64,000 nt of DNA from Candidatus Latescibacterota bacterium (lineage in GTDB: Bacteria; Latescibacterota; UBA2968; UBA8231), in assembly GCA_965215195.1 (NCBI GenBank), contig CBDCDC010000002.1, forward strand, positions 1,120,001-1,184,000, read 5' to 3'. A program made the position numbers and the translations under genes. How positions within the stretch are numbered: position 1 is the first letter of the stretch; each line of letters starts with the position of its first letter. The notes beneath the pieces were generated by a model. The model was not told where the DNA came from. It searched no databases and worked only from the letters and a program-made list of their open reading frames with translations. This document shows, one piece after another, positions 1 through 64,000 of this stretch.

Positions 1-522
1 TTCATAATCACCGCAAAGCCCTATCCATTCCTAATCAGGTAAACTGCAAGATCCCATACACCGACCTGTCGTAGAGATTCCTGCCACCGCCGCCAGACCA
101 TACTATAGTGGATTTTATTCCTTCCTCGGGGGTGTCGCAGTCTTCGATCTCGATGTCGAAAAGGATCTCTTGGCCCTCATCCGGTTCTAGGTCTAGTTCC
201 ACAAAGGGAAGTTTAGCGTACAGCCTGTACCCTCCTCTGCCCAACTCACACGTCACCTTTGACTCGGGGATGAATTCACAATCTCCAGTCTTCCTGTTTC
301 GCTCCATGAATGCGGGATTAGGACCGCGCTCTGCGGTTGGGAACATAATGCAGACCTTGGGGTCTTCACGTACGTCGAATGAGGCAAAGTACACCCGCAC
401 ACCGTCCCGTGACAGGTGGTCCCTCAACCTGTCGCCTTCCACGCATAGTACGACGTCGTCCTTTACTTCTATATCAAGGTGGAGATAATTTTCATCCCAA
501 GCCACCCGGCAACAGGCACTTA

Positions 523-1465
523 GAGCCTATACGAAAATTGATTTTTTGTTGATACAAAGGTCTTGGCGACCTACGCTTTCCGTACCATTTGACCCTCAAC
601 CAAGAGGAAGAAAGCCATGGCCACCAAGACCGATTCGCCGGACACGATCTGGCATACCCCGGATGCCTTGTGGAATCTAATCGCCCCGATTCTGGGTCCG
701 GAAAAACAACCCGGCACCGTCGGACGTCCGCCCACACCCCACCGTGTCCTTTTTGACGCCATGATCTTTGTGTTGCGCAGCGGCTGCCAATGGCAGGCCA
801 TTCCGCGGGCAGCCTATGCACCCGGCTCGACCGTCCACGGTCGGTTCCGCCAGTGGGTGAAACAAGGCGTGTTTCTCCGAGCTTGGCAGACGCTGCTACA
901 CTACTATGATAAGCAAGTGGGCATTGCTTGGAAATGGCAAGCCCTCGATGGGGTGATCACCAAAGCGCCGTTGGGCGGCGAAGCGACCGGTCCGTCGCCG
1001 GTCGATCGGGGTAAAAAGGGCACTAAACGGTCGGTGTTGACCGACCAGCGAGGCGCACCGCTGGCCGTGGAAGTAACCGCAGCCAATACGCATGACAAAA
1101 CGGTAGCACTGGCGACGTTGGATGGCCTCGTCGTGGAAAGACCCAAGAAAGTCGTCTATCGGCTGCACCATCTGTGTCTGGACAAAGGCTATGACTACGC
1201 CGAGGTTATTGAAGGAGTCGAGGAACGCGACTATCACCTACACTTGGCGAAAAGTCAAGCCGACAAGGCCTCTATACCCGCGCAAAAGAAACATCCGGCT
1301 CGTCGATGGGTGGTTGAACGAACCCATGCTTGGCATAATCGATTCCGTCGTCTGTTGGTCCGATGGGAGAAAAAGAGTACCCATTACGAAGCATTCATTC
1401 AGGTCGCTTCGGTGCTTATCATTTTTCAAATCGTCGAACGGTTGACATGATTTCCGTATAGGCTC
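523..1465 (+). mobile_element. IS5-family insertion sequence (element 1)
   Basis: Terminal inverted repeats GAGCCTATACGAAAAT (523) and ATTTCCGTATAGGCTC (ends 1465), one mismatch; flanks TTA (520-522) and TAA (1466-1468); encloses a transposase. Confidence 0.9.
617..1450 (+). CDS. IS5-family DDE transposase
   Basis: W..IAPIL...GRP...IFVLRSGCQW N-terminus; ALDG, LDKGYD and RWVVER motifs. Confidence 0.93.
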   Translation: MATKTDSPDTIWHTPDALWNLIAPILGPEKQPGTVGRPPTPHRVLFDAMIFVLRSGCQWQAIPRAAYAPGSTVHGRFRQWVKQGVFLRAWQTLLHYYDKQVGIAWKWQALDGVITKAPLGGEATGPSPVDRGKKGTKRSVLTDQRGAPLAVEVTAANTHDKTVALATLDGLVVERPKKVVYRLHHLCLDKGYDYAEVIEGVEERDYHLHLAKSQADKASIPAQKKHPARRWVVERTHAWHNRFRRLLVRWEKKSTHYEAFIQVASVLIIFQIVERLT

Positions 1466-1601
1466 TAAGGTCGTTCTTGTCTTTCGGAGGGACTCCATTC
1501 TGAATATGCGTCCCAAAGGGTTGCCAGTCGGCTACATTACTCTCGGATATACGGATGAGACTATCCTCTTCTGTGCATGTCATAGTAGGGGATTGTCCTA
1601 A

Positions 1602-2531
1602 GAAGCGTTCTTAAAACTCATTTTGTGTTAGGCTTGTCTTGAAAGGACGTACCCATTGATTGACCTTTAGGTTTCCTCACAAAACCAGAAAGGTTGTCTA
1701 TTAATGAGTACGTCCCGTCGAGAATATGCGACCGATTTGACCGATGCACCATGGCAGGTGCTTCAGCGGTGGCTGCCGACGCGTCGTTGGCGTCGCGGCG
1801 GTCCGGGTCGGCCGCCTTGTGCTGTGCGCTTGGTGATCAATGGTATCCTCTACCGCGCTAAAACCGGGTGCCCATGGCCTGTGTTGCCTTCGTCGTTTGG
1901 CTGTTGGCAGACGGTGTATGGCTACTTTACTCCGTGGCGGCGTCAAGGGCATTGGAAACGGATCATGGACACGCTGACGAAGCAGGATCGCCTTGAGCAG
2001 GGGCGTGTTTCGACCCCGTCGGCGGGTCTTGTCGACGCACAGAGTGTCAAGACGGCAACCCAAGGGAAAACAGTTGGATACGACCCGGGAAAGAAAATCA
2101 AAGGCCGCAAACGCCACCTGTTGGTCGATACCCAAGGCCCTGTCCTCGAATGCGTGGTGACCGCCGCTTCAACCTCGGATGCCGACGGCTTGAAAAGGCT
2201 GTTGAGTCGCTATTTTGCGCCGAAGGTGCAACGGCTTAAGAAGCTGTGGGTGGACGGCGGCTATCGCGGGGAAGCGCTCAAAGCATGGGTCGCCGGTTTG
2301 AAAAAGACCCACAAAATCGACTGGGAGGTCGTGCAAAAACAAGAGTCCGGCTTTCAGGTATTGCCGCGTCGCTGGGTCGTCGAACGGACGTTTGCTTGGT
2401 TATCCAATTATCGAATCCATGCCAAAGACTACGAAGTCTTGCCTTGCAACAGTGAGGCGTTTATCCACATTACCATGATGCATCTGCTGCTCAAACGACT
2501 CGCTAACCGAAAGGGGTTTTGAGACAGCTTC
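1602..2531 (+). mobile_element. IS5-family insertion sequence (IS1031-like, element 2)
   Basis: Imperfect TIRs GAAGCGTTCTTAAAAC (1602) and GTTTTGAGACAGCTTC (ends 2531); flanks TAA (1599-1601) and TTA (2532-2534). Confidence 0.88.
1704..2522 (+). CDS. IS5-family DDE transposase (IS1031-like)
   Basis: YATDLTD..W, INGILY..KTGC.W, WQTVYGYF, VDAQSVKT, GRKRHLLVDT, VDGGY, RWVVERTFAWL. Confidence 0.93.
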   Translation: MSTSRREYATDLTDAPWQVLQRWLPTRRWRRGGPGRPPCAVRLVINGILYRAKTGCPWPVLPSSFGCWQTVYGYFTPWRRQGHWKRIMDTLTKQDRLEQGRVSTPSAGLVDAQSVKTATQGKTVGYDPGKKIKGRKRHLLVDTQGPVLECVVTAASTSDADGLKRLLSRYFAPKVQRLKKLWVDGGYRGEALKAWVAGLKKTHKIDWEVVQKQESGFQVLPRRWVVERTFAWLSNYRIHAKDYEVLPCNSEAFIHITMMHLLLKRLANRKGF

Positions 2532-2904
2532 TTAGCCTGCTCGTCCAACACATAAAGCCCCTCACCGAGTATATGCATCCTCCGTAAGGGGCCGGAAATA
2601 GTTCCCCAAGTACGCTTGAACCCTTCCAGATCGAGCAAGTTGCCCATCTTGTCCCATTGCCTGACACCGTATCGCTCAGCAAGTTCCTCCTTAGACCAGA
2701 GCAAAAGCTCCACACTATTTCCTACATTTTGACTCCCACCCTTCCTAAATCCTGCGAAATCAATCGGTGTTCTGTAGTGCCGGCCAAAAACCGTGACAGA
2801 ATTGTACTCTGATCTGGGAGCCATAGCAATTATCCCCATAAGCCTTTTTAAAACTCGCGTTGGACCATAAAAGAGTGATAACCTAACTAGGTCGAAAATA
2901 TCGA

Positions 2905-3420
2905 CTAGTCCACGACGTCAAACTTCACTAAGCCTTCTTGTGTATCTCGAATAGTATCTATGGTGGTTTCTCCACACTCTACCCAAGCGTGTGGCCTCAA
3001 GCTCAACCCTTCAACACCAATAACCATCTTGGCAGAGAAGCCTCTCCTTTTTAACATCGAGCAGATTGCAAACGATCTCGGCAAACACAAAGCACGCCAT
3101 GGAAGGATCAAGCACGCTATTTGAACGGCATCTCTACACGATTGAAACACGTCGGTCTGATCAAAATCGGACTGGGGCACTCGAGATAGTCGGGTCACCT
3201 TGAGACTGTGACTATACATAGAGTCGAATTCCAACACACGACTCATGAGCCCTACGTACAACAGAGTCAGGAAAGCCTCTGCTGCTACCAAGTGCAACGG
3301 TAATTTCCTAAGATGCCGTCTTAAAACCTGTTGTGGCCTAGCTAAGCCTTGGAAGGAAATATTCATTAGGCAACCTTTGAATTTCACCAAACAGTCCGCT
3401 CCAGTTAGTGCATATTCCAC
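2905..3420 (-). CDS. Lasso peptide leader peptidase B2 (transglutaminase-like)
   Basis: CLPRS...L.RRG....VIGV....HAWVE motif with catalytic Cys/His; lies in an operon with cyclase and RRE. Confidence 0.92.
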   Translation of the reverse strand: MEYALTGADCLVKFKGCLMNISFQGLARPQQVLRRHLRKLPLHLVAAEAFLTLLYVGLMSRVLEFDSMYSHSLKVTRLSRVPQSDFDQTDVFQSCRDAVQIACLILPWRALCLPRSFAICSMLKRRGFSAKMVIGVEGLSLRPHAWVECGETTIDTIRDTQEGLVKFDVVD

Positions 3421-5262
3421 TTACTTCTCAACGACTTGGGCTCCAGCGTAACGGGCCGACTGGACATTGAAGAACTCAGCATAGATTCCACTCGCGCCAA
3501 TTAGATCTTCGTGTTTTCCTTGCTCAACTATTCTTCCGTTGTCTAGAACGATGATACGCGTAGCAACCTGCACAGTGCTCAGTCTGTGTGAAACTATGAG
3601 GCACGTTCGATCTTTCGTCACATCCTCCATCAGTCTTAGTAGTCTCTCCTCTGCCTCTACATCCATTGCTGCACTGGGCTCATCCATAACCAGCAAACCC
3701 GCTTGGCTCTTGAATAGAGCCCTAGCAAGGGCAATATGCTGCCACTGCCCTACAGACAAATCCACTCCGCCAATTTCCCGCCCTACTACTTGCTCATTCC
3801 CACCACTTAAATCTTTCGAGATTGCATCGACACCCGATTTGGCAAGTACTTTCTGCAAGAGCTCGGAATCTCCTTTTCGGTCTATATCACCAAGTTCAAC
3901 ATTTTCTCTAATTGTCCCGTCGTACCTAGCGAAGTCCTGAAACATGGCAGAGACAATTCCACGCCGCATTGCGGCATCGTCAAAAGTCTTCCCCTCTATA
4001 GATAACAGCACATCTCCTCGACTATGCGGCAACAAGCCACAGATAATTTTCACTAGAGTCGTCTTGCCAGCACCGTTTCTTCCGACCAAGGCTATCCGTT
4101 CACCTTTTTTTATTTCTAAATCAACCATCTGCAAGGCATCTTTATTTGTGCCAGGGTATCGATAGCACACATTCCTTAGTTGTAGGAGCGTATTTACTGA
4201 ACTCCCTCTGCTTGTTGTTGGAGTGAAAATAGGTTCCTTGTCCTCACTCAGTTCCATGAAATCGAAAAAATCACTAACAAAGAAGGAACTCCTGAACACT
4301 TGGACCACCGCATGGCCGAGCCCTCGTATTGCCTCTCTAAGCTGAACGGTTCCAGCAAGTCCAAGAGCAACTGAACTCAGATTTATCACGCCTTGAACGG
4401 CAAGCCAGACTACGTACATGTAAACAGCCGCTGCCGCTACCATGGCGGGTAAATCCCAGAACAGAACGCTCCTATTCTTGCTCAGAAATAGATGTCTCCG
4501 TCTATCATAGCATTCCTGCCAAAGAGACTCATACTTATCTAGCCAATGATCTTTATAGCCAAACACCCGTAGTTCCTTCGCGTAATCACGACTACTAAGC
4601 ACCTTTGAGTAGTAATTTAACTTACGACGGTCGGAGCTCTGATGTTTGAACAGATGATGTCCATCTACTATGTAGAGCATTTGACAAATCAGAAATGGCA
4701 CGGAAACCAGAATAAGTAGCGGGCTTATCCAAATACTAATTGTCGCGACTACAAGAGCCGTCGATATGACTCTAACTAACATTGAAATAGACGAAAAGAA
4801 AAGTATCGACGTATACTCAGGCCATTCCTGTGCACGTTGTGAGGCCTCTATCTTGTTGTAAAATCGTGGATCCTCATATTGATGATATGGGAGCCGACTC
4901 GCCTTCTCCGCTACTCGTTTTCTGGCAATATGCGTGGCTCGCTCCCCTAATATCCCTGTCATTGGTCTCCAGAGCACTTCTGCCATTGAAGCAACTCCCC
5001 ATATCAACACTTGTAGACATACTAAGGGGCCCACGCGTTCCAGATCCCATCCACTAGTTACGAGAGCCGCGGCCTCGTCAATTATCAGCTTCATCACCCA
5101 AAGAGACACCGCACCGGCTGCACCATCATAGACGATTAGTGCCAATGCTAACACCAAGTATGAGCTTCCTGCCTCTCGATACATCTTCAAAACGAGAGGA
5201 AGGCGCAAGACGAGGTTCTTTATACCGCTGTAAAATTCTAAGGTACGGACTTGCCAAGACAT
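3421..5262 (-). CDS. ABC exporter, fused TMD-ATPase (lasso D-type)
   Basis: N-terminal TM helices; GRNGAGKT Walker A, LSVGQWQ signature, VMDEP Walker B, SHR H-loop. Confidence 0.93.
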   Translation of the reverse strand: MSWQVRTLEFYSGIKNLVLRLPLVLKMYREAGSSYLVLALALIVYDGAAGAVSLWVMKLIIDEAAALVTSGWDLERVGPLVCLQVLIWGVASMAEVLWRPMTGILGERATHIARKRVAEKASRLPYHQYEDPRFYNKIEASQRAQEWPEYTSILFFSSISMLVRVISTALVVATISIWISPLLILVSVPFLICQMLYIVDGHHLFKHQSSDRRKLNYYSKVLSSRDYAKELRVFGYKDHWLDKYESLWQECYDRRRHLFLSKNRSVLFWDLPAMVAAAAVYMYVVWLAVQGVINLSSVALGLAGTVQLREAIRGLGHAVVQVFRSSFFVSDFFDFMELSEDKEPIFTPTTSRGSSVNTLLQLRNVCYRYPGTNKDALQMVDLEIKKGERIALVGRNGAGKTTLVKIICGLLPHSRGDVLLSIEGKTFDDAAMRRGIVSAMFQDFARYDGTIRENVELGDIDRKGDSELLQKVLAKSGVDAISKDLSGGNEQVVGREIGGVDLSVGQWQHIALARALFKSQAGLLVMDEPSAAMDVEAEERLLRLMEDVTKDRTCLIVSHRLSTVQVATRIIVLDNGRIVEQGKHEDLIGASGIYAEFFNVQSARYAGAQVVEK

Positions 5263-5310
5263 AGGTAAAAAGTCCTTCTTAGCTCGATTGCATCCCCCAA
5301 GGTATTTTTA

Positions 5311-5394
5311 TGAGGCAGTATTGTTTCAGCGAGGCGGTCTGAGGCGGTCTGGACTTTCTAGATCACCACGGTTTAGAGTTGTACCGCTACCTCA
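5311..5394 (-). terminator. Stem-loop region downstream of the lasso precursor gene
   Basis: TGAGGCAG/TGAGGCGGT arms complementary to ACCGCTACCTCA (5383-5394); contains the 10-bp tandem repeat GAGGCGGTCT x2 (5331-5350). Confidence 0.4.
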
Positions 5395-5418
5395 CGCGAA
5401 AGGCACGTTGAGAATAGC

Positions 5419-5556
5419 CTAGGCCTCCTTAAAGAATTCGTCCTTTCCGCCAACCGTCTCACTCCCGGCCGATGTTCCGCCCTTGGTGAGTTCGTCAACT
5501 TTTCCATACTCGATCACTCGAGGTTTTTCGTACTTTAGGGTTTCGTTAGTTTTCAT
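5419..5556 (-). CDS. Lasso peptide precursor (45 aa; absent from the ORF track)
   Basis: Manual translation MKTNETLKYEKPRVIEYGKVDELTK-GGTSAGSETVGGKDEFFKEA: YxxPxV..G leader motif, Thr at -2, core Gly1 with Glu8 acceptor. Confidence 0.93.
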   Translation of the reverse strand: MKTNETLKYEKPRVIEYGKVDELTKGGTSAGSETVGGKDEFFKEA

Positions 5557-5642
5557 AAGCTATATCTGCTTTCTGTGGCTTACTCTAACGAAAGGATCCA
5601 GATTCGCCTCAGACCTCCTGTAACTGCAACTGATTGTCCTCA

Positions 5643-7460
5643 TCAAAATGAAAATAAGTCCGTATTATCCGATAACCATTTGTCCATGCTTAAATAGCAC
5701 AGGGCCGTTCGACACGATTTTTCGCACCCGTAAAATGCACGCTCCAGACCGGCTCTATAAATCTGCCGGTCAGCGATACCTAGCCTTACAAGTATTGAGT
5801 TCATCCAAAGATGTTCTACTCTGATCCACTCCTTGCGAAAAGCAAGGGACAAGGACTCAAAATTGCCACCTTTGCTTCTCCTGTTTAGAACCCGTTCCGG
5901 AAGAACATCTCGTAGAGCTAGCCTTTGTAACCCGCGCGTATCTAGTCCGTTTACTCGCATACCTGGCGGCAGAGATAAACAGCGTCTCACTAGAAAACTA
6001 TCGAAGAATGGATGCCGGGATACCACCCCGAGGTCGCTTGTTTCACCTGTGAAGTTACGTATCTCTCTAAACAAGGCATCTGCAATAATCGCTGACTCAA
6101 GATATGGCATTTCTGAAACCATCGACCACTGTGTGCGAAGCAAGCGTCTGGCATGTTGATCATCCTGCATATCAGTAAGCCAATTTACAGAACTAAGTGT
6201 CAGCATGCCCGGACGAAATGGCTTTATTAGATACTTCCAGACTCCCCGAATCAAGGGTTCATTTTTGCGCTCACACCACATCCTTAAGTGCGATGCTGTT
6301 TGCTTCACGTGGCCATTTCGTATTAAGTCACGCAGGCCCCATGGTCGAGCACAGAACAATTGGTCCCCTCCTAATCCGGTCAACAGAAGATCAACACCGT
6401 TATCTTGGCATATTGATCGGACCTTCTCGGTTGCTGCTTCCTGAAGAGTGCTGATGCTTGGTTCTGGTAGACGAAGAGATTCGTCCAGTGGTTCCTTTAA
6501 ATGCCATGCGTCACCTACATCAATTTCAAAGCACTCAACCCCTACTTTCCTCACTATTTCCCTAGCATAATCCAATTCATTGCAACCTACGACATCATTT
6601 CGATAAGTCGTCAATGCACATAAGCCATGTCTTCCACTTCCTTTGCTTTGCAAGGCTGCAAGCGCAAGAATTGCCGATGAGTCTAGCCCCCCACTCAACG
6701 AAACACATGGTCGCTCCGCTACAACGGTTCGGATTCTAACAGCTCGACCTAAGTCTGAGAGCATTTTCCTTGATAGATCTTTGGGATTAGTCGGCAATAT
6801 ACAGTCTGCTTCTTTCCATACGCTAATTGTCTTTGTCCTCACTGACCGGGACACCACTTCAAGGGCTGTGCCAGGTACTAAGGCTTTTATCCCTTCAAAT
6901 GGAGTAAGTTGATACGAACTTGGTGCTTGTTTCGGGAGCACTGTGCTCAAGTAGGCAAGGACGTACGTATAGTTTAGATTCAATTCTATTCCTGGAAGAA
7001 ACGTCATTGCACATATATCTGTGGAAATGAATAGATAGCCATTTAATTCTGTATAGTAGATCGGGCGGACACCGCGGAAATCTATACTAACCCATACACG
7101 TTCATCACGAGGAGCCACAACCATCAGACAAAACTCACCGACAAGGGTGCTAAATACTAGCTCTGGACACCAACTACGAGGCACGTGAATCTCGTCCGCT
7201 GAAACTTGGCTGCACTCCTTTTCCGATTCGGCAACTCTGAACGCAGGATCAGAAAGAACAACAAACGGCTCCGTTCTTGCTGGAGTCTTTGTCGATTTCG
7301 ACACCGAATATGCTAACCACGCGTCGTTTCCCAATCCACTTGGCACAATAGCAACATCACCACCTTGACTTCTCACCCATCCCTGTGCTGAATCCGAAAT
7401 ACGATTCGCAGACAGAGAAATACATATACAAAGCGTATTGCTAGTTCTAGGCCTTCTCAT
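5643..7460 (-). CDS. Lasso peptide cyclase (asparagine synthetase-like, C protein)
   Basis: SLSGGLDSS PP-loop, LLTGLGGDQLF, RHPFFD; no N-terminal catalytic Cys; flanked by RRE and precursor. Confidence 0.92.
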   Translation of the reverse strand: MRRPRTSNTLCICISLSANRISDSAQGWVRSQGGDVAIVPSGLGNDAWLAYSVSKSTKTPARTEPFVVLSDPAFRVAESEKECSQVSADEIHVPRSWCPELVFSTLVGEFCLMVVAPRDERVWVSIDFRGVRPIYYTELNGYLFISTDICAMTFLPGIELNLNYTYVLAYLSTVLPKQAPSSYQLTPFEGIKALVPGTALEVVSRSVRTKTISVWKEADCILPTNPKDLSRKMLSDLGRAVRIRTVVAERPCVSLSGGLDSSAILALAALQSKGSGRHGLCALTTYRNDVVGCNELDYAREIVRKVGVECFEIDVGDAWHLKEPLDESLRLPEPSISTLQEAATEKVRSICQDNGVDLLLTGLGGDQLFCARPWGLRDLIRNGHVKQTASHLRMWCERKNEPLIRGVWKYLIKPFRPGMLTLSSVNWLTDMQDDQHARRLLRTQWSMVSEMPYLESAIIADALFREIRNFTGETSDLGVVSRHPFFDSFLVRRCLSLPPGMRVNGLDTRGLQRLALRDVLPERVLNRRSKGGNFESLSLAFRKEWIRVEHLWMNSILVRLGIADRQIYRAGLERAFYGCEKSCRTALCYLSMDKWLSDNTDLFSF

Positions 7461-7713
7461 TGACTATTAATCCTAAATTAACGAGTTCTTGCAAAAACTC
7501 CTGTGCATCCTGTCTTACCAGAGACCGTGGTTGCTCATAGATATCGGCCACTTGGTCGAGTGCATCCCACCTCTTGTTTTTTGCTACAATGTTCTTCCAA
7601 ATCTTTGCTGCTACTCCTTCTAGGCCAAAGTATTTTCCGGAATTGCAATCCAGAATGACCAAACCCTCTTCATTTTCTGCTACGTAGACGCCCTCAGCTA
7701 TCCTATAGCTCAT
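7447..7713 (-). CDS. PqqD-family RiPP recognition element (lasso B1)
   Basis: 88 aa with VILD...GKYFGLEGVAAKIW and D...FLQEL...GLI. Confidence 0.92.
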   Translation of the reverse strand: MSYRIAEGVYVAENEEGLVILDCNSGKYFGLEGVAAKIWKNIVAKNKRWDALDQVADIYEQPRSLVRQDAQEFLQELVNLGLIVNEKA

Positions 7714-7715
7714 GA

Positions 7716-8771
7716 CTAGTTCCCACCTTTCTTAGAGAGTTCTCTAGCTGGTTTAGGCCTAAAGTACTTTAACCAACCGCGTTCAAACATAGCTTTGCAT
7801 ACCACCAATTTCAAAGCAGATGGAACCTCCCCTGGAAGATTCTTAATTAAAGTAGGAGTCTTACTTCGCACCATGTGCTCAACAAGTCTAATTGAGTCCC
7901 TTGGCAGACGAAGGAGAGTATTAGCTGATGTAACTAAGCCCTCTCCTTTCACGACTAACTGTTCACCACAGTTATCGTCAAATGATAATCTTATACCACT
8001 CTCTATTACTATGCAGCCCTCCAATGACATAAAAGAGGCCGTTTCAATATCGAGATCAAATCTATTCTTCGGGCAATTATGCCATGTTGTCCGACCTTTA
8101 GCAATAAGCCTTATCGCTTCGATCATTTTATTAACCGACTCAATATCATTTCTAACAAGATCCATCAATTTGTCACAAATACAAACGTTCTCCTCGCCGA
8201 TCGAAGACGCAAGAATCGCCAAGGGAGTAGATAAGATTGATGCTCCTTCACGATGAGATAATCTCATCTGTCTTACCAAGACTTCTAACGTCAGTGCCTT
8301 GAATCCTACAGTTAAATGTACGGATGGTTCTCTTCCCGCTCTGGCTTGATGCTTAGCACCTTTGGGAATATATAATGCGTCTCCCACTCCAAGCTCCTTT
8401 TCAATCACTGCTGAAATATGAGCATCTATAGGCTCGACTACCCAGTTTTTTGATCCCTCGCACTGAATTGCAAACACATCATAATTATCTTTATGGGCAT
8501 GTAAAGTTTGTTTTCCGTTGGGGGTCATATAACAATTAATGTTTGCATTCCCCAGAAGATGATTTTCAAGTGAACTTCGCATCACAGACAATACTGGAAC
8601 CAAGCGATCCAATCCTCGAATGACTACGGACTTTCCTCTTTGAAATGCATCTAGAGCTGCCCTAGCGTTGCAATTCGCATCAACTTCTAGTCGTCTTTCA
8701 CTAAGAACCTCTACATGGTTGTTGGGATCTGAACCTATGGCCCAGATCAACTTTGTAATCTCCTCATACAT
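7716..8771 (-). CDS. JmjC/cupin Fe(II)/2-oxoglutarate oxygenase (RoxA/NO66-like), possibly 5'-truncated
   Basis: NCYMTP...HAHKD.YDVFAIQCEGSKNW...GDALYIPKG..H.A...SVHLTVG (HxD...H triad). Start moved to ATG 8771 because the longer ORF overlaps the upstream GC-rich gene. Confidence 0.85.
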   Translation of the reverse strand: MYEEITKLIWAIGSDPNNHVEVLSERRLEVDANCNARAALDAFQRGKSVVIRGLDRLVPVLSVMRSSLENHLLGNANINCYMTPNGKQTLHAHKDNYDVFAIQCEGSKNWVVEPIDAHISAVIEKELGVGDALYIPKGAKHQARAGREPSVHLTVGFKALTLEVLVRQMRLSHREGASILSTPLAILASSIGEENVCICDKLMDLVRNDIESVNKMIEAIRLIAKGRTTWHNCPKNRFDLDIETASFMSLEGCIVIESGIRLSFDDNCGEQLVVKGEGLVTSANTLLRLPRDSIRLVEHMVRSKTPTLIKNLPGEVPSALKLVVCKAMFERGWLKYFRPKPARELSKKGGN

Positions 8772-8799
8772 GAACTTTAACGCGTCTGGCCCTTGCTGG

Positions 8800-10143
8800 T
8801 CAGGAAACCATCCGCATCGGCATGAGCACGGCAGCGTGGTGGTCCGCCCCCGCCTCAAAGTGAAGGGGTGCCTTACCATGGTCGAGATATATCCGTATCT
8901 CCTCCGCCGCGTCTTTCAGAGCCTCCACAATCGCTTTGAGGAAGTCGTGATTGAGGCCGGCGCGGAACGATCCGCCATCCTCGATATTTGTCACATCGGC
9001 AGGGCAACTCACGGAGTACTCCCAGTCCGGTAGCTCGTCGCCGAGCAGGTCGTCCGCGTCTTCTCGGGTCCGACTGAACCCTTGATCCCGCGTCGTGCGC
9101 AGTGCCAGTTTCCCCTCTGCGCTCGACACTCGCATCTCTACGCTAGGCACGTACTCCCAGCCACTTTTCACCAGTTCGTGGCGGTCTCTGAGGAACGGCT
9201 CGATCTCCTCCACGCAGGCCATCAGGTGCTCGCTGTGCACGACCACCAAGATCGGACCGGGGGTGCCGACGGCCTCTTGGTACTTGAGGTACGGTCCGGG
9301 AATTGCAGGGAACGTCACCCTGCGGCCGTCCGAGGTCTGCAACGTGGCAGATTCCTCTTCGAGAATCAGCATTGCCGAGTCCGTCTCCGGGATCATTTCA
9401 GGGTGCAGCGAATCGAGAATCACCGGGACCGGCAGCGACGCCAGACCCTTACTCAACCAGTTGAGCAGCCGCGAGCCATCGGTTGCGACAATCCTGCCGC
9501 CGGCGTCGAGACAGACGCAGTGCATAATGGGCCGCTTGGGATCGTCGCTTGTGAAGCGAGCTACGCGGCGCAGTCCGGCCAGATCGTCCAGGCCGAGTTC
9601 GAATGTCTGGGAAGTGCTGGATTCCGCCATCGCCACGATCTCCTTTTGCAGGCGTTTCCGGGCCTTTTGCAGACGGCTCTTTACCACTCCGGTTTGGAGG
9701 TGCAGCAAGTTTGCGGTCTGCTGATATGAATAGCCCTTGAGGTAGTGGTGGACGATCACGTCGCGGTGGGGGTCACTCAACCGTCCTATCGCCTTCCGCA
9801 CGAGTGCCCTGATCTCTTGCTTCTCCTGCTCGGGCGGTGCCGCGAGGTCGAGCTGATCCAGAAGATTGAGTTGCGTGAGGCGGTGCCGCTGCCACATGCG
9901 CGCTTTGTTGTCCGCAATCGAACACAGCCAAGCACCGAACCGCTCGGGAGAGCGCAGCCTTGCTAGCTGCTGGTACGCGGCCATGAACGCCTCCTGCAGG
10001 ATGTCCTCTGCCGCCTCTTGCGAGCCCAGCCTGCGGGTGAGTCGCGCCAGTAGCCACGGCGAATGTTCCTCAACGAGCAGACCAAACGCCGTAGCGTCGC
10101 CAGCGGCCGCCTTCTGCACACAATTTTCCCCATTCCGTTCCAT
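8800..10143 (-). CDS. ECF sigma-70 factor fused to DNA polymerase III beta-clamp-like domains
   Basis: N-terminus has AEDILQEAF, FGAWL and YSY...A..L....VKSRL.KARKRL (sigma regions 2 and 4). C-terminus has FTSDD.KRP.M, IVATDGSRL, GPYLKY, GLNHDFL and PL...VLMPMR, which match DnaN domains II-III. Confidence 0.85.
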   Translation of the reverse strand: MERNGENCVQKAAAGDATAFGLLVEEHSPWLLARLTRRLGSQEAAEDILQEAFMAAYQQLARLRSPERFGAWLCSIADNKARMWQRHRLTQLNLLDQLDLAAPPEQEKQEIRALVRKAIGRLSDPHRDVIVHHYLKGYSYQQTANLLHLQTGVVKSRLQKARKRLQKEIVAMAESSTSQTFELGLDDLAGLRRVARFTSDDPKRPIMHCVCLDAGGRIVATDGSRLLNWLSKGLASLPVPVILDSLHPEMIPETDSAMLILEEESATLQTSDGRRVTFPAIPGPYLKYQEAVGTPGPILVVVHSEHLMACVEEIEPFLRDRHELVKSGWEYVPSVEMRVSSAEGKLALRTTRDQGFSRTREDADDLLGDELPDWEYSVSCPADVTNIEDGGSFRAGLNHDFLKAIVEALKDAAEEIRIYLDHGKAPLHFEAGADHHAAVLMPMRMVS

Positions 10144-10207
10144 GTCACCCTTATACTTATAGTTGCTTCGAGGCGACAAAGGTATCCCCAGCGGGACAAA
10201 ATTCATC

Positions 10208-11494
10208 CTACTCCCGCACGAACTGCGGCCGGCCGCAGCCGTCGTTGACCACGTAGCTGCGCGCTGGAATCGCCGCTTGGTCGGGAATGACTAAATCGAG
10301 CGGCGAATCATTCTCAATGACCGTGCCAGCCCCCACGCGCACCCCGGCCCCCAATTTAATCGCTCCAGGCCGCACGGCCCCCGCCCTAATGGTGCCGATA
10401 GATACTGACACGCCGATCCGGCAATCCGGGCCAATCGCGACGATGCCGTTGATTTCGGTGTTGGCCCCAATCGCCGTGCGGTCGCCCACCTGCACCGGGC
10501 CGAAAAGCCCGGCATCCGTGCCGATAAACACGTAGTCGCCAATGGCCGGATGGCGTTGCTGCACTTTGCCGCTGAGGCCGCCCAAAGTACACGGATAAAT
10601 GTGGCATCCGCTGCCGATGATACCCGTCTGTCCGGTGGTTATGCCGCGATGGGGATGGTCGAGGAAGTTGGCGTCGCCAATTTGCGTTTCGGGATGGATA
10701 TCCGCCTGATAGTAGCGGCCCCCCAACTCGGCAATGGCCCGCGGCAGCAAGGGCACTGGCCGCCGCATCAGCCCGGATTCCTCCTCCACCGAGCCGGAGC
10801 GCGTTAGGGCGTGGGCAATGTCGTGATAGAACAGCACCCGCCACCCCGGATAGGTGCTCATCACAAGCTGCATCTGGTAGTCGAAAATGAAGTCGCACTC
10901 CAGCGCGGCGAGGAAGCGGCGATAGTGGTCAAAGTCGCGGCGGCGAATGGTCTCGTCCAAAGCGGCCCGGAAGTCAATCGCGAGCAGTTGCTCCTGAGTC
11001 AGCCCACAATTGTCGAGCAAATAGGCGTCCCAAACGGCCGGATCCCTAAGCGCGGCAAAGCGATTCCAGCGGGCGCGCACCTTGTAAGCGGGCAACTCCC
11101 ACAGCAAACAGAAGGTGTTCATCAGGGCCTTCTCTTCAGTGCCTTCGCGCTCGCCGGCTGCCGAAAGCGACTGGGCGATCATCGCGTAGAGCTGATCGGC
11201 AATCTCGCCAATGGCCTCGTCGAGCGACTGCTTTTGCTGCCCCGGCCCCAAGGCATTGTGCGATCCAGGGGCGACGCATTCGAGCAAGTTGCCCAAAACC
11301 GTTTCCAGCAGGTCGCGATTGACAAACCCGCGCCCCGAGCGCTCCGAGAGAATGTCCCGGTCAACCGCGTCGATGCGGAGCGCGGCGACCTCCTCTGCGG
11401 TGTAGATCGGCACCAGCCGCTCTAACAGCCGCTCTAGCAACGCCCACTTGCGGCGTTGATACGAAGTGTCGAAAAGCGTGGAATTGCTCATCAT
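10208..11494 (-). CDS. Serine O-acetyltransferase-like left-handed beta-helix protein with long N-terminal extension
   Basis: DIHP..QIG...FLDH..G, TLGG...RHP.IGD.V.IG and hexapeptide repeats. Confidence 0.75.
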   Translation of the reverse strand: MMSNSTLFDTSYQRRKWALLERLLERLVPIYTAEEVAALRIDAVDRDILSERSGRGFVNRDLLETVLGNLLECVAPGSHNALGPGQQKQSLDEAIGEIADQLYAMIAQSLSAAGEREGTEEKALMNTFCLLWELPAYKVRARWNRFAALRDPAVWDAYLLDNCGLTQEQLLAIDFRAALDETIRRRDFDHYRRFLAALECDFIFDYQMQLVMSTYPGWRVLFYHDIAHALTRSGSVEEESGLMRRPVPLLPRAIAELGGRYYQADIHPETQIGDANFLDHPHRGITTGQTGIIGSGCHIYPCTLGGLSGKVQQRHPAIGDYVFIGTDAGLFGPVQVGDRTAIGANTEINGIVAIGPDCRIGVSVSIGTIRAGAVRPGAIKLGAGVRVGAGTVIENDSPLDLVIPDQAAIPARSYVVNDGCGRPQFVRE

Positions 11495-11586
11495 TTGCTC
11501 CCCATTTTGCCTCCGCATAACTTTTAAGGAAACTTACGGAACGCCCGCCGGGTTGCAACCCGGCTTCACTCTTGCGGGGAAAAACC

Positions 11587-12372
11587 ATGCACCCATTTGA
11601 ATCGCTGGTAGTACGCGAAGGCGCAGTTGGCATCCACTGGTTTGGCCAGAGCACATTTGGCCTCAAGGACGCACCGGGGACCATCGTCCAAGTCGATCCC
11701 TACTACCCCCGCGAGCGGCCGGCCGAGCGCTTCATCCACGCCCGGCCCCCGCTCCACGAGGCATCGCTGCACACGGATTTTGTGCTCCTGACCCACGACC
11801 ACGGCGACCACACGTGCCCAGAGTCCATTGCACGCATTGCCGCTGCCTATCCAGCCGTGCAGCTCGTCGGCCCGGCCGAGAGCATCCAGCGCGTCCGCCG
11901 CGCGGGCATTGCGGCCGCAGCAACGACAGTTGCCGCTGGGGACGCAGCCAAGCTGGGCACTATGACGGCCCACGCAGTGTACGCCAAACCCCCGGAGGGC
12001 CTGCCCAGCGACGCCATCGCTCCCCCCGATGTGACTCACCTCGGCTACGTGGTGGAGGCCGGCGGCGTGCGCGTGTACCTCTCCGGCGACCCGGTCAACA
12101 CGTTTGCCGAGCACGAAGCACTACTCGCGCCCATCCGCGCCCTCGCGCCCGACATCGGGCTGCTGACCAATCACCCCAGCGAAGGGGAATTTCCCTTCTT
12201 TGCCGGCTCGGCCAAGATGGCCTCGGCGCTCGGCCTCAAGGCCGCTGTACCGGCCCATTACGCCTGCTTTGTCGCTCGCAATTACGATCCCCAAGAATGG
12301 GCGGCCGCGCTCGCCGGGGTCGAGCCGCTGATCATCCCGTACAATCAATCCACCGTCTATTCGCCCCGCTAG
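11587..12372 (+). CDS. MBL-fold metallo-hydrolase (UlaG-like)
   Basis: HWFGQS, VDPY, THDHGDH, YLSGD, PAHY. Confidence 0.88.
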   Translation: MHPFESLVVREGAVGIHWFGQSTFGLKDAPGTIVQVDPYYPRERPAERFIHARPPLHEASLHTDFVLLTHDHGDHTCPESIARIAAAYPAVQLVGPAESIQRVRRAGIAAAATTVAAGDAAKLGTMTAHAVYAKPPEGLPSDAIAPPDVTHLGYVVEAGGVRVYLSGDPVNTFAEHEALLAPIRALAPDIGLLTNHPSEGEFPFFAGSAKMASALGLKAAVPAHYACFVARNYDPQEWAAALAGVEPLIIPYNQSTVYSPR

Positions 12373-12481
12373 CCCACCGGGGCCGAGTGTGTTGATTTTC
12401 TCGCCTTCATTTATTATTATGGCACACCAATCAACGCGCCGGAGATTTCTGGCATTCACCTCAAACGCAAGGAGTACAGAT

Positions 12482-13429
12482 ATGCGGCGATTCACAATCG
12501 CAGGCGTTTTTAGCCTCGCCCTCGTGGGGGCGGCGAACGCTCAGTTTTTCGATCCGCCCGCTCTAGCGGATCGCAATGGCAGTCAGGGTTTTTGGTTTTA
12601 CATGCTCGAAGTCCCCGATCCCGCTGCCATCACCATCGACGGATTTGGCGACGACTGGGGTTGGTTTGACCCTGAGTACACCTTGACTATGGACGAGTGG
12701 CGCGACGAAGGCGACCGCCCGGCCCCAGACCGCGACGACCTGTTCATCACCACTTTCATGGGTTGGAAGGGCGGCGACGACAACCGCTGGTACTGCTTCT
12801 TGGAAGCGGTTGACGACGTGCTGGCGCACGCCGGCACGAACGTCGCTCGCTGGGATGGCGACATGCTGCAGGTCGGCCTCGATCCGCAGGATCACGGCCG
12901 CGAGCGCAGCCCGGCTTCGGGCTACACTATGGAGTGGCTGATGGCACCGGGCGACCTCAGCCCGCCGACCAACGTCGCTTTCCGCTACACCGAGCAAGAG
13001 GCGTGGGCCGAGTACGGGGAATCGCCGTGGATTGAAATGGCCGTGCGCGTCGATCCGCCCGAAGCTTGGGCCGCCGACTTGTGGGCTGAGGGCGGCACCA
13101 CGTACTACGAGTGGAGCGTCAAGGTCCTCGCCTTCCAAGACGACGCCGGCCCGTCGGCGAGTGAAGTGTGGCAGCTAGACGCAGTGGCCGGTGAAGATGG
13201 CGCGGGCCTGCCTTTCGCCATGTGGTACGAAGACGGCGAAGGCCCGGATTCGAGTTTCTCGCCCAGTGAAGACGGCACCCCGGGCGGCCGCAACGACTGG
13301 ACCACCCGCGGACCCGAAGCCTCGGCTCGGCAGTACTACTCCATTGCCAAGCTGCTGCGAGTTGGCGAGTACGCCAGCCCCACGGCAGTCGAATCATCGA
13401 CCTGGGGCAAGATCAAGGACTCGTTCTAA
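12482..13429 (+). CDS. Secreted CBM9/DOMON-like protein with C-terminal STWGxIK motif (module copy 1, gene 1)
   Basis: RBS AAGGAG; signal peptide MRRFTIAGVFSLALVGAANA-Q; ITIDG..DDW; ends TAVESSTWGKIKDSF; paralog of 62346-63275. Confidence 0.75.
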   Translation: MRRFTIAGVFSLALVGAANAQFFDPPALADRNGSQGFWFYMLEVPDPAAITIDGFGDDWGWFDPEYTLTMDEWRDEGDRPAPDRDDLFITTFMGWKGGDDNRWYCFLEAVDDVLAHAGTNVARWDGDMLQVGLDPQDHGRERSPASGYTMEWLMAPGDLSPPTNVAFRYTEQEAWAEYGESPWIEMAVRVDPPEAWAADLWAEGGTTYYEWSVKVLAFQDDAGPSASEVWQLDAVAGEDGAGLPFAMWYEDGEGPDSSFSPSEDGTPGGRNDWTTRGPEASARQYYSIAKLLRVGEYASPTAVESSTWGKIKDSF

Positions 13430-13457
13430 GCAGCAAGGCCGACCGGCCGATCTAAAC

Positions 13458-13485
13458 GTAGGGGCGGTTCGCGAACCGCCCCTAC
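13458..13485. repeat. GTAG-type REP-like perfect palindrome
   Basis: GTAGGGGCGGTTCGCGAACCGCCCCTAC followed by a T-run. Confidence 0.8.
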
Positions 13486-13505
13486 ATTTTTTAGGGGGTT
13501 GTACC

Positions 13506-14219
13506 GTGTACAAACGGCTCTGGGCCTGGTCCTTACTGCTAACCCTGCTGGCGGGGGCTTGCGGCCGCTACTTTCACACGCCGCTTCAGCCAGCCAGCCA
13601 CCAAGCCGAGGGCATGCTCGTCAACGACGACGGGTCTATCACCTACGCCCTCGACCGCCTGTCGATTGAGCTCAAGCCCATGACGGACGCGGAATTAAAC
13701 CGCCTCGCCCCCGGGCCAGACCTGTCCGACAACCCCTACACCTTTGGCGCGTGGACGGCCCCGGGCGACGAGTGGACGCCGCCGCGATTTACCGTCTTTC
13801 GCCTCAAGGTCAACAACTATCAATTTCCCAAAGTCAAGATCGACCCGCTCAACGCGCACATTACCGCGGCCAACACCCGCCAGTACGCGGCCCTGAGCTA
13901 CGCCCAATTATACCAGTATTTTCGCTCGTATTGGCTGGGCCGCACCGGACAAGGGCGCAAGACCTTTCAAGCCCGCACGGACGCGCTCAAGCGCACCCTA
14001 TACAGCGGGGCCTTGGTCTTCAGCGGCAGCGAAGAACAGGGGTATTTGGTCTTTCCCGTCCTCGACGACGATGTGCGGGCGATCCAAGTACACATCGAGA
14101 ACATCGTCTTGCGCTTCGACTATGCAGACGCCCCCCTAGAGGCGATTGACCTGAGCTTCTCCTTCCAGCGCGACACCCTGCAAGGGTATGACCCCTCGGC
14201 CGCGGTGCGGATCAACTGA
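13506..14219 (+). CDS. Lipoprotein of unknown function (module copy 1, gene 2)
   Basis: GTG start; lipobox-like LLAGA-CGRYF; paralog of 61515-62273. Confidence 0.75.
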   Translation: MYKRLWAWSLLLTLLAGACGRYFHTPLQPASHQAEGMLVNDDGSITYALDRLSIELKPMTDAELNRLAPGPDLSDNPYTFGAWTAPGDEWTPPRFTVFRLKVNNYQFPKVKIDPLNAHITAANTRQYAALSYAQLYQYFRSYWLGRTGQGRKTFQARTDALKRTLYSGALVFSGSEEQGYLVFPVLDDDVRAIQVHIENIVLRFDYADAPLEAIDLSFSFQRDTLQGYDPSAAVRIN

Positions 14220-16201
14220 TGACCGCGCCTGCGCCCAGATCCCTCGTCGGCACCTTCTTGGCGGTGCTTGGGGGGCTAGCGCCAAGCGATGCCCAAGTTG
14301 AGGTGTGGCACATCGGCAAGGGGGGGCTTTCGTGGGTCTCACAGGCCGAGACCCAAGTCGGTGCGCTGGACGTCGACGGTGCCCTGCAACCCTTGCAGCT
14401 ACAGGCCGGAGAAAACCTCATCAAGCTGCTCCGCGCTTCGGGTCAACGCTTTCTCAACGGCCAACCCCGCGACTTCACCCTCGGCGGCCAGCCGCGGGCG
14501 TGGTCCAACGACGGCTTCTTCAACCAAGTCGCCGGCCCCCTCGACCTGATCGACGGCGAGCCGACTACCTCCTCGTCGGGCGTGTTCAAGACCGCCCAGA
14601 GCCAAGCTGGGGCGACATTCTTCTGGGATTTGGGTGCGCCCTTCCCGGTCAACCGCATTCGCTTCTTTCCCGCTCCCGACGACGACGCCTTTGTCAAAGC
14701 CTTTGAACTGCGGGTCAACGACGGCGAAAACTTCAACGACATCAATCGGCCGCAATACGAACTCTTGCGGCGGGTAGAAGTCAACCGCGAATCCACCGTA
14801 GATATCGAATTTGCCCCCTTGCAGGGCCGCTTCCTCCAGCTACTCGTGCTGTCGAAGACAGTGTTCAACATTGCGGAGTTTGAAATCTACGGGCAGGGCT
14901 TTGTGCCGGTCGCCAGCTACGAGTCGGCTCTGCACTCCTTTGGCGGCCCGGTCAACTACGGCCGCTTGCGCGTCCACGCCACCCAGCTTGGAGCGGCCGC
15001 GAGCGCGAGCATTCAGATGCGCACCGGAGCCGACGACAGCCCGCTGGCGTACTTTCGCCGCGACCGCGACACAGGTCGTCAAGAAGAGGTGCCGGCCGCC
15101 GAATACAATACCAGCCTGCCGCGGCGCGCCCTGTTCCGCCAAGACCCAATTACTGGCGAGCTATTAGAGGAGCTGGACCGGGCCGACTATCTCAATCTGC
15201 CGGTTGAGGAGCAAGGACCGGTGCGCGATTTCTTCAAGGGCGACATCCGCGACGACGTCGACAACTGGAGCGCGTGGTCGCCGAGCATACCCATCACGGG
15301 CACGGGCACAATCGAAGTGCCCATCGGGCTGCCCAGCCCGCGGGAATTCATGCAGTTCCGCATCCTCTTTGATGGCGACGCTGAAAACGCCGTGCGCATC
15401 GACACCTTTCAGGTGGAGTTTTCGCCTCAATTGGTCAGCGAGGCCATCGGCGAAGTGGCCCTTGCCAGCGATCCCTTTCCCGCCAGCGGCCTGCTCGAAG
15501 TGGAAGGGGGCATCGACACGACCTTTACTTACGACATCCGCACCGAGTTCGCCGCTGGCGTGGCCGGGTATCGCGGCGTCCGCATCGAGGCGTTTCCACC
15601 GCCGGTATTCGAGCGCCTGCAAATGGGCGAGCCCCTCGCGACCGTAGCAGACGTTGCCTGGGCGGCAACCGAGAGCGGTTTCGACGTTTTCTTTGCGCCC
15701 GTCGCCGCCGACCACAACCAGCCCCTGCGCATCACCTTCCGCCTGCGGCCACTGGTACACAATACCCCGATCAATGCCTATCTCCTCGGCGCGGAGAGCG
15801 TCCCGCCGCATCCCATCGCCCCGGGCAATGCCAGCGAATTAGCAGGCACGAACGCGACCAACGCCTTTGCGACGCAGGCACAGCCCGAGCTGCAACTAGC
15901 GCTTTCAACGGCCGTCATCTCGCCCAATGGGGACGGCCGCAACGATGCGGTCGCCATTGACCTCGTGTTGTCCCAGTTCGCTGCGGATACGGCAGTGGCG
16001 GTTGAGATTTTCGACCTCGGCGGACGCCGGGTGCGGCAGCTAGTCTCCGAGTTGCGGCCGGCTGGATTTTACTCCGAAAGCTGGGACGGCCGCGACGAAC
16101 CGGGCGGCTTGGTGCCCCCGGGCCTGTACCTCTGCCGCGTCGGCGTGGAGGCCGACTTCGCTGCGTTTGCCGCCGTAGAGCCGATAGGGGTGGCCTATTG
16201 A
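14219..16201 (+). CDS. Secreted discoidin-like + FlgD-Ig/T9SS-CTD-like protein A (module copy 1)
   Basis: Signal peptide; WDLG....NRIRF...AEFEIYG; WSAWS; C-terminal SPNGDGRND...IFDLGGRRVR...WDGRD...PGLY...GVAY. Confidence 0.75.
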   Translation: MTAPAPRSLVGTFLAVLGGLAPSDAQVEVWHIGKGGLSWVSQAETQVGALDVDGALQPLQLQAGENLIKLLRASGQRFLNGQPRDFTLGGQPRAWSNDGFFNQVAGPLDLIDGEPTTSSSGVFKTAQSQAGATFFWDLGAPFPVNRIRFFPAPDDDAFVKAFELRVNDGENFNDINRPQYELLRRVEVNRESTVDIEFAPLQGRFLQLLVLSKTVFNIAEFEIYGQGFVPVASYESALHSFGGPVNYGRLRVHATQLGAAASASIQMRTGADDSPLAYFRRDRDTGRQEEVPAAEYNTSLPRRALFRQDPITGELLEELDRADYLNLPVEEQGPVRDFFKGDIRDDVDNWSAWSPSIPITGTGTIEVPIGLPSPREFMQFRILFDGDAENAVRIDTFQVEFSPQLVSEAIGEVALASDPFPASGLLEVEGGIDTTFTYDIRTEFAAGVAGYRGVRIEAFPPPVFERLQMGEPLATVADVAWAATESGFDVFFAPVAADHNQPLRITFRLRPLVHNTPINAYLLGAESVPPHPIAPGNASELAGTNATNAFATQAQPELQLALSTAVISPNGDGRNDAVAIDLVLSQFAADTAVAVEIFDLGGRRVRQLVSELRPAGFYSESWDGRDEPGGLVPPGLYLCRVGVEADFAAFAAVEPIGVAY

Positions 16202-18249
16202 CCGCTTTGCACAACATGCAGTGGCTGGTGCTGGTCCTCGCCATCAGCAGCTCGGTGGCGGCGCAGACGCCCTCGGCTTGGGTCGTAGGAGGCGCGAGTG
16301 GCGAGCCTTGGGCCGATGCCGCAGAGCACTGGATCGCCCTCGACGACACCGTGCGCTCTGCGGCGATTCAGCCGCGGGCGATTCCCCGCGGCCACACGGT
16401 TACGCGCCAACTCGTGCGCACCGGCATTGCCACGACTCAGCGCAACCTCTTTGGCTATCGCTGGAGTTTGCACAAGGGGCCGCGCCAGATCGAGGCCGAC
16501 ACCTTAGAGGTCGGGTGGCACCCGCGCCTGTGGCTGGGGGGCGGGGCCAACGCCCTCGCCCCAGAGGTCATGCGCGGGCTGGTCGATGGCGACGAACTAA
16601 CCGCGGGCTATACCCACAGAGCGCGGGCCGATGGCCGCCCCAACAGCGCGCAGTTCATCACGCTCGACTTGGGCGTACCCGTGCCCGTTGACAGCATTGT
16701 GTTCTTTCCGCCGCAGACCGGGCTGACCAGCGACAACCAGCGGCAGCGCGAGCTGTTCGCCCGCGCCTATGAAGTCAGCCGGACCAACGTGCCGGTCGAA
16801 TGGCTGATTTTTGAGGACGAGACCGCGTCGACCGGGTCGGCGGGATACCATCCCCTCGACGAGATTCTCGCCAGCACCTTTGCCAACAACACGAGCGTCG
16901 TCTCCCTCGCAACCGAGCTGCGCTTTACCCGCTTTCTCCGCTTTAAGTTCGGGGAGGTCTCCACCACGACCTTGCTGGCCGAAATCGAAATTTTTGGTCG
17001 CGGCTACCCCCAAGAGGCCCGCTACATCTCCGCGCCCCATTCCTTCGGTCAAGCCGTGAGCTTGGGGCGGGTTGCGTGGCAATTCACCCGCTATCGCCAA
17101 CTGCCTTCCGGCGCGATCACCCCGGATCCCACCGCACCGGTGCGGCTGAACTTGCAGACCCGCGCTGGCTTCGACCCCGACCCCAAGACGTACTTCATCT
17201 TCGACGACCTCGGCCGGCTGGTGGAGGTAGATGAGAAGACCTATTTCGACTCGCCGCGGGTGGTAGAGCGGTTTTCCGAGGGGATCGCTGGCTTCCGCGC
17301 CAAGCGCGACGACGACGTGGAAAACTGGAACAACTGGTCGGTCGCGTACCAAGGGTCGGGCGACGAGATCCGCTCCTCAGACGGGGCCGAGTTCCTCCAG
17401 TTTCGCTTTACCATCACCACCGAAGACCCGCTGACTTTTGGCGTGCTCGACAGCTTGGCCTTTGAGGTCTCGCCGCTGTTGGCCGACCGCGCACTGGCGG
17501 AGATTGTCCTCGACGGACGCGCCGGCGCGGGCGGTGCCGTAGAGGTGCCCCTCGGGGTCGTCCAGCGCTTTGCCTATCACATTCGCACCGAGGCCGGCAA
17601 CCGCGCCGGGTTCAACGGCATTGAGTTAGAGGTTCCTCCGGCCACCCGCTTTCTCGACCTGACCATCGACGACCAGCCGGCGACCGAGGGCGTGGATTTC
17701 TCCCTCGCCACCAGCGACGGGCGTTTGCGCTTCACCTTTCCTTCGGCATTCCAAGAAGACAAGGCGTTTCGCGTGCGCTTTCAAGGCGCGGTCTTCCAGC
17801 CATCAGTTTTTTTAGCCAGCCGCCTTTTTAGTACCTCGGCGGCTGGCTTGCCCCAGTCCATTGAAGCTGGAGACGCCCACGCCGACGTGGCCAGCAATAG
17901 CATCCAAGTCGTCTCCAGCGACGCGGCCCTCGGCATTCTCGGGGCGATAGGGCTATCTGCGCCCGTGGTCACGCCCAACGGCGATGGGGCCAACGAGCAG
18001 GTCGCCATTGGCTTTGATTTGTTCGGCGTTGCTGGGGGCGCGTTGCGGGTGGAGGTGCGCGACCTGAGCGGCCGTCGCTGCGCCGCGATCTTGGACGCGC
18101 AGGCTGCGGCCGGGCCGTACGCGCTGCAGTGGGATGCGCGGGACGAGCGGGGGAAACTCGTGCCCGTAGGGCTATACCTAATCCGCGTTGAGGTCGCAGT
18201 CGATCGCGGAACTTTTGCCCGCATGGAAGCGGTCGGGGTCGCATACTGA
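16198..18249 (+). CDS. Secreted discoidin-like + FlgD-Ig/T9SS-CTD-like protein B (module copy 1)
   Basis: Signal peptide; TLDLG.PVPVDSI.F, AEIEIFG; C-terminal TPNGDGAN...WD.RD...GLY...GVAY; paralog of 57406-59490. Confidence 0.75.
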   Translation: MTALHNMQWLVLVLAISSSVAAQTPSAWVVGGASGEPWADAAEHWIALDDTVRSAAIQPRAIPRGHTVTRQLVRTGIATTQRNLFGYRWSLHKGPRQIEADTLEVGWHPRLWLGGGANALAPEVMRGLVDGDELTAGYTHRARADGRPNSAQFITLDLGVPVPVDSIVFFPPQTGLTSDNQRQRELFARAYEVSRTNVPVEWLIFEDETASTGSAGYHPLDEILASTFANNTSVVSLATELRFTRFLRFKFGEVSTTTLLAEIEIFGRGYPQEARYISAPHSFGQAVSLGRVAWQFTRYRQLPSGAITPDPTAPVRLNLQTRAGFDPDPKTYFIFDDLGRLVEVDEKTYFDSPRVVERFSEGIAGFRAKRDDDVENWNNWSVAYQGSGDEIRSSDGAEFLQFRFTITTEDPLTFGVLDSLAFEVSPLLADRALAEIVLDGRAGAGGAVEVPLGVVQRFAYHIRTEAGNRAGFNGIELEVPPATRFLDLTIDDQPATEGVDFSLATSDGRLRFTFPSAFQEDKAFRVRFQGAVFQPSVFLASRLFSTSAAGLPQSIEAGDAHADVASNSIQVVSSDAALGILGAIGLSAPVVTPNGDGANEQVAIGFDLFGVAGGALRVEVRDLSGRRCAAILDAQAAAGPYALQWDARDERGKLVPVGLYLIRVEVAVDRGTFARMEAVGVAY

Positions 18250-18259
18250 GGGAGATGCC

Positions 18260-20617
18260 ATGAAAACTTTACCGCTAGCAGTTGCTTCCCTCCTGCTCGC
18301 GGCCGCGGCGAGCGGCCAGAACCTGCGCTTTGCCGGGTCCGACTTTGCTTCTTGGGCCTATCCGCCGGGGCTAGTCGAGGTCTTGCCGCAGGGCATTCAA
18401 GTGAAGCACTTTGAGCAGCGGTTCAACGCGGTGGCCAACGCCCGCGAGTTTTCCGCCAAGGCCATTGGCGAATACGGGCAGCGCTTCGCGCGCACGCCGT
18501 CCAACCAGCAGCAGGCCGACCTAGCCGGCGACCAAGACCCAAACACTTGGTGGCAACCCGACCCGGACACCCCGGTGCAGTCGTGGTGGCTGGAGATAGA
18601 TTTGGGGCGCACCGTGGTGGCCGACAAGGTGCGCGTCCGCTTTCCCAACCGCGAGGGGGCCAAGCCCTTTAACTTTTTCTCGCTGTACGTCAGTCCGGGC
18701 ATTCCGGTTTTCGGCGGCCGGGCCAAGCGCATCGTCTATCGCCGGCTGGGCCGGCCGGTCAACAACAACACCGAGTCGCTAGTTGAGTTCGGCCTCGCGA
18801 CGACCGGCCTCTCTTCGGCCACGGGCGAGCACCTGAGCGCGAGCGAGGTCCTCGACTTCGACATCGTGCGCTTCGTGCGCTTTGAAGCGGCCGGCGCAAC
18901 GCCCGATGCCGCGCTCGCCGAAATAGAGGTGGACGGCATTGGCTTCAACCTCTCCTCCATGGTGCAGACCGAGGATCGCGCCGAGCACTGGGGAGGACGG
19001 ACGTGGACGTCCAAGGACCGCGACTGCGAGGGCTGCGGCAAGGGCAGCGGGGCCGAGGCCCTCATCGACCAAGACGTGGGATTTCGCGGGTGGAATATCG
19101 AGGCCTCAGACAAGGGCAACTGGCGCGATTCGGGCGTCTGGTCCGTCGTCGATTTTGGCAACGTCTTCCGCGTCGATCGCCTCATCTGGCTGCCAATTGT
19201 GTCGGGTAAAGGCCCTTTCCTCTACGGCTTCCAGCGCGACAAGCAGGGCAGTTGGCCCGACTTCGATTTCTTCGTCTCCGACGGCACTCCGAGCAACAGC
19301 GCCGACCCGGTCGTCGAAGGCCCCTTCCACTACGAATTGCTGTCGTCCGTGGCCAACTCCGGCCGCTATTTGTTCGACTTCGAGTTCGAGCCGCGCGCGC
19401 TGCGGCTGTTGTTGTGGCGTGTGACCCGGCCGCAGCAGTTCCACCGCGCCGTCCAACTCTTCGTCTTCCACAGCGAGGGCTATCCCGCGCAAGTCGAGCT
19501 GGAGTCCGAGGATATTTTCCTCGGCGGCGCTCGCAGCATGCGCTTCGTCGAATGGGACGCCGACCTGCCGCCCGGCACCCGCATCGAAGTGGAAACCCAG
19601 ACTGGAAATGGCTTCCAGACCATCAAGCGCTACTTCCTCGCCAACGGCAAGGAAGTGACCAAACAAGCCTACGAGGCCGCCAAGTCCCGCAACCGCGGCG
19701 ACATCGTCGAGGAACAGGTGCGCGACGACACCTGGAGCGCGTATAGCCAACCCCATCGGTTCTCCGGGCAGGCGTTTCTCTCGCCATCGCCGCGGCAGTG
19801 GCTGCGGGCGCGGGTGCGGCTCATCAGCGACGATCCCGCGGCCTTCCCCACCCTGCGAGCACTCGAGTTTGTGGCCAATGCGCCGGTCATCACGGCTGGG
19901 CTGACCGGCCGCGTCTTTCCCCGCGAAGCCGCCATGGACGCATTGCAGGCGTTTCGCTATACCATCGCGCCGGTGGCCTTCAACAGCCGAGACCCCGGGT
20001 TTGACCGCGCCCTCATCCTGCTCCCGCCCGGCCGCGGCCGCGATGCCGCATTCATCAGCGCATCCGTGGGGGGTGCCGAGGTCGCGGCCACTGGCCTGTT
20101 GCGCGGGGATTCGCTCGTGGTGGAGCTGCCGCCGCCGCTGGTGCGGCGGGATTCGCTCGCCATCGCCTTTTCCACGCGCCTGTCCCACAGCCCTACGGTC
20201 TTCAGCGCATTCGTCTTCAACTCGGCCAACGGCGATAACCTCCAAGGCGTCGTCCCGGCCGAGTTCGGCGCCGACTTGGTCTTCGTGCCCGAGGCGGTCG
20301 CTGGCGGCTCCTTGATCCGCAACGTCGAGCACACCCGCTCGCTAACCCCCAACGGCGATGGCGCAAACGACCACTGCGAACTGCAATTCACCGTGGTAAA
20401 GACCGAGCAAGCACCGCGAGTACAGGTCTTTACCCTAGCTGGTCGGCCCGTAGTCCAGCTCGCCAGCCAAGGCTTGCCCGGGCGGCGCGTTCGCTACGTC
20501 TGGGACGGACAAAGCGCCGGCCGCGCGGTGCCGCCCGGCATCTACGTCCTGCGCATTGCCATAGAAGCAGACGCCCGCGCCGATCGCGTTTACAGGCTTG
20601 TGCATGTTGCTTATTAA
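18260..20617 (+). CDS. Secreted double discoidin-like + FlgD-Ig/T9SS-CTD-like protein C (module copy 1)
   Basis: RBS GAGGGAG, ATG 18260, signal peptide; WLEIDLG, VVDFG; TPNGDGAND...WDG...PGIY...HVAY; paralog of 55030-57387. Confidence 0.75.
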   Translation: MKTLPLAVASLLLAAAASGQNLRFAGSDFASWAYPPGLVEVLPQGIQVKHFEQRFNAVANAREFSAKAIGEYGQRFARTPSNQQQADLAGDQDPNTWWQPDPDTPVQSWWLEIDLGRTVVADKVRVRFPNREGAKPFNFFSLYVSPGIPVFGGRAKRIVYRRLGRPVNNNTESLVEFGLATTGLSSATGEHLSASEVLDFDIVRFVRFEAAGATPDAALAEIEVDGIGFNLSSMVQTEDRAEHWGGRTWTSKDRDCEGCGKGSGAEALIDQDVGFRGWNIEASDKGNWRDSGVWSVVDFGNVFRVDRLIWLPIVSGKGPFLYGFQRDKQGSWPDFDFFVSDGTPSNSADPVVEGPFHYELLSSVANSGRYLFDFEFEPRALRLLLWRVTRPQQFHRAVQLFVFHSEGYPAQVELESEDIFLGGARSMRFVEWDADLPPGTRIEVETQTGNGFQTIKRYFLANGKEVTKQAYEAAKSRNRGDIVEEQVRDDTWSAYSQPHRFSGQAFLSPSPRQWLRARVRLISDDPAAFPTLRALEFVANAPVITAGLTGRVFPREAAMDALQAFRYTIAPVAFNSRDPGFDRALILLPPGRGRDAAFISASVGGAEVAATGLLRGDSLVVELPPPLVRRDSLAIAFSTRLSHSPTVFSAFVFNSANGDNLQGVVPAEFGADLVFVPEAVAGGSLIRNVEHTRSLTPNGDGANDHCELQFTVVKTEQAPRVQVFTLAGRPVVQLASQGLPGRRVRYVWDGQSAGRAVPPGIYVLRIAIEADARADRVYRLVHVAY

Positions 20618-20665
20618 GGTATCTGCGAAGGACGAGAAAACACGCGAGCGGTTATTGGACGACAA

Positions 20666-21595
20666 ATGATGCCTTATCGAATTACAAATGAAACAACACG
20701 CGATAAATCACATCTCCTTCAGTATTTTCGCGAGCGTGGAGGGGAAAAGCTGTCTGAGCTTCAACGAGAATTAGGAAGTGAAAATTATAAGGATATTGCA
20801 GGTAAAATAAATAAAGCATTGAGCGATATTTTACAGTCGTTTCTGGAAGTCGTCACAAGTACGGCGGAAGCGGAAAAATGGACTAGTGAAGACAGGTTGC
20901 GTTGCGTTCTCACCTCTACCTACTGTGCCCAAGTTGCAATGATCGATTTGCGAAATCGAGTTTGGCCCTACGAATATATGGCATTCTCTCGCAGAGTTGG
21001 TGAACTATGGGAGCGTTTTGTTCGCATTCCATTTTCTTATTCTGTAAAGACCGTCAAGCCATTCGCGCCTCCTCTCTTTTCAGAGGTTAGGTCAAATCTG
21101 CGAAAAGAGATTGAGGAGTACATCGCCGTTCTTGAGCTCGCACTCGACCGAAAAGCGGAACTTCTTGAATACTACAAAAAGGTTTGGATTTTAGTCGATT
21201 CAGGAGAAATCAATCTCCAGCTTGATTTCCATGCCGAGATTGATGGGAAAAAGGTGAATATTGATTTCAAGAGTGGTTTTGGATCAAATGAGAAGGGAAA
21301 TACAAATAGGTTGTTAATGGTCGCAACTATCTATCGAAATATCGGGGATGATTACGAGAATGTTCTTCTCGTCCGAGCACGAGAAAACCAAAACAATCAC
21401 TATTTTCAGATATTGAAGGGTTCTGGAGTATGGGAAGCTTACTGTGGCGAAGATGCCTATAGTAAGGTTAGTGATTATACCGGATTTGACCTGCGTGATT
21501 GGGTCACTATCAATATTAATTGGGCAGAGGATTTGCTTCCCGATACTACGAATTATTTTACGATCAATAACCTGTTGGGATATTTAGAATGGTAG
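20666..21595 (+). CDS. Putative type II restriction endonuclease (PD-(D/E)xK-like)
   Basis: G.LWE...LDF...IDFKSG motif; overlaps the methyltransferase gene; AT-richer than flanks. Confidence 0.65.
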   Translation: MMPYRITNETTRDKSHLLQYFRERGGEKLSELQRELGSENYKDIAGKINKALSDILQSFLEVVTSTAEAEKWTSEDRLRCVLTSTYCAQVAMIDLRNRVWPYEYMAFSRRVGELWERFVRIPFSYSVKTVKPFAPPLFSEVRSNLRKEIEEYIAVLELALDRKAELLEYYKKVWILVDSGEINLQLDFHAEIDGKKVNIDFKSGFGSNEKGNTNRLLMVATIYRNIGDDYENVLLVRARENQNNHYFQILKGSGVWEAYCGEDAYSKVSDYTGFDLRDWVTININWAEDLLPDTTNYFTINNLLGYLEW

Positions 21596-23145
21596 TTCGA
21601 GAAAAGCATAAAGATCCATACCGAGCGTTTTTCACCGCTGACGAGATATTAGGTGGATATATGGCCAGCCTTTTGTATTTGGTTGAAAATGATACCGTAT
21701 TTGAACCGGCTGCCGGTGACGGGCACCTAATCGAAGCGATTCAGAAGGTAAACTCCCATTTGTGTATAACTGCGTATGAACTTCATCCCAATCAGATTTC
21801 CAACTTACGCAAGAAGTTCTCTAAAGACCCTACGGTGCATGTGGTCAAAGGAGATACCTTACTTTGTCCAGATCTCGATATGCGCGAGAACTTTGGACCG
21901 CGCTTCAGCAAAATTATTGCAAATCCGCCATACGGAGGTTGGCAAGAGTACGAGCGTAGAGCTGATTTGAAGAAGCGTTTCCGAGGTTTCTACGTCCGCG
22001 AGACTTATACTCTTTTTCTTCTCAGATGTTTGCGTTTATTAGCAGAAGATGGAACGCTGGTTTTTATCGTGCCAAATACATTCCTCTATCTCCACCTCCA
22101 CGCACCTTTGAGAGAGTATATTATCAGAGAATTTTCTATTGAAACGATAGATGTATTCAAGTCTTCTTTATTTCCGGGTATTTCCTTTGGATATGCTGAC
22201 CTTTGTATAATTTCAATCTCCCGTAAGAAGGCCAAATCACATCACTCTTTCCGGCTCAGGATAGTTGATGAAATAAACGAATTTGCCTCGCCTCTTGATC
22301 GCGAACCGAACTCTGCTTTCATTTTACAAAAAGATGTGCTGAGAACGTACAATTACGCGATCCCTGTTTCTCCCGGACATGTCATTCTAGAAGAATCATC
22401 TGAGGAAAAATTAACAATGTCTGATATCGCTCACTGCGCGACGGGTTTTTACTCGGGTAACGACAAATACTTTTTGAGACGGGCTTCTACTTTGGTCTCG
22501 CGGTCCCGCGGTTATCAGATTGCCGATCCGAACTTGATCGAGAGTCATCCTGAAGGTGTTCCTAACATTTTGAACGGGCTTACTGGAAACCGCACTTTTA
22601 TACCTATCCTCAAGGGTGGAGGCTATCAATTTTTGAAGCCAACTATGTGGTTTGTGAACTGGAGTGAACGCTGTGTTGCTCATTACAAATCGGATCGGAA
22701 AGCAAGATTTCAGAATTCCTCGTATTACTTTAAAAGAGGAATTGGTTTCCCGATGGTCACTTCTACGAAACCAACGGCATCACTTATTCAAGAATCACTA
22801 TTTGACCAATCGATCGTCGGCATTTTTCCAAAGAAAATCAAACTGGAATTTCTGTTAGCCTATTGCAATTCTAATCCCTTTTGGGCTTGTCTAAAAACTA
22901 TCAATCCTTCCGCAAACAACTCCGCAAAATATATTTTGCGGACGCCCGTAGTTCGTCCGGAACCCGACGAGGAAGAAGCGATTGCAAGACGGACTGGCGA
23001 ATTACTCGATCTGCTCAAGACCGGAAAAAAGAGGACAGAAACGCTACAGTCTGAGATTCTGGCCTCCATTTACAAGTACATAAAAAGGAAAGAGGCGAAC
23101 AAGACTCTGGATCCAACTGTCCTCCGCGCTGTGGCTCAACTTTGA
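21589..23145 (+). CDS. N6-adenine DNA methyltransferase (gamma class, TaqI/Eco57I-like)
   Basis: FFT, FEPAAGDG (motif I), IIANPPY (motif IV), C-terminal target-recognition region. Confidence 0.9.
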   Translation: MVVREKHKDPYRAFFTADEILGGYMASLLYLVENDTVFEPAAGDGHLIEAIQKVNSHLCITAYELHPNQISNLRKKFSKDPTVHVVKGDTLLCPDLDMRENFGPRFSKIIANPPYGGWQEYERRADLKKRFRGFYVRETYTLFLLRCLRLLAEDGTLVFIVPNTFLYLHLHAPLREYIIREFSIETIDVFKSSLFPGISFGYADLCIISISRKKAKSHHSFRLRIVDEINEFASPLDREPNSAFILQKDVLRTYNYAIPVSPGHVILEESSEEKLTMSDIAHCATGFYSGNDKYFLRRASTLVSRSRGYQIADPNLIESHPEGVPNILNGLTGNRTFIPILKGGGYQFLKPTMWFVNWSERCVAHYKSDRKARFQNSSYYFKRGIGFPMVTSTKPTASLIQESLFDQSIVGIFPKKIKLEFLLAYCNSNPFWACLKTINPSANNSAKYILRTPVVRPEPDEEEAIARRTGELLDLLKTGKKRTETLQSEILASIYKYIKRKEANKTLDPTVLRAVAQL

Positions 23146-23153
23146 TGTTGGTC
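23094..23153 (+). other. attC-like (integron cassette) site
   Basis: GGCGAAC-AAGACTCTGGATCCAAC...TGTGGCTCAACTTTGAT-GTTGGTC: AAC...GTT ends and imperfect inner palindrome, 60 bp, at the end of an AT-rich two-gene insert. Confidence 0.5.
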
Positions 23154-23171
23154 AGAACAGCAAACTGGTGC

Positions 23172-23198
23172 ATAGGGTGGGTTTGCAATCTCCCCTAC
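23172..23198. repeat. Degenerate GTAG-type REP-like palindrome
   Basis: ATAGGGTGGGTTTGCAATCTCCCCTAC, similar to 13458-13485. Confidence 0.5.
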
Positions 23199-23292
23199 AA
23201 ATCTCATTTCCATCACGCAACCCGATCAAAGAAAGCCATTCCGTGAGACTTCGCATTCTCCTCCTAACTCGCTTATTAAGAGGGAGCGCACC

Positions 23293-25938
23293 GTGAGACG
23301 TCGAATTTTCGCACTGCTAATTTTTCCATTCGCCTATACGCCGCCGCAAGAGGCGAGCGCCCAACGCGCCACCGGGTACGACAACCCCTATTACGCAACG
23401 GGCACTGAAGTTTCTCCGGCGACCCTCGTGCCCTCGGTGCGCAAGTGGTATCTGCCGCAGCGGCTGTACTCGCTGTACGATTGGCGGCAAGAGCAATACT
23501 CCAACTACGCCCGCGACCACTACGAGCGCTACACCGAGGTCTTCTTGGAAGGCTCGCCGTTCTACGACGTGTACGGCGATTACATCACGCAGGGCTGGCT
23601 GGTGTACGACTGGACCGAAGACTACCCAGAAGACAACGGCAGCATCATCACCAAAAATCCGCGCTTTCGTTCGTGGTTCAACAACCTGCTCGTATCGTCG
23701 AGCCATTCCGGGCAGTTCCACTCGGCCCTGATGGTCGGCGACGGCATCCGCACGACCCTGACCCCCCTGACGTTTTCCAAGCCGCGCTTCGACGGCATTC
23801 AGTGGGACCTTATGACCGACAAGTACGCCCTGACCATGCTGTCGTCGCGGGTCAGCAACACCGGGGAAATTGCCGCCAGCGAAGTCGGGGGCGGCGTCCA
23901 GGCCAATACCTTCACCGCCCTGATGGCCGCCAAGGGGCGGGTGCAGGTCGGGGATTTTGCCGCCCTCGGCGCGACCTTTGTCAATGCGGCGCATCGCAAT
24001 TCCAACCTGCCTTTTGGCGACAACTCGCTCAGCGGCCTGCTCAGCGGCCCCATGAACGCGGACTTTGTGCGCTCCATCGTGGTGCGCATTTCCGACGATT
24101 CGCCCGAAGATGGCGAGGGCGGCGCACTATTGTCGCGCTGGCGCATCTTCATCGACGGCGTCGAACACTCCAGAGACATCGTCCCGGTGGTCGAGGGCGG
24201 CATTCGCCGCGGCGGCGCGATTGTGGCCAGCGGCACGGACGTCATCACCCTGACGTACAACATCGAGGACTTCTCCCCGAGCACGGACGACGCCATCGAC
24301 GATTTCCGCGAGATCGAGCGCATTGAGATCGGCCTCGTGCTGGCCAACGACTACAAGGTCGAAGTGACCTCCAACAAGCAGACCAACAACCTCGGCACCC
24401 CCGTATTCCTGCCGGTGTTGCGCGCGGCCGGCAATGTCAAGGACGGCTCAAATCAGGCCTTTCACCGCTTCAGCTACGGCCTGCCCACCGGGACCCGCAT
24501 GTTGGGCTTCGACCTCGCCATTGCCGACCTGCAAGGCTTTGACTTGCGCGGCGAGTTCGTCCGCAACTTTCAGTACCGCCGCTTTCCCAACGAGAATATG
24601 GCCAAGGACCAGACGCTGGCGACCAACGAGGCCCAAGCCCTGTACGCGACCGCCCAGCAAAGCAACTATCCCTATACGTTTTTCGCCGAGGTGTTCAGCA
24701 TTGACGCGGATTACTCCACCCGCGCCTTCATCCCCAATGCCGAGGGGCAGGTGTTTTACGACAACGAGCAGCGGCACCTGTACGAATTCGTCGATGACAA
24801 CGACGATCAGGACGAGCTGCCGGATTGGACGCGGCGCACGTTTGGCAGCCGCGTCAACACGCGGCAGGGGCAGCAGTTGCTGACCGACGCCGCAGTCTTC
24901 CCGGGCATTGACGAGGACAACGACGACATTTCGGATTTCAATCGGAACTTCAATACCCAGCCCGACTACGCCGAGCCGTTTCTGCGCTTTGACGTGGATC
25001 CGCCGGAGTTTTTGTTCGGCATGGACATGAACAGCAACGGCGTCATCGACCGCTTTGAGGACGACGGAGAAGCCGATTACCCCTACAAGCTAGGCCGCCG
25101 GGGATTCAATACCTATGCGGCCGTCGAGCTCTTGCCGCGCACGACTGTCATGGTCGGCTATCTCGACCAGCGCCTGCTAGAGACGGCGCGGGAAAACCAA
25201 GCCGCTTACCTGCTCCTGACCGCGAAAAAGGAGTTTCCCGCAAGGGACTTCAGCGCGTGGCTGATTGCCAATCCGCGCAAGGTTCGAGACGACATTCCCG
25301 ACGACGTGCTGTTGTGGCGCGACCTGCCCGGCACGCGCGGCCGCTCGGTTTTCACGCGCGACCTCCTGCCCGCACGCGACGCGTTCGTCAACACCACGTA
25401 CCTCGAAGTACACTACGACCGCTACCTGCCCTTGACGGCCAAGGTCAAACACGAATTCTATCGGCAATTGGGCGATCAGAAAGGCGAGTTGCGCGACCAG
25501 AGCTTCTGGGGCATGGTGGTCAAAGGCGAGTACTCCACCCACATTCGCGGCTGGGCCGTGGTGCCCAAGTGGAAACAACTTTACAACAGCCGGGTGCCGG
25601 CCCAGCGCAGTGCGCTCAAAATCCGCGAGTTAACGGAAATTTTCTCCCTGCAAGCCGTGCGCCGCATCAACCGCAACATGCGCTTCATCGCCGGGGCCGA
25701 GTGCGAGCTGTTCAACAATCTCCGCCCCGCGCCCGACCCTCTGCCCTCGGGCTACCTCCTCGACGGCACGACGTGGGTGCTCGCTGGCCAAGTCGCCAAC
25801 GACTCCGCGTACTTGGGTTACGCCCTGACGGCAAATGTCGGTGCGCGCTGGATTCGCCGAGACCTCGACGGGTCGCCAGCTTCGTCCGAGCTGTTGTCCT
25901 TTATCACAGTGTACGCGGGCTTGGGTACGGACCGCTAG
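23293..25938 (+). CDS. Large secreted / probable outer-membrane beta-barrel protein with Asp-rich Ca-binding-like loops (module copy 1, gene 6)
   Basis: Signal peptide; amphipathic beta-strand patterns; DDNDDQDELPD, DEDNDDISD, DMNSNGVID; close paralog of 52338-55004. Confidence 0.65.
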   Translation: MRRRIFALLIFPFAYTPPQEASAQRATGYDNPYYATGTEVSPATLVPSVRKWYLPQRLYSLYDWRQEQYSNYARDHYERYTEVFLEGSPFYDVYGDYITQGWLVYDWTEDYPEDNGSIITKNPRFRSWFNNLLVSSSHSGQFHSALMVGDGIRTTLTPLTFSKPRFDGIQWDLMTDKYALTMLSSRVSNTGEIAASEVGGGVQANTFTALMAAKGRVQVGDFAALGATFVNAAHRNSNLPFGDNSLSGLLSGPMNADFVRSIVVRISDDSPEDGEGGALLSRWRIFIDGVEHSRDIVPVVEGGIRRGGAIVASGTDVITLTYNIEDFSPSTDDAIDDFREIERIEIGLVLANDYKVEVTSNKQTNNLGTPVFLPVLRAAGNVKDGSNQAFHRFSYGLPTGTRMLGFDLAIADLQGFDLRGEFVRNFQYRRFPNENMAKDQTLATNEAQALYATAQQSNYPYTFFAEVFSIDADYSTRAFIPNAEGQVFYDNEQRHLYEFVDDNDDQDELPDWTRRTFGSRVNTRQGQQLLTDAAVFPGIDEDNDDISDFNRNFNTQPDYAEPFLRFDVDPPEFLFGMDMNSNGVIDRFEDDGEADYPYKLGRRGFNTYAAVELLPRTTVMVGYLDQRLLETARENQAAYLLLTAKKEFPARDFSAWLIANPRKVRDDIPDDVLLWRDLPGTRGRSVFTRDLLPARDAFVNTTYLEVHYDRYLPLTAKVKHEFYRQLGDQKGELRDQSFWGMVVKGEYSTHIRGWAVVPKWKQLYNSRVPAQRSALKIRELTEIFSLQAVRRINRNMRFIAGAECELFNNLRPAPDPLPSGYLLDGTTWVLAGQVANDSAYLGYALTANVGARWIRRDLDGSPASSELLSFITVYAGLGTDR

Positions 25939-25984
25939 CTTCAAGCAACTTTCCACATCAATGTGATTGGCGAAAGGAACTGAT

Positions 25985-26887
25985 ATGCTCGACAACGTAA
26001 TCGTCCGTCTCGTGATCCATTATGTCGCTACATTCATTTTTTTTCTCGGCCTTTGGCAGTTGTTTCCAGATATATCCATTTATATGGCCGAAGAACAGGC
26101 CCGTTCCCGAGCAACTGTTTTGTCGTCCCAGCAATTTGCAACAGATCCGAGACAGACCATTGAAGAAAGTAGTATTTTCCATCCCAAAACGTTTGTGCCG
26201 GTTTCGATATCCCTGCTGTTTTCGTTTCTCTTTGCCCTGCCTGTTACTTGGGTGTACCGCTGGACGCGGCCGCGCAAGAAATACGACCAAGCCTTTGCCC
26301 ATACCCTCCTCGTCGTGCCCATTGCGATTGCCCTCGTGGTGTTCTTAGTCAAGGGCAGTCTCGCGCTCGCCTTCAGTCTCGCGGGCATTGTCGCCGCGGT
26401 CCGCTTCCGCACGTCATTGAACGACCCCATGGATGCTACCTACATGTTTATCGTCATTGGCATCGGGCTATCGGCCGGGGTCCAGCTTGGTTCAGTGGCC
26501 GTTCTGGCATCAGTGGCTTTTAATGCCGTTGCGCTGGCCATCTGGCGCATGAACTACGGCGCACAGCCTGCCACACTATCCGGGTTTCGGCTGGTGCGTC
26601 CGGCCAAAGAGCGGTCGTTGCCCACGTCGGCAAAGGCGAGTAAGGCTACTGCCAAGCTCCGCGTCCACACAGCGCAAGTTGAGGCGGCCCAGCAGGCTGC
26701 TGTTGCGCTCTTGGCAACTTATGCCAAGCAGTGGCAGCAGGTGGGGATTGTCCAACAGGAAGACGGCCCGACGATCATTGAGTTTGATGTGCGGCTGAAG
26801 AAATCCACGGATCCGACCGCCTTTATCAGGCAGCTTGAAGAAGGCGCAGAAAGCCATATCAGCACCGTGGAGCTAAAAGAATTGTGA
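25985..26887 (+). CDS. DUF4956-like membrane protein
   Basis: VKGSLALAFSLAGIVAAVRFR...D..Y.F..IGIGL..G motif, plus C-terminal ACT-like region. Confidence 0.8.
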   Translation: MLDNVIVRLVIHYVATFIFFLGLWQLFPDISIYMAEEQARSRATVLSSQQFATDPRQTIEESSIFHPKTFVPVSISLLFSFLFALPVTWVYRWTRPRKKYDQAFAHTLLVVPIAIALVVFLVKGSLALAFSLAGIVAAVRFRTSLNDPMDATYMFIVIGIGLSAGVQLGSVAVLASVAFNAVALAIWRMNYGAQPATLSGFRLVRPAKERSLPTSAKASKATAKLRVHTAQVEAAQQAAVALLATYAKQWQQVGIVQQEDGPTIIEFDVRLKKSTDPTAFIRQLEEGAESHISTVELKEL

Positions 26888-27789
26888 GTACCGCGAGCCA
26901 TAAGCTCCTGTTGGGATTTTTGGGCTTCAGCGTTTTGATTTTTGCCGCGGCCGCGCTCGTGCGGGAGGACGCGACCTATGCTGCGGACCATTCAGCCAGC
27001 CTCACCTTCCCCCTCGCGAGTTACGACCTCAAAAAACCAGCGCGGCGTTTTAAGCTGCCCAAGCAGTGGCGGGAGATTTCCGGCTTGACCGTGCTCGCAG
27101 AGAACCGAATCCTCGCGCACGATGACGAAAGGGGCGTGGTATGCGAGATCGATTATCGCGCTGGGACGATTGTAAAGGCGTTCGCACTCAGCGATCGGCG
27201 CAATCCGGTCGCCGACGATTTTGAAGGCATTGCGGCGGCGGAAGGCCGCCTGTACCTCGTCTCGAGTGCCGGGCGATTATACGAGTTTGGCGAAGGGGCC
27301 GACCAAGAAACCGTTCTCTACAATCTGTACACAACCGGCATTGGACGAGACCACGAAATAGAGGGACTCGCCTACGACCCGGACCAACGGGTGCTGTTGC
27401 TGGTCAGCAAAAACCCTAGGAATCCTCAGTTAGCCGACCACATAGCGATATACCGCTGGTCCCTCGATACCAAGCAGCTCGTCGAAGATGGCCGCATCCT
27501 CATACCGGTCGCCGAGCTTGCACACCGCATTGACCGCAAACAATTCCAACCTTCGGGCATTGAGCGACACCCGCTCTCGGGAAACTACTTTGTCGTCGCC
27601 GCCCGCCAGCGCGCCATTGCCGAGATTACCCCGCAGGGACAGGTCCTCGCCGTCGCCAAGTTGGCGGCCGATCGACATCCACAGGCCGAGGGCATCGCGT
27701 TTACTGCCGACAATACCCTAATCATATCCGACGAAGGGGCGAACAAGCGTGCGACCCTGACTTTTTACCCGGTTGCAAAGGGCCGGTAA
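26884..27789 (+). CDS. SdiA-regulated/YjiK-like beta-propeller protein
   Basis: Repeated EISGL, DFEGI, EIEGLAYD, PSGI, QAEGIAF...ISDEG blades; N-terminal signal/anchor. Confidence 0.8.
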   Translation: MSTASHKLLLGFLGFSVLIFAAAALVREDATYAADHSASLTFPLASYDLKKPARRFKLPKQWREISGLTVLAENRILAHDDERGVVCEIDYRAGTIVKAFALSDRRNPVADDFEGIAAAEGRLYLVSSAGRLYEFGEGADQETVLYNLYTTGIGRDHEIEGLAYDPDQRVLLLVSKNPRNPQLADHIAIYRWSLDTKQLVEDGRILIPVAELAHRIDRKQFQPSGIERHPLSGNYFVVAARQRAIAEITPQGQVLAVAKLAADRHPQAEGIAFTADNTLIISDEGANKRATLTFYPVAKGR

Positions 27790-29008
27790 TTGCGACTCCG
27801 ACCGGACACCGGACGGCAGCCGGAATTTTGCGACCACCCGGCGTTGCGGTGACGTGAACTGCACAAAAAAAGCGGGGTGCCGGCGCGGTTTTGGGCAAGG
27901 GATCGCTCTGCTTTTGGCCCTCGCCGTGGTCGTCGCCGGTTGCCAAGCCGGGCGGCTGCCGGGGGCAAACTACGGCGCCGGCGAGGAGCCGTACATCCGG
28001 CCGGACCTCCCAGCAGAAGCGGTCGCAGTCGGCGGGCAAGTCGCGTATCGCGTCATCTTGGTCGGCGACACCGGGGAGCCGCTTGCGGGCGATCCCACCT
28101 TAGCCGCAATCGGGCGCTGGGCGGTTCCGCGGGAGCGGGCCGCGGTCGTGTTGCTGGGGGACAACCTCTACCCGTCGGGGCTTGCAGCCGATGACCGCGC
28201 CCGGGGTGAAGCCATTTTGCGCCAGCAGCTTGCGGCCACCTCGGCGCTGCGGATTTTCGTGCCGGGCAACCACGATTGGGGATCTTCACCACAAGACTGG
28301 ACGGGAGCGCGCGTCGTCGCCCAGCAGGAGTTCGTGCTTGCGTGGCCGGAGGGCGATGTGGACTTCCTGCCCCGCGATGGATGCGCCGGCCCGGCCGTGC
28401 GCGAGTTGCTCAAGCCTATGGACGGGCTGGAGCGGGGGGTTGCGGTCGTCGCTATTGACTGGATGCCTTGGTTCTCCTCGGTCGCCGACACCAGTAGGTG
28501 CCCGGACGGGGATTTCGCGGCGCGGCTTGACGCGGCCTTTGCGGCCCTAAAGAGGCATTTCGTGGTCGTGGTGAGCCACTTTCCGCTGCGCTCGGGCGGT
28601 ACTCACGCTGGCTTTAGCCGCGGCTTCATCATCGACCGCATCATCGACTTCTATCACCTGCTGCGCCCGCGGCCGCCCCTCGATCTGGACCATCCGCAAT
28701 ACAGGGTCCGCGCCCAGCAGGTCCAAGACGCGCTCGCCAAGCATCGTCCCCTCGTCTATGCGGCCGGGCACGATCACAGCTTACAGCTTTTCGCGGCCGA
28801 TGAAGTTGCGCGGATGCACATCGTCAGCGGGGCGGGTTCGGCCGGCAAAGTGTCGCCCGTGACGGCCGTGGCCGGGACGATTTTCGCCCACGCCGTCCCC
28901 GGCTTCGCCGTACTCGATTTCGCAACCCACGACGGAGTTGACATCCCGATCGTGCGCATCGTGCAAACCGGGCGGGAAGCGCCCGTGTTCCAGATGCGCC
29001 TTCCGTAG
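27773..29008 (+). CDS. Calcineurin-like metallophosphoesterase lipoprotein (true start probably downstream of 27773)
   Basis: LVGDTG, LGDNLY, PGNHDW, SHFP, AGHDH; lipobox VVAG-C. Confidence 0.85.
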   Translation: MQRAGNCDSDRTPDGSRNFATTRRCGDVNCTKKAGCRRGFGQGIALLLALAVVVAGCQAGRLPGANYGAGEEPYIRPDLPAEAVAVGGQVAYRVILVGDTGEPLAGDPTLAAIGRWAVPRERAAVVLLGDNLYPSGLAADDRARGEAILRQQLAATSALRIFVPGNHDWGSSPQDWTGARVVAQQEFVLAWPEGDVDFLPRDGCAGPAVRELLKPMDGLERGVAVVAIDWMPWFSSVADTSRCPDGDFAARLDAAFAALKRHFVVVVSHFPLRSGGTHAGFSRGFIIDRIIDFYHLLRPRPPLDLDHPQYRVRAQQVQDALAKHRPLVYAAGHDHSLQLFAADEVARMHIVSGAGSAGKVSPVTAVAGTIFAHAVPGFAVLDFATHDGVDIPIVRIVQTGREAPVFQMRLP

Positions 29009-29028
29009 AGCCGGCCGGTCGCCCCTAC
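29005..29028. repeat. Degenerate GTAG-type REP-like element between convergent genes
   Basis: GTAGAGCCGGCCGGTCGCCCCTAC. Confidence 0.45.
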
Positions 29029-29047
29029 AGGTGGATGACAGTACCCA

Positions 29048-31678
29048 CTAAAACATAAGCCCGGTGCGCAGGTACGCGCCGGTCAGGTCCTCGCCGTCCA
29101 TCACCGCCGCGCTCAACGTCGCCACGCGCTTGAGAAACGAAACCCAAAGCCCGCCGCCGGTGCCAATGTGCCAGCCATCGGCCTCCTCCAAGTCGGCGTC
29201 AAAAAATACCCGCCCCGCATCCACGGCCGCGAATGCGCCAAGTTCACCCGGAACCGGGAACCGGATTCGGGTCAGCCGCACCCGCAGTTCGCCGTTCCCG
29301 TAGAGGGCGGACTCGCCGGCGAAGCGGTCCTCGTGGAAGCCCCGTAGGTCGTCGGGGCCGCCGAGCGCGGCGGCTTCGTGGAACGGGAACGCGCCGCGGA
29401 CGGTTTTGCCGCCCACGCGCAGGGCGAGGGTGGGGAGGGTGGGCAAACCGGCTGACAGATACGCAGAGGCGTCGCCAGCAACGTGGCCAAAGGTCGATTC
29501 GACGTCCCACAGCGTTGGGTAGAGTTCGCCGCTGAGCCTGAACCGCACGCCCCGCCGGGCATGGCCCGGATTGTCGCGGGCGTCGTACACGAGTTCCCCG
29601 CCGACGCCGACCTGCCCGAAGGCCCCCGTCCCGTATAGCGGCGTCTCATAGGTGGCGATGAACTTCCCCTTGTTGTCGCGCAAAGGGGTGTCTGTAACCT
29701 TGAGGAGCGGCCCGCCGGTCACAGTCCACGTCCCCCGCGATGAAGAGAGCGCGGGCGCAAAGAGGAACTGCGCCTGCTCCACCTCGTAAAACGACTCGGC
29801 GTGCGGGACCGCAACGTCGTTGCCAAAGCCGTTGAAGCGAATCGCGTTGATGCCAGAGTATTCCATCTGCAGCAGACCGTCTAGGTCCCACAGCAGATGT
29901 CGAAACGTCCCGGAATAAGCAACCAAGGGCTTCGCTCCGGCGCTGGCGGCGACTCCGAGGCCGAGCGCGTGTTGCGACCTATACGGGTTCTTCCGATAGC
30001 CACGGCGTATCCGGGTGTAGAACAGCCCGGCGTAGGCACCGAGGTCCGGGCTGTAGCTGACGACCGGCAGCGCAACCGTCTCCCGGCCCCAATCGACGAC
30101 GTACCTGTCGGTGACTGCACCCGTGGGCGCCGGGCGCTTGTACGGCCGCTCGTCAATCAGGGCGGCGCGCACGTCGAAGCGGTTTTTGCCGCGTGCGTCG
30201 TAAAATCGCGTCATCCGCCGGCCAGCCCGCGACCGGTTGGCGTAGGCGTCGTCGCCGCCGCCGCCATCCACGTGGACCCTGATCTTGGCCCACTCCCCGA
30301 GGACGGCGATCTGATCGTCCCCGCCGCGTAGGTAGATCCTAACTTCCTCGGTCTCGTGGGGATACAGGGTGCGGCGGAAGTGCGGGGCGCTTTGCGTCCC
30401 GGCCAAGCGGATGCGAACCTCCAACGCGCCGTCCCCCCGGTGTTCCAGTTCGAGGTATTCGTCCTCGTCCGTCGCCTTGATCTCGACCTCTTCGCTGATC
30501 AGCGCGTAGTACCGCGCCGCAAACTCGTCGAGCTGGTCGCGACGCGCCTTCAGCGCCCGGGTGAGAAAATCTCCCACCTGCTCGTAGTACGGGTCCGGCA
30601 ACCGCCGGACGGCGTCGTCAATCACCGGGTCCGGCAGCTCGGCCTGCACCGCGGCAACCACCGAGTCCCACGCGCTCCACTCCAGCTCGGCCAGCAGCTC
30701 GCGGTCGATCTCCCAGCCGTTGCGGGGGAGTCCTCGGTGGTCCGGGTACTGCTCTTGAAAGCGGACGTACTTGGGCTCGATCCGGCGCACCAGCTTCATA
30801 AGCAGGCCATCGAAATCGATGAAGGCTTGGTCCCGGTCTTCGGGGATGGGCAACCACGTGTAGCAATCTCCGGCCGGAAACCGCGCCCAACGCCACTGGC
30901 CCGAGTGCCGGTCCTTGTCGTTGACGAGAAAATCGACGAGCCGCGCCTTGAGATAGGCGCGTGCATCCACCCGTTCGCAGGGCGTCTTTTCGAGGTGCTG
31001 GTACACCTTTTCCGTGCCGCTCACCTTGCGGGATCCGGCAAATCCCGGCTCGTCGCCGGCCGCTTCGGACGGATGTTCCTGCAAGGTGCCGATCAGCCCG
31101 GCGAACTCTTGGCGATACGCTCCCAAGCGCGGATCGTCGGGGATCACCACTAGCTGATGCGGCGCATGCAGGATTCCGGTCGCCTCCATCAGCGCATCCA
31201 CCACCAGCGCCCCGGCCGGCAGCAGGGCACTCATGAGATCTTGGATCGCATCCTCGACGACGGTCTGCTTGAGTTCCTCCATCAGCCGCTTGGATGGATC
31301 CTTGTCGAGGGAACGCACGGTGTAACGGCGGCCGTCTTGGCCCACAAAGTGCAGCGAAATGGACTGGCCGAAGCCGCCCGTGCGCAATGGCGACAGCCCG
31401 CCGCCCACTGCGTCGAGATCGAGCACCGGCACCTCAATCGGCGTCGTCCAGAGCTGGCGATAGTTGCGGCCGTAAATCCACTGCTGCAAACGGCCTGCTT
31501 TGAATCGCTCGCCCGGGACAGCCACATGCATCGTGTCGCCCTTTTGCGGGATGGAGCGGTGAATTAGCTGGCCGGCCTTGGCCACTACCGCATCAGTACC
31601 CCCAAGATGCAGGGCGACGACAAACAAAACACTCGCTCGGCGACGCAGGTAGCGGATCGGGTGCTTGTTGGGGTTCAT
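29048..31678 (-). CDS. Omp85 (BamA/TamA-family) barrel protein with N-terminal kinase-like domain
   Basis: C-terminal barrel with LRGF...RFAG and terminal Phe; N-terminal GGFGQS, D....DKDRH..QW, PIPEDRDQAF; GGGGDD repeats. Confidence 0.8.
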   Translation of the reverse strand: MNPNKHPIRYLRRRASVLFVVALHLGGTDAVVAKAGQLIHRSIPQKGDTMHVAVPGERFKAGRLQQWIYGRNYRQLWTTPIEVPVLDLDAVGGGLSPLRTGGFGQSISLHFVGQDGRRYTVRSLDKDPSKRLMEELKQTVVEDAIQDLMSALLPAGALVVDALMEATGILHAPHQLVVIPDDPRLGAYRQEFAGLIGTLQEHPSEAAGDEPGFAGSRKVSGTEKVYQHLEKTPCERVDARAYLKARLVDFLVNDKDRHSGQWRWARFPAGDCYTWLPIPEDRDQAFIDFDGLLMKLVRRIEPKYVRFQEQYPDHRGLPRNGWEIDRELLAELEWSAWDSVVAAVQAELPDPVIDDAVRRLPDPYYEQVGDFLTRALKARRDQLDEFAARYYALISEEVEIKATDEDEYLELEHRGDGALEVRIRLAGTQSAPHFRRTLYPHETEEVRIYLRGGDDQIAVLGEWAKIRVHVDGGGGDDAYANRSRAGRRMTRFYDARGKNRFDVRAALIDERPYKRPAPTGAVTDRYVVDWGRETVALPVVSYSPDLGAYAGLFYTRIRRGYRKNPYRSQHALGLGVAASAGAKPLVAYSGTFRHLLWDLDGLLQMEYSGINAIRFNGFGNDVAVPHAESFYEVEQAQFLFAPALSSSRGTWTVTGGPLLKVTDTPLRDNKGKFIATYETPLYGTGAFGQVGVGGELVYDARDNPGHARRGVRFRLSGELYPTLWDVESTFGHVAGDASAYLSAGLPTLPTLALRVGGKTVRGAFPFHEAAALGGPDDLRGFHEDRFAGESALYGNGELRVRLTRIRFPVPGELGAFAAVDAGRVFFDADLEEADGWHIGTGGGLWVSFLKRVATLSAAVMDGEDLTGAYLRTGLMF

Positions 31679-31714
31679 TCGCACTAATTTTAGCGGAGAA
31701 TTTTCAGAAAGCAC

Positions 31715-33073
31715 CTACTCAAACGCTTTCTCCAACGCATCTGGAAACACGTGGACCTGGCTTTTATATGCCTTTCGCAACTCGGCCAATAGCGCATCCA
31801 TAGCCTCGGTTTCGGCCCGCATTCGCAGGGCCGCGCGAATGCTCTCGCGCACCAAAGCAAAATCCACTACCCGGCCATCGGCGCGGGTAAACTGGTCGCG
31901 GTGCTGGTCGTAAAAGGCCCGCACGGCCGCGTCGCCGATTTGCCCGACCTGTTCGGCCTCGGCTTGGTAGAGCCGCTTGACCAACAGGGCGTCTCGTTCC
32001 CTGGCGACGCTGGCGCGGATATCCGCATCGTCGGCGATCCCCAGTTTGCGGGCTTCCGCCACCATGATCTGCTTGCCAGCGAGGTTGTCCACGGCCTTGT
32101 ACAGGCGCGCACTGTCGAGTTCGGCCGGGTGCGGCGCACGGCCCTGCTCAACTAAGGCGAGGTACTCCTGCGCCACGAGCTGGCCGCCGCGCCAAGTGAG
32201 CAGCGGCGCGTCCCCTCCATCCCACTGCGTCGATTGCGGCGGAAGGACGAGCAACGCGGCAAAAACCTCCGCGTCCAGCGCGAGCTGATACTGATAGCGC
32301 AGGGTGCCGACGTAGCGCTCCATATCGTCGGCCCGGCTCTGCACGCGGGCCTTTTCCTCGACCCACTCGCGGGCCGCGGCAAAGTCAACGGGGCGTCGTT
32401 CTCCAAGTCTGAAGACGTGGTAGCCGCTCGCAGTCCGCACAGGGTCGGGATACACGCTGCCGACGGGCATGGTGCCGAGGGGAACCTTCAGCCCCTCGTA
32501 CACCTCGCCGACCTTGAACCAGCCAACCCAACCGCCGGGCCCAAAGCGCTGCTGGATGTTCTGCAGAGAATAGGGCCGCACCAGCGATTCAAAAGGCGTC
32601 CCTTCGCCGAGCAGTTCGAGGACGAGACGGGCCTCTTCTTCGGTGGCACAGACAATGTGCTGGCTGCGCACTTCCACGTCGTACTGCTGTTGGGCAAAAA
32701 ACGCCCGCAGGTCCGCGTCCGAAAACGAATACAACGCCTGCACGGCCTTCTGCTCGTAGAGCTTTTTGATCAGGGCCTTGCGCTCGCTCTTGGCCACGGC
32801 TTGAGCAATAGCCGAATCGCGGTCGTACCCGCGCCGGAGCCCCTCGGCAATGAGCAATTCCCGCGCAATGACGCCGTCGAGCAGCTCCTGCTTGCCTTGG
32901 CTGTCTAGCTCCTCGACGTGGCCGTAGCCGGTCTCCCGCAGCTTTTGCGCCATGGCCTCGAACTGCCGCACTGAAATGGCCTTATCGCCGATGCGCAGGA
33001 CCGTCTCTTCCGCGCACAGGACCGCGCTGCACAGGACGAGGAGCGCGAAAGTGCTAATTAGCGAGTATTTCAC
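31715..33073 (-). CDS. Periplasmic PpiC/parvulin-type peptidyl-prolyl isomerase (SurA/PrsA-like)
   Basis: Signal peptide; V..QHIV..TEEEA...L..G..FE.L...YS, GG.VGWF, PV.T..GYHVF. Confidence 0.88.
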   Translation of the reverse strand: MKYSLISTFALLVLCSAVLCAEETVLRIGDKAISVRQFEAMAQKLRETGYGHVEELDSQGKQELLDGVIARELLIAEGLRRGYDRDSAIAQAVAKSERKALIKKLYEQKAVQALYSFSDADLRAFFAQQQYDVEVRSQHIVCATEEEARLVLELLGEGTPFESLVRPYSLQNIQQRFGPGGWVGWFKVGEVYEGLKVPLGTMPVGSVYPDPVRTASGYHVFRLGERRPVDFAAAREWVEEKARVQSRADDMERYVGTLRYQYQLALDAEVFAALLVLPPQSTQWDGGDAPLLTWRGGQLVAQEYLALVEQGRAPHPAELDSARLYKAVDNLAGKQIMVAEARKLGIADDADIRASVARERDALLVKRLYQAEAEQVGQIGDAAVRAFYDQHRDQFTRADGRVVDFALVRESIRAALRMRAETEAMDALLAELRKAYKSQVHVFPDALEKAFE

Positions 33074-33131
33074 GATGTGATAAGTACCCGCGCATGTCCA
33101 ACATGTTTAGACACGCCCAAGACTTTCTCCC

Positions 33132-33206
33132 TTGTAGCATCAGCCTCATCAGACACCGCCGAATGTTGCTGTACTGGCGGTAGAAGTGAGGTATATGTAT
33201 TTGGTG
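33132..33206 (-). other. Degenerate attC-like imperfect palindrome
   Basis: Nested CCTCA/TGAGG and ACCGCC/GGCGGT arms immediately after the stop of an AT-rich two-gene unit; ends GCTACAA on the minus strand. Confidence 0.35.
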
Positions 33207-33209
33207 CGC

Positions 33210-33563
33210 CTATTGGGGGACAAACGGTATGTTTGTCACATTGCGCTTCAATTGTTTTCGCTTCTTATAGGCGCATGCCGAACTGAAACCAAACCAAACG
33301 AGGAATACGAAGCCAAAAACGCCCAATGCAGAAGACCAGCCAGATTGTATCATTGCGACGGCGATGCCTACGAGGATACTGAAAAGTGCAGAAGATTGAA
33401 TAGACCAAACCTCATAGTCCTTGAGGACAGACGAATCCACCAACTCTATTTCAAGAATCTGCGGCACGGAGACCACTACGGTTGTTTTCGCAAGTGGCGT
33501 AGGCGAGTCGAAGTCAGCCTCGACGTGCTTTGCAGGTTCCGCGTCTTTGCTCGCGTCTCTCAT
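33210..33563 (-). CDS. Small two-TM membrane protein
   Basis: Two hydrophobic helices then a basic tail; ATG overlaps the upstream stop (TAATG). Confidence 0.7.
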   Translation of the reverse strand: MRDASKDAEPAKHVEADFDSPTPLAKTTVVVSVPQILEIELVDSSVLKDYEVWSIQSSALFSILVGIAVAMIQSGWSSALGVFGFVFLVWFGFSSACAYKKRKQLKRNVTNIPFVPQ

Positions 33564-33859
33564 TAGGCTATTCTCTTTTCTAATTCTGGCCAAAAATCTT
33601 TGGGAAGATAGCCATCATATAGACCTCCAGACATTAAAGGGCCAATGACGAGATGTATCCTAATTGGAGAACCCTCGGCTACTTCTATCAGGTTTTTCTT
33701 AATTTCTTGCCATTCTTGCGGCGCGGATACCCTAACGACGTAAAAAGTGCTAAGTGGGCGTGCCCAAGAATAGTCTTCTATGCACTCTTTTAGCTGAGCG
33801 TTGAGCGCATCCCACTTCTCGCCTTCGGCATTAATATCCCACGATACTATAAAGTGCAT
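33563..33859 (-). CDS. Stand-alone Cas2/VapD-like ferredoxin-fold protein (98 aa)
   Basis: MHFIVSWDI (cf. Cas2 V.YDI), W...LST.YVV, G.L....W; RBS GAGGAAAAGG. Confidence 0.55.
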   Translation of the reverse strand: MHFIVSWDINAEGEKWDALNAQLKECIEDYSWARPLSTFYVVRVSAPQEWQEIKKNLIEVAEGSPIRIHLVIGPLMSGGLYDGYLPKDFWPELEKRIA

Positions 33860-34188
33860 GGCCTTTTCCTCTCTTTGGTACATAGCTCGGTAGCTAAACC
33901 GCCGACCAATCGCAGTCCGAATTATCGCCCAATAGCACTCTATCGTCAAAACGCCCCGCGCTCCTCAACGCTCCTCCCGAATCACAATGCGCTGATCGGC
34001 CTCCACCTCCACCAGCGTCTGCACCAAGTCGTCGGCCACGGCGCGGATGCGCGACCGAGCCTCGCGGTTCCAGCGGCCTCAACCGTCAGATAGTGATTGG
34101 CATTGCCGCCATCGTTGCGCAGCAGAGTGTAATGCGGAGCGGCCGAATCCGAGACGAATGATAGCCCACAGCGGCAAGGTGCGCGGCA

Positions 34189-35400
34189 TCAGCGGCCAAC
34201 CTGCGCGGCGATTTGCTCGGCGGCCGCGAGATTGCGGCCGAGCTTGGGGTGGTTGGGCTGGTGGCGCAAGCCGCGGCGGAAGGAGGCAATGGCGCGGTCG
34301 TACTGCTTGCGCAACATCTGGACATTGCCCAAGCCCAAGTGCGCGAGGGCGTACGTGGAATCGGCCTGCAATGCTTGGCGAAACCGCTGCGCGGCCGCGT
34401 CCATTTCCCCGCGGCGGAAGTGGATGTTGCCGAGGTTGTGGTGCGCGGGCGCGAACGCAGGGTCCCGGTCGAGTGCTTGGAGGTAGCGGATGCGCGCTTC
34501 TCGATGTTGGCCGCGCTGCCCGTACACAACGGCCAAGTCGTGGTACGCGCCCGCGTCGTCCGGGTGCGTCGCCAAGGTGTTTTTCAGCATGGCGATCCGC
34601 TGTTCCTCTTCGTCGAGCCGCTTGTACAGGGCGAGCTGGTGTCGCCCCTCTTCCTTCTGCCCGCAGCGCAGCAAGGCATTGCCGAGGTTGAAGCGGGCTT
34701 GGGCAAACAGCGAATCCAGGCGCACGGCGCGGCCAAATTCGGCCGCGGCCGCTGCGTAGTCGCGCCGGAGGTAATAGCTGCGCCCCAAGCCATTGCGAAA
34801 TTGGGCCGAGGTCGCGTCCGCGGCTACGGCGCGGCCAAAGGCTTGCTCGGCGGCCGCGTAGTCGTTTTGCTTGAGATAGGCTTCGCCGAGGTTGAACCAC
34901 GCCTCCCCGTAGCTGGGCACGGCGGCAATGGCGCGCTGATAGGCGGCAATCGCGGCTGGGTAGCGCCCCTCGCGGGCGTGCAGCAAGCCCAGCACCATGT
35001 GCGCCCGGGCGCGGTCGGGCTGCTCCCGCACCGTCTGTTCGAGCAGGACCAAGGCATCGTCGTAGCGGTCGAGGCGCGTAAACAAAATGGCCAACTCGGT
35101 CCGCGTCTTGGCGTGGCTCGGCCCTAGGGCAATGGCCTGCTCGTAAGCGTGGACGGCTGCGGGCAGGGCCTCGTTTTTCGCGTGGGCCGCGGCCAGCTTG
35201 CGGTAGAGCACCGCCGATGTTGCGTTCTGGTCAACGGCGCGCTGGTAGTGGAAGGCGGCCTCTCCGTAGTGGCCGGTGTGCATCAAGCGGTCGCCCTGTA
35301 CTTCGTGCGCGGATTCGGTTGTTCGTCCACAGCTAGCAAGCACCAGCAGGAGCAGAGCTAATCGGCCTATCCGCCCCCACCGTAGGGGCGGCCCTTGCAC
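34189..35400 (-). CDS. Tetratricopeptide-repeat lipoprotein
   Basis: Many TPR motifs (A.FNLG..Y, AHHNLGNI); lipobox VLAS-C; start placed at GTG 35400 (uncertain). Confidence 0.85.
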   Translation of the reverse strand: MQGPPLRWGRIGRLALLLLVLASCGRTTESAHEVQGDRLMHTGHYGEAAFHYQRAVDQNATSAVLYRKLAAAHAKNEALPAAVHAYEQAIALGPSHAKTRTELAILFTRLDRYDDALVLLEQTVREQPDRARAHMVLGLLHAREGRYPAAIAAYQRAIAAVPSYGEAWFNLGEAYLKQNDYAAAEQAFGRAVAADATSAQFRNGLGRSYYLRRDYAAAAAEFGRAVRLDSLFAQARFNLGNALLRCGQKEEGRHQLALYKRLDEEEQRIAMLKNTLATHPDDAGAYHDLAVVYGQRGQHREARIRYLQALDRDPAFAPAHHNLGNIHFRRGEMDAAAQRFRQALQADSTYALAHLGLGNVQMLRKQYDRAIASFRRGLRHQPNHPKLGRNLAAAEQIAAQVGR

Positions 35401-35689
35401 TGGCCTAATGGAAATTAGGTAACTGACGTTGCGCAACCTTTGCCTTCGCCGGCTTCGACCCGAGCTCAGCCACGGGGGCATCCAGCTTAACCTCTGCGCG
35501 AAGTGGAGAGACAGTGCGCTGGGCTGGATGTCACGCCTAAAGGCGCGGTGAAGAATGACACCGGGCGAGGCCACAAGGCTGCGTAACATCACTTAGGTAC
35601 CATTTATTAAGCAGTAGAAAAGGTCTGTACCAAGACATATAAAAAGTATAGACCGGACTGGTACTACCGACAAACGCGGAGAACGCCAG

Positions 35690-36979
35690 ATGGAACGAAG
35701 AACATTCTTCAAGGGGCTCGCGGCCGCCGCGGCCACCGCCCCGCTCATTCCCGATGTGGCCGAGGGGCTTGCCGAGCGGCTCGGCACCCTCGATCGAGAC
35801 ATAGCGGCCGCTGGCAGCGAGCGCACGCTGTGGCAGCGGGTGCGCCGAGAATTTCGCCTGCACCCGGGCCTAGTGCATCTCAACTGCGGCAGCATTGGGG
35901 CGACGCCTCGCGTGGTGACCGACGCGCTCGCCTCGTACCTCGCCGAGCTGGAGGGCAATCCACTGGCCAACACTTGGGGCGGCCTCGGCAGCGAGATGGA
36001 AACGGTGCGAGCCAAGGGGGCCGCGTTTATTGGGGCCGAACTGGACGAGACCGCACTGACGCGCAACACGACTGAAGGCATGAACCACGTAGCCAGCGGC
36101 CTCGACCTCCAGCCGGGCGACGAAGTGCTGACCACGAATCACGAGCACGGCGGCGGCATGGTCTGCTGGCAGCACTTGGCGCGCACCCGCGGCGTGGTGG
36201 TTCGCTACATCAAAATGCCCAATCCCGTGCGCGATGCCGCCCAGATCTTGCAACTAGTGGAGGATCACCTGAGGCCGCGCACCCGCGTGTGCAGCTTCTG
36301 TCACATCGACACTATCACCGGGCTGCAAATGCCACTGACAGCCATCGCCGCCCTCACCCGGCCCCGCAACATCCTGCTGGTCTGCGACGGCGCGCAGGCC
36401 CCGGGCATGATCGACGTGGACGTCAAAGCACTCGGCGTGGATACCTATGCCTCCAGCAGCCACAAGTGGATGCTCGCGCCCAAGGGCACGGGCCTGCTCT
36501 ACATCCGCAGGGAAGTGCAAGATCGCGTCCGGCCCGCGTTCACGTATTCCGGTTACAGCGCCTATTCGGCCTCGTCCGGCACTCGCAATGTGCCGCAGAT
36601 CGTCGCGCACGGAGTGGCCATGGAATTTCACAACACCATTGGCCGCCGGCGCGTCGAAACGCGCTGTCGCCAGCTCTGCGCCTACGCGCGCCAGCGCTTG
36701 GCGGAAATCCCCCAACTCGCGCCGATCACCCCGCCCCAGCCCGAGCTGTTCTCGGGCATCGTCAGCTTCTCGCTCACCAGCGGCAGCCACAGCAAAGTCG
36801 TCGCCGCCCTGCAAAAGCGCGACATCCTCCTCAAGCCAGCGCAGGGCACGTACGCCTACGTGGAGGAAGCGGGCGTACCAAAGGAAAACTACAACGCCCT
36901 ACGCATCTCCACGCACATCTTCAACGACGAAACCGACATCGACCGCGCTGTCGAGGCGTTGCAGCTAGTCCTCGGCTAG
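35690..36979 (+). CDS. Tat-exported class V PLP enzyme (isopenicillin-N epimerase/cysteine desulfurase-like)
   Basis: ERRTFFK Tat motif; LNCGS.G, RNTTEG, DGAQ.PG, SSHKW..APKG.G. Confidence 0.9.
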   Translation: MERRTFFKGLAAAAATAPLIPDVAEGLAERLGTLDRDIAAAGSERTLWQRVRREFRLHPGLVHLNCGSIGATPRVVTDALASYLAELEGNPLANTWGGLGSEMETVRAKGAAFIGAELDETALTRNTTEGMNHVASGLDLQPGDEVLTTNHEHGGGMVCWQHLARTRGVVVRYIKMPNPVRDAAQILQLVEDHLRPRTRVCSFCHIDTITGLQMPLTAIAALTRPRNILLVCDGAQAPGMIDVDVKALGVDTYASSSHKWMLAPKGTGLLYIRREVQDRVRPAFTYSGYSAYSASSGTRNVPQIVAHGVAMEFHNTIGRRRVETRCRQLCAYARQRLAEIPQLAPITPPQPELFSGIVSFSLTSGSHSKVVAALQKRDILLKPAQGTYAYVEEAGVPKENYNALRISTHIFNDETDIDRAVEALQLVLG

Positions 36980-36994
36980 GGCGCGACCCCCGCG

Positions 36995-37062
36995 ATCCCC
37001 GTAGGGGCACACTCGCCCCAAAGGAAGGGCATCCCCGTAGGGGCTGACCTATGCGTCGGCCC
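36995..37062. repeat. REP-like cluster between convergent genes
   Basis: ATCCCCGTAGGGGC at 36995 and 37031; the second continues GGGCTGAC-CTATGC-GTCGGCCC. Confidence 0.6.
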
Positions 37063-37203
37063 GCACCTCATCCCGAATCTGCGTTTATCGGCACCCGGCG
37101 TCTGCGGGATGGTCGCTTATCGCCACCGTGAACGAAACTCCTCTCGGAATCCCTAGTGAGAAGACGCAGCAGCCCCCAGGAATTTTCAGACGGCCTCTAC
37201 GCC

Positions 37204-38202
37204 TCAGCGCCGGTTGCCCCCCTCGGGTCCGATGTCTCCCGTACCCACCCCAACGCCCGCGAGCACCTCGCTGTAGCCGGGATAGGTGACGGCGTATTGG
37301 AAGCCCTCGTTGGTGCCGGCCGCGCCAAAGCGGCCCTGCTTGTCGAGCGCCACGAAATTGAGGTGCAATTCCTCGACCGGACGCGGGTCAAGTGCCACGA
37401 TGCGGCCGATGGTCTCCGCGCAGGCTTCCTCCGGGTGCAGCCCTTGGCGCATGTATTCGACCGCGAGGAAGGTGGCGCAGTAGCGCATGACATTCTCGCC
37501 CAAGCCGGTGGCCCCGGCCGCGCCCACGCCCCCATCGACGTACAGGCCGCTGCCAATGATCGGGGAGTCGCCGACGCGGCCCGGCAGCTTGTAACCCCAG
37601 CCGCTGGTCGAGCAGCCACCAGCGAGCCGCCTGTCGGCGTCAAGCCCGAGCAGGGCGATGGTGTCGTGATTGTCGGCCGCGCCCTGCTTTTCCCGCCATT
37701 CCTCCCACGCCTTGCGCCTTTCTTCCGTCAGCAAATCGACGCTTGCAAACCCCTGCTCCAGCGCGAACTGCCGCGCACCTTCGCCGACGAGCATGACGTG
37801 CTTGGTCTCGTCCATCACCCGGCGCGCTACCGAGATCGGGTGCAGGATGCCCTCGATGGCGGCGACGCTGCCAGCGCGTTGCCCCTCGCCGTCCATGATA
37901 CAGGCGTCGAGCTGCACCACGCCCCGGGCATTAGGTATGCCCCCCAATCCTACGGATGCGTTGGAAGCGTCGGCCTCGGCCACGTGGATGCCGCGCTCAA
38001 CTGCGTCGAGGATGGAGCCGCCCTGTGCGGCGATCCGCAGCGCTTGTTCGTTGGCGGCCTTGCCAAAGGGCCACGTAGAAATGAAGAGGGGGCGAGCCGT
38101 GCTCATGGGGATGTCCTTTTCCGCGCGGGCCGTCCCGGCGAGGGCTAGACCGCCGGCAGCTAGCGCGGTCTCGCGCATGAAGCGGCGGCGGCTCAGGGGC
38201 AT
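37204..38202 (-). CDS. N(4)-(beta-N-acetylglucosaminyl)-L-asparaginase (Ntn hydrolase), Tat-exported
   Basis: SRRRF Tat motif; SVG.GG.P, LDACIMD, HDTI autocleavage site, STSG...K.PGRVGDSPI.GSG. Confidence 0.92.
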   Translation of the reverse strand: MPLSRRRFMRETALAAGGLALAGTARAEKDIPMSTARPLFISTWPFGKAANEQALRIAAQGGSILDAVERGIHVAEADASNASVGLGGIPNARGVVQLDACIMDGEGQRAGSVAAIEGILHPISVARRVMDETKHVMLVGEGARQFALEQGFASVDLLTEERRKAWEEWREKQGAADNHDTIALLGLDADRRLAGGCSTSGWGYKLPGRVGDSPIIGSGLYVDGGVGAAGATGLGENVMRYCATFLAVEYMRQGLHPEEACAETIGRIVALDPRPVEELHLNFVALDKQGRFGAAGTNEGFQYAVTYPGYSEVLAGVGVGTGDIGPEGGNRR

Positions 38203-38205
38203 GGC

Positions 38206-38652
38206 CTAATCCTCGTCGGCACCGTGGTCATCGTCGTCTTTATAGGCAATGGCGGCAATCTCGACGCGAAAGTCAAAGACGATCTGCGCCCCGCCGGTGC
38301 AGGCCCGCGCCGGGAATTGCTCCTCAAAGTACGAGGCGTATGCCTTGTTCATCTCGTGATAGTCCTCAATGTCTGAGAGCCAGACGGTGACATTGACCAA
38401 GTCGTCGTACGCATACCCGTTCTCTGCGAGTATCCGCCCGATGTTTTCCATGACCTGATGGGTCTCGGCCGCGACCGACTCCTTGACGTCGGCACCGTCG
38501 GCCGTGCGGGCGATCTGGCCGCTGATGAAGAGGAAGCCGCCGGCTTGGCGGGCCGGGCTAAAGGGCAGGGTCTTGAGCGGCACGGCCTCTTGGGCCAAGG
38601 CCGGCGAGACAGCGAGCGCAAACGCAAGCGCAGCGCAGATACAGCTTTTCAT
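38206..38652 (-). CDS. RidA/YjgF-family protein with signal peptide
   Basis: PFSPA...G.LFISGQI, MN..YA.YF...PAR, VEI.AIA. Confidence 0.88.
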   Translation of the reverse strand: MKSCICAALAFALAVSPALAQEAVPLKTLPFSPARQAGGFLFISGQIARTADGADVKESVAAETHQVMENIGRILAENGYAYDDLVNVTVWLSDIEDYHEMNKAYASYFEEQFPARACTGGAQIVFDFRVEIAAIAYKDDDDHGADED

Positions 38653-38729
38653 AAGGTATCTCCTGATTCGGGTTGGAGTTGGTTAATAAGCGCAATAGCC
38701 TACCGAGCGACAACCGACGCTGGGTGCCG

Positions 38730-39011
38730 ATGCGGGCCGGCAAGAATCAAAACACCTTGCTGGACGAACATATTAAAAAGATCACTGCCGCGTGTAAAAG
38801 ACGCGAAGACGTGGACAAATGCGCTCATCTCGCCCCTTTTGAGGAAATTAGGGAAAACGACTTCAATTTGAACATTCCGCGTTATGTAGATACTTTTGAG
38901 GAGGAAGAGATTGATATTGACGCGGTGGAGAAGGAGATTGTGCGGATGGAAGGGGAATTGAGCGTGGTGCGGGGGGAGATGGGGCGATTGTTGAAGGGAA
39001 TCCGCAGGTGA
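38730..39011 (+). pseudogene. hsdM: Type I R-M methyltransferase subunit, 3' fragment
   Basis: GKNQN.L...HI.KI...EI.ENDFNLNIPRYVDTFEEEE.DI is the HsdM C-terminus; the catalytic region is absent. Confidence 0.85.
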
Positions 39012-39121
39012 TGCAGATTAGCGCAGATGATAGAAGGGATGGGGAGACGTATGCAGTTATTGGTGCTGCGAGACTAGAGCACAAAAGGTTGGTGTTTAAT
39101 CTGCGGATAAAAGGAGAATAA
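39011..39121 (+). pseudogene. Internally deleted GxxExxY-family gene remnant
   Basis: MQISADDRRDGETYAVIGAA|RLEHKRLVFNLR: the family's N-terminal (TYAVIGAA) and C-terminal (LExKRL) segments joined directly. Confidence 0.6.
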
Positions 39122-39125
39122 AAGC

Positions 39126-39539
39126 ATGAGACGACGAGAAGCCCGCCTCATTTTGGGTGTGGATGAGGACGCCACCACAGACGCGATAAAATCGGCGTTT
39201 CGCCGCTATGCCCTCGAGCATCACCCCGACCGCAACCCGGACAACCCGGATGCCGAAGAGGCATTTAAGAAGGGTGCCCATGCCTATCGCTTGCTGACGG
39301 GACAGGAGGGGGCCGATCTGGATGCGTTGTTTGAGCAGTTTGAGGATATAGAGCAAGCTCTCGACAACATGAAGCAGTCCTTTGACGAATTTGAAAAAAA
39401 TATGTCAGAAGGACTCGACAATATATCACAGGGACTCGACAAGATCGAAACTAAGATGTCCCGCATGTTTAAGTGGGTCATCATCTTGGTGATTTTCAAG
39501 ACCCTATCGTTGAGTCTTCTCATTCTGTTCGGTTCCTGA
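39126..39539 (+). CDS. Small J-domain protein with coiled coil and C-terminal membrane anchor
   Basis: ILGV...A....IK.AFR..A...HPDRN; heptad repeats; hydrophobic C-terminus. Confidence 0.85.
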   Translation: MRRREARLILGVDEDATTDAIKSAFRRYALEHHPDRNPDNPDAEEAFKKGAHAYRLLTGQEGADLDALFEQFEDIEQALDNMKQSFDEFEKNMSEGLDNISQGLDKIETKMSRMFKWVIILVIFKTLSLSLLILFGS

Positions 39540-39550
39540 TCTGTGTGAGA

Positions 39551-39597
39551 ATCCGCAGATGACGCAGATAATGCGAACATCTGCGCCATCTGCGGAT
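39551..39597. repeat. Imperfect inverted repeat of the CGCAGAT/ATCTGCG type
   Basis: ATCCGCAGATGACGCAGAT...ATCTGCGCCATCTGCGGAT; related arms at about 39000-39029 and 39099-39108. Confidence 0.7.
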
Positions 39598-39613
39598 AAC
39601 GGAGACTAAAGGC

Positions 39614-40147
39614 ATGAGCAAGAAACCCTCAAAAAACCTTACCATCCGCAACAGCACGGCGGAATTTCTTATCTGCGCCAATCAAGCCGGCGAGAATGGG
39701 ACTGAAGTGCGTTATCAGGACGAAACCATCTGGCTCACGCAAAAACTCATGGCTGAGCTATTTGATGTCAGCATCCCAACGATCAACGAGCATCTGAAAA
39801 ACATCTTTGAGTCTGGAGAATTACAATCAGATTCAGTTATTAGGAAATTCCGAATAACTGCCGCTGACGGGAAAAACTACAGCACCCAGTTTTACAACCT
39901 CGACGCCATTATTTCCGTTGGCTATAGGGTGAACTCCAAACGCGCTACCCAATTTCGCCAATGGGCAACCCATATCCTGCGGGAATTTGCTATCAAAGGC
40001 TATGTGCTCGATAAAGAGCGGCTGGAAAACGGCGCGTTTCTCGGCGAGGACTATTTTGAGCGGTTGCTGGAGGAAATCCGCGAGATTCGTCTTCGGCTAT
40101 CCAACCGCAAACTGTTCCCAAGGGAACTGAAAGGAAAGAGTTGGTAA
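39614..40147 (+). pseudogene. RhuM-family protein, C-terminally truncated
   Basis: ETIWLTQK.MAELF, YNLDAIISVGYRVNS.RATQFRQWAT, DYFERLLEEIREIR; the frame then switches to HsdS-like sequence. Confidence 0.8.
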
Positions 40148-40780
40148 GCCAGACTGTACTGCTCGATAGTGGCCCCCTCGGTCTACTAACCAATCCAAAT
40201 GTATCGGAACGGGCCAAGCAATGTGTGAGGTGGAACGCCATCAACCCGAGACAGTAGCAATTGGAATGGAGATGTTTTTTGGCTCACTCCATCAGAAGTT
40301 ACTAAACTATCTGAAAAGTACATCGATTCTACCGAAAGACAAATAACCCGAAAAGGACTCTCCCATACAACATTACTTCCTGAAAACTGTCTTATCGTAT
40401 GCACCAGAGCTACTATAGGAAACTGTTGCATCAATACTATCCCTATGGCAATCAATCAAGGATTTAAATGTATCCACCCTCATAAAGACTATTCAGTCAT
40501 ATTCTTATACTATACCTTTCAATTATTAAAGGCACAACTAGTAAGATTGTCCTGTGGAAATACATTTGGTGAAGTTTCAAGAAAAGACTTTGCCAATATC
40601 ATAATATCTATTCCGACCTTATTTGAGCAGAAAACTATTGCTGAACATCTGGATACTGCACAACAGGAAATATATCTACTCAAACAACTCGTCGAACAAT
40701 ACCGCACTCAAAAGCGCGGATTGATGCAGAAACTGCTGATAGGCGAATGGAGAATAAAATTAAACAAAGGAGAGCATTAA
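40100..40780 (+). pseudogene. hsdS: Type I R-M specificity subunit, 3' fragment
   Basis: GGTPS...WNGD..W.TP, RATIG, NQGF, P.L.EQ..IA..L, QKRGLMQKLL.GE; in-frame TGA at 40226-40228; first TRD missing. Confidence 0.85.
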
Positions 40781-40781
40781 A

Positions 40782-41451
40782 ATGGCCAGAAAGATTTTTG
40801 TCTCTTATAAACACAGCGATAATTCTGTTGAACCTCTCAATTATGAAACGACAGCTCGTGCTTACGTGGATAAAATAATTGAATTATTTGAAGGAGATGA
40901 AATCTATAAAGGAGAAGGGGATGAAGATTTAAGTGAATTTAAAGATGCTACTATTGAAATGCACCTGAAAAATAAAATTTACGATAGCAATATCACACTT
41001 GTTTTGATCTCACCTAATATGAAAGATAGATACAAAAAAGAATCTGACCAATGGATTCCTTGGGAGATTTCCTAACTCTCTCAAGGAAATCACGCGGGAC
41101 GGTCGCACGAGCCGCACAAACGGAATATTGGCGATTGTGTTGCCAGATCAATACTCCTCCTATCGCTACTTTCTTGATGAGGACTCTTGTCCATTTTGTC
41201 ACTGTATAACTTTACATACTAACAAGCTGTTTCAAATACTAAGAGACAATATGTTTAACATAAAGGAGCCTATTTTTAACAATTGCTCTAACCATACGAT
41301 TACCAATCCTGTTTACATAGGGCCATTTTCCTATATTTCCTCAGTCAAATGGTGTGATTTCGTAGGAAACAAAGAAAAATATCTTCAAGAAGTAGAATAT
41401 CTGAGAGACAATGTAGACGACTACAACATGAAGAAAATTATAGAAAATTGA
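40782..41451 (+). pseudogene. ThsB-like TIR domain protein (DUF1863-like), frameshifted
   Basis: [26 protein letters not shown]; one extra base near 41074 breaks ...WEISYSLKEITR...NGILAIVLPD. Confidence 0.8.
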
Positions 41452-41472
41452 CCATAATAAGGACGTCTATAT

Positions 41473-41535
41473 ACCTAACCTATTAACCAGAGCGGAGCCA
41501 GCGAATGCCAGCCTCGGTTTACCTTTACGCTAACT
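41473..41535 (+). other. Degenerate attC-like palindrome between the TIR genes
   Basis: ACCTAAC...TAACCAGAG / CTCGGTTTA...GCTAACT. Confidence 0.35.
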
Positions 41536-41552
41536 CACACAAGGAGGCCAAA

Positions 41553-42074
41553 ATGGCGAACTCACTAAAGAGAAGAGCGTTTTACAGCTTCCACTACAAG
41601 CCGGATAACTGGCGGGCGTCTCAAGTTCGCAATATCGGTGTCATCGAAGGCAATAGGCCAGCGACAGATAACGATTGGGAAGCAGTGAAACGGGGTGGAG
41701 ATGTAGCTATAGCTAGATGGATCAATGGCCAAATGAGGGGAAGGTCTTGCACCATCGTTTTGGTTGGGACAAACACCGCGAATCGCAAGTGGATCAACTA
41801 CGAAATTAGTGAGTCTTGGAGCCAGAGAATGGGCATTGTGGGCATTCATATCCATGGCTTGAAGGATAGATATGGTCATACTTCAACAATGGGTGCTAAC
41901 CCCTTCTCTTACGTTAGGGTTCCAAGAATACAAAGGCCGATGTCAACCGTTGTGCGGTGCTATAACCCGTCGGGTCGAAACAGCACGGATAAGTACAATT
42001 GGATTGCCAGTAATCTTTCAGCTATGGTTGAAGAATCAATCGCCATCCGTAACCAATTCTCGACACGGAGGTAA
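41553..42074 (+). CDS. ThsB-like TIR domain protein (DUF1863-like), intact
   Basis: RBS AAGGAGG; FYSFHY..D.WR...VRN, SCTIVLVG..T..RKWI.YEI..S (catalytic Glu present). Confidence 0.88.
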   Translation: MANSLKRRAFYSFHYKPDNWRASQVRNIGVIEGNRPATDNDWEAVKRGGDVAIARWINGQMRGRSCTIVLVGTNTANRKWINYEISESWSQRMGIVGIHIHGLKDRYGHTSTMGANPFSYVRVPRIQRPMSTVVRCYNPSGRNSTDKYNWIASNLSAMVEESIAIRNQFSTRR

Positions 42075-42080
42075 TCTGCA

Positions 42081-42527
42081 ATGAACAACAATGAACGCAT
42101 CTTGAAACACTTAGAGTTTATTCAAGGCGTCGTAAATCGCTTGGGTAGAAACTCTTTCCTACTCAAGGGTTGGAGCATGGCCGTCCTCGTCGCCGGCTCC
42201 TTGTTGATGGTGCGACTCAGACCGGACCAGCCTCTATTGGCATTGACGCTTATCGTGCCTGTTGTCGGGTTCTGGCTGTTAGATGCGTACTTCTTGTGGC
42301 AAGAGCGGTTGTTCCGCGCCGAGTACGACCGCGTACGCAAGCAGGATGAGACTGACTTTGCCATGAATCCGATGCAGCATAAGGACAAGCCGAAACATAG
42401 CTGGCCCGCAACATTTTTCTCGGTGACGCTGGTCATTTTTTACGGCATAGAAATTCTGTTTGTCTCTGTTCTCGTTGGGTCCCTATGGATCGCAGGCAAC
42501 CCGGCAGCGGGGAGTTGCTGCCCATGA
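42081..42527 (+). CDS. Small multi-TM protein (SLATT-like), candidate TIR-system effector
   Basis: HLEFIQ.V.NRL..NSF..KGW, FW.LDAYFL.QER.FR..YD; about three TM helices; 6 bp after the TIR gene. Confidence 0.7.
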   Translation: MNNNERILKHLEFIQGVVNRLGRNSFLLKGWSMAVLVAGSLLMVRLRPDQPLLALTLIVPVVGFWLLDAYFLWQERLFRAEYDRVRKQDETDFAMNPMQHKDKPKHSWPATFFSVTLVIFYGIEILFVSVLVGSLWIAGNPAAGSCCP

Positions 42528-42578
42528 TCTTCAACCCTCGCGTTTTGGAACGTGCGGACAGAGGTTCTAACCAACAAT

Positions 42579-42620
42579 TTACTCAATATACTGAGTAAAA
42601 TTACTCAAAGAAATGAGTAA
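42579..42620 (+). promoter_or_regulatory. Tandem palindromic operator TTACTCA-N6-TGAGTAA x2
   Basis: Copies at 42579-42598 and 42601-42620; the second overlaps ATG 42613. Confidence 0.65.
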
Positions 42621-43827
42621 AAAGACCTTCATCAGACCCCAAGCGTCCGAGCTATCCCGGCGCTTGAAAGAACCCCGGCGGTTCATTCAAGTCGTCTCGG
42701 GAGCGAGGCAGGTAGGCAAAACAACCCTTGTCTTGCAAGTCGCCGAGCGGAGCAAACTGCCCTATCACGTTGCCAGCGCCGACGAGCCGACCCTTCGCGG
42801 TGCCGGGTGGATTGAATCCCAATGGGAAGAGGCCCGGCTGCTCGCCGACAGCTCTAAAAGAAAAGGGGCCTTGCTCGTATTGGATGAGGTACACAAAGTT
42901 CCGCATTGGGCTGAAACGGTCAAGTATCTCTGGGATGAAGACACCCGCAAAAAAACACTGGTAAAAACCGTATTGCTCGGCTCGGCCCCGCTCTTAATCG
43001 GGCGGGGACTGACGGAAAGTCTTGCGGGCCGTTTTGAAACCCTGCACATGCCACATTGGAGCTTTCCCGAGATGCGGACGGCCTTTGGCTGGGATCTGCA
43101 ACAATATGTTTTTTACGGTGCCTATCCGGGTGCCGCGCCTTTGATAAAACAGCCGTTCCGCTGGTCGCGCTACATAATAGACGCTCTCATCGAAACAACC
43201 GTCGCCCGCGACGTGCTCCTGCTTTCCCGCGTTGACAAACCGGCATTGCTTCGGCGGCTGTTTGAACTGGGCTGTGCCTATTCCGGGCAAATTCTTTCCT
43301 ACACAAAAATGACGGGGCAACTTCAGGATGCGGGGAACACAACCACTCTTGCCCACTACCTCGACCTGCTCGCGGGTGCCGGCGTACTCACCGGCTTGCC
43401 TAAATACGCCGGCGACACAGCGCGGCGACGGGGGTCAAGCCCCAAGTTTCAAGTCTTCAACACCGCGCTAATAACCGCCCAGTCCGGTATGACTCAGGCA
43501 GAAGCCTTTGCTGACCGCGAATTTTGGGGCCGCTTGACCGAGTCGGCAGTCGGCGCACACCTGCTCAACGCATCCGTCGGCGGAGCGTGTGAACTCTTTT
43601 ATTGGCGGGAGCGCAACCGCGAAGTGGATTTTGTCGTGCGAAGAGGAAAGAAGCTGGTGGCCATAGAAGTAAAAAGCGGACGCACAACCACTTCGCTTCC
43701 CGGCATGGAATCGTTCGCCAAATTTTTCAAACCAGATCGCATGTTAATCGTCGGCACGGGCGGAATTTCTCTTGAACTGTTTCTCTCAAAGCCCGTGGGA
43801 TATTGGATAAATCAGGCAGAAGTATAG
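42613..43827 (+). CDS. AAA_14 ATPase + DUF4143 protein with C-terminal PD-(D/E)xK-like domain
   Basis: GARQVGKTT, LDEVH, ESLAGR, GAYP, EVDFV...AIEVKSG. Confidence 0.9.
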   Translation: MSKKTFIRPQASELSRRLKEPRRFIQVVSGARQVGKTTLVLQVAERSKLPYHVASADEPTLRGAGWIESQWEEARLLADSSKRKGALLVLDEVHKVPHWAETVKYLWDEDTRKKTLVKTVLLGSAPLLIGRGLTESLAGRFETLHMPHWSFPEMRTAFGWDLQQYVFYGAYPGAAPLIKQPFRWSRYIIDALIETTVARDVLLLSRVDKPALLRRLFELGCAYSGQILSYTKMTGQLQDAGNTTTLAHYLDLLAGAGVLTGLPKYAGDTARRRGSSPKFQVFNTALITAQSGMTQAEAFADREFWGRLTESAVGAHLLNASVGGACELFYWRERNREVDFVVRRGKKLVAIEVKSGRTTTSLPGMESFAKFFKPDRMLIVGTGGISLELFLSKPVGYWINQAEV

Positions 43828-43851
43828 TCTGAATAAGACAGGAACAAAACC

Positions 43852-44001
43852 ATGCCCACCTTCCCCTTCAGCGAAAAATACCTCTCCCAGATCCCCGCCC
43901 TGCAACAGTTAATCAACCTGGGCTATCAGTACCTCTCGCCCGCCCAAGCAATGACAGAACGCGGCGGTCGCGTCTCCAATGTCCTGCTGGAAAACCTCTA
44001 A
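43852..44001 (+). pseudogene. hsdR: Type I R-M restriction subunit, 5' fragment
   Basis: MPTFPFSEKYLSQIPALQQLINLGYQYLSP...R....VLL is an HsdR N-terminus; stops after 49 aa. Confidence 0.75.
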
Positions 44002-44020
44002 TCCCTGCGGCCGCAGGCAC

Positions 44021-45250
44021 CTATCCCGTTCTGATCTCGTCCAGTGCCGCGATCATGCGGTCGATTTCGCCAAAGTTGTTGTAGATGTGGGTGGAAACCC
44101 GCTGGGTATAGCCCGGCTCGGCCTCGCCCCAAACCGGGGTCGTGATCCGGTATTTATCATAGAGGAGCGATCCGGGATTGGCGGCACCAAAGCCTTTGAG
44201 GCGAAACGTGGAAATCGAATTGGCGAGATCTGAGTGCGGCGAGGAAAGCGGTTCGACCCAGCCGGTTTCGGCCATGCGCTGGCGCAAATAGCCGGCTAAC
44301 TGCCGCCCGCGGGCGGCGATTTGCTCCTTGCCGATCTCGTTTTGTAGGGCCACCGCCTCGGCTACTGCGCCGAAACAGGACAACTCGCGTGTGCCGATCT
44401 TCGTTAGCTGCCACATAAAAGGCTGCCCCTTGATACAGAGTGCCCCCGCATCATTGCGCTTGGGCCCGTCGTTGTCGTAGCCATGACTGACGGCGATGTG
44501 GTGAAGCTTATCCTGTACTTGCGGCCGGGCGTACAAAAATCCCGTGCCCTTGGGCGCGCAGAGCCACTTGTGACAATTGCCGCCGTAAAAATCACAGCCG
44601 TAGTAGGTCAGGTCTAAAGGGATCTGCCCAGGGGCATGCGCCCCGTCAACGGCGATCATCGCGCCGTGGGCGTGTGCCAACTCGGTCAACTCTTTGATCG
44701 GGGTGATGAGCCCAGAGGGCGACGTCACATGACTGACCAATAACAGCCGCGTCCGCGCGGTCAGCGCCCGGCGGAAAGAGTCCACGATTTGCTCGGGCTC
44801 GGCGGGTGGAATAGAGATTGGCGCTCGCCGCACCACCACGCCATAACGGCGCTCGGCGTGGGACAGACAGTTGTCGATGGCACCGTATTCTTGGTTGGAA
44901 GCCAAAATTTCGTCGCCGGGCTGCCAATCAAGGCCGTGGACGACTTGGTTGATGGCGATGGTGACATTGGTCGTGAGAGCCAAGTCGGCGGGAGCGGCGT
45001 TGAGAAAGGCACCCAGATCGCGCCGCGCTTGGTTTAGGCGATCAATCTGCCGGGCGCGGTTGTGCGTTGGATTGCCCTCCAACTCTTCCAACCCCTTGAC
45101 TAAGGCGTCGAAAACTGAACGATGCAACACGCCCCAAGAGCCGGTATTGAGATAGGACTCGTCGGGCGCATGCATAAAACCAGCGGCAATATCTCGCCAG
45201 TAGGCCTCTGCTTTATTGGTGGTCGGCCAAGCTTTTTTTGAATCGGACAA
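44021..45250 (-). CDS. Class V PLP enzyme (isopenicillin-N epimerase-like)
   Basis: YLNTGS.G, VDGAHAPG, GNCHKWLCAPKG.G, RVS.HIYN. Confidence 0.9.
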   Translation of the reverse strand: MSDSKKAWPTTNKAEAYWRDIAAGFMHAPDESYLNTGSWGVLHRSVFDALVKGLEELEGNPTHNRARQIDRLNQARRDLGAFLNAAPADLALTTNVTIAINQVVHGLDWQPGDEILASNQEYGAIDNCLSHAERRYGVVVRRAPISIPPAEPEQIVDSFRRALTARTRLLLVSHVTSPSGLITPIKELTELAHAHGAMIAVDGAHAPGQIPLDLTYYGCDFYGGNCHKWLCAPKGTGFLYARPQVQDKLHHIAVSHGYDNDGPKRNDAGALCIKGQPFMWQLTKIGTRELSCFGAVAEAVALQNEIGKEQIAARGRQLAGYLRQRMAETGWVEPLSSPHSDLANSISTFRLKGFGAANPGSLLYDKYRITTPVWGEAEPGYTQRVSTHIYNNFGEIDRMIAALDEIRTG

Positions 45251-45420
45251 GGGCTGCTCCCAGTGTTAAACGTTCATGGCGGATTCTTGCATCGCGGCTG
45301 CATGTCCTATTATATTTCACCGCGCACGGCGACCGTCGCGCCGGCCCAATAAAGCCACACTGTGTGCGGGCGGTCAAGTTTCGCGTACAGGGTCCTTTCT
45401 ACGGCCAACCGCTATTATAC

Positions 45421-46461
45421 ATGCCGCCAGCTTTAGCCACCGACACTACCCCGCTGTTGGCCACCGTCGGCCTGACCAAGCACTTCGCCACCCGCAAAAG
45501 CCGCTGGGGTCGGACCACTGGCCAAGTGCGGGCCGTCGACGACGTATCGCTGGCCATCTACCAAGGCGAAACCCTCGGCGTTGTCGGCGAAAGCGGGTGT
45601 GGTAAAACCACCCTCGGGCGCTTGATCCTGCGCTTGATCGAACCCACTGCCGGCCAAGTGCATTTCGCCGGGGTCGATATCAGTCGCCTATCCGGTGCGC
45701 CGATGCGCGCTATTCGCCGTCAAATGCAGGCAATCTTCCAAGATCCCTACAGTTCGTTAAACCCGCGGCTGACAGTACACAAGATCATCGCTCAAGGTAT
45801 CACTACTCATCATCTCGCACGCGGCAAAGAGGTCGGTGCCCGAGTGGCGCAATTGCTGGAGATGGTCGGCTTGCCCGCTGGGGCCGTCCGTCGATACCCA
45901 CACGAATTCTCCGGCGGTCAGCGCCAGCGCATTGGCATCGCCCGCGCCCTAGCGGTCGAGCCGCGTTTTATCGTCGCCGACGAACCAGTTTCTGCTCTCG
46001 ATGTCTCGGTCCAAGCCCAGATCGTCAATCTGCTGCAGGACATCCAAGCCGACATGGGGTTGACCTATATGTTTATCGCCCACGATCTCAGCGTCGTGCG
46101 CCACATTGCCGACCGAGTCGCCGTAATGTATCTAGGCAAAATCGTCGAATTGGCTCCCAAAGAAGCGCTCTACGACACTCCCTTGCACCCCTATACCCAA
46201 GCCCTGCTTGCGGCGGTGCCCGTCCCCAATCCCCACAAGCGGCGGACGAGAATTCTCCTCAGCGGCGATGCGCCCGACCCGACCGCAATCCCTACTGGCT
46301 GTCCGTTCCACCCCCGCTGCGCCGAGCGCCAAGCACAATGCGAAACGACCACCCCACAACTAGCCTCTATCGGCGCTGGACGCCAAGTCGCCTGTTTGCT
46401 GCGACAACCTAGTGCTCCAGTGCTGACCGCCGATCCACCAACAAAGGAAAAACAACATTAA
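45421..46461 (+). CDS. oppF: Oligopeptide ABC transporter ATP-binding protein
   Basis: GESGCGKT, YPHEFSGGQRQR, ADEPVSALD, HPYT.AL, GCPFHPRC. Confidence 0.9.
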   Translation: MPPALATDTTPLLATVGLTKHFATRKSRWGRTTGQVRAVDDVSLAIYQGETLGVVGESGCGKTTLGRLILRLIEPTAGQVHFAGVDISRLSGAPMRAIRRQMQAIFQDPYSSLNPRLTVHKIIAQGITTHHLARGKEVGARVAQLLEMVGLPAGAVRRYPHEFSGGQRQRIGIARALAVEPRFIVADEPVSALDVSVQAQIVNLLQDIQADMGLTYMFIAHDLSVVRHIADRVAVMYLGKIVELAPKEALYDTPLHPYTQALLAAVPVPNPHKRRTRILLSGDAPDPTAIPTGCPFHPRCAERQAQCETTTPQLASIGAGRQVACLLRQPSAPVLTADPPTKEKQH

Positions 46462-48148
46462 AACCTCCATCCCGCTGTTAATCGCCATTCTCGCGCTTTG
46501 CAGCCGCCCCGGCAGTGCCCAAGAAAAGACCATCCTTGGCCTCGACTTGCCGCCCGACGCGCGACCCTATGACCAACAGGTGTACCGCATCCCCTGCAAC
46601 AATACCGCCAACTCGATCACCTTCGACTTTTCGGTCAGCGTCTATCAGCGCTATTGCGGAGCCGATCTCTTCAACGATCCGTTGGTCACCTTCGACAAGG
46701 CGCAAAACCCCCAACCCGGTGCCGCCGAAAGCTGGTCGGTCGCCGCCGACGGAGTGACGTGGACCTTTGTTTTGCGCGAGGGCCTGATGTGGAGCGACGG
46801 CACTCCTGTCACCGCCCACGACTACGTCGCCACCTTCCGTTTCAGCGCCAGCCCCGACCACGCTTGGGATTTCGCCTGGTACTACACCTTCGTTGACAAG
46901 GGTGGGATCAAAAACTGGGACGAGGTCATCGCCGGGAAGCTACCTGTCGAAGCATTGGGGGTCCGCGCTGTGGACGACCGCACCCTTGAGATTGTGACCA
47001 AGGGAGTGTTTCCGCCGCTACCCAAGATCATGAAATACGCCTTCACGCTACAGAAGAAAGCGCTGGAGACGCATGGCCCCTACTACAACAACGATCCGGC
47101 GACCTCGGTTTCGTCCGGCCCCTTTATGCTGGAGTCTTTCGACCACGGTTTCAAAGTGGTTTTCAAGGCCAATCCACACTACACGGGCTATCGGCCGCCG
47201 AGGTTGGCGCGGATCGAAGGGATATACCTGTCGCCAGCGACCTATTTTATCGCCTATCTCAACAACGAAATTGACACCTTAAACTTCAACGACTTGTCGC
47301 CAGCCGACTTCGCTACTATCCAGCGCGACCCCGAACTGCAGGCGAACTACCTGCGCCCCGGTTTGATCGGCACCGACTATGTTTTTTTCGACGCGCATAG
47401 CCCGCCCTTCGATGACATCAATGTGCGCAAGGCCTTCGCCCATGCCATCGATCGCGAGGCCATCGTCAAAGGCGTCTATGGCGAGATCAAGGCCACGCCT
47501 GCCCATTCCATGCTCATGCCTGGCTTTCCCGCCGCCGATGTCCAAGGCCAACTTGCCCACTACCAGCGCTTCGACCGTGGCCTAGCGAAGGAACACCTAG
47601 CCCAAGCCGGTTTTCCCAACGGGGCTGGCTTCCCATCGCAGGTGATGTGGTTGCGCAACGAAAACCCCGGCATTGCCTCCGTCTATCAAGCGACCGCTGC
47701 CTCAATCTCGCAGTGTTTGGGTATCTCGATCCAAGTCTCGAACAAAGACAACAAAGTCTTTATGGACGCCCTACACGAGCGACCCACTGGCATTGCGCTG
47801 GGTGCCGTCGCCTATAGCATCGACTTTGCCGACCCCATCAACCTGCTCGGCATCTGGGTCAGCAGTGGTCGCCACTCTTGGCGCAACCAACGCTTCGATG
47901 CCATCCTAGACGAGGCCAGCAACTTAATGGGCGACCCCCAGCGCCGCGACCAGCTCTTCCGCGATGCCGAGCGGATCCTCGTCGACGATGTCGGCGGAGC
48001 CTTTATCGCCCACCGCTGGTCCGGCGACCTGTTTCGGCCCACGGTGCGCGGGGCCAGCATCCGCGAGCCAGGGCCTGAGGGCACCTATGGCAACCACTCC
48101 GGCAACGACTGGCTGTGGGGCGATATATACATCGGCGCGGCGCAATGA
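46457..48148 (+). CDS. oppA: Family 5 (peptide/oligosaccharide) ABC substrate-binding protein
   Basis: AESW.V..DG.TWTF.LR....WSDG.PVTA.D signature; the signal peptide lies upstream of the called ORF and begins at ATT 46457. Confidence 0.85.
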   Translation: MKTSIPLLIAILALCSRPGSAQEKTILGLDLPPDARPYDQQVYRIPCNNTANSITFDFSVSVYQRYCGADLFNDPLVTFDKAQNPQPGAAESWSVAADGVTWTFVLREGLMWSDGTPVTAHDYVATFRFSASPDHAWDFAWYYTFVDKGGIKNWDEVIAGKLPVEALGVRAVDDRTLEIVTKGVFPPLPKIMKYAFTLQKKALETHGPYYNNDPATSVSSGPFMLESFDHGFKVVFKANPHYTGYRPPRLARIEGIYLSPATYFIAYLNNEIDTLNFNDLSPADFATIQRDPELQANYLRPGLIGTDYVFFDAHSPPFDDINVRKAFAHAIDREAIVKGVYGEIKATPAHSMLMPGFPAADVQGQLAHYQRFDRGLAKEHLAQAGFPNGAGFPSQVMWLRNENPGIASVYQATAASISQCLGISIQVSNKDNKVFMDALHERPTGIALGAVAYSIDFADPINLLGIWVSSGRHSWRNQRFDAILDEASNLMGDPQRRDQLFRDAERILVDDVGGAFIAHRWSGDLFRPTVRGASIREPGPEGTYGNHSGNDWLWGDIYIGAAQ

Positions 48149-48183
48149 TGACCGACAACCGAGCGCACCCGGGGCTATAGGCG

Positions 48184-49149
48184 ATGCTTTGCTATCTGAC
48201 CCGCCGCCTGATCGCCCTAGCCTTTGTACTGCTCGCCGTGTCAATGATCGTCTTCGCCCTGATGCACTCGGTGCCAGGCGGCCCCTTCGACACCCAACAG
48301 GCCAAGCTGCCCAAGGCCGCCCGCGAGAATATTGAGCGCAAATACGGCCTCGACAAACCCGTCTGGCAGCAATACCTCAACTACATGAGCCACGCGGTTC
48401 GCTTCGACTTCGGCATCCCCTACCAGCAGCCGCAGACCACGGTCGCCGCGCTAATAGGCAAGACTTGGATCGTCACTGTGCAAGTCGGCGTGATGACAAT
48501 CCTCGTGGCCTTTAGCTGTGGAATCGCCGCCGGCATGTTGGCTGCCTACCACCAAAACAGTTGGCTTGACAACATCGTGACCTTTGGCGCGATGCTCGGC
48601 GTCACCGTGCCCAATTTTGTAGTGGCGATGTGGTTTATCTTGTTTTTCGGGGTGGCACGGCAGTGGCTGCCCACCGGTGGCTGGAGCAATTCCGGCGCTT
48701 GCCTCTACGGCAACATGCTGTGCTCGGACTGGATTCTGCCGGTTTTGGCCTATGCGCTGGCACCGATGGCGATCATTGCTCGCTACACCCGCGCCAGCAT
48801 CGTCGATGTCATCGGCGAGGACTACGTGCGCACCGCCCGGGCCAAGGGCCTGAGCGAAGCCAAGGTCATGCGGCGCCACGTACTGCGCAACGCGCAGATT
48901 CCGATGGTCACGGCGCTGGGCACCGAAATACCCAACCTCATCACCGGCAGCATTTTCATCGAGAGCATCTTCCGCATCAATGGCCTCGGTAAGTTCTTCG
49001 TCACCAGCACCCTCAACCGCGACTACCCGATGATCATGGCGACCTTCCTGCTGGTGGCGCTATTGTGGGGCATCACTTATATGCTGACTGATATAGCCTA
49101 TACCCTCATCGATCCGCGCGTCAAGCTCGGTGCCAAAAAAGAGGCCTGA
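48184..49149 (+). CDS. oppB: Oligopeptide ABC permease
   Basis: PGGPF, YGLDKP..QY, DYVRTARAKGL, RDYP. Confidence 0.92.
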   Translation: MLCYLTRRLIALAFVLLAVSMIVFALMHSVPGGPFDTQQAKLPKAARENIERKYGLDKPVWQQYLNYMSHAVRFDFGIPYQQPQTTVAALIGKTWIVTVQVGVMTILVAFSCGIAAGMLAAYHQNSWLDNIVTFGAMLGVTVPNFVVAMWFILFFGVARQWLPTGGWSNSGACLYGNMLCSDWILPVLAYALAPMAIIARYTRASIVDVIGEDYVRTARAKGLSEAKVMRRHVLRNAQIPMVTALGTEIPNLITGSIFIESIFRINGLGKFFVTSTLNRDYPMIMATFLLVALLWGITYMLTDIAYTLIDPRVKLGAKKEA

Positions 49150-50036
49150 TGACCGAATCCCTCGCCAGCGAAATCAGTAGCGTCCACCGCTCCTTTTGGG
49201 CCGACGCCCGACGGCGTTTTGTGCGCAATCGCCTCGCTGTCGCCGGATTAGCCATTGTCGGCGCGATCTCCTTTTTGGCGATCTTCGCCGATGTTCTCGC
49301 GCCTTTTCCCTACGACCACGCCTATTTCGACAAGGTTTTGCTCGCGCCCTTGCAGCACCCGGATCACCTGCTGGGCACCGACGAGGTTGGGCGCGACTAT
49401 CTCAGCCGCCTAATCTACGGTGCCCGCACCTCGCTAACCGTCAGTCTGCTGGTTCAGGCCCTCGCCGTGTTGATCGGGGTGCCGGTCGGTGCCCTCGCTG
49501 GCTATTTCGGCGGATGGCTCGATTTTGTCGTCACTCGCATCATCGACGTGATGACCGCCTTTCCTAGCTTGCTCTTTGCCATCCTCATCATCTCGGTCCT
49601 CGAAGGCGGCTTAACTACCATTATCGTCGCCTTGGGCATCACCGGCTGGATCGGCATCGCTCGGCTGACACGGGCACAATTTTTGACCCTGCGCGAGCGA
49701 GAATACGCCATAGCGGCAAGGGCGCTGGGGGTGCCGACGCGCAAAATCATCTTCCGCGACCTACTGCTCAATGCGCTGACCCCAATTTTGGTCGCCGTCA
49801 GCTTCGGCATTCCAAGCACCATCTTCGCCGAAGCGGGTTTGAGCTTTATCGGTCTGGGGATCAACGACCCGATGGCCAGTTGGGGCAAGATGGTCGGCGT
49901 CTCCAACGCCTATGTCCGCATCTACTGGCACCTAGCGCTATTTCCAACCATTGCCATCGCCCTGACCATGCTGGGTTTTTCGTTTCTAGGCGACGGTCTG
50001 CGCGATGCGCTGGACCCCAAATACGATCGTCCATAG
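49149..50036 (+). CDS. oppC: Oligopeptide ABC permease
   Basis: HLLGTD..GRD..SR.IYGAR.SL, EAGLSF.GLG, GDGLRDALDP. Confidence 0.92.
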   Translation: MTESLASEISSVHRSFWADARRRFVRNRLAVAGLAIVGAISFLAIFADVLAPFPYDHAYFDKVLLAPLQHPDHLLGTDEVGRDYLSRLIYGARTSLTVSLLVQALAVLIGVPVGALAGYFGGWLDFVVTRIIDVMTAFPSLLFAILIISVLEGGLTTIIVALGITGWIGIARLTRAQFLTLREREYAIAARALGVPTRKIIFRDLLLNALTPILVAVSFGIPSTIFAEAGLSFIGLGINDPMASWGKMVGVSNAYVRIYWHLALFPTIAIALTMLGFSFLGDGLRDALDPKYDRP

Positions 50037-50046
50037 AGGTGAGTAT

Positions 50047-50186
50047 ATGTCCGATTCGCGCAGGGATTTCTTCAAGAAGACAGCAGGCCTAGTGCTAACC
50101 GCACCGGCCCTGCCCTTGCTAGCACCCGGCAGCAGTCAGCAGGTCCACGCCGCCAGCGCAACACTGGCTGACCAATTGATGGTCGT
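50047..50186 (+). pseudogene. 5' remnant of a Tat-exported protein
   Basis: RBS GAGGTG; MSDSRRDFFKKTAGLVLTAPALPLLA...VHA; the frame then runs antisense into the convergent gene. Confidence 0.6.
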
Positions 50187-52142
50187 TTACCAATCGTGGA
50201 CTACGTGCATCTGCCCTGGGAACCAGATCATATCGACAACCCCAGAAAACACCACGCCAATGACATAGCCGATCCCTATGCCAAAGAAAAAGGGCTTGCC
50301 CGTGCGGTAGGCGCGAATCCCCCCGTAGCGCAATAGGACCAGTTTGGCCAGCCACACGAGCAACAGGCTGAACCAATAGATCGAAGTCCCCGCCGTCGCC
50401 TGATAGGCCAAACCGATCGGATGCAGAGAAAACCAATAGAAGCGCCCCCGCAAAAACGCTAGTCCAGCTGCCTCAAAAAATCCCAGCAGCCAGATGCCCC
50501 ACTTGCCCGGATCAGTGATCCGAGGATTGAGTTGGATATGGGCAATCTGATCGTATAGCCCGATAATGACCATCAGGTGGTTGGTTGCTCCAACATCATA
50601 GGCCATAGAGATCGTAGCCCACGCCGCCATCAAAAAGCCGACCACAAAGGCCACTGCCACCACCGCCACCACCCGTTTGGGCTGTCTGCGCAAAGAAAAT
50701 ATCCGCAGCAGATGTGGTAAGGCCGGCCATACCGGCAGGCGGATATTGCCGAAAAACATATTGCTGGAAAATATCTTGAACGACACCAAGTTTTGCTGTG
50801 ATAAATTGGCCGAGCCGATCAATTCGGTGACGAACATCTCCCCTTTTGCATTGGCCCAACTCGGGGTCAGGTAGGGAAACCCTGTAGCGGCGACCAACTT
50901 GATGGTCACGAAGTACGTCATCACCATCAGTAGGAAGGCCCCAATCGACAAGGGCAGGCTCACCCCCAGACTAGTCCCCCAACCAACCACGTAAACCGCC
51001 GATGCGATCAAGGTTACTAAGGCCAAGCGATAGTGGCGGACGTCGCGGACGTCGCCTTGGCCGGTAAGGGCTTGTCGCCACACCGAGCGCAGGTGGCTGC
51101 GGGCCAGCCACACCGACCACACGGCGATGAACACCAAGGCACCAAAACTCTCCATTTGCAGAATGCCACCACCGCTTATTTCTTGACCTGATAGCCCCAC
51201 GCGGACGCCCACCCGCTGCATCAGGCCCAGCTTCAGCACGCCTAACAGCGTAAAGAACACTAAGCTGCCAAGGATATTTAACGGGCACATATAGGTCAGG
51301 GCCAGTACTGGAGCCATCAAGCGGATGGTCAGCCCAGGGAAGGGCCGTGGCAACACGAGCCTGTAATGCTCTGTCCATAGCTCGACAAGCGGCAGCCCAG
51401 GCGTGAAATAGCTGATGACATTGTAGAACGTCGGCAGGAAAACCACGCTGAAGCCCAGCCAAAAAAGCTTCTTGCGGAAGAAGTCCGGCATCCGCGCCCG
51501 TCCGTCAAAACCCTCGGTCAGCTCCAGCGGCATCCGCGCTAAAGGAAAGCTCAGCTTCTCCGCCTCGACCCATTGCCGCTGGAAAATCACCACCAGCGCA
51601 AACCCAAACGCCACCATGGCGATGGAAACTCCAAACCACTGGCTCAGCGGTGCGTACCAGCCATCCCAAGGCACCGGCGTCCCCTTGACCTGCCCCAACC
51701 AGAAGGCCTCTACTACCCGAGGTGCCGTATCGGGAAAGACGTGCCACGGCATAAAGGGCCAGACTATCTCCGCCCATTGATTCTCAGGCGTGGCCATATA
51801 GGCAGGTGCCGCCATTAGCGCGACCCAATACTCCATCCACCCCCATTGTGGGATCACGCCGACAATCCACACCATCGCGAAAATGGTCAATAACTCGCCC
51901 TGGCTCAGCGCCAACCGGGGCGAAATCCGCGCCAATATCGCATTGAGGAACAACCAGAGGACGAAGGGAATAAACGCCATCATCGGGAACTGCGACTGCA
52001 CATAGCCCTCAGACCCCGCCCCCATCCCCGCATAGAGGATGAGGTAGGTGAACATCACGGCGATCGTCAGTCCACCCAGAGCGACCCCGCGCCAAGTAAT
52101 CGCTAGGGACGTGTGGCTACCGATGTGTGCGGATTCGTTCAC
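50187..52142 (-). CDS. Polytopic membrane protein, DUF6785-like (putative transporter)
   Basis: Many TM helices; GELL.IF.M, W..W..P, QW...EKL.FPLA..P, LHPIG, K...LRYGG...Y....PFF.G. Confidence 0.75.
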   Translation of the reverse strand: MNESAHIGSHTSLAITWRGVALGGLTIAVMFTYLILYAGMGAGSEGYVQSQFPMMAFIPFVLWLFLNAILARISPRLALSQGELLTIFAMVWIVGVIPQWGWMEYWVALMAAPAYMATPENQWAEIVWPFMPWHVFPDTAPRVVEAFWLGQVKGTPVPWDGWYAPLSQWFGVSIAMVAFGFALVVIFQRQWVEAEKLSFPLARMPLELTEGFDGRARMPDFFRKKLFWLGFSVVFLPTFYNVISYFTPGLPLVELWTEHYRLVLPRPFPGLTIRLMAPVLALTYMCPLNILGSLVFFTLLGVLKLGLMQRVGVRVGLSGQEISGGGILQMESFGALVFIAVWSVWLARSHLRSVWRQALTGQGDVRDVRHYRLALVTLIASAVYVVGWGTSLGVSLPLSIGAFLLMVMTYFVTIKLVAATGFPYLTPSWANAKGEMFVTELIGSANLSQQNLVSFKIFSSNMFFGNIRLPVWPALPHLLRIFSLRRQPKRVVAVVAVAFVVGFLMAAWATISMAYDVGATNHLMVIIGLYDQIAHIQLNPRITDPGKWGIWLLGFFEAAGLAFLRGRFYWFSLHPIGLAYQATAGTSIYWFSLLLVWLAKLVLLRYGGIRAYRTGKPFFFGIGIGYVIGVVFSGVVDMIWFPGQMHVVHDW

Positions 52143-52337
52143 GCCCGCGCCAGCACAGTGCGCAGGTGGCTACCGATCCCGACAAACGTTTTGTGATTGA
52201 GAGGAAATTCCAAGAACACGTGTATCAGGTTCAAGCAGAAGAGGGCGCTGATCCCCCAGCGGTAATCTCCCACCGACCCGTGTTGAGGTAGTTGGTGTCA
52301 CGCGGCCGGCCCTCGGGCAACTGCACACTCAGGCGAC

Positions 52338-55004
52338 CTAACGGTCGGTGCCCAGCCCTGCGAAAACGGTGATAAAGGAAAACAAATCGGACGCCGACGG
52401 CGTGGCGAATAGGTCTTGGCGCACCCAGCGGACGCCGACATTAGTCGTCAGCGCATAGCCTAAATAGCTAGAGCTATTGGCGACCTGCCCGGCCAAAATC
52501 AGGGTCTTGCCGTCCTCCAAATAGCCTGGCAGCAGGGGAACTATCCGCTCGCGCAAATTATAGAAAAACTCGTATTCGGCCCCGACAGTGAGACCGATGT
52601 TATCGTTGATATCGCGCGTGGCTTGGATGGAGAATATCTCGGTTAACTCCTGAGTCTCTAGGACGCCTTGATCAGCCGGAGTGCGACTGCTGTAAAGCTG
52701 TTTCCAGCGCGGCAGGAAGTCCCACTCGCGGAATGAGAGCGGGTATTCGCCCTTGTTGACCACGCCGAGGAAGCGCTGATCCCGGCGTCCAGCTTCGGGG
52801 GTTCCCAATAGATTGTACAGTTCGTGTTTGACCTTGGTGGTAAACGGGAAGAACCGGTCGTACTGCACCTCGAAGAACGTCGTGTTGACGAATACGTTCC
52901 GGGCCACCAACTGGTCGCGGGTCAAGACCGCGCCGCCGCGAGTACCAGGCGTATCGACCCACAGAAAAACGTCGTCGGGGATATCGTCTTTGACCTTGCG
53001 CGGATTGGCGACCAAGCGCATTCGTAGATACTTCTCAGGCATCTCCTTTTTAGCCGTCAGCAGCAGGTAGGTCGACTTGTTCTTGCGAGCCGTGTTCAAC
53101 AACCGCTCGTCGAGACGACCGACCATTAGGTTGGTCCCCTCTGTCACTTCCAGCCCGACATAGACGTTGAAGCCACGGTGCCCCAGCTTATAGGGATAGT
53201 CGGCTTGAGTGTCGTCCTCAAAGCGGTCAATGACCGTGTTGTTGTTCATGTCCATCCCGAACAGGAACTCGGGCGGCTCAACCTCAAAGCGCAGGAATGG
53301 CTCGGCGTAGTCTGGCTCGCGATTGAAATTGCGGTTGAAATCGGAGATGTCGTCGTTGTCCTCGTCAATGCCTGGGAAGACCGCATTATCGGTCAAGAGC
53401 CCTCGGCCCTGACGGGTGTTGACGCGGGAACCGAAATAGCGCCGAGTCCAGTCGGGAAGTTCGTCTTGGTCGTCGTTGTCGTCGACAAACTCAAAGACAT
53501 TGCGCTCCTCGCTGTCGTAGTGGACATCGCCCTCGGCGTTGGGAATGAAAGCACGGGTCGAATAGTCGGAGTCAATGCTGAAGGTTTCGGCAAAGACCGT
53601 CCACGGGTAGGAGCGCTGCTGCGCCGTCAGGTAGAAGGCATTGGCCTCCTTTTTGGCCAGCGCTTGGCGGCGGGTGAAATTCTCGTTGGGATAGCGGCGG
53701 TACTGCGAATTCTGCACGAACTCGCCGCGCAGCTCAAAACCGGCCACATCGCTGATCGCCAAGTCGAAACCCAACATGCGGTTGGCCGTCGGCAGGCCAT
53801 AGCGGAAGCGGTGAAAGGCTTGATTGGACCCGTCCTTAACATTGCCCGGGGCGCGCAGCATCGGCAAAAATACCGGCGTCCCAAGCTGGTTAGTCTGCTT
53901 GTTGGAGGTGATCTCCACCTTGTAGTCGTTGGCCAACACGAGGCCGATCTCGACGAACTTGATCTGGCGGAAGTCGTCGATTTCGTCCTCTTCGCTCGGC
54001 GAGAAGTCTTCGATATTGAAGGTCAGGGTAATGATGTCCGGGCCGCTGGCCTCAATCACGCCGCGGCGGCGCAGGCCGCCTTCGACCGTAGGCTCAATGT
54101 CGTCGGTATGCTCAACGCCATTGACGAAGATGCGCCAGCGCGACAATAGCGCCCCCCCCTCGCCATCCTCTGGGGAGTCATCGGAGATCCGCACGATGAT
54201 CGAGCGCACAAAATCGGCGTTCATAGGACCGCTCAACAAGCCCTGTAGCGAGTTGTCGCCGAAAGGCACCTCGGAATTGCGGTGGGCGGCGTTGACGAAG
54301 GTCAAACCCATCTTGGCGAAATCGCCGACACCGATCTGGCCCCGGGCGGCCCAGAGGTTGGTAAAGGTCGTGAACTGCACCCCAGCCACGCCTTCCTCTT
54401 GGGCGACCTGGCCGGTGTTGTTGACGCGCGAGGACAGCAGGGTGATCGCGTATTTGTCGGTCATCAGATCCCACTGCACCCCGTCGAAACGCGGTTTGGA
54501 AAATGTCAGCGGTGTCAGGGTCGTGCGGATCCCGTCGCCGACCATCAACGAGGAGTGGAATTGCCCGGAATGGCTCGAAGCGATCAAGACATTGTTGAAC
54601 CAAGAGGTAAAGCGCGGGTTTTTGCTAATGCTACTGCCGTTTTGGGTCGGGTAGTCCTCGGTCCAATCGTACACCTGCCAGCCCTGGGTGATGTAGTTGC
54701 CGTACACATCGTAAAAAGGCGAGCCTTCGAGGAAGATGTCGTTATAGCGCTCGTACAGGTTGCGCGCGTAGTTGGAGTACTGCTCCTGTCGCCAGTCGTA
54801 AAGCGAGTAGAGGCGCTGCGGCAAATACCACTTGCGCACCGTCGGCACAAGGGTCGAAGGCGCGATTTCTGCCCCGGACGTGTAATAAGGGTTTTCGAAG
54901 CCCGTCTCGCGTTGGGCACGAGACTCTGGCGGTAGCGCTAGCGCTATACTCAGACAAGCCAACAACAATAGTAGGATTCTATGTCTCACCGTCACCCCTC
55001 CCAT
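52338..55004 (-). CDS. Large probable outer-membrane beta-barrel protein (module copy 2, gene 6)
   Basis: Long stretches identical to 23293-25938 (e.g. VRKWYLPQRLYSLYDWRQEQYSNYAR; C-terminal ITVxAGLGTDR). True start may be a GTG a few codons in. Confidence 0.65.
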   Translation of the reverse strand: MGGVTVRHRILLLLLACLSIALALPPESRAQRETGFENPYYTSGAEIAPSTLVPTVRKWYLPQRLYSLYDWRQEQYSNYARNLYERYNDIFLEGSPFYDVYGNYITQGWQVYDWTEDYPTQNGSSISKNPRFTSWFNNVLIASSHSGQFHSSLMVGDGIRTTLTPLTFSKPRFDGVQWDLMTDKYAITLLSSRVNNTGQVAQEEGVAGVQFTTFTNLWAARGQIGVGDFAKMGLTFVNAAHRNSEVPFGDNSLQGLLSGPMNADFVRSIIVRISDDSPEDGEGGALLSRWRIFVNGVEHTDDIEPTVEGGLRRRGVIEASGPDIITLTFNIEDFSPSEEDEIDDFRQIKFVEIGLVLANDYKVEITSNKQTNQLGTPVFLPMLRAPGNVKDGSNQAFHRFRYGLPTANRMLGFDLAISDVAGFELRGEFVQNSQYRRYPNENFTRRQALAKKEANAFYLTAQQRSYPWTVFAETFSIDSDYSTRAFIPNAEGDVHYDSEERNVFEFVDDNDDQDELPDWTRRYFGSRVNTRQGRGLLTDNAVFPGIDEDNDDISDFNRNFNREPDYAEPFLRFEVEPPEFLFGMDMNNNTVIDRFEDDTQADYPYKLGHRGFNVYVGLEVTEGTNLMVGRLDERLLNTARKNKSTYLLLTAKKEMPEKYLRMRLVANPRKVKDDIPDDVFLWVDTPGTRGGAVLTRDQLVARNVFVNTTFFEVQYDRFFPFTTKVKHELYNLLGTPEAGRRDQRFLGVVNKGEYPLSFREWDFLPRWKQLYSSRTPADQGVLETQELTEIFSIQATRDINDNIGLTVGAEYEFFYNLRERIVPLLPGYLEDGKTLILAGQVANSSSYLGYALTTNVGVRWVRQDLFATPSASDLFSFITVFAGLGTDR

Positions 55005-55029
55005 AGGTTTGTGAAGGCAAAGCTTTGTA

Positions 55030-57387
55030 TCAGTATGCTACGTGTACGAGCCTCTGGACCACTTCTTCGCCGGCGTCGGCGGGCACGGAAATATGCACCA
55101 GATAAACCCCTGGGGGCACCGTCCCAGAGGCTGTGGTGCCGTCCCAAGCGTATTGCGCCTGGTTGCCCGCGGGGTTGTGGTTGGCCAACTCGACCACCTG
55201 GACCCCGTTGAGAGCAAAGATCCGCACCCGTGGTTGCTTCCCGGTCTTTACCACAATAAACCTCAGCCGATAAAGATCGTTGGCACCATCTTGGTTCGGC
55301 GTGAATATCTCGGTGTGACTGAGCTTGCGGACTAGCACCTCGTCAGCGACCGCGTCCGGCACGAAAACCTGATCGGCCCCGAAAACCACCGGCAGTACGC
55401 CTTGGGTATTGTCGGCCTGCGCGGAATTGAAGACGAACGCTTCGAAAACCGTCGGGCTGGCGAATACGCGCGTTGTAAAAGCAATCTCCACTGAATCGCG
55501 CCGAACTGCGGGCGGGGGCAACTGCACCAGCAGTGAATCCCCTTGCAGCGCACTAGTCGCCTCGACTTCGACCCCACCGACGGTCGTCCGCACCAAATTG
55601 GCCCCAGCACCGCCTATCGGCAGGGTAATCAATACCCGGTCAAAACCCACATCGCCGCCGTTGAAGGCCGCCGGCTTGATCGTATAGCGGAATTCCGTCA
55701 GCGAATCCAACGCGGCCTCCCGCGGCAAGACGCCACCGCTCAGCCCGGAGGAAATCACCGGATCGCTGGCCACAAAAGTCAGCGAACGCAGTTTGGGGAA
55801 GACCTCGGGATCATCGCTGATTAGCGCCACGCGAGCCTGCAACCATTGCCGGGGCGTCGGCGACTGGAAGGCCTGTCCCGAGAAGCGGTGCGGATTGCTC
55901 CAAGTGCTCCAAGAAGCGTCGCGGATGCTCTCTTCGACGATATCGCCGCGCTGGCGCCTTTTGGCCGCCTCGTAGCCGTCCTTGGTAACTTCCTTGCCGT
56001 TGGTCAGGTAGTAGCGCGTAATATTCTGGAAGCCGTTGCCCGTCTGAGTCTGCACCTCAATCCGGGTGCCAGGCGGGAGGTCGGCATCCCACTCAACCCG
56101 GCGGATACTTCGCGCACCGCCCATCGGCAGATCAACCGACTCAATGGAGATGCGAGCGGGATAGCCCTCGCTGTGGAAGATCCACCACTGCAACGCCCGG
56201 CAATTGCCCCTGCCGCCGGGCACGCGCCAGTTGATCAACCGCACGGCTCGCGGCGGAAACTGGAAATCGTAGATGCCCTTGTTGCCAGTATCCGCCGCGA
56301 GCAGTTCATACTCAAAAGGGCCTTCCACTTCCAGAATCGCAGTCTTACTGAGCGTTCCGTCCGAAGTGAATAACTCTTGGTTAGACCAACCGCAGCCGCC
56401 GGAAAAATGAGCGTACGGATAGGGGCCGACACCGCTGACATAGGGCAACCACACCACCCGGTCAACGCGGAAGACGTTTTCAAAATCGACCACTCCCCAG
56501 TAACCCGAATCGCGCCAATCGCCGCTTTCGATAACCGCCTCGATATTCCACATGCGGAAGCCTAGGTCCTCGTCGATTAGCGCCTCGGCACCGCTGCCGC
56601 GCCCACAGGCACGGTCAGAGCATTGGCGTGCATCCGACGTCCAAGTCCGCCCGCCCCACCCTTCGTCGCCGCGCTCGAGCCGGCGTTTAATCGCAACCTT
56701 GGAGGCGATGTTGAACCCTACGCCGTCAACCTCAATCTCGGCTAAGGCCGCGTTGGGTGTGCGGCCGGCGGCTTCGAAGCGCACAAAGCGCACCGGCGAG
56801 AATTTTTGCGACGGGTCCTTATCCATTTCAAGTTGGAACTCAACTACGCGCTCGGTGTTGTTGTTGACCGGACGACCGACCTGATTGAAGACGATCCGGT
56901 TGCCCCCACCGAAAGCCACTCGCACTCCCGGACTGGTGAATACCGAGAAAAACGTGAACGGTCGCGCGTTGGTGGTATCGGGAAAAATTACGCGGATCTT
57001 GTCGGCGATCACCGCCCGACCCAGATCGAGCTCCACCCAGAAGTGCTCCGTCGGGTCGGTGGCAATGGGCTTCCACCAAGTATTGGGATCTTGGTCGGCG
57101 ATCAAGTGGGCGTCGGCTTGGTTCGAGGGAGTGCGCACCGGTCGGATGCTACCGTAGAGGTCGCCGATGATCACCGATGAGAACTCGTCGGCATTGGCCA
57201 CTGCATTGAAGGTCTTGCCGAAGCGCCTGACCTCAATGCCATCTTCCCGGACGTTGACCAAGCCCCGGGGATGGTCCCAAGCTTCGAAATCCAATCCGCT
57301 GAAAACCAAATCCTGCGCCGCCAGCTCTGCTCCCGCAAGCGCGGCCGCCACAGCCACAGCTATTATCCGGTTCAATGGGCGTCTCAT
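55030..57387 (-). CDS. Secreted discoidin-like + FlgD-Ig protein C (module copy 2)
   Basis: Paralog of 18260-20617; FTPNQDGAND...WDG...PGVY...HVAY. Confidence 0.75.
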   Translation of the reverse strand: MRRPLNRIIAVAVAAALAGAELAAQDLVFSGLDFEAWDHPRGLVNVREDGIEVRRFGKTFNAVANADEFSSVIIGDLYGSIRPVRTPSNQADAHLIADQDPNTWWKPIATDPTEHFWVELDLGRAVIADKIRVIFPDTTNARPFTFFSVFTSPGVRVAFGGGNRIVFNQVGRPVNNNTERVVEFQLEMDKDPSQKFSPVRFVRFEAAGRTPNAALAEIEVDGVGFNIASKVAIKRRLERGDEGWGGRTWTSDARQCSDRACGRGSGAEALIDEDLGFRMWNIEAVIESGDWRDSGYWGVVDFENVFRVDRVVWLPYVSGVGPYPYAHFSGGCGWSNQELFTSDGTLSKTAILEVEGPFEYELLAADTGNKGIYDFQFPPRAVRLINWRVPGGRGNCRALQWWIFHSEGYPARISIESVDLPMGGARSIRRVEWDADLPPGTRIEVQTQTGNGFQNITRYYLTNGKEVTKDGYEAAKRRQRGDIVEESIRDASWSTWSNPHRFSGQAFQSPTPRQWLQARVALISDDPEVFPKLRSLTFVASDPVISSGLSGGVLPREAALDSLTEFRYTIKPAAFNGGDVGFDRVLITLPIGGAGANLVRTTVGGVEVEATSALQGDSLLVQLPPPAVRRDSVEIAFTTRVFASPTVFEAFVFNSAQADNTQGVLPVVFGADQVFVPDAVADEVLVRKLSHTEIFTPNQDGANDLYRLRFIVVKTGKQPRVRIFALNGVQVVELANHNPAGNQAQYAWDGTTASGTVPPGVYLVHISVPADAGEEVVQRLVHVAY

Positions 57388-57405
57388 CTTTCCCTCGCTA
57401 GGCCG

Positions 57406-59490
57406 TTAATAAATCACTGCGACGGGTTTGAATAGCGTTTGGATGCCCTGATCCACATCCACCTCAACTACGATCAAGTAGATCCCTGGCGCGACCAATC
57501 CATCCGCTTCGTCCTGCCCAGCCCAACTCGGCCCGTAGGGTCCGGCAATGGCTTGTTGGTCTAGCACCGAGGCAATCCGGTGCCCGGCTAGGTCGTAGAT
57601 CTCGACCCGGACTCCAGCACCGCCGACGCCGAACAGGTTGAAGGAAACCACGGTCTCATCATTAATCCCATCGCCGTTAGGAGTGATAACCGGAGACGAC
57701 AGCCGCAGGTCTCCGGTAACGCGCGTTTTGACCTCGGTCGCCACCACCTGGATATCGTTGCTGCCACCCCCTGTGCGAGCGTCGCCCGACTCAATCGACT
57801 GCGGCAAGCTAGCGACTGCGGTGTCGCTGTTGAATATCCGTCCTTCCATAAAGACGGAGGCCTGATAGATGGCGCTGCGGAAGTGAAGCCGCAAAGTCGC
57901 ATCCTCGGCGATTGGTTCGGCAAAGAGAACCCGCAGGAGACCGGCAGCGGTTTGTTGGGAAAAATCCGTTCCCTCCAGTAATTCGACCCCGTCCCGCTCC
58001 AAGCCGATGAAACGCGCCCCCGCAGGCACATCGAGTTCGACGCCGTCAAAACCGGGCCGGACACCCGTGCCGAATACAGTGCGAATATCGTAGACGAAAA
58101 GCGTATCTACCCCCAACGGCACTTCCACCACGCCTTGCTGGTCCTCGGCCAATCCCGCTAGCGACACTTCCCCCAGTACGCTATCGGCCAAGACCGGCGA
58201 AAACTCAAAGGCCACCGAATCGAGGACGCCGAAGGCGAGCGGGTCGGCGGTTTTGATCTCGAAGCGGAACTGGAAAAATTCTCTGCCGTCGGAGGAGCGG
58301 ATCTCGTCGCCCGATGTCTGGTAGGGCACCGACCAATTATTCCAATGGGTGATATCGTCGGAACGCGAAGCCCGATATCCAGCAAGCCCGCCGGAATTGA
58401 CCGACGATATCTCAAACTGGCTGCGCGGCGGCGGCCCCTCGAAATAGGTCTCCCGGTCCACCAGAACTTGGCGACCGAGTTCATCAAAGATGAAGTAATC
58501 AAGCGGGTCGGCGTCGCCCCCCGCCCGGGTGCGGAGCAGCAATTCGACCGGGGCCGCCGGATCAGCCGAGATCTCGCCTGAAGATGCCTGGCGGTATTTG
58601 GTGAAGTTCCAAGTGATTCGGCCAAGGCTAACCTGCCCGCCGAAAGAATGGACTTTGGAGACATAGCGACCTTCGGCCGGGAACCCTCGCCCGAAGGCCT
58701 CGACTTCCGCCAGCATCCCGGTAGAGGTCACGCCGCCGAACTTGAAGCGCAAAAAGCGGGTGAAGCGCAGCCCGGCTTTCAACGAGACGATGCTGGTGTT
58801 GTTGGTGAAGGTGCTACCCAAAACCTCCTCTAGGGGATGGTAGCCATTCGTCCCGGTCGAGACATCCTCGTCTTCAAAGATCAGCCAATCTACCGGCGTA
58901 TTGGCGCGGCTAACCTCATAGGCGACCGGGAACAGCGCCCGCTGCCGCCGGCCGTCTTCGAACAGACCGCTCTGCGGTGGGTAAAAGGAGACGCTGTCAA
59001 TCGGCACCGGCACGCCGAGATCGAGCGTGAAAAACTTGTCAACCGTCGGCAAACCGTCGGCGCGTTCGGCGTGCAGGAACGCCGGGCTCAGTCCGTCCCC
59101 ATCGACTAATCCGCGCGAGATTGCTACGGTACCCGCCTCGCGCCTTCCGCCATCCCACAGCCGTGGATTCCAGCCTAACCGCAAGGTATCGCCCTCGAGG
59201 GTAATCGGACCTTTGGAGAAATTCCAAGTATAGCCGAAGACATTGCGCTGACTCGAAATTCCGGTGGTCCGCACCAATTCGCGCATGACACTGTGGCCAC
59301 GCGGAATTTCCTGGGGCTGGATTGATCCGGCGCGGCTAGTGTCGTCGAGGGCGATCCAGCGCTCGCGCGCTTGGACCCAAGGCTCGCCATTGGCCCCGCC
59401 GACAACCCAAGCCACATCCATTGCCTGCCCCCAAGCCGCGCCCTGTAACCACAGCAGCACCGTACACGCTCTGGTGTTTAAACGGATCAA
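57406..59490 (-). CDS. Secreted discoidin-like + FlgD-Ig protein B (module copy 2)
   Basis: Paralog of 16198-18249; TPNGDGIND...PGIY...AVIY. Confidence 0.75.
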   Translation of the reverse strand: MIRLNTRACTVLLWLQGAAWGQAMDVAWVVGGANGEPWVQARERWIALDDTSRAGSIQPQEIPRGHSVMRELVRTTGISSQRNVFGYTWNFSKGPITLEGDTLRLGWNPRLWDGGRREAGTVAISRGLVDGDGLSPAFLHAERADGLPTVDKFFTLDLGVPVPIDSVSFYPPQSGLFEDGRRQRALFPVAYEVSRANTPVDWLIFEDEDVSTGTNGYHPLEEVLGSTFTNNTSIVSLKAGLRFTRFLRFKFGGVTSTGMLAEVEAFGRGFPAEGRYVSKVHSFGGQVSLGRITWNFTKYRQASSGEISADPAAPVELLLRTRAGGDADPLDYFIFDELGRQVLVDRETYFEGPPPRSQFEISSVNSGGLAGYRASRSDDITHWNNWSVPYQTSGDEIRSSDGREFFQFRFEIKTADPLAFGVLDSVAFEFSPVLADSVLGEVSLAGLAEDQQGVVEVPLGVDTLFVYDIRTVFGTGVRPGFDGVELDVPAGARFIGLERDGVELLEGTDFSQQTAAGLLRVLFAEPIAEDATLRLHFRSAIYQASVFMEGRIFNSDTAVASLPQSIESGDARTGGGSNDIQVVATEVKTRVTGDLRLSSPVITPNGDGINDETVVSFNLFGVGGAGVRVEIYDLAGHRIASVLDQQAIAGPYGPSWAGQDEADGLVAPGIYLIVVEVDVDQGIQTLFKPVAVIY

Positions 59491-61481
59491 TACGCTACCC
59501 CTATTAACTTGGCGGTTTCAAGGGCTTCGGCATCGGCCTTGATGGAAAACCGAATGATGTATATCCCCGGCGGCACCATTGCGCCGCTCTCCCCCCTGCC
59601 ATCCCACGCCTCGCGGTACGCCCCTGCGGACCGCACGCCGGAGACGAGCCGACGCACCTCGATACCGGACAGATCAAAAACGCCGATATCGACCTCGAGA
59701 TCCCCGGCAAATTGGGCCAAGACAAAGTCGATATCGACCGCGTCATTGACCGCATCGCCGTTGGGCGTGACAATCGGAGTCAAAAGCTGGGTTTCGATTT
59801 TTGGCCGGGAATCAAGCGTGAAGATGTTGATCGTCCCGGTGCCCACATCACTGCTGGCGTCGCCGACCGCAATGGGATGAGGCGGTACATCGCCCGCACC
59901 CAGCAGCCAAGCATTGACTGGCGTATTGTGTTCGAGGAGCCGCAATTTGAAGGTGACTCGCAACGGCTGATTGTTGGCCTCTTGCACGGGGTCGAAAAAC
60001 ACCTCAAAGCCATCGACAGTCTCCACCACCTCGGCATCGCCGATCGCGACGAGCGGATCGCCCATCTGCAGTCCAGAAAAAACCGGCGGTGGGAAAGCCG
60101 CCAGCTTGACGCCGCGGAAACCCGCCAATCCCTCCGCGTCGAAGTCGGCGCGGATGTCATAGACGAACGATGTATCTACTCCGCCTGCAACAGCGATAAC
60201 TCCGCCCTGCGGGCTTAGATCATCCGCCAGCGCCACCTCGCCTACCGCGTTACTGACGAGCGCAGGCGAATGTTCCAAGCTCAGGGTGTCGATGCGGATC
60301 GTGGTTTCGGCGTCCCCTTGAAAAAAGAAGCGAAACTGAAAAAACTCGCGCGGACTAGGCAGATTGACCGGCAGGATTAGGGTGCCCGTCGCGTCGATTG
60401 TCAGGGGTGTCGACCACGGACTCCAGTTATCCCCGTCGTCGCGGATATCGCCCTTGACAAAGTCGCGCACCGGCCCTTGCTCCTCCGCCGGCAGTTCGAG
60501 ATAGTCAACCCGCTCCAATTCCTCGAGGACCTCGCCAGTGCTGGGATCCTGACGGAATAAGGCACGCCGTGGCAAATCGGCGTTGTACTCGGCGAATGAG
60601 ACCTCTGCAACAGAGCCGGTATCGCGGTCGCGGCGAAAATAAGACAGCGGCGTGTCGTCGGCGCCGCTGCGCATCTGCAGGACGGCGACTGGCCGCCGGT
60701 CTTCGCCTCCAGCGCCACGCACCAGCTTGGTCGCGTGAATCCGCAGTTGTCCAAAATTGACTGCTTCGCTAAAAGAATGCAGGTCGGAGACATAACTCGA
60801 CACTGGCACGAAACCCTCGCCGAAAATCTCAAATTCGGCCAAGTTGAAGGCCGACTTGGACAAAACCTTGAGTTGTAGAAAACGACCCTGCAAGGGCGGA
60901 AATTCCAAATCGACGACTTGGTTGCGGTTGCCCTCCACTCTCCGCAGCAACTGATAGGTCGGTCGGTTGATCTCGTTGAAGTCGGCTCCGTCGTTGACTA
61001 GCAACTCAAAAGCCTTGATAAAGGAGTCGGGATCGTTGGGATCGGGGTAGAAGCGCACTCGATTGATCGGGAAAGGAGACCCTAGATCCCAAAAGAAGGT
61101 CGCGCCCGCCTGATTGCGGATGCTCTTGAAGCTGGCCTCGGAGGAGCTGCTTGGGTCGCCGTCAACCAAGCGCAAGGGACCATTGATCTGGTTGAATAGA
61201 CCGTCGTTGGACCACGCCCGCGGCTGACCCACGGCCGTGAAATCAGGGGGTTGTCCCTTTAACCAAGTCAGACCGGAATCGCGCAGTAGCTGGATCAAAT
61301 TTTGGCCGCTGGTCAGTTCGAGCGACTGCAGCGAGCCATCGCTTTCCACCGCCCCGGTCTGCACGGAGGCCTGATCGGTCCACGACAGGCCTCCGCGACC
61401 GACTTGATAGACCTCTACCTGACCATAGGCCGCAGTGATCCATAGACATAGGACCACGGCTCTGATCCAGAGAGTGATCAT
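59487..61481 (-). CDS. Secreted discoidin-like + FlgD-Ig protein A (module copy 2)
   Basis: Paralog of 14219-16201; TPNGDAVND...WDGR...PGIY...GVAY. Confidence 0.75.
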   Translation of the reverse strand: MITLWIRAVVLCLWITAAYGQVEVYQVGRGGLSWTDQASVQTGAVESDGSLQSLELTSGQNLIQLLRDSGLTWLKGQPPDFTAVGQPRAWSNDGLFNQINGPLRLVDGDPSSSSEASFKSIRNQAGATFFWDLGSPFPINRVRFYPDPNDPDSFIKAFELLVNDGADFNEINRPTYQLLRRVEGNRNQVVDLEFPPLQGRFLQLKVLSKSAFNLAEFEIFGEGFVPVSSYVSDLHSFSEAVNFGQLRIHATKLVRGAGGEDRRPVAVLQMRSGADDTPLSYFRRDRDTGSVAEVSFAEYNADLPRRALFRQDPSTGEVLEELERVDYLELPAEEQGPVRDFVKGDIRDDGDNWSPWSTPLTIDATGTLILPVNLPSPREFFQFRFFFQGDAETTIRIDTLSLEHSPALVSNAVGEVALADDLSPQGGVIAVAGGVDTSFVYDIRADFDAEGLAGFRGVKLAAFPPPVFSGLQMGDPLVAIGDAEVVETVDGFEVFFDPVQEANNQPLRVTFKLRLLEHNTPVNAWLLGAGDVPPHPIAVGDASSDVGTGTINIFTLDSRPKIETQLLTPIVTPNGDAVNDAVDIDFVLAQFAGDLEVDIGVFDLSGIEVRRLVSGVRSAGAYREAWDGRGESGAMVPPGIYIIRFSIKADAEALETAKLIGVAY

Positions 61482-61514
61482 CTTTATTAAAAACGAATGT
61501 ACACGCCGTTATTC

Positions 61515-62273
61515 TCAATCTGCGACCACACTCGCCTGCTGTGCATCCGAAAGATCATACCCCCGCAGGACCTCGCGTTCGAACAAAAAGCTGAGATCGA
61601 TCGTTTCAACTGCTTCGCCGGCGTAGTTAAAGCGGACGGCAATATCTTCGAGATCAAGGCGGATGTTCGTCACGTCGGCGGCGAGCAGGGGAAAAACTAG
61701 ATACCCCTCTTGTTCGCTGCCGCTAAAGACGGTGGTCGCCTCGGTGTACATGGATTGTCGGAGGATACTGGTGCGGCTTTTGAAATCGACTCGACCCTGG
61801 CCGGTGCGCCCCAGCCAGAAGGCGCGGAAATAAGCGTAAAGCTGGGCGTAGGAAAGCGATCGATAGATTCTGTTGTTGGTCGAGGTAATCGTCGCCTTCT
61901 GCGGGTCAATTACGACCTTGGGGAACTGGTAATTGCTCACTTTGAGCTGGATCACGGTAAAGCGCGATCGGGTCCAGTCCTCGCCAGGTAACTGCCAGTC
62001 GCCAAAGGTGTAGGGGTTGGTCGAAGCCGCTCCGCCGGTAGATGCGGCGGGAAATTGCCGGTTGAGTTCAGCGTCGATCATCGGCTTGAGATTGAGAGCC
62101 AGACGATTGAGGGTATAGGTGACTGAACCATCGTCGTTGACCACCATCCCTTCCGCCTGTTGGGCCATGGGCCGCAGGTCTTGCGGGAAATAGCGGCCAC
62201 AGCCCCCTATTGTGAGCAAGATACCAAGCAACAACAATCCGCGCATGTGCCAGATCCTTATCACGGGCGACAC
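61515..62273 (-). CDS. Lipoprotein (module copy 2, gene 2)
   Basis: TIGG-CGRYF lipobox; paralog of 13506-14219. Confidence 0.75.
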   Translation of the reverse strand: MSPVIRIWHMRGLLLLGILLTIGGCGRYFPQDLRPMAQQAEGMVVNDDGSVTYTLNRLALNLKPMIDAELNRQFPAASTGGAASTNPYTFGDWQLPGEDWTRSRFTVIQLKVSNYQFPKVVIDPQKATITSTNNRIYRSLSYAQLYAYFRAFWLGRTGQGRVDFKSRTSILRQSMYTEATTVFSGSEQEGYLVFPLLAADVTNIRLDLEDIAVRFNYAGEAVETIDLSFLFEREVLRGYDLSDAQQASVVAD

Positions 62274-62277
62274 TCAA

Positions 62278-62318
62278 GTAATTCGGGGCAATGGCAAACG
62301 CCCATTGCCCCGAATTAC
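62278..62318. terminator. Perfect 17-bp stem-loop between module genes 1 and 2
   Basis: GTAATTCGGGGCAATGG-CAAACGC-CCATTGCCCCGAATTAC. Confidence 0.7.
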
Positions 62319-62345
62319 CTCTCTGCCAACCGACTTAGGTCATGC

Positions 62346-63275
62346 CTATTTATAGGCGTTTTTGATCTGACCCCAGGTTGAACTCTCCACCGCAGTCCCA
62401 GCATCGCCGCGACCATCGACATAGTCGCCAACCCGCAGCAACAAGGCGTGCGAGTAGTACTGGCGGGCCGAAGCCTCAGGGCCGCGCGAGGTGAAGTCGT
62501 TGTCGGGCGAACTGGAATCGCCGTCCTCGATCCAAAAGGAGAACGGCAGGCCAAAACCATCTTCACCGGCAACGTCGTCGAGCTGATGGACCTGGCTAAC
62601 TGCGGGACCGCCGTCCTCGAGGAACCAGAAGACTATGTAGTTGAACTCGTAGACCGTAGTACCGCCAGTAGGCCAGATATCAGCCGCCCAAGCTTCGGGC
62701 GGATCAACGGTCACCGAATAGTCCATGTATTCTGGGTCGCCGTACTGTATCCAAGCTTCCTGATCCAGCCAGCGATAGCGGATATTGGCGGGTGGGCTCA
62801 GATCGCCAGGCGCACCGAGCCACTCCATGTTGTAACCGGAGGGCAACTCGCGGCCGTGATCTTGAGGATCGAGAGCAAACTCGATCATTTCGCCCTCCCA
62901 GCGCTCGATGTTGGTGCCGTGATGATGCAACGTGTCATCGACGATCTCCAAGAACACGAACCAGCGATTGACATCGCCTCCCTTCCACCCCATAAACAGA
63001 GTGAAGCTGAGGTCGTCGCGGGTCGGCGACGGGCGATCGGCCTCATCGCGGAACTCCTCGGTGACGATCGTGTACTCGGGATCCCACCAGTCCCAATCAT
63101 CGGCCTTGCCATCCATCACCATATTGGCATCGTCGGGCACTTCGAGCATGTACCACTGGAAACCCATGCTACCATTGCGGGTCTCTATTGGAGGTGGGTC
63201 GTTAAACTGGGCGTTCGCCAGCCCGATAAAAGCTAAGCTGAACACACCCGTCAGGATGAGCTTACGCATCTGCAA
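62346..63275 (-). CDS. Secreted CBM9/DOMON-like protein with STWGxIK tail (module copy 2, gene 1)
   Basis: Signal peptide; paralog of 12482-13429; ends TAVESSTWGQIKNAYK. Confidence 0.75.
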   Translation of the reverse strand: MQMRKLILTGVFSLAFIGLANAQFNDPPPIETRNGSMGFQWYMLEVPDDANMVMDGKADDWDWWDPEYTIVTEEFRDEADRPSPTRDDLSFTLFMGWKGGDVNRWFVFLEIVDDTLHHHGTNIERWEGEMIEFALDPQDHGRELPSGYNMEWLGAPGDLSPPANIRYRWLDQEAWIQYGDPEYMDYSVTVDPPEAWAADIWPTGGTTVYEFNYIVFWFLEDGGPAVSQVHQLDDVAGEDGFGLPFSFWIEDGDSSSPDNDFTSRGPEASARQYYSHALLLRVGDYVDGRGDAGTAVESSTWGQIKNAYK

Positions 63276-63438
63276 TCCCCTTTCTTTGGAGGTTGATACG
63301 AGAGAATATTGATTTACAACATGCTGCGATTGGCATAGATAAAAACGGCTAATACCCTAACAGTTCGCGTTGCGTAATATAATACGAGCCAACAAGGAAT
63401 CCAATCAAAAATTCACCAGAGCTTATATCTACCTCTAT

Positions 63439-64000
63439 TTATTTTAGCGATGGCTCTGGTTTTGCAGGGGCAACGGGCCGCACGAGTTGGACGCGGTCGA
63501 GCCCTATGAGGTAAATCTCTATTTCTCCTTTGCGTTCCTCCCGCAACCGGGCGATCAGATCATCCATTGCCTTATTTTCTTTAAAAGTGAGCAACGCCCC
63601 GCGAATGCTATCGCGAACCAGATCAAAACCCGCAACCTCCCCGTCCTCGCGGGTAAACATATCGGTATTTTCGTCGTAGAACGTGCGTATTTCCTCTTCC
63701 TTCACGTCTTGCTCTAGCGCCACCGCCTTGCCCTCGACGCGATAGAGCCACTGAATCAGCAATTCGTCGCGGCGGGTCTTGGTCTTGGTCCTAACCTCTG
63801 GATCATCATCGAGCTTCAGCCTGCGGGCCTCCGCCAGCATGATCTCCCGTCCCGCCAGCCCGTCGGCAGCCTTGTGCAATCTGGCACTGTCGAGAGACGC
63901 CGGATGTTTGACCCGGCCCAAGCGGTGATATTCCAGATATTCGCCGAGTGTCAACTCGCCGCCCTGCCAATTAAGCAGCACCAGATCCTTCCCCGACCAC
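63439..64000 (-). CDS. PpiC/SurA-like chaperone, 3' part (continues beyond window)
   Basis: Matches the C-terminal half of 31715-33073 (W.GG.L...EYL, HPA.LDSARL, FTR.DG.V..F.LVR.SIR.AL). Confidence 0.75.
   Translation of the reverse strand, partial: WSGKDLVLLNWQGGELTLGEYLEYHRLGRVKHPASLDSARLHKAADGLAGREIMLAEARRLKLDDDPEVRTKTKTRRDELLIQWLYRVEGKAVALEQDVKEEEIRTFYDENTDMFTREDGEVAGFDLVRDSIRGALLTFKENKAMDDLIARLREERKGEIEIYLIGLDRVQLVRPVAPAKPEPSLK

Follow-up and report, generated by a model that had tools for sequence, protein, structure and literature searches.

An ECF sigma factor fused to a homologue of sliding-clamp domains II and III in Latescibacterota

The open reading frame at 8800–10143 on the minus strand of the window (the whole 64,000-nucleotide stretch of DNA analysed) encodes an ECF sigma factor, comprising sigma2 and sigma4, fused to a homologue of domains II and III of the sliding clamp DnaN. 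The fusion is not an assembly artefact, and its C-terminal extension is not a replication clamp; the reading we favour makes it a C-terminal regulatory extension of a new type on an ECF sigma factor. The initial annotation cited no earlier ECF–clamp fusion, and our literature search likewise found no published description of one, including in passages and one partial supplement of PMC7826278 and in passages of PMC8999054. Literature searches on MerR–clamp fusions, which the initial annotation places in Actinobacteria, returned nothing relevant, and those on sigma factors of sponge-associated Latescibacterota returned nothing.

Gene structure and occurrence of the fusion

A single open frame of 468 aa spans 8800..10206 on the minus strand, stop included. 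Most orthologues are 447 aa long and begin at the equivalent of Met22, encoded by the ATG at 10143. Because the orthologue starts match Met22, and because a promoter-like block lies inside the 10144–10206 extension, the coding sequence is most likely 8800–10143. Residue positions follow the 468-aa numbering throughout.

8800..10143, minus strand: sigma–clamp fusion coding sequence, 447 aa from Met22, stop at 8800–8802 (orthologue starts; dN/dS 0.11–0.39 over both halves)
10206, minus strand: alternative in-frame upstream ATG, which would yield 468 aa
9886..10077, minus strand: Sigma-70 region 2, residues 44–107 (Pfam PF04542; fold matches)
9649..9804, minus strand: Sigma-70 region 4.2, residues 135–186 (Pfam PF08281, 41.7 bits)

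Both sigma regions score well above their Pfam cut-offs (Sigma70_r2, 53.3 bits against 24; Sigma70_r4_2, 41.7 bits against 25.7), as does the whole against the NCBIfam model TIGR02937 sigma70-ECF (89.9 bits against 42.9). Regions 2 and 4 are separated by only 27 residues, and no Pfam model for sigma region 3 or 1.1 matches the protein at E ≤ 1. No named ECF group or equivalog is reached: all of the 25 NCBIfam matches listed, except the superfamily TIGR02937, lie far under their cut-offs (PRK11922, for example, at 86.4 against 204). The sigma2 domain matches the fold of ECF sigma2 domains with Z 12–14, and sigma4 is joined to the clamp-like domain by approximately seven residues. Superpositions of the whole sigma on solved complexes and holoenzymes give an rmsd of 13–18 Å, from which an open cannot be told from a closed sigma2–sigma4 state in the model.

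The fusion is real, as judged from its recurrence in genomes, from independent contigs that cross the junction, and from purifying selection on both halves. It is present as a single copy in 67 of 168 Latescibacterota genomes, in four families that all belong to one class, and 64 of the 67 matches sit in open frames of at least 422 aa. Regions 2 and 4 accompany the C-terminal domain in 37 of 40 close homologues, and they precede it in 27 of the 49 distant representatives scanned (25–54% identity). A 5843-nt contig from a separate study covers 8779–10400 with zero indels within the reading frame, which, together with the orthologue conservation, excludes the stop or chimeric join between the halves that the initial annotation had named as a possible undoing. 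In the metatranscriptome run X21, a relative about 92% similar is represented by a 539-nt contig that crosses the junction at 9390–9928; DNA carry-over is possible there, and contigs give neither start nor strand. Comparison with 11 orthologues yields dN/dS values of 0.11–0.31 for the sigma half and 0.20–0.39 for the clamp-like half, a pattern of substitution that indicates purifying selection on both.

An exhaustive search with the C-terminal domain returns 77 matches, which, one spurious repeat protein aside, do not exceed 494 aa. Fifteen representatives of 261–324 aa appear to be stand-alone clamp-like proteins. Eight of the ten looked up lie on contigs of about 1–3.3 kb, and three of these eight cluster with fused members of 433–466 aa; given the short contigs and shared clusters, we regard most stand-alone forms as gene fragments. 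Among those looked up, P0067 (284 aa, on a 46.5-kb contig) is the sole candidate that may be a true stand-alone form. Viral contigs contain generic ECF sigma matches only and no viral counterpart of the fusion, alignment A2 being too diverse for use in that scan. We note that one family member carries the public name 'sigma-70 family RNA polymerase sigma factor', a bare name that leaves the clamp-like domain invisible in its annotation.

The clamp-like extension

The C-terminal extension divides into two halves that correspond to clamp domains II and III, and carries the following features.

9265..9618, minus strand: clamp domain II-like half, residues 197–314, from hhalign and fold; it holds R225-P-I-M, VATDGSRL and GPYLKY
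9466–9489, minus strand: VATDGSRL, residues 240–247, in the domain II-like half
Residues 304–309, minus strand: GPYLKY, in the domain II-like half
8803..9264, minus strand: clamp domain III-like half, residues 315–468, from hhalign, fold and PDB profile search; it holds N419..F422-L423
8812–8826, minus strand: LMPMR, residues 461–465, at the C-terminus of the domain III-like half
9142..9195, minus strand: family-specific insert, residues 338–355, with R-H and G-W-x-Y-x-P motifs, from alignment with DnaN; lies opposite the dimer interface of DnaN in that alignment

Even at E ≤ 10, the C-terminal 272 aa match no Pfam clamp model, and a direct NCBIfam scan of the fusion protein does not detect a clamp domain. 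Over 44 family members, the same Pfam models match weakly in ten, and P0097 alone reaches the cut-off of 27 (28.0 bits). The family alignment nevertheless aligns with DnaN in hhalign with a probability of 99.7 and an E-value of 1.3e-25, placing residues 198–467 of the fusion on residues 129–386 of the organism's own DnaN, and at E ≤ 1e-3 a profile of the C-terminal domain alone retrieves 41 distinct PDB sequences, every one a beta clamp (best 1.2e-12). In the AlphaFold2 model of the fusion (pLDDT 88.7, pTM 0.74), residues 197–467 superimpose on residues 131–377 of the clamp 7evp_B with Z 24.2 and an rmsd of 2.3 Å over 233 aligned residues; the first predicted model superimposes on residues 121–366 of E. 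coli beta (6fvl_D) with Z 20 and an rmsd of 2.8 Å over 232 aligned residues. Whole chains of PCNA also match the domain, with Z 17–18.5 and an rmsd of approximately 2.9 Å over about 215 aligned residues. In a protein-atlas feature search, clusters named clamp scored below 0.9 only, which we treat as a lead only.

The initial annotation had described one frame joining a full sigma2/sigma4 ECF to about 275 aa with beta-clamp motifs, and this is borne out by Pfam and NCBIfam for the sigma factor and by hhalign and fold for the C-terminal part, which measures 272 aa. The architecture search that it proposed recovers Sigma70_r2 and Sigma70_r4_2 by Pfam, and the clamp part by hhalign and fold rather than by Pfam. 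The five clamp motifs that it listed are all present, each aligned with the matching motif of DnaN, and the C-terminal part, whose failure to model as a clamp would have counted against the proposal, superimposes on a solved clamp with the Z of 24.2 given above. Clamp domain I is absent, as had been surmised: the alignable part is limited to residues 197–467, and the sigma factor occupies the N-terminus.

Clamp-binding motifs, with the consensus QL[SD]LF, bind a hydrophobic pocket between clamp domains II and III. By sequence, the pocket motifs are retained in the fusion, as the initial annotation held, with VATDG.RL, GPY..Y, N..Y/FL and LMPMR conserved throughout the family. Among 27 diverse fused representatives, the residues on the domain II side are kept at D243 (26/27), G244 (24/27), T242 (22/27), R246 and L247 (20/27 each), with a tyrosine or phenylalanine at position 306 in all 27; those on the domain III side are kept at P463 (26/27), N419 (24/27), M462 (23/27) and, less strictly, R465 (15/27). 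Conservation of these motifs could in part have folding reasons, since DnaN itself is most conserved in the same motifs.

The extension is nonetheless no replication clamp: it has no domain I, carries an insert at the dimer site, is acidic on average in two of the four helices that would line a DNA channel, and coexists with a separate normal dnaN. The insert at residues 338–355 aligns with a stretch of DnaN that we take to be the dimer interface, and an acidic stretch at roughly residues 378–395 forms a second insert. His343, Trp350, Tyr352, Thr371, Gly376 and Trp395 are invariant in alignment A4. The putative channel-lining helices have mean charges of −0.11, −1.33, −1.59 and +0.11 over the 27 fused representatives, as compared with 0 to +2 for the matching helices of four DnaN sequences. 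The genome encodes one canonical three-domain dnaN, adjoining a recF-like gene, and the fusion and this dnaN are the only matches of the family HMM over the genome. Thus, the fusion resembles DnaN in its homology to domains II and III (hhalign 99.7%, Z 24.2) and in its pocket motifs, and differs in lacking domain I, in the insert at the dimer site, in having no Pfam clamp match at E ≤ 10 and in being joined to a sigma factor.

Linker motif, upstream block and neighbouring genes

Two further elements, one between the sigma domains and one upstream of the gene, bear on how the protein may be controlled.

9841..9873, minus strand: start of the sigma2–sigma4 linker, residues 112–122, QLNLL then QLDLA; clamp-binding-like Q-L-x-hydrophobic motif
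10160..10187, minus strand: upstream block, GGATAC, 15 bases, GCAACTA(T); candidate ECF-type autoregulated promoter

The beginning of the linker resembles a clamp-binding motif in its Q-L-x-hydrophobic pattern. Family-wide, Gln112 and a hydrophobic residue at position 115 are each present in 47 of 48 sequences, and Q-L-x-[LFW] occurs at the same place in none of the eight other ECF-like sigmas of the genome. In families other than f1, to which the window belongs, an acidic residue rather than phenylalanine or leucine usually fills the fifth position of the motif; the genome's Pol IV-like protein has the C-terminal end QLDLF. Residues 87–118/121 form one long helix in both models, with pLDDT falling to about 60, and the conserved hydrophobic positions 113, 115/116 and 119 are spaced in a way equally compatible with an amphipathic helix and with an extended clamp-binding peptide.

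Complex prediction lends weak support to a docking of the sigma half onto the clamp-like half, scoring the pair at 0.47 as against 0.01 for the best of three controls. At least 80% of contacts agree between the runs, and the partner has a pLDDT of at least 83. Among solved complexes, 58 of 80 reach the docking mark used, and among mismatched pairs, 2 of 110; those passing with scores of 0.60 or less comprise only 7 of the 80 solved complexes and both of the mismatches that passed, counts that hold only roughly here as our own alignment served as input. Since the prediction gave a weak-pass score without contacts, it does not place the linker motif in the pocket.

The upstream block is conserved and is a candidate for an ECF-type autoregulated promoter. 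Its spacer is 15 bases long here as against 17 in most orthologues, which do not have a 6-base duplication, and its final base is 16 bases ahead of the ATG at 10143, as against about 10 in orthologues. Of the 23 upstream regions that could be placed (6 of 29 were not placed), 22 match GGATAC exactly and 22 match GCAACTAT exactly; in more distant lineages, 14 of 20 loci have an exact GGATAC. Genome-wide, patterns derived from the block recover its own site and otherwise control-level counts only (2 vs 1, 3 vs 1, 8 vs 6, 63 vs 49 and 6 vs 4); as the motif is not above control elsewhere in the genome, no target genes can be named.

The genes beside the fusion vary between lineages, and none is conserved across them. 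Neither an anti-sigma Pfam domain nor a conserved neighbour is found in the three lineage-specific contexts compared, a comparison that covers the small or unannotated ORFs in part. Upstream in one locus (L065), a 735-aa ORF is probably spurious, having no Pfam hit and an opposite-strand ORF at its place in another (L064). PADLOC returned no hit.

Possible roles of the extension

Among ECF groups with C-terminal extensions, anti-sigma factors are usually missing, and in ECF41 the extension contacts a motif of the sigma2–sigma4 linker, according to the parts of PMC7826278 and PMC8999054 covered here. The fusion shares with such ECFs a minimal sigma2–sigma4 core, more than 50 aa after sigma4 (272 aa here), a conserved linker motif and the absence of a nearby anti-sigma gene. 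The extension types described in these parts are SnoaL-like (ECF41, ECF56, ECF294, ECF295 and ECF205), TPR (ECF42), Cys-rich (ECF238, ECF287 and ECF288), DUF1835 (ECF264) and transmembrane (ECF263); they do not include a clamp (PMC7826278, PMC8999054), whereas the extension of the fusion is a two-domain beta-clamp homologue.

On balance, we favour the reading that the extension is a C-terminal regulatory part recruited from DnaN domains II and III, which reads clamp-binding-type peptides via its pocket. The extension would take the place of the missing anti-sigma factor, sitting on the sigma core and controlling its access to RNA polymerase, and a clamp-binding-type peptide entering the pocket would flip the switch. 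In a latch version, the pocket would hold the Q-L-x-hydrophobic linker motif as a pseudo-clamp-binding motif until a competing ligand released it; this ligand would be either a protein carrying a true motif or a peptide that targets the clamp. This stronger form, in which a built-in pseudo-clamp gates the sigma and its own linker motif fills the pocket until genuine clamp-binding motifs outcompete it, with no anti-sigma factor involved, is put forward only tentatively and is rather unlikely as it stands. We infer the regulatory role, the latch and the ligand from the features described above. The one-component sensor proposed in the initial annotation stands in part: it fits the absence of an anti-sigma factor, the conserved pocket, the linker motif and the weakly predicted docking, and its coupling to a ligand, an antibiotic or replication stress lies outside that support.

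An unlikely alternative is that the pocket serves as a tether, binding the true motifs of replication and repair proteins (Pol III alpha, Pol IV, clamp-loader delta, MutL), by which the sigma factor or holoenzyme would be brought to replication or repair sites, or the sigma titrated by such proteins when free, coupling transcription to replication status. The family-wide conservation of the pocket motifs and the use of a canonical motif by this organism, in the QLDLF end of its Pol IV-like protein, speak for tethering, as do phage precedents for the coupling of clamp and transcription. In phage Mu, MuC binds the host clamp via clamp-binding motifs and the clamp is required for late-transcription activation, and in phage T4, gp33 and gp55 act with the gp45 clamp, as described in the part of PMC12867686 consulted. 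As with T4 gp55/gp33–gp45 and Mu MuC–DnaN, a clamp fold is here physically linked to promoter recognition; in the phages, however, a free ring clamp on DNA is bound by short motifs of transcription factors (PMC12867686), whereas in the fusion, which is found in cells and not in viruses, the clamp fragment is a covalent part of the sigma and probably forms no ring. No replication or repair gene is conserved beside the fusion in the loci compared, and the linker motif and the weak sigma–extension docking fit an internal switch at least as well. It is quite improbable that the domain is instead a sensor or decoy for clamp-targeting natural products of the griselimycin or mycoplanecin type, a drug in the pocket freeing the sigma for a protective response. 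Clamps solved with griselimycin or mycoplanecin (6ptr_B, 8ciz_A and 8cix_A) rank among the nearest fold matches, and the extension retains the pocket motifs, but the genome has a single dnaN with no second, resistant copy, no efflux or resistance gene is conserved with the fusion (upstream MFS and MMPL genes occur in only some loci), and the lasso-peptide cluster adjacent to it is absent from 32 of 32 related loci compared.

Ring formation is very improbable. A two-domain unit could trimerise to a six-domain ring in the manner of PCNA or T4 gp45, or join DnaN, such that the sigma rides on DNA; the layout is that of a whole PCNA monomer (Z 17–18.5), and T4 late transcription places a sliding clamp beside sigma-like factors (PMC12867686, in the part consulted). 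Against this, two of the four putative channel helices have a negative mean charge (−1.33 and −1.59, as compared with 0 to +2 in DnaN), one of these acidic helices is short and contains prolines, a conserved 10-residue insert lies at the site aligned with the DnaN dimer interface, and no dedicated loader gene is conserved near the fusion in the loci compared. The extension thus shares with PCNA and gp45 the two-domain topology of one PCNA subunit, but it is closest in sequence to bacterial DnaN and a trimeric ring is not likely. Quite improbable, too, is an inert or structural appendage, in which the clamp fold would be a stable scaffold or spacer and its motifs kept through folding constraints. 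The conserved motifs are indeed core motifs of DnaN too, and no ligand is known; however, purifying selection is seen in 11 of 11 orthologue comparisons (dN/dS 0.20–0.39), the extension is retained in 27 fused representatives at 25–54% identity, domain III has gained invariant residues specific to the family, and the solvent-facing pocket residues Arg246, Asn419 and Arg465 are retained.

Among the ECF sigma factors, which make up a major signalling family of bacteria, least is understood about those that carry a fused C-terminal extension. If the tentative latch with its built-in pseudo-clamp holds, the availability of the cell's replication and repair machinery, or the presence of compounds that target the clamp, would be turned directly into transcription. 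The pocket is a validated antibiotic target site, and the domain could hence be a natural sensor of clamp binders. A link between clamp and transcription has so far been known only from phages T4 and Mu, via a free clamp; a clamp fragment with a docking pocket, fused to a sigma factor, would be a simple and testable link from the interaction code of the replisome to transcription initiation.

The two halves of the protein

The sigma-clamp fusion is encoded on the minus strand by a single open frame, 8800..10206, of 468 residues, the numbering used here. Because most close homologues are 447 residues long and begin at the equivalent of Met22 (ATG 10143), and because 10144–10206 holds a conserved non-coding block, the coding sequence most likely spans 8800–10143, where the initial annotation had placed it. 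The N-terminal 175 residues are, by sequence, a standard ECF sigma factor with two domains that exceed their Pfam cut-offs:

Residues 44–107, minus strand, Sigma70_r2
Residues 135–186, minus strand, Sigma70_r4_2

TIGR02937 scores 89.9 bits against an NCBIfam cut-off of 42.9, no more specific NCBIfam model among the matches listed comes near its own cut-off, and the best PDB sequence matches of this half are solved ECF sigma factors. One family member carries the public name 'sigma-70 family RNA polymerase sigma factor'.

Residues 197–468 match nothing in Pfam, even at E ≤ 10; four independent tests concur, through sequence comparison and predicted structure, in identifying them as a clamp (DnaN) fragment. 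An exhaustive phmmer search with the C-terminal part (E ≤ 1e-3) returned 77 proteins; canonical three-domain DnaN proteins account for three, aligned across domains II–III. With hhalign, the 48-sequence family alignment matched a small DnaN alignment (probability 99.7%, E 1.3e-25), pairing fusion residues 198–467 with residues 129–386 of the DnaN encoded in the same genome. With E ≤ 1e-3 as the limit, a profile restricted to the C-terminal domain (18 sequences) matched 41 distinct sequences of the PDB (best 1.2e-12), all of them beta sliding clamps. The first predicted structure (pLDDT 70.7) retrieved beta clamps throughout among the Foldseek matches listed (best E 5.9e-11), and its residues 196–466 superpose on E. 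coli beta 121–366 (6fvl_D; Z 20.0, rmsd 2.8 Å, 232 aligned). A second model from a deeper alignment (pLDDT 88.7, pTM 0.74) fits 7evp_B best, with residues 197–467 on clamp 131–377 (Z 24.2, rmsd 2.3 Å, 233 aligned); whole PCNA subunits superpose at Z 17–18.5. In both models the sigma4 helix runs to about residue 192 and residue 200 opens the first clamp strand; clamp domain I is absent from the protein. Profile, hhalign and fold matches, including the modelling of the C-terminal region as a clamp fold, thus bear out the initial description of an ECF sigma factor joined to clamp domains II–III without domain I.

Conservation and genomic setting

The fusion is genuine and conserved. A stop or chimeric join between the halves, raised as a concern at the outset, is contradicted by contigs of other studies that span the junction near 9618 unbroken, one of 5843 nt from set X5 (8779–10400) and a 708-nt piece from set X1 (9334–10041). 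Both sigma domains (r2 and r4) occur in 37 of 40 close homologues, the exceptions being two 276-residue pieces on contigs of at most 3.4 kb and one protein with r4 only; among the 49 distant representatives scanned, 27 (25–54% identity) carry r2 and r4 ahead of the clamp-like domain. Orthologues lie at 28 loci (L001–L028) of GTDB species genomes, publicly labelled Candidatus Latescibacterota and, for a few, Gemmatimonadota. When 168 genomes of the phylum were searched in six frames, 67 gave a single match each, confined to four families of one class: 31/75 in f1 (the family of the genome under study, itself excluded from these counts), 2/3 in f2, 18/22 in f3 and 15/31 in f4, with none in the 36 genomes of the remaining ten families. 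An open frame of at least 422 residues surrounds 64 of the 67 matches; three are shorter, and one has an internal TAG. Pairwise dN/dS across 11 orthologues is 0.11–0.31 for the sigma half and 0.20–0.39 for the clamp-like half.

Loci L018 and L025 appear truncated. Two complete-looking genomes (G131:C1:2563699-2563878 and G108:C1:5377352-5377585; also L018 and L025) retain no more than the first 60–80 residues of the clamp-like domain, within open frames 268–278 residues long; these remnants look like truncated or decaying copies. A distant metagenomic relative of the clamp-like domain, P0117 (348 residues), has a C-terminal SEC-C motif and no N-terminal sigma factor, and a genuine stand-alone form could be P0067 (284 residues), whose contig is 46.5 kb long.

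The features flanking the sigma gene are the following:

10208–11518, minus strand, hexapeptide-repeat transferase gene, upstream of the sigma gene, present in 17 related loci
7716 to about 8771, minus strand, JmjC-type oxygenase
7447–7713, minus strand, PqqD-like B1
5643–7460, minus strand, asparagine-synthase-like cyclase
5419–5556, minus strand, candidate lasso precursor of 45 residues (Thr at −2, Gly1...Glu8 core)
3421–5262, minus strand, ABC exporter
2905–3420, minus strand, transglutaminase-like B2 protease
617–1450 and 1704–2522, plus strand, IS4/IS5-type DDE transposase genes, flanking the lasso island

The interval between the transferase and sigma genes, which are adjacent here, is a hot spot for cargo; many orthologous loci (L002–L028) carry variable insertions in it (an MMPL transporter with LolA-like and DUF1302 genes, an MFS transporter, YoeB/YefM and ParE-like toxin-antitoxin pairs, an MpaB-like oxygenase). 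Neighbours differ in distant lineages: one has sulfatases and PhyH dioxygenases, another a transglutaminase-like protein together with an aminotransferase. Across the orthologous loci and distant-lineage contexts compared, neither an anti-sigma domain nor a conserved partner gene was seen.

Directly before the start codon lies a block in which about 17 bases separate GGATAC from a following GCAACTAT. Of 29 upstream regions, 23 could be placed and 6 could not; each box is exact in 22 of the 23, orthologues at 56% identity included, and GGATAC is exact at 14 of 20 loci of distant lineages. This geometry, that of an ECF promoter, suggests that the sigma gene may be autoregulated; elsewhere in the genome the motif does not recur above control level. 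Compared with contigs of sets X5 and X7, the window is six bases longer at 10150, where a TATAAG-like unit between block and start codon is duplicated, and lacks 11 bases near 10187–10190, beside the GGATAC box.

Right past the sigma-gene stop codon begins a low-GC island (2905–8771, minus strand; 41–49% GC in the profiled part, 6000–8999, versus 61–65% upstream) that holds a complete lasso-peptide gene cluster. Homologues of its JmjC, PqqD and cyclase genes are absent from the 32 related loci compared. Since the X1 and X5 contigs break or diverge at 8769–8808, the island fits a recent insertion, variable between strains.

Pocket and linker

Four DnaN motifs are retained, R-P-x-hydrophobic (225–228), VATDGxRL (240–247), GPYxxY..V (304–312) and N..Y/F-L (419–423), and the C-terminal LMPMR (461–465) is shared with DnaN; we take these stretches to hold the E. 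coli pocket residues T172–L177, P242–V247, N320, Y323 and M362–R365. Among 27 diverse fused representatives, the residues conserved are D243 and P463 (26 each), G244 and N419 (24 each), M462 (23), T242 (22), R225 (21), and R246 and L247 (20 each). Other clamp features are changed. A conserved insert, 338–355, with invariant His343, Trp350 and Tyr352, aligns with the DnaN stretch that forms the dimer interface; another insert, acidic in character, lies at about 378–395, and Thr371, Gly376 and Trp395 are also invariant and family-specific. Of the four helices expected to face DNA, two are acidic on average (mean charge −1.33 and −1.59, versus 0 to +2 in a small control of four DnaN sequences), and in both models one would-be DNA-facing helix is no more than a short turn that contains proline. 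The genome's single canonical dnaN (387 residues) adjoins a recF-like gene, and the family HMM found no clamp-like gene in the genome beyond it and the fusion.

Directly past region 2.4, the sigma2-sigma4 linker carries a family-wide R-R-R-x-x-Q-L-x-hydrophobic motif, with Gln112 in 47 of 48 sequences and Leu, Phe, Trp, Ile or Tyr at position 115 in 47 of 48; here it reads QLNLL, then QLDLA. QLDLF, the textbook clamp-binding motif, forms the C-terminus of the Pol IV-like protein of this genome. Because the linker motif resembles this QLDLF and Q-L-x-[LFW] stands at the same place in none of the genome's eight other ECF-like sigma factors, the sequences suggest that the linker may dock in the clamp-type pocket as a latch. 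Against this, the motif stretch closes a long helix in the models, its hydrophobic spacing equally suits an amphipathic helix, and its fifth position is mostly acidic outside f1.

The sigma half (22–196), folded against the extension (197–468), scored 0.47 (best of three controls, 0.01), a verdict of 'weak support', with runs sharing at least 80% of contacts and partner pLDDT of at least 83. In calibration, whose counts apply only roughly here since an alignment built for this analysis was used, 58 of 80 solved complexes passed the docking mark, as did 2 of 110 mismatched pairs; scores of 0.60 or below among those passing came from only 7 of the 80 complexes and from both mismatches. Some contact was likely beforehand, since both chains are halves of one polypeptide, and the prediction is compatible with a docked extension, without locating the interface.

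The Pol IV-like gene (L083, 1429–2331), the genome's only IMS-family (Pol IV/UmuC-like) match, is a 300-residue frame whose alignment to the Pfam model begins only at profile position 73; its N-terminus may be shortened or its start miscalled. Two other ECF-like sigma factors of the genome, at C2:2632755-2632961 (plus strand) and C2:2261986-2262192 (minus strand), have large C-terminal extensions, as their frames of 466 and 613 residues indicate; by the family HMM these are not clamp-like.

A clamp-derived extension and its possible roles

The mechanism of the fusion we infer from these features. We lean, with some reserve, towards a clamp-derived C-terminal regulatory extension of a kind new among ECF sigma factors, no replication clamp itself, which keeps the peptide-binding pocket and probably controls the sigma factor in place of an anti-sigma factor. 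The same pocket might instead tether the sigma factor to proteins with clamp-binding motifs, which we consider unlikely. The sensor proposed in the initial annotation stands in part: a clamp-derived regulatory extension is the favoured reading, and sensing of clamp-targeting peptides is a rival that seems improbable. Equally improbable, given pocket residues conserved across diverse representatives, is an inert scaffold. The insert at the dimer-interface site and the acidic helices make a ring-forming 'sliding sigma' very improbable.

The preferred reading, a clamp-derived regulatory extension, would add to the published types, which comprise SnoaL-like, TPR, Cys-rich, DUF1835 and transmembrane extensions and include no clamp type in the accessible parts of PMC7826278, with part of its supplement, and PMC8999054. 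A full-text literature search found no description of an ECF or other sigma factor fused to a sliding clamp, DNA_pol3_beta or DnaN. Clamp-dependent transcription is described for T4 and, more recently, phage Mu (accessible part of PMC12867686); those systems use a free ring clamp, whereas here the clamp fragment is part of the sigma protein. The fusion is of interest for both the sigma-factor and clamp-interaction fields.
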